From Candidatus Thorarchaeota archaeon (GTDB taxonomy: Archaea > Asgardarchaeota > Thorarchaeia > Thorarchaeales > Thorarchaeaceae), in the NCBI GenBank assembly GCA_016839605.1, contig JAEOTX010000098.1:1-14806 (forward strand): DNA of 14,806 nucleotides, read 5' to 3'. The notes below the pieces were generated by a model that saw only the letters and a list, made by a program, of their open reading frames with translations, did no database searches and was not told where the DNA came from. This document shows, one piece after another, positions 1 to 14,806 of the stretch (within the stretch, counting starts at the first letter, position 1; every line of letters begins with the position of its first letter). The position numbers were made by a program, and so were the translations under genes.

Positions 1-1347
1 CCAGAGTATAATGTACAATCCTATGACTGTGATTATCAAGTCAAATGCAGCCTCAACCTTTGTGCGGTTTCCAAACACATCTGTACGTCCTCTCGATTTT
101 ACCAAGTAATACCGTGTTCCAAAATAGGCTGTTGCTAATGCTACTGAAACTACTGTGGAGAACGACGCGGTTATCATAATGATTGACCATTGTGTGTACC
201 AAAAGCTATTGGGGATTCCAATATTAGCAAGAATAAGAATAGTGAACCCACCTAAGATGATTCCAATGAAGGTAGATGCTATACCACCAATGGTTCTTAG
301 AGCCGTCCTCTTTGTTTGATTCAGCAGATCACGCCTTGCATCTGGAGAGAGCGCTTGTGTTTCTGCAGAATGGCCATCTGGAATCCTAGCGGCCTCCCAC
401 CAGAGATCCTGCGCTCTAATAACAGTCTGATAGAGAATGAGTGTGCTGTAGCCCAGTGTATACCAAACAAGGAATGGATTCACGGTGGTTGAAGACCAAC
501 CCCAAGGATAGGTCCCCCATGCCATCACTGCATTAAGCAGTAAAAGGAGCACAACATTCACGACATATTCTCTTCTGATGAATGAAACTGGGTCCGAATT
601 TCCAATCCTTCGGACTGTGTATGCAAGGTGCAGAACTACGAATAGTATCGTTGGAACCGTAAAAAACATTACAAATGGAACGAAGCTGGAGCCGCCTAGT
701 ACTACATATGCAAATATAGTCAATAATGTAAGACCAATGTCTACTAGGACCTTGGTACTATAAACCTCAAGTGCAAGATTCTCTGGGAACGTGACCAGCT
801 TCTGAAGACTGGACCAGTTTGAAAACGTCGCATTTCTTAGCTGTAATGCTCTAATTCTAGATTTTAGCAGGAGAATTGCAAAAACACTTGCTACAACTCC
901 AAGCTGTATTACTGGTGCAAAGATGACTGCTGTTCCAATCCACCAATACACAAGAGGAGTGATCACAGTCCAGCTAATGACAAGCCAAAGAACAGCAATT
1001 ACGATGAATTTGAAGAATGTCGCCCTATAGCTGGCAGGAGACAGGTCTCTTCGCTGTTGTTGTATATCTTCAGCAACTTGCTGTTGCATACGATGCACTC
1101 CTATGACACTATCTGTCGAATCTGAAACAGATAGAGAATATTCCTTAGCAACCTCTGATGGGGCTCCAAACCGTGCAACCACTTTCTTTGCTGATGCAGT
1201 GGTCAATGTGCCATCTGAGAGATCCTCAGCCATCTCGATCATGTACCCACGGAGCTCTGTAATGACTTCGTCAGCCATGGACTCAGGCAGGTGTTCCCTC
1301 ACATGGCCCAAATACGCATCGATAGTCGTGAATGGATTCTCGCTCAC
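1..1347 (-). CDS. HAAS-domain (DUF1700-like) polytopic membrane protein, PadR partner; 3' end runs off the window
   Basis: Not in the ORF track. I read an uninterrupted minus-strand frame from GTG at 1347 to base 1 (449 codons, no stop). The start overlaps the PadR stop (GTGA). The N-terminus, MSENPFTTIDAYLGHVREHLPESMADEVITELRGYMIEMAEDLSDGTLTTASAKKVVARFGAPSEVAKEY, has the I..YL..V...LP...EL...FG.P.E.A..Y HAAS pattern, and many hydrophobic helices follow. Confidence 0.85.
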   Translation of the reverse strand, partial: MSENPFTTIDAYLGHVREHLPESMADEVITELRGYMIEMAEDLSDGTLTTASAKKVVARFGAPSEVAKEYSLSVSDSTDSVIGVHRMQQQVAEDIQQQRRDLSPASYRATFFKFIVIAVLWLVISWTVITPLVYWWIGTAVIFAPVIQLGVVASVFAILLLKSRIRALQLRNATFSNWSSLQKLVTFPENLALEVYSTKVLVDIGLTLLTIFAYVVLGGSSFVPFVMFFTVPTILFVVLHLAYTVRRIGNSDPVSFIRREYVVNVVLLLLLNAVMAWGTYPWGWSSTTVNPFLVWYTLGYSTLILYQTVIRAQDLWWEAARIPDGHSAETQALSPDARRDLLNQTKRTALRTIGGIASTFIGIILGGFTILILANIGIPNSFWYTQWSIIMITASFSTVVSVALATAYFGTRYYLVKSRGRTDVFGNRTKVEAAFDLIITVIGLYIILW

Positions 1348-1721
1348 TCAAGACCAGCCTCCTGCACTAACTGCATGATTTGATCATTCAGGCTTCTCCA
1401 TGCCTTGACCATCTGCCGCAGAATCATTCTACCATCTCTTGTGACGTAGTAGAGTCGCCGTCTCTTGCCTGAGGCATCTGACCATTTGCCCTCAAGAATC
1501 CCTCTTGCTTCTAGTCTGCGAAGAAGGGGGTACGTGGTGCTAGGTTCGACCTGAAGTGCGTCATACTCCTCCTGCCCAAGCTTCTTCATGATGTCATAGC
1601 CATAGGACTCACCATCTAGGATGATTGTGAGAATGGCTAGGGATAGAGCACCGCGTCTAATCTGCACGGACCATTTCTCGTACTCCATTTCTGGGTTTCC
1701 GACTGCTGTATCTTCTGACAT
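1344..1721 (-). CDS. PadR-family winged-helix transcriptional regulator
   Basis: Motifs Q.RRG.L.L.IL..L...ESYGYDI, T.YPLLRRLE..G.L...W and RRLYYVT.DG are PadR signatures. I placed the start at ATG 1721 (MSEDT...), preceded by GGAGGT, rather than the ORF-track start at 1775. Confidence 0.93.
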   Translation of the reverse strand: MSEDTAVGNPEMEYEKWSVQIRRGALSLAILTIILDGESYGYDIMKKLGQEEYDALQVEPSTTYPLLRRLEARGILEGKWSDASGKRRRLYYVTRDGRMILRQMVKAWRSLNDQIMQLVQEAGLE

Positions 1722-1781
1722 TGCATGACCTCCAGGTCGAATAACGCGTCTCGGGGCATCTGAAACAAAAACCATAATCTA

Positions 1782-1831
1782 TATATCGTTTTGCATACTA
1801 TATCGTATTACACAGCATGTTATGCGATATA
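1782..1831. promoter_or_regulatory. Candidate PadR autoregulatory operator/promoter
   Basis: Inverted repeat TATATCGTATTACA (1799-1812) / TGTTATGCGATATA (1818-1831), 12/14 match with a 5-nt spacer. An extra TATATCG half-site sits at 1782-1788. It lies 60-110 bp upstream of the PadR start, and PadR-family genes are commonly autoregulated. Confidence 0.55.
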
Positions 1832-2214
1832 AGCAAAATGGAGGTCTGTGGTGTCAGATAGCGAGAGTGCTATTCAAGTGGCAGGACTACGCAGTTTCCT
1901 CGTAAGAGTGTCTTGTCTTCATTTTGCACACCCGATGGTGGAGGCAGGACTCAGCCTGCACTCCGTTTGTTTGAGACGCCGATCATCGAGAACTCATCCA
2001 GCAGTGTAGGAACGCGGTCCAAGCCACTAGTCCTACTTGGATGGTTCTCTCTCATAATTTCAGGAAGACAGGGTATATTATTCTCGTACAATCTTCGAAA
2101 TCCAAGAAGTTTCAACTGATGCAAGATATGACATTGAGTGTGAATATGATTCGAATTCAGATAGATTGATAGTCCTCTAAATAAATCAAGAGAATGTGTG
2201 CTGGTGTGCTGAGA

Positions 2215-2727
2215 ATGGCAATCTGGACTCCAAATCGCATTTTTGTGTTCTTAGTCCTTTGGAATATGCTAATCCCGTTCAGAATCAATTTAACCGTTCT
2301 ACATAATCCAAATGGTTTCTCAGTTAGTTATCTCATTTACGCTGCACTTTGGGGATACATCCCGGGACCACTTCCGCCGATGTACAATATTGAAGGCCCC
2401 CTCATAATAAATGGTTATTACTTTGGTTTCATGTTTCCATACTATGCACTAGGATTAGTTATTGCGTGGTTCGTTTGGCGAGCCTCATCGGATAGCAACA
2501 TGACGAAGCGGAATTATTACGAGAGAATTATCGCTCTGCAGCTCCTCCATACGTCGATTTTGTGGCTCTTATTCCCTTGTCCCATATCCTTTAGCTTGGT
2601 GTTGTGTATTCCAACGGCCATAACTGGAATCCTAGCCTTGCCGTTTGCATCGAGAGTTGTGAAGGAGGTTGACTCCGTGTGGGATGACTCAGAAACCAAG
2701 ATATTGGTGGAGACCGAAGATCAGTGA
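2215..2727 (+). CDS. Hypothetical ~4-TM membrane protein (possible distant member of the local paralogue family)
   Basis: Hydrophobic ORF with a Pro after TM1, an IPT motif before the last helix and an acidic tail (VWDD). The start is probably ATG 2215 (MAIW); the ORF track gives 2194. Confidence 0.75.
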   Translation: MAIWTPNRIFVFLVLWNMLIPFRINLTVLHNPNGFSVSYLIYAALWGYIPGPLPPMYNIEGPLIINGYYFGFMFPYYALGLVIAWFVWRASSDSNMTKRNYYERIIALQLLHTSILWLLFPCPISFSLVLCIPTAITGILALPFASRVVKEVDSVWDDSETKILVETEDQ

Positions 2728-2764
2728 ATGAGGAGCCCAAATTCAGAACAGCGGGAACATGTTG

Positions 2765-2995
2765 TCAGTTTCGACCCATAATCACCATGCCATAGAAAGT
2801 AACGAATAGTCCAACTAGAACCACAAAGAAACCTGCAGTTATCACTATGACGGAATCAGGAACTAGGTATGGTAGGAGTGTCCTATATTGGGCATGCAGT
2901 TGTGCATCCAGATACATTCCTGCGTATGTCATGATGATTCCTATGACAAAAACCAAGACTCCCTTAATCTGGGAACCTGAACTATTGTCACTCAC
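2765..2995 (-). CDS. Small 2-TM hypothetical membrane protein
   Basis: 76 aa with two clear hydrophobic helices. The GTG start is preceded by AGGGGGA. Confidence 0.7.
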   Translation of the reverse strand: MSDNSSGSQIKGVLVFVIGIIMTYAGMYLDAQLHAQYRTLLPYLVPDSVIVITAGFFVVLVGLFVTFYGMVIMGRN

Positions 2996-3080
2996 AGTCG
3001 TTCCCCCTTACTATATGTCGCAAAACCACTTGACTCTAACTATCAGATCGAATTTGACAAAGATATGAGTGTCAGTCAGT

Positions 3081-3148
3081 CGTTGTGGGAGATGTGTGCT
3101 GCGCGAGCGCGTGACAGGCCCGCAAGCTGGCGCATTCTCCTTTTTCTG
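3081..3148 (+). repeat. Intergenic hairpin repeat, copy 1 (complete)
   Basis: cgttgtgggagatgtgtgctgcgcgagcgcgtgacaggcccgcaagctggcgcattctcctttttctg. Confidence 0.95.
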
Positions 3149-3315
3149 CACCTACATAACTGCGATTGTTGGTGCAGCGTTGCGCTCGATTGTTCAGCTT
3201 GTCTTGTTGCTATGGAAGGTCCCAGATGCATGATTGCTTATCATAACTTGATGCTTTCGGAATAATTCCTTGCTGCGTGATTCATTACTGACTGATTCAG
3301 TAGTCAGAGAGAAAA

Positions 3316-3789
3316 TCACCAGGGCGTCTGTGGGTCAGAATATGGCCATTTCCACATCATTACGATAGCAAAGATAACCATGAAGGGAGTTGGAGCTGTT
3401 ATTGAAGGACTCCAAAAACCAATGCCAGTAAGTATTGAAGCTACAATCCACATAGGCAATTCTGTCACAAATCCAACCAATACAGTCAAGGTGCGTGTGC
3501 TTCTGTTTTCGTAGTAGCGGAGTATCTGATAGACAAAGATTAGTCGCGGAGCAGTCATTGGAAGTGTCGACAACCAAAGACCAAGACTATAATCTATGAC
3601 CACCCGGTGCGCTTCAAACTCAATCCACCATGACATGGCACGAATTGACAGGTTAGATGAAGTCAGCGTCAGGGTGACGATAATTGGGGCTAGTACTGCA
3701 ATGATTCCTGCAATCAAAGATATTAGTTTCGCGTCAACAGGGCTTCCTGTCCTTTGTTCTTCGGCAGCATCTGACCCTTTCATCTTCAC
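3316..3789 (-). CDS. 4-TM membrane protein, 'RYY' paralogue family
   Basis: 157 aa. The motifs RLIFVYQILRYYENRSTRTLTVLVG..ELP, PTP and C-terminal PW are shared with other genes in the window. Confidence 0.85.
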   Translation of the reverse strand: MKMKGSDAAEEQRTGSPVDAKLISLIAGIIAVLAPIIVTLTLTSSNLSIRAMSWWIEFEAHRVVIDYSLGLWLSTLPMTAPRLIFVYQILRYYENRSTRTLTVLVGFVTELPMWIVASILTGIGFWSPSITAPTPFMVIFAIVMMWKWPYSDPQTPW

Positions 3790-3892
3790 TACAACCCTGT
3801 TTCCTTTTTTAGCGGGGAGGAACAGAGGCTAATGCAAGTGCAGCACCATTGATATGTAATTCTTCCTATAATCATCTTAGGAAAGAGTTGGG

Positions 3893-4885
3893 ATGGATGT
3901 CATGATCAAGAGGCCCTCTTTTCAAGACGGAATTGTTAGCCTTCTTGTCATAGTGACAACTATCGCAACGCCAATGGCATTCATAGAACTTGGTGTCGTG
4001 ACCGCTGATAGAATCTATAGCTTGGCTGGATGGACTTTCGTATTTGGGTGCGTCCAGAGCCATTCAGGGGTCCTTATCCTGACATGGCCGTATCATGATT
4101 GGGGATTCTCTTCGTTCTTGACTCTAGTAGGAATTTGGATATTAGTTGCATTGTTCTTGTTTGCCGTTGTCCTTTTTGTAAACCGGTTCAAGATATCAAT
4201 TGTGGGCAGCATACTCACTCTAGTTTTGCAGGCGTATGCACCACTTCGTCTACTCGCTGGATATCCAGCAATTTTTGTAATGCCTTTTCCAATCCCATCT
4301 ATTGTTGCTCTCATCGGTCTTCTTGTTCTTAGACAGAATTTACCTTTCAGAAGATGGCGTCTAAGGAGAGGAGCGCGAATAAGAGAAGAAGATGATGAAG
4401 AACAAGCAAAAGAGAAACCGCGCCTAGTTGTACGGAGACTTTTCACCCGACAGTGCATGAAAAAGAGAGTCCTAGTCATTTTCTTTCTGGCGTACTATAT
4501 TTGGCTTCTGTGGTCAGCTTATTCCATGAGGGGCTGGTGGTGGGAGCCAGAAACGGGTTTGATGTGGTCAAGTGGTGGTCCAGGAATGTTCTTTCCATTT
4601 CCCCTCCTTCCAGGCATTGCAGCAATCATCACATATGCTAGTCCTTTCGATCAAGTCTTTTACCTACTGTTCATGCATGGTGGAATCTGGGCATTTTGGG
4701 TTGGTATTGGACTTCTGTATATTATCTCTCCATACAAACTCAATCCAAGCTATCTATCAAGTGGTAGAGCGGAGGATGATGAGAGTGAAAATATCTCAAT
4801 CTCTCGCACCTATGTTGTGTACTCACAGATGAGAGAATTACTGGTGAATCGCTTCAGGCGGCGCAATAGACCCAAGAATACTTAG
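3893..4885 (+). CDS. Hypothetical multi-pass membrane protein, apparently two fused membrane modules
   Basis: 330 aa. An N-terminal hydrophobic module ends in PFPIP+TM, then comes a charged linker (RRWRLRR...EEDDEEQ). A second module starts at the in-frame ATG 4457 (MKKRVLVIFF). Confidence 0.8.
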   Translation: MDVMIKRPSFQDGIVSLLVIVTTIATPMAFIELGVVTADRIYSLAGWTFVFGCVQSHSGVLILTWPYHDWGFSSFLTLVGIWILVALFLFAVVLFVNRFKISIVGSILTLVLQAYAPLRLLAGYPAIFVMPFPIPSIVALIGLLVLRQNLPFRRWRLRRGARIREEDDEEQAKEKPRLVVRRLFTRQCMKKRVLVIFFLAYYIWLLWSAYSMRGWWWEPETGLMWSSGGPGMFFPFPLLPGIAAIITYASPFDQVFYLLFMHGGIWAFWVGIGLLYIISPYKLNPSYLSSGRAEDDESENISISRTYVVYSQMRELLVNRFRRRNRPKNT

Positions 4886-4908
4886 CTCACTCTGGTTTCA
4901 CAAAAGAT

Positions 4909-4970
4909 AGAAACATGCGCTGCGCGAGCGCGTGACAGGCCCACAAGCTGCCACATTTTCCTCTTTCTGA
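4909..4970 (+). repeat. Intergenic hairpin repeat, copy 2 (left arm degenerate)
   Basis: agaaacatgcgctgcgcgagcgcgtgacaggcccacaagctgccacattttcctctttctga. Confidence 0.93.
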
Positions 4971-5058
4971 CTTCTCATTCCGCTTATATACTGCTTCCAC
5001 AAGTACTGTCATTAGTCAGAATGTCTTAGATTGTTATGCTTTCTAGACCAGCAGTTTC

Positions 5059-5087
5059 TGAAGGTAGGGCCGCAAAGCCCTCCTTCA
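5059..5087. terminator. Stem-loop between convergent genes, possible terminator or processing hairpin
   Basis: TGAAGG-T-AGGGC / loop CGCAAA / GCCCT-CCTTCA forms an 11-bp stem with one bulge, located between the stops at 4885 (+) and 5160 (-). Confidence 0.4.
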
Positions 5088-5159
5088 AACTTCTATCTCT
5101 GCTAAAGAAGAACCTGCTTGAAATATCGGATTCTGTAAGATGTGAGCGCAGGATTTGGT

Positions 5160-5849
5160 TTATTCTTTTCTGAGTACTGCCAGCACGATTAGAATTACTA
5201 CAGTGCCGGCCATGACCATTCCTACAATTCCTACTGGTGAATCAAGTGGGAATGGCAAAGTAACGCCTTCAACCAGTGAAATCCTGCGCAGGTCAACAAT
5301 TCCAATCTCTGTCCAGGTGATTCTTGAGTATGATGTATGAAGGACTCCCGTTGTCCTTACGTAGATTTCAGCGAGTGTATCTGTTCCTGACCTCCAAAAA
5401 ATAGTGTAATTGTAGCCGATGAGATACGGTGTGGAAATAATATCCTGAGTCATATTGTAATCAGTCGTATTTGTAGCCCTACTCTGCCAGATACCGACAA
5501 TAAGGCTCCAGTTACCAACTGGAAGTACGTCCCAACTAGAAGACCCCTCGATTTCGGTTCCATTTTCATAGAACCGCGATGCCCCAACTAAGCCCGAAAG
5601 GTTTCTCATTGCATTGATATCATCTGGGATGCTTGGAAGACTATCGATTATAACGTAGAAATCCTTCTCTCTAGGACTGGTTTCATTTTGATTTGGCATT
5701 GTAAACTCTGCGAAATCGTGATAGTCAAATCTACTCCCGGTTGTGACACCCCAATGCAGACCCTGATTGTTTGCAGCACTCACTGGGGTGACAACAAGAC
5801 ATAGAACAAATAGTATAGCCATCAATTGAAAGGATAGAATCCTACACAT
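5160..5849 (-). CDS. Secreted, C-terminally anchored surface (glyco)protein
   Basis: Signal peptide (…VVTPVSA-A), then LHWGVTTGSRFDY. Multiple N-x-S/T sequons (NET, NLS, NGT, NWS, NTT, NMT, NYT). Ends in a C-terminal TM followed by RKE. Confidence 0.88.
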   Translation of the reverse strand: MCRILSFQLMAILFVLCLVVTPVSAANNQGLHWGVTTGSRFDYHDFAEFTMPNQNETSPREKDFYVIIDSLPSIPDDINAMRNLSGLVGASRFYENGTEIEGSSSWDVLPVGNWSLIVGIWQSRATNTTDYNMTQDIISTPYLIGYNYTIFWRSGTDTLAEIYVRTTGVLHTSYSRITWTEIGIVDLRRISLVEGVTLPFPLDSPVGIVGMVMAGTVVILIVLAVLRKE

Positions 5850-5953
5850 ATGTAGAACCTCAGCTTACGAATCTGTCAATGGTCCTCTACCTAGATATTG
5901 ATAGGTCTTTGAAATTATAAACATTCGTTCCCAATTCACTTGTCCCAACACGA

Positions 5954-6001
5954 GCTGCGCGAGCGTGTGACAGGCCCGTAAGCTAACACATTTTCCTTTT
6001 C
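5954..6001 (+). repeat. Intergenic hairpin repeat, copy 3 (5' part degenerate or missing)
   Basis: gctgcgcgagcgtgtgacaggcccgtaagctaacacattttccttttc. Confidence 0.9.
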
Positions 6002-6095
6002 AGGTTTCCAGCATTAGTACAGCCATTCTTCTAAGAAAGGCTTCAAGTACAAGCTATTGAATCAAGATGATCCTCAATCTATGGGGTTGCGAAGA

Positions 6096-6839
6096 ATGGA
6101 ATCAAATCCTGAACTTCCAACGCTCCTTACAACAGTACCATTTAGCTATTTGATATTCAGTGTCTTCTATACTCTGTGCATCGTTCATGCTGTTCTCTTT
6201 GGGGTCACTTTCGGATTTATTCCTGAATTCTCACGTTCGGTAATACTCAGTCTCATTTCTATGCCGTCTTTGGTAACCAGACTCTTCATTGTTCTCTTGC
6301 CACTCTTCTTGGTTATAGCACTGAACACTGTCCACTTCAAACGAATTCTATCGAAGCGACTAGAAGAACCAAGACCCAGTGCTATTCGGATTCTTCTTGG
6401 TGTGCTTACGGCAGTCCCCCTTCTCCTCCTAACAGTCTATGCTAACTACTACCTCCTGGGATCCATCATCGGGTGGCCATTGATAGTATTTGTCCAGAGC
6501 ATTATAGTAGCTGGTTCTTTGATGACATATGTTCTCATTGTTACCGCCATCATGACTGAGAATACTAAGGCGTATCTTAATCGCTCCCTTCGAAATCCCG
6601 AACTGTGGGTAATGGCACTTGTTCTCGCCGCTCTGCTCTTTCTCCCCACTTTAGCTTTCATCAACCCAATTCAGAAGGGATTCTTCTATTCCTTCGCTTC
6701 GAGTGACCTTTTCCTCTATGCACTCCCGGATCTATTTTGGAGAGCATTCTTATTGGGTATTCTTATCCCGCTCCTGCCCTTTTCTTTGCAATACATTGAC
6801 CGGATTTCTGTTAATCAACCCAACATCTCCACACAGTGA
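6096..6839 (+). CDS. Hypothetical multi-pass (~6 TM) membrane protein
   Basis: Strongly hydrophobic ORF filling the interval between repeat copies 3 and 4. The start is likely ATG 6096 (MESNP); the ORF track gives TTG 6057. Confidence 0.82.
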   Translation: MESNPELPTLLTTVPFSYLIFSVFYTLCIVHAVLFGVTFGFIPEFSRSVILSLISMPSLVTRLFIVLLPLFLVIALNTVHFKRILSKRLEEPRPSAIRILLGVLTAVPLLLLTVYANYYLLGSIIGWPLIVFVQSIIVAGSLMTYVLIVTAIMTENTKAYLNRSLRNPELWVMALVLAALLFLPTLAFINPIQKGFFYSFASSDLFLYALPDLFWRAFLLGILIPLLPFSLQYIDRISVNQPNISTQ

Positions 6840-6912
6840 TATCTGAGAACTAATCGTCCTTTGAGTCCCACCATCACTCTTGATTTTCCTCTGTGGTTAC
6901 TTGATTGTTTAC

Positions 6913-6940
6913 CGTTGCAGGAGATGTGGGCTGCGCGAGC
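6913..6940 (+). repeat. Intergenic hairpin repeat, copy 4 (5' half only)
   Basis: cgttgcaggagatgtgggctgcgcgagc matches consensus positions 1-28, then similarity ends abruptly. Confidence 0.85.
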
Positions 6941-7044
6941 TATCAAAGAATCTAGTTCATCAGATGCTACATGGTACAAGCATTGGACTGACCCAAACAA
7001 CATATCGCTAGCCCCATAGAAACAACAAATGGAGTGATTCAATA

Positions 7045-7500
7045 TTGGTGAACTCCGAGAAACTGGCCATCAAAATAGGTCTTGCAATTTCTATCATGTC
7101 CATACTGTCACCCTTTGTTGTTATCATTGCCTTTGGACTATTTGGAGAAATTTCGCTGTCATTCTGGACTGTGCTATTCCACATTTCAATCTCTCCCCTT
7201 GACCAAAGCATTGCACTGCATAATTTCTTCCTTGTGCTTCAATACTTGCCATTTGTATCCATTCGCTTTGCCTTCGCATACCTAATGATGAGATATTATG
7301 AGGGAAAAACCACAGGGGGCATGCTCGTCCTTTCTGGATTGGTAGGAGAGCTGATTCCTGCTTTGCTCATTTTATCGCTCCCACCAGTAGTGGTACTTAA
7401 TCAGCTTGTTTTTCCCCTTCCTTTGCATCTCCTGGCTGGTTTTATTATAGTCACTATGAAACCTCCAGCTGTTATCACTAGTCCTTGGGTTGATCTTTAG
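7045..7500 (+). CDS. 4-TM membrane protein, 'RYY' paralogue family
   Basis: 151 aa with RFAFAYLMMRYYEGKTT…G..GEL.P, FPLP and C-terminal SPW. RBS GGAGTGA lies at 7031-7037. Confidence 0.85.
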   Translation: MVNSEKLAIKIGLAISIMSILSPFVVIIAFGLFGEISLSFWTVLFHISISPLDQSIALHNFFLVLQYLPFVSIRFAFAYLMMRYYEGKTTGGMLVLSGLVGELIPALLILSLPPVVVLNQLVFPLPLHLLAGFIIVTMKPPAVITSPWVDL

Positions 7501-7602
7501 GCTAAAGGTTCGAAATTCTCAACTATTTCGACAGTGAGTTCATCCCTTTGTTATGATATGGTAGTAGCAATCAACATAGGCAATGGGTTTTTGAAATGCT
7601 TT

Positions 7603-7869
7603 CTACAAGGAACGAATTTGCATTATGAGGTCTAAGACTTGAACTGCAGTCAAAATAACGAATGTTTCCAGAGTGAAGGGAAAACACACCCAATACTGTA
7701 ATGATAAGGACGCACTTAGAAGCATGGATGACACGGGCAAATAGAAGCCGAAACATGCAATGCCCACATAAACCCGGTTTCTTTTGCTCTTAATCGCAAT
7801 TTGGCTAATAATGTAGGGGAGGGCTAGGATGAGAATGGTAGGCGAATCGATGATAATTAGGATACTCAA
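7603..7869 (-). CDS. Small hydrophobic (~3 TM) hypothetical protein
   Basis: 88-aa hydrophobic ORF with a TTG start preceded by GAGGA. Convergent with 7045-7500; could be a gene remnant. Confidence 0.5.
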   Translation of the reverse strand: MSILIIIDSPTILILALPYIISQIAIKSKRNRVYVGIACFGFYLPVSSMLLSASLSLQYWVCFPFTLETFVILTAVQVLDLIMQIRSL

Positions 7870-7948
7870 ATATCAATCCTCATCTGAACATACACATTAT
7901 TCCTCCAAATGGCTTCCGAAACATAGAATTGTATATCCAAGTTTGTGT

Positions 7949-8018
7949 CATTGTGGGAGATGTGCGCTGAGCGAGCGCGTGGCAGGCCCACAAGCTGCCA
8001 CATTCTCCTTTTCTCTGA
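7949..8018 (+). repeat. Intergenic hairpin repeat, copy 5 (complete)
   Basis: cattgtgggagatgtgcgctgagcgagcgcgtggcaggcccacaagctgccacattctccttttctctga. Confidence 0.95.
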
Positions 8019-8057
8019 TTTCTTGAGCAATTCTGTTTTGGAAATGCACTCCCAGGT

Positions 8058-8237
8058 TTATCTATCAGGATATTTGGCTTGAGTAGCTGCAACCAATATG
8101 AGAATAGTCCCTGTGGCAACATATGCAAGAGCCATAAGGTAGCCATGTAGTGGTAGAAAAACCAATGAAAACCCGAAGAATAGAACGCCCAAGATTACTA
8201 GCAATACAGTTATGCAATCAGGCCGCCATTGAGTCAT
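8058..8237 (-). CDS. 59-aa 2-TM microprotein (below ORF-track cutoff)
   Basis: Manual translation from ATG 8237 to TAA 8058: MTQWRPDCITVLLVILGVLFFGFSLVFLPLHGYLMALAYVATGTILILVAATQAKYPDR*. It sits cleanly between repeat copies 5 and 6. Confidence 0.65.
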   Translation of the reverse strand: MTQWRPDCITVLLVILGVLFFGFSLVFLPLHGYLMALAYVATGTILILVAATQAKYPDR

Positions 8238-8372
8238 CTCGAGTCCTATCTAATATTGCTGGATATTTGCTTATCATCTTTTGCTGGCATATGTATGAGA
8301 TCAAAGGCCATAGACAATTCTCTTGGCACTTAGAAAATGCTTCAAGCAATGAAAAGCGTACCACAAAATCTT

Positions 8373-8410
8373 CGTGATAGACCCGCAAGCTGGCACATTT
8401 TTCCTTCTGA
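8373..8410 (+). repeat. Intergenic hairpin repeat, copy 6 (3' half only)
   Basis: cgtgatagacccgcaagctggcacatttttccttctga matches consensus from position 30 to the end. Confidence 0.85.
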
Positions 8411-8418
8411 GAGAGTTG

Positions 8419-9936
8419 TCATTCTATGTCGCGTATGACAAGAGATATGGTGACCGAAGCACGCAGAGTGCAGGAAGTCTCGTTGGAATAAGGCGCAGTG
8501 AAACGATAGTACCAGATGTAGGTTGTTGACCCAGACTTTACATCACCAGATTGTCCCGAGGAACTCGCCCCCTCATTGATGTACATTCCATTCGTTGGGA
8601 GACCATTTCTTTCATTGTCATCCATGTCAAGAAAGTCGTCTAGAGTCATCTCTGAAATTCCATATCCTAATCGCAATGGCGCAGGGCAAACTCCCCAACT
8701 TAGAATTTCAGCTTGTATTGTAACAAGGTTCTCTCTCCCTTGAGGAGCTGCGGGTAAGTAAAACCCTCCTGCTCTCCATTCCCCAAGAGCATGGTCATTG
8801 TCGCTTGTAGGAGTCACAAAAAGAACATGTTCCTCTGGTGGAGGACCCTCCAAGAATGGCAATCTCAGTGTCATCACAGAAGCCAAAATCAGGATTATGA
8901 TCACAACTGTTACAAGGGGCGTTTTGAACGGAAGAAGGCCAGAAAACATTCGTTGGAGAAGTGTCTTTGTTTCAGAGGGTATGGACTCATCTGTATCAGG
9001 AGTGAAGACTGTGGAAACCTCAGTTGAGGAACGCCTCCTTCTCCACATGACGCAGACAGCAATTATGGCTGCAGCTCCTGAGAGCATTAGTGCCCCTTGA
9101 ATAGCCAGAGCTGCCGCAACTGAATATGCAGGACCAAGTTCAATATTCGTGTCTGTGAGTACTAGACGGTAGTCTGCGTAAGAGATGTTGACAAGGCCTA
9201 GGAGTATTCTGTCCGTAATGCTTCCAGAGGCACGGACCAAAAGCCCGCTGTCCGTATCATAGCTTCGTGAATGCCGGACTTCTCCATCCACAGAGTCATA
9301 ATACTTACAGTCGTATTCCTGACATATTTGCCGCTCCCCTTTTACAGTGCAAATTGAGCCTGCGCCTCCAGGTGGTGCTTGCTGTGCAGTGACGTTACGA
9401 TCTAGAGATGAGATGACAAATCCCTCGGAGGACCAGGCGTTTCTAGAAACGAGATTCATTATTCCTGTCTGACCTGCAAGAGACCCATTTCTTATAGTGC
9501 AGACTCCAGTGCTTGGAGAGTAGCTCAACTGGAAAACGCCATCAAAGAAGTGACCAAGGATCGAGGGTCCCTGATATGTGACTCCCATAATGAATACGTC
9601 AGAGGTTTCCTCCTCAACCACATCAAATGTAATTATGATCTCGTGTGTAAGGGCGGGGGTTGACAATACCTCCCGAGATAATATTCCATCTCTGGTGACC
9701 ACTATGCCGTTGGCAAGAGTGTAGTTCCATAACACAACAATCTGAGTACTCAGAGTATACTCAAGGAAGCTGCCCACTTCTAGCGTGGAGAAACTGACCG
9801 TTGGCGAAGATACATCTGAAGTGGCATGTCCAAAGTTCACAAGAGTGGCTGAAAGTGTCAGTAGTAGCATGAGTGCGGTTAATGTGCGCCTCGAGCCGGA
9901 CAAGAATAACCCTTCAGGAGCAGTATGAGTGTGCAT
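8419..9936 (-). CDS. Membrane-anchored surface protein with two extracellular domains
   Basis: 505 aa: signal peptide, ectodomain (…YDTDSGLLV…), TM followed by WRRRR, linker, second TM, second ectodomain. Sequons are present. The true start may be TTG 9903. The stop lies 9 bp from repeat copy 6. Confidence 0.88.
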   Translation of the reverse strand: MHTHTAPEGLFLSGSRRTLTALMLLLTLSATLVNFGHATSDVSSPTVSFSTLEVGSFLEYTLSTQIVVLWNYTLANGIVVTRDGILSREVLSTPALTHEIIITFDVVEEETSDVFIMGVTYQGPSILGHFFDGVFQLSYSPSTGVCTIRNGSLAGQTGIMNLVSRNAWSSEGFVISSLDRNVTAQQAPPGGAGSICTVKGERQICQEYDCKYYDSVDGEVRHSRSYDTDSGLLVRASGSITDRILLGLVNISYADYRLVLTDTNIELGPAYSVAAALAIQGALMLSGAAAIIAVCVMWRRRRSSTEVSTVFTPDTDESIPSETKTLLQRMFSGLLPFKTPLVTVVIIILILASVMTLRLPFLEGPPPEEHVLFVTPTSDNDHALGEWRAGGFYLPAAPQGRENLVTIQAEILSWGVCPAPLRLGYGISEMTLDDFLDMDDNERNGLPTNGMYINEGASSSGQSGDVKSGSTTYIWYYRFTAPYSNETSCTLRASVTISLVIRDIE

Positions 9937-9981
9937 GGATATATGATTTGGCTACATTCGCTTGACAGATGAATGGCTTTC

Positions 9982-10049
9982 CGTTGTAGGAGATGTGCGC
10001 TGCGCGAGCGCGTGACAGGCCCGCAAGCTGGCACATTTTCATTTTCTGA
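9982..10049 (+). repeat. Intergenic hairpin repeat, copy 7 (complete, near consensus)
   Basis: cgttgtaggagatgtgcgctgcgcgagcgcgtgacaggcccgcaagctggcacattttcattttctga. Confidence 0.97.
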
Positions 10050-10129
10050 TCGATTTCCGAGTTGATATTCCTTTGATGCTCTTCCTGCGTTAGTCTTCAT
10101 GTGGCTCATTCCATTTCCGTGCTCATTCA

Positions 10130-11077
10130 TCAGAATAGTGTGAGTCTGAGAGTCATCTCAAAATCATCAACAATGAAGACCTTCGAAGCAGACAGCGTCA
10201 GTTCGTCAATCACAGTATCTGTTACAATCTCAGTATCGTAACTGCAGTAGATAGAGACCCACACTCCGTTCAATGAGAGGGGTATGTCATACAGATACAT
10301 TGTCCGATGTTCAGTGTTGGGATTGATTGTTTCCCCTGCGCCAATCAGACGATTCGCGGAATCCTCAGCATCGAAACGGGTCTCGTAAAAGGAAACATGA
10401 AGGTCGAACTCGTAATCCTTTGGTTCAATCCATATGTCGAGCTGATGTGTAATAGTACCATCGAATGAACCATTGCCAGTCGGACGTGAGAAGAGAAAGC
10501 CAGAGGCCAGTACGACTGCAATCACCACAAGTACGTTCACTTCGGATAGGGTGATGAATCTGAATCTATTCCTAATACTTGTCGCTTCAAATGGATGTTC
10601 CACGAAGGCTTCCCCATTCTCTATGCTGTGTGGTGCAAACCACATGAAGACCATTGCTGCAAAGAGCATCAGGGGAGTTGGAACAGTCAGACCCGGATCC
10701 CAGCGCGTTATTGGAAGGGGGATGCTTTGATAGTACGGCAGTATGAGTAACTCAGCAAGGACTCCCAGCAGGACAGTCAACCTTCGTGAGCTTTTGCCCT
10801 GGTAATATCGAACCATCTGATAGACAAACACGATCCTCCAGACGGTTAATACTAAGGGAGCTATGATTAATAGATACCAATTCAGGTCAGAGAAGCCGTA
10901 GGGAACATAATATGTGTACGTCATGGCCATTATTGTCACACGCCCTGACACAGGTTCTATGTCGACGAGGAATGGTGCAAAGAGAGCAAGCCCTCCCACT
11001 ATGACACACACTACTCTGAGGTCCACCGGAATCTTAGGGGCGCCTGAATGTGTGCTCCCATTTGTCATCTTAATCAC
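10130..11077 (-). CDS. 'RYY' family 4-TM module fused to an extra TM plus beta-rich ectodomain
   Basis: The first ~150 aa align by eye with 3316-3789 (VD..V...I.G..A..AP; I.AM; RIVFVYQMVRYYQGKSSRRLTVLLG.LAEL; T.PTP.M.FA.V.MW..P). The C-terminal ~135 aa are unrelated. Confidence 0.88.
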   Translation of the reverse strand: MIKMTNGSTHSGAPKIPVDLRVVCVIVGGLALFAPFLVDIEPVSGRVTIMAMTYTYYVPYGFSDLNWYLLIIAPLVLTVWRIVFVYQMVRYYQGKSSRRLTVLLGVLAELLILPYYQSIPLPITRWDPGLTVPTPLMLFAAMVFMWFAPHSIENGEAFVEHPFEATSIRNRFRFITLSEVNVLVVIAVVLASGFLFSRPTGNGSFDGTITHQLDIWIEPKDYEFDLHVSFYETRFDAEDSANRLIGAGETINPNTEHRTMYLYDIPLSLNGVWVSIYCSYDTEIVTDTVIDELTLSASKVFIVDDFEMTLRLTLF

Positions 11078-11386
11078 TCTTCATCTTTGTACTTCTTAGC
11101 ATCCTTTAATAGACTGAGTCATAGAACTCCCATCCACACGAATTGCAGCGATACTTCTTCCTCATGCCTGTCGGTGTTGTTTCAAGACCAAGCAGATGCG
11201 CCCTAGCCCCACATCTTGGGCATGGAGAATATTCCTCAAGAGTCAATCAGCCCACTTCTCATATCTTCCAGTGGCATGAATGCCTATGTGTCTTGCGAGT
11301 GCTCGGTCGACATGAATACGATTCTTGCGAAACGCACAAGTGCGATGAACATGGATGACTATACAACAACTGGTGAGGGAGCATAT

Positions 11387-12076
11387 ATGGATGTGCGGTT
11401 CCACCGATCAAGCAAAGCAGCCGCACTGACCCTTGTGATTATACTCATCACAGCTCTTGTTTCAACATGGCTGAATAATCCCAAACCACCAGTATCATGG
11501 GAAAGGCAGAGCGTCGTATCGTATTCAGACGGCTTTTTTGATATATATGTCCCGCCGAGTTTCAATATCACCTATGACGCGGAGGTAAATGACCTTCAGA
11601 ACACAACAAGGATCTATGTGGAAATCAGTTCAGAACTGACGCTGACCCATGGACTGCTCAGCTTTGAGATGGTGTCTGGCTATCACACTCCACATTCAAA
11701 GTATAGTATAACAGATTACCGAGAGGCCACGCTGACTTCAAGCACCTCGCGCGTGAACTGGAATACAACCGCTCACGAGCCCCTGAGCCCTTATTGGTTA
11801 CATTTCCACGGTCTGAATGAAACCAACGAACAAGACCAGATTTTTCCTACTGAGTATACATTGCAGATGATCTGGAACTCATCATTGACCTTAGTTGAAG
11901 AGCGGGACAATGATACGATGTTCATCGCGAACTTGAGCATCTGGATTCATTTCGGTGAATCTCAATACCAAATAGACCCAGCTCTGGTTAGTTTACTACT
12001 CATTGGGGAAGGATCGATTGGAATCGTTGCGATAGTAGGGTTCTACAGGTTTGACAAACCGGTCGTGATAGACTAG
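11387..12076 (+). CDS. Surface glycoprotein-like protein with N- and C-terminal TM helices
   Basis: Start placed at ATG 11387 (MDVRF) behind GGTGAGGGAG; the ORF track extends to 11216. Sequons include NIT, NTT, NET, NSS, NDT and NLS. Confidence 0.85.
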   Translation: MDVRFHRSSKAAALTLVIILITALVSTWLNNPKPPVSWERQSVVSYSDGFFDIYVPPSFNITYDAEVNDLQNTTRIYVEISSELTLTHGLLSFEMVSGYHTPHSKYSITDYREATLTSSTSRVNWNTTAHEPLSPYWLHFHGLNETNEQDQIFPTEYTLQMIWNSSLTLVEERDNDTMFIANLSIWIHFGESQYQIDPALVSLLLIGEGSIGIVAIVGFYRFDKPVVID

Positions 12077-12132
12077 GTCTGGAAATAGGTAAGGCTCGGT
12101 ATTGATTCAAGGGTTATGCAGTGAGAAGATGG

Positions 12133-12190
12133 TGCGGGAGATGCGCGAGCGCGTGACAAGCCCGCGAGCTGGCACATTTTCCTTTTCTGA
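12133..12190 (+). repeat. Intergenic hairpin repeat, copy 8 (7-nt internal deletion)
   Basis: tgcgggagatgcgcgagcgcgtgacaagcccgcgagctggcacattttccttttctga. GATGTGCGCTGCGCG is collapsed to GATGCGCG. Confidence 0.92.
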
Positions 12191-12228
12191 TTACAAACTC
12201 CTGAAACATCTTTTTCATTTTGAGTTAC

Positions 12229-12489
12229 TTAAATGACCCAATTGGGATCAGATCTTCTTCGTGCCCTTTCGAAGCTATAGTATAATGCAAAGACGATCAA
12301 CCCCCAAGTTGCATACAGCAACGAATGCTCTGGATACCAGAATGATGCAGAGCCCACGTATACAAGAAGTGGTCTCCAGAGTGCGATAGCAAAGAGAATT
12401 CCAGAAACGGCCTTCAAAAAGGTCCTGAAGATCCAAGTGTTGTATTTTGGACTATACCAAATCGATTTCATGAAGCACTCATCGAACAA
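12229..12489 (-). CDS. Small 2-TM hypothetical membrane protein
   Basis: 80-86 aa (start TTG 12489 or ATG 12471) with two hydrophobic helices and a basic tail. It fills the interval between copies 8 and 9. Confidence 0.7.
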   Translation of the reverse strand: MFDECFMKSIWYSPKYNTWIFRTFLKAVSGILFAIALWRPLLVYVGSASFWYPEHSLLYATWGLIVFALYYSFERARRRSDPNWVI

Positions 12490-12539
12490 TCAATGTTTCC
12501 TTTACCTATCATCTTTTCGATAGTTTGGACACTATCGTA

Positions 12540-12582
12540 GCGAGCACATGAAAGGCCCGCAAGCTGGCACATTTTTCATTTC
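12540..12582 (+). repeat. Intergenic hairpin repeat, copy 9 (5'-truncated, degenerate)
   Basis: gcgagcacatgaaaggcccgcaagctggcacatttttcatttc. Confidence 0.85.
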
Positions 12583-12669
12583 ACAGAAAATCTGCACCAT
12601 TGACATGTAATTCATCCCATAATCATCTTAGTAAAGATGCGGGATGGATGCCCAGCACATCCAAAAACA

Positions 12670-13320
12670 TCAATCCCACACTTTGTATATCTCGTCAAGA
12701 TCTTCCATGGTGATGAAGAGCTTTCCAACGCAGGACTCTTCGATTTCCTCCTCGATAAACCAAGACTCATCTCTATCTGGGTCTGTCCAGGGGGTGACCA
12801 GTTCTGGGGCGGGGATGCGGTACACAATAAATAGTCCTACTGCAATTTGAATTGGAATGGGCCCGAAATATGGGAGAAGACCTGTTCCAAGCGCCATAGC
12901 GGGATCGAACAGGAATCCGATTACTATCCAGATTATCCCCTGTAAGAACAGAGCAAAGATAGGTGCGATAAATGCAGCAATTGCCCATCTTAAGACGCTG
13001 TCCTTGCTAGTTCTGTCCTGATAGTACCTCACAACTTTCAAAGCAAAGATGACATTGCATATGCCGAGAGGAAACGTGGCCCAGAGGAGAGTAGGGTTGG
13101 AAACTACAGAGTTATGAAGCCCCCAACTCCCGGCACGGGGGCCTAACGCCCAGAGGAGAGAGTATATGAAATCCGGCTCTGGGTATACAAAAGGGTACCC
13201 AAGAACCCACCAACTAGGAAGAACACCATAAGGTGTCAATAGCGTGGAAACACCCATTATCGCAGCTATGACACCTGGACTCACTCCGTACAGGTCGCTG
13301 TAGATATCATCAGTAGTCAT
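12670..13320 (-). CDS. 4-TM membrane protein, 'RYY' paralogue family, acidic tail
   Basis: Start placed at ATG 13320 (MTTDD) behind GAGGGCGG; the ORF-track extension to 13518 merely reads through repeat copy 10. Motifs are TP after TM1, VIFALKVVRYYQDRTS, GPIPIQ and TPW. Confidence 0.85.
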   Translation of the reverse strand: MTTDDIYSDLYGVSPGVIAAIMGVSTLLTPYGVLPSWWVLGYPFVYPEPDFIYSLLWALGPRAGSWGLHNSVVSNPTLLWATFPLGICNVIFALKVVRYYQDRTSKDSVLRWAIAAFIAPIFALFLQGIIWIVIGFLFDPAMALGTGLLPYFGPIPIQIAVGLFIVYRIPAPELVTPWTDPDRDESWFIEEEIEESCVGKLFITMEDLDEIYKVWD

Positions 13321-13465
13321 AGCAGCCAAGCCGCCCTCAGTCCCAATGCAAGGAGGATATCTATGATAAGTCAATCGTTGAGATGAGAGTTGTACAAAAA
13401 GTGAGAGCTCATGACCGTTCATTTGGTTCTTGACAAATAGCAATAATCCCCTGTGATAGAGCTCT

Positions 13466-13530
13466 CGTTGTGGGAGATGTGCGCTGCGCGAGCGCGTGAC
13501 AGGCCCACAAGCTGCCACATTCTCCTTTTC
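13466..13530 (+). repeat. Intergenic hairpin repeat, copy 10 (complete)
   Basis: cgttgtgggagatgtgcgctgcgcgagcgcgtgacaggcccacaagctgccacattctccttttc. Confidence 0.97.
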
Positions 13531-13612
13531 ATAGAATGCTGACTATGAGCTTATGTGTTCACTCTTAGAAAAAGCTATTTTTACACTTAGAAGAAATCTT
13601 ACGAAACTTCTC

Positions 13613-14608
13613 TCAGGAGCTGTAGCGCCTCATCAAATTCAAAAAACCAGAGTCGTTTATCATTCCCAGGAATTTTTCATCTGATAGGACTCGTTGTGTG
13701 AAACTGCTGTCTGCACTGAATACCATTTCGAGAGCCTCCAGAGCTTCCCTCCTTCTTCCTACGTCTTCCAATGCACGAGCCATATTGTATAACGCTCCTG
13801 GATTTCCCGGATCAATTTCAAGTCCTTTCCGTATCTTCCAAATAGCTTCATCAGATCTTCTTGCTTTAATCAGTAGATCGCCATAGAAGAACCAGCCCCT
13901 TGCGTCCTCTGGTTTAATTTCAACACCCTTATCGAGATACTTGAATGCCTCCTCCTCCCTTCCTCTACCATGCAAAAGGGCACTTAGAGCAAGATGGGCA
14001 AAATAATCCTTTGGATCAATCTGAATTATACGCTCATAGATTTCAAGAGCTTCATCTGTTCTTCCCAATTGAGTAAGACAATAAGCCTTGTTCTGTAAAA
14101 CAGCAGGTTCCATTCGTCTTGTGCCTAAGACATCAGCCGATTCTTCAGCCACTTTGTCTAATTCAGGTGCCTTTCTAAGTGCAATATCCATTGCTCTTAT
14201 CGCATATTCGTACTCTTTATTCTGCATCAGCCTGTCTGCCAACTCCATGGCTTTTGGCACATCATCCAGAACTGATGCAACCATCATTGCTTTGATTTTC
14301 GCTGCATCTCTGTGATATGTGTCTATGTTCTGCAACGCAGCTGCCTTCTGAAAGGATACCAATGCTTCATCCATTCTTACAAGGTGTCTGTAGAGCATCC
14401 CCAGATGATACCAAACGTGCCAATTATCAGGAGCTTTCTGACTAGCCTTGACCAATTCTTTTTCAGCTTCTTCATACTTCTCCTTCTGGATGAGCTTGAC
14501 TCCGCGTTTAGCTTGCTTGTCGGATTTGCCCTCTTTCAGGAATTGCTCTTCTCCCTCTCTAGATAGTCTAATCATCTCATCAGTGATTCTCTCAAACTCT
14601 TCCGCCAT
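13613..14608 (-). CDS. Tetratricopeptide repeat (TPR) protein
   Basis: Repeated 34-aa TPR units, e.g. WYHLGMLYRHLVRMDEALVSFQKA, NKAYCLTQLGRTDEALEIYERIIQIDP, WFFYGDLLIKARRSDEAIWKIRKGLEIDP and LYNMARALEDVGRRREALEAL. The start is likely ATG 14608 (MAEEF); the ORF track gives 14752. Confidence 0.92.
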   Translation of the reverse strand: MAEEFERITDEMIRLSREGEEQFLKEGKSDKQAKRGVKLIQKEKYEEAEKELVKASQKAPDNWHVWYHLGMLYRHLVRMDEALVSFQKAAALQNIDTYHRDAAKIKAMMVASVLDDVPKAMELADRLMQNKEYEYAIRAMDIALRKAPELDKVAEESADVLGTRRMEPAVLQNKAYCLTQLGRTDEALEIYERIIQIDPKDYFAHLALSALLHGRGREEEAFKYLDKGVEIKPEDARGWFFYGDLLIKARRSDEAIWKIRKGLEIDPGNPGALYNMARALEDVGRRREALEALEMVFSADSSFTQRVLSDEKFLGMINDSGFLNLMRRYSS

Positions 14609-14771
14609 AGCTTGACCCTTTCCTACTAATGCCCTCAATAACTCTGCTTTCTTATCTCTCTTGTGAGAATCTTGAAACCAAAGGCAACAACACCGAACCA
14701 TCCTATCTGCATCTGCCAGACTCACTGCCCTAGGCCATAATCCTGAGTTCATAACTTTGTGATGAAAGGAA

Positions 14772-14806
14772 GGGAGATGTGCGCTGCGCGAGCGCGTGAC
14801 AGGCCC
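14772..14806 (+). repeat. Intergenic hairpin repeat, copy 11 (cut by window end)
   Basis: gggagatgtgcgctgcgcgagcgcgtgacaggccc is identical to consensus positions 7-41. Confidence 0.95.

Follow-up and report, generated by a model that had tools for sequence, protein, structure and literature searches.

Co-oriented 3' halves of the 5S rRNA gene in a Thorarchaeota surface-protein gene array, the probable debris of a cut-and-replace element

The genes of this archaeal array are separated by pieces of an rRNA gene. Thorarchaeota have a single 5S rRNA gene, and the repeat corresponds to its nt ~62-127. The original prediction of a purpose-built recombination or capture site was thus not borne out, and the array probably consists of remnants left behind by a selfish 'cut and replace' element that targets this gene. 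An integrase would be unnecessary for building such an array. The array most likely arose as a side effect of repeated gene replacement rather than as a programmed integron-like platform, with a homing endonuclease as the best enzyme candidate.

Repeat copies and cargo of the window

The window, i.e., the whole stretch of 14,806 nt that was analysed, carries 11 copies of the repeat, all on the + strand and between genes as had been predicted, and the placement on one strand (11/11) has a p of about 0.001. In the shuffled genome used as a control, the best repeat match never fell below E 0.5. The predicted length of ~68 bp applies to the four copies near full length (3079, 7945, 9982, and 13465), but not to the remaining seven, which measure 28-55 bp. 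The shortened copies have mostly lost their 5' side, while copy 6913 lost its 3' side and copy 14772 ends at the contig end. Six further convincing copies lie on five contigs outside the window (C84 twice, C122, C156, C125, and C39), so that the window contig holds 11 of the 17 in the assembly. The earlier count of one gene in seven intervals and two genes in three was confirmed, as was the minus-strand position of the gene in six of the seven single-gene intervals, five of these genes stopping 9-88 bp from a copy. The features are as follows.

1..1721, - strand: PadR regulator and HAAS membrane protein
2215..2727, + strand: 170-aa membrane protein
3079..3145, + strand: 5S rRNA 3' half, nt 64-130, with T-rich terminator tail
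3316..3789, - strand: cargo, 157-aa membrane protein; homologue beside rpl10e arrays in relatives
3843..3899, + strand: 57-bp promoter-like module
3893..4885, + strand: cargo, 330-aa membrane protein without Pfam family
4916..4962, + strand: 5S 3' piece, nt 80-126; 41/41 identity to nuclease-borne allele
5160..5849, - strand: cargo, 229-aa putative surface protein
5954..5998, + strand: 5S 3' piece, nt 83-127
6057..6839, + strand: cargo, 260-aa membrane protein
6913..6940, + strand: 5S piece, nt 66-93, 3' side missing
7045..7500, + strand: cargo, 151-aa membrane protein
7603..7869, - strand: cargo, 88-aa membrane protein, paralogue on C84
7945..8010, + strand: 5S 3' half, nt 62-127
8058..8237, - strand: cargo, 59-aa hydrophobic ORF
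8373..8406, + strand: 5S 3' piece, nt 95-127
8419..9870, - strand: cargo, membrane-anchored protein of about 480-505 aa, paralogue on C57
9982..10043, + strand: 5S 3' half, nt 66-127, two-allele hybrid, A-C mispair at 72/106
10130..11068, - strand: cargo, 312-aa membrane protein; C-terminal part common to C57
11216..12076, + strand: cargo, 286-aa membrane-anchored protein
12133..12184, + strand: 5S 3' piece, about nt 69-127, internal 5-bp deletion
12229..12489, - strand: cargo, 86-aa membrane ORF
12540..12581, + strand: 5S 3' piece, nt 88-127, diverged
12670..13323, - strand: cargo, 217-aa membrane protein
13465..13527, + strand: 5S 3' half, nt 65-127; 55/55 identity to nuclease-borne 5S of G015 and L130
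13613..14608, - strand: cargo, TPR protein
14772..14806, + strand: 5S piece, nt 72-105, ended by contig end

Most cargo genes encode membrane or surface proteins, in agreement with the predicted array of surface-protein genes. The unit 4916-5942 (piece and gene) was found behind the nuclease-borne 5S gene of L129 (80% over 1030 bp) and in G005, the unit 5956-6883 also stands solo on contig C156 (87%), and a homologue of the TPR protein (50% identical) lies directly behind the intact 5S gene of G016. At other loci, cargo genes occur in both orientations relative to the repeat; the C84 paralogue of the 12670..13323 gene has the opposite orientation relative to its 5S piece. The PadR and HAAS genes lie within 5S-piece arrays of the relatives G011 and L119, indicating that the variable region reaches left of 3081, and a homologue of the 2215..2727 gene sits among 5S pieces at the 5S locus of L044. 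Before different genes, the promoter-like module recurs at 12594-12650 and, in three relatives, behind 5S pieces.

The assignment to 5S rRNA is based on the RF00001 gene of relatives, whose nt 62-130 correspond to the repeat with up to 100% identity; Rfam 5S matches of 59-67 bits cover the repeat sequence in 11 relatives. The window searched alone against Rfam gave no 5S match because only 5S halves are present. The copy before DUF1512 in the window's genome is identical at 69/69 positions to nt 62-130 of a congener's 5S gene and lacks the 5' half, and neither an intact 5S gene nor a 5S 5' half was found in this assembly (80% complete). Among 57 pieces, none extends upstream of nt 58, 21 begin at or before nt 67, and 47 retain the 3' end, with the 5' ends clustering at nt 62-66. 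The fold of the repeat is that of helices IV/V and loop E of 5S rRNA. As DNA, the predicted hairpin is no stronger than shuffles (z about 0 for three copies), copy 7949 being the only exception (z -2.3). Short 'novel' repeat arrays of Asgard genomes can be unannotated rRNA halves.

A true integron-like system, with a dedicated recombinase that reads the folded 5S half as a single-strand site like IntI with attC, would agree with the gene-sized units between direct repeats, their shuffled order, the solo unit on C156, and the enrichment of integrons in Asgard archaea (PMC9668308). It is nevertheless very improbable, since the fold is no better than shuffles, 7/11 copies are truncated and many have a broken stem, gene orientation is mixed, some units hold two genes, and there is no candidate enzyme. 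As originally stated, the repeat lacks attC boxes: no strict match to the inverse core and core boxes was present at any copy or across the window. Profile searches of the window's assembly (80% complete) matched no integrase, resolvase, RT, HUH (Y1) or IS110, nor an IntI tyrosine recombinase (PF00589). No tyrosine or serine integrase was detected in the window's genome, G015, G002, G005, G009, and G011, or adjoining the 5S pieces, and five genomes searched had no RT or Y1 match. The predicted recombinase-type driver was therefore not recovered; its predicted location outside the window is likely to be right, with a homing endonuclease as the candidate.

Least credible of all is the origin of the copies as 5S pseudogenes made by reverse transcription, or as a 5S-derived MITE, inserted between genes. 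Their 5' truncation and fixed 3' end do look like retroposed RNA, but the copies do not stop at the mature 3' end and continue into the terminator tract, they are co-oriented and occur in clusters, and they travel with downstream cargo; no RT was found in the five genomes searched. Units common to several genomes together with their cargo largely refute this origin. Dispersal in both orientations, as in the MITE/REP/retroposed RNA class, was not observed, with 11/17 copies on one contig.

A 5S-linked nuclease clade and interrupted 5S genes in relatives

Relatives of the window's genome encode a two-motif LAGLIDADG nuclease with two acidic motifs, free-standing and outside any intron or intein. 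One clade of it adjoins a complete foreign-allele 5S gene in 7/7 cases, compared with 5S adjacency in 1/41 elsewhere, where the 7/7 includes four members picked by similarity and kin that are not independent. Each of the four closest homologues (75, 63, 61, and 48%) to the 5S-adjacent protein is encoded beside a 5S gene, which had been set as a prediction beforehand, and the four form one clade with G003 and G075 (support 100/95). The first acidic motif is invariant, and the structure model (pLDDT 90) has its best PDB matches in I-Tsp061I, intein endonucleases, and I-DmoI; sequence searches against PHROGs and PDB gave no match. G012 retains a stub of the nuclease gene before its spare 5S, most of the gene being replaced by IS110, which was found only there and showed no link to the arrays. 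Taken as a whole, the nuclease family is not distributed in step with the arrays; only the 5S clade is linked to them. The window's genome has four homologues, all in other clades, and the 5S-clade nuclease was not found in its assembly, which is 80% complete and also lacks the intact 5S region. A member of the same family lies in this genome between tRNA-Trp and the 3' end displaced from it.

In L130, L129, L131, G015, G075, and G003, the nuclease sits at an interrupted target, accompanied by a replacement copy that differs in sequence. The resident 5S gene of L130 is split into nt 1-54 and ~61-123, which flank the nuclease, a spare 5S gene, and cargo; that of G088 is also split, and in L129 and L131, 3' halves and cargo come after the spare 5S. 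Orphaned 5' halves are uncommon, with two cases. In five nuclease-linked spare genes, 29-32 nt are inserted at nt 54-56. In bacteria, an insert at 57-58 of 5S clashes with uL5 (PMC7812874), thus the expanded spares may not all work. The sequence upstream of the repeat in G003 and G012, considered as an attP arm, was rejected as it is a 5S expansion segment. No conserved integrase arm site was evident upstream of the copies, and the sequence common to them there belongs to common cargo. G006 carries an insert of 1.03 kb together with a new 3' half at a place where G004/G008 have neither, and it shows a clean replacement of the 3' half next to a native 5' half. A regenerated target with a displaced 3' fragment was seen in this comparison and in G015 and L131; the intact gene of the window's genome is unassembled.

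Tandem genomic islands could leave similar traces if a trans-acting tyrosine or serine integrase used the 5S gene as attB and circles carried a replacement 3' half, with the LAGLIDADG gene as a passenger. The geometry is as in tRNA islands with displaced 3' fragments (PMC4383910), and the clustered 5' ends of the pieces, the clean replacement in G006, and a tyrosine recombinase in 30/86 family genomes point the same way. We give this scenario only a slim chance, since no integrase was found in the six genomes named above, in the units, or beside the 5S pieces, the split genes of L130 and G088 are rescued by a whole spare gene and not by Campbell regeneration, the repeat core was found in no viral contig, and a mere passenger would not follow 5S as a clade.

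Proposed building and shuffling of the array

We propose that the nuclease would cut the resident 5S gene near nt 55-62 and that repair would insert the nuclease, a promoter, the spare 5S gene, and cargo, pushing the old 3' half downstream. The spare, being altered or interrupted at the cut region, would hence probably be resistant until a later nuclease variant cut it in turn, and nested rounds would stack co-oriented units of 3' half and cargo on the downstream side. Nested insertion would thus yield units without a nuclease or 5' half, matching the window layout. Homologous recombination in the 29-bp invariant core of the halves could add, delete, invert, and move units, and units may also have been moved to a second hot spot, which lies between the deoxyhypusine synthase gene and rpl10e. 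The window is linked to the nuclease element by copies 13466 and 4916, which match the nuclease-borne allele exactly, and by the unit 4916-5942 after the spare gene in L129; copy 13465..13527 differs from the resident 5S allele at 4 positions.

The predicted variability between direct repeats was borne out, as flanks are exchanged at the repeat among relatives: an upstream flank common to different genomes continues, via a 5S piece, into downstream flanks that differ among them. Hybrid-allele pieces occur, and the test of allele-flank linkage had too few pairs. G005, G009, and G011 have arrays, an undisturbed 5S locus, and no nuclease match, which leaves inheritance or import as the source of these arrays. 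It is the rpl10e-side locus that the window resembles, rather than the 5S locus, and the window probably lies at the second locus, between the deoxyhypusine synthase gene and rpl10e; no longer contigs carrying its end genes were found. Contig holes matching units (8399-9880 in X1; 6917-7904 and 2471-2964 in X4) were rejected as evidence of shuffling, with no joining contig and 67-75% of the records covered, and joints with 30-34-letter sides were rejected as repeat artefacts. No RNA data set containing the array was listed among the public runs.

Recombination alone might account for the shuffling if incoming Thorarchaeota DNA anchored on the conserved 5S gene and its other end joined illegitimately, with the nuclease riding one lineage. 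Hybrid pieces and flank swaps do reveal crossovers within the piece, arrays persist in nuclease-free genomes, and other short common modules are shuffled in the same arrays. This explanation is unlikely, as it does not account for the boundary at nt 58 on the upstream side, for the genes that are split, for the insert at the break site, or for a divergent (48-75%) nuclease clade that is always adjacent to 5S. Returning to the cut-and-replace element, we hypothesize, with the chances about evenly balanced, a natural cleave-and-rescue gene drive against the only 5S gene of Thorarchaeota. The LAGLIDADG clade would cut it and deliver a spare whose resistance would often come from a new rRNA expansion segment of ~30 nt at the cut, and the discarded halves would now serve as recombination anchors of an integrase-free surface-protein cassette system. 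If true, this would also explain the origin and spread of rRNA expansion segments.

Significance and comparison with known systems

The array indicates an integrase-free route to integron-like gene arrays in archaea that are relatives of the eukaryotic ancestors. A homing nuclease is implicated that would target a single-copy rRNA gene free of introns and exchange this gene as a whole among lineages; 5S would then be unreliable as a lineage marker in Thorarchaeota. Homing at 5S would give a testable cause of rRNA allele turnover and of expansion segments as an escape from cutting. A literature search, whose reach excluded most subscription journals, found no published description of these arrays.

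Free-standing homing endonuclease ORFs that bring along a replacement gene end are known from fungal mitochondria, in Allomyces macrogynus atp6 and Ophiostoma rps3 (PMC4019555). There too, a nuclease gene enters an essential gene, an altered replacement is supplied, and the old 3' end is displaced without an integrase. In Thorarchaeota, however, the element would target an rRNA gene of an archaeon, a complete gene with its own promoter and an inserted hairpin often serves as the rescue, and a cargo array would arise over many rounds. Entry into a stable-RNA gene, displaced 3' fragments at unit ends, and stacking are shared with tRNA/tmRNA islands, tandem island arrays, and additive flexible islands (PMC4383910, PMC4119200), from which the 5S rRNA target, the gene-sized units without integrase, and the split genes with a full spare copy differ. 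Integrons and CALINs, including archaeal ones (PMC9668308), likewise hold small accessory genes, many of them membrane or secreted, between direct repeats in variable order. Unlike these, the Thorarchaeota array has neither attC boxes nor IntI, its repeat is an rRNA fragment, and cargo stands in both orientations.

The closest solved folds belong to LAGLIDADG endonucleases of archaeal rRNA introns, I-DmoI and I-Tsp061I, which cut 23S/16S rRNA genes. Those enzymes are encoded in an intron whose splicing restores the RNA, whereas the Thorarchaeota family is free-standing and, at 600-1350 aa, much larger, and a second gene would restore function. The phage endonuclease SegB, which acts on tRNA regions (PMC13096335), is also a free-standing nuclease tied to stable-RNA genes and repeat expansion, but it belongs to a different family and amplifies whole segments. 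Truncated 5S copies and hairpins inserted in 5S genes are known from a survey of prokaryotes, which lists one archaeal insertion site (104.1-105) and does not include Thorarchaeota (PMC7812874). That survey draws no link to nucleases or cargo arrays. Finally, the logic of a cut plus a resistant copy is that of engineered cleave-and-rescue drives, which are synthetic and act in animals.

Identity of the repeat

All 11 copies of the repeat in the window lie on the + strand between genes, as first described, and the original count of genes per interval stands on re-count. The copies presented as hairpins of ~68 bp are real, but only 4 of the 11 are near full length, and three of these four have a folding energy no higher than that of shuffles. 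The others are short of 5' sequence; the exceptions are copy 6913, which lacks its 3' side, and copy 14772, which is truncated by the contig end. Six more copies lie on five other contigs of the host genome G000 (3.08 Mb, 80% complete, with the window as complete contig C20), whose proteins group with those of Candidatus Thorarchaeota.

The sequence occurs in 20 of 24 genomes of the family, mostly as a single copy upstream of a DUF1512 gene. Multi-copy arrays are mainly confined to the genus of G000. In relatives, the repeat before DUF1512 forms the 3' half of an entire 5S rRNA gene (Rfam RF00001, 59-67 bits at a cut-off of 38 bits), thus the repeat is not the undescribed recombination or capture site that had been proposed. 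The G000 copy before DUF1512 (contig C122) is identical at 69/69 positions to nt 62-130 of a congener's 5S gene, with unrelated DNA in place of the expected 5' half, and neither an intact 5S gene nor a 5S 5' half was found in this 80% complete assembly. None of 57 aligned pieces reaches upstream of nt 58, 21 start no later than nt 67, and 47 retain the 3' end and the T-rich tail. The pieces represent several alleles, including some hybrids. Within helix IV the alleles differ by coupled base changes at 72/106 (A-T versus G-C) and 71/107 (C-G versus T-A), and helix I shows such changes too, so the pieces were formerly working 5S genes of different lineages.

Nuclease genes at split 5S loci

An enzyme encoded outside the window had been inferred as the driver, with a tyrosine/serine recombinase, HUH (Y1) nuclease or reverse transcriptase to be sought at the array ends. 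Searches of the 80% complete G000 assembly gave no hit to tyrosine integrase, resolvase, reverse transcriptase, Y1 transposase or IS110, and no integrase present in the family adjoins 5S pieces, which leaves an integrase acting in trans quite improbable. The strict attC pattern is absent from the window copies, as the original prediction had noted for attC boxes; the array is real, but a dedicated integron-like recombinase is hardly credible as its maker.

In the relative G015, a large ORF lies immediately upstream of the intact 5S gene, and its protein family occurs in 52 of 86 genomes. The conserved 380-aa end has a confident predicted fold whose best matches, among them I-Tsp061I (E 6e-6) and I-DmoI, mark the family as predicted two-motif LAGLIDADG endonucleases. 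Members often terminate next to a tRNA 3' end. On G000 contig C207 (L050:3218-4862), a 1.5-kb insert in the tRNA-Trp 3' end holds a LAGLIDADG gene of this family alone, flanked by tRNA-Trp, with a new 3' end of different sequence, and by a displaced 16-nt copy of the tRNA-Trp end; the site is empty in three relatives. A recurrent module of HerA/VirB4-like ATPase, acidic LAGLIDADG protein and small partner gene, without integrase, also often ends at a tRNA (L051:2021-8470 on G000 contig C125, where it comes after a 5S piece; L101, L102, L105-L108, L110, L112, L114-L116).

The prediction that the closest homologues of the G015 nuclease adjoin 5S was borne out in 4/4 cases. With the G015 protein and the copies from G003 and G075, which were found independently, they form one clade (support 100/95), whose members stand beside a full 5S gene in 7/7 cases versus 1/41 for other family members, kin not being independent. 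At L130, the resident 5S gene is broken in two, with nt 1-54 on one side and nt ~61-123 on the other. The space between them is occupied by cargo, the nuclease gene and a complete foreign 5S gene, which has a separate promoter and, at nt 54-56, a 30-nt insert. L129 has the order nuclease, spare 5S, 30 bp, 3' half, cargo and further piece, and L131 spare 5S, cargo, half, cargo, half and DUF1512. The 5S gene is split in G088 too, and G012 retains a stub of the nuclease gene before its expanded 5S. Hairpin inserts occur at six loci, and the insert-bearing gene is the sole full 5S found in G003, G012 and G045.

Loci of 5S genes carrying a hairpin insert (29-32 nt, at nt 54-56)
L130:4907-5056
L129:1993-2144
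L131:4064-4212
L036:7894-8045
L023:11257-11408
L062:7204-7353

G012 has an IS110 transposase (L023:9379-10194) with the DUF1512-side half to one side of it and the flipped spare 5S to the other. The 5S gene at L042:4388-4507 has a resident-type promoter and 3' end and a foreign middle (nt ~16-71), a pattern resembling a patch of gene conversion across the putative cut site.

We consider it likely that the array arose by cut-and-replace homing at 5S and later homologous recombination. The nuclease would cut the resident 5S near nt 55-62, the spare 5S would resist cutting, and nested rounds would pile 3' halves and cargo downstream; homologous recombination would afterwards shuffle units and move blocks to other loci.

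Unit exchange and the locus of the window

Copy 13466 is identical (55/55) to the nuclease-carried 5S of G015 and L130, with 4 differences from the resident allele, and copy 4916 likewise (41/41, with 2 differences). The unit at 4916-5942 is 80% identical over 1030 bp to one 30 bp behind the L129 spare 5S, and G016 has a homologue of the window TPR gene immediately after an intact 5S. The window holds no nuclease gene, and the four LAGLIDADG homologues in the G000 assembly all belong to clades other than the 5S-adjacent one.

DNA homology between loci begins at a piece and ends just short of the next.

Window features shared with other loci
4916-5942, unit shared with genome G005
5956-6883, unit shared with G000 contig C156
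8374-8505, stretch shared with G000 contig C84
3843-3899 and 12594-12650, 57-bp promoter-like module (also L022:4116, L025:7587, L026:4571)

The 57-bp module precedes various cargo genes and in most cases comes just after a 5S piece. Across four genomes, a single upstream flank continues into three different downstream flanks, and the converse is also seen. G006 carries a 1.03-kb nitrilase insert with a new 3' half at a place where the 5S is plain in G004 and G008, its close relatives. Several genomes have inverted pieces just upstream of the 5S promoter, G012, G015 and G075 have the intact 5S gene itself in reversed orientation, and some cargo genes at other loci are inverted relative to the piece. 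Units are exchanged at the repeat, the nuclease clade stands beside foreign complete 5S genes, and resident genes are split; that recombination alone made the array is unlikely, and we favour homing followed by recombination.

G000 has a second small array (L053, C84:8300-13900) and a solo piece and gene unit (L054, C156:11195-12164), whose cargo are 78-87% paralogues of window cargo; these may be genuine duplicates or stem from a second strain in the bin. Deoxyhypusine synthase is found at two loci in similar surroundings (C14:1148-2158, C39:7223-8140), which suggests some strain mixing (4.6% contamination). Three cargo genes of the window (at 2215, 8419 and 10130) have paralogues on the TnpB-bearing contig C57 (3629-5855); therefore stable-RNA hot spots exchange cargo.

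Because PadR-HAAS, a 157-aa gene and TPR are syntenic with G005, G011, L119 and L126, the window probably lies outside the 5S locus, in the region bounded by deoxyhypusine synthase and rpl10e. Copies of a ~170-bp element that stands upstream of PadR (1913-2095) are also present on C39 and C14, with several in G009 and G011; the element could underlie inversion of PadR-HAAS. A 16-bp motif of the rpl10e upstream region recurs in arrays (window 14728-14743; L022:2365-2472, 6339; L035:370), and in G015 the rpl10e promoter is present as an orphan copy together with the first eight codons, a hint of a possible second cut-and-replace target.

Comparison with known systems

Arrays of 5S pieces are not described in the Asgard mobile-element literature searched. 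A survey of prokaryotic 5S expansions (PMC7812874) includes no Thorarchaeota and, for archaea, a single site in another part of the molecule; the insert site at nt 54-56 is not among its archaeal sites. Tandem tRNA islands (PMC4383910, PMC4119200) and CALIN (PMC9668308) are alike in appearance, but no integrase was found for the 5S array in the 80% complete assembly and, as regards CALIN, no strict attC pattern either. Fungal mitochondrial nuclease ORFs, which replace a gene end (PMC4019555), are alike in the mode of action proposed here. Our verdict is that the array is not an integron and is probably a variant of homing-endonuclease gene replacement, a mechanism to which it adds 5S as the target, whole-gene rescue and an insert at the break.
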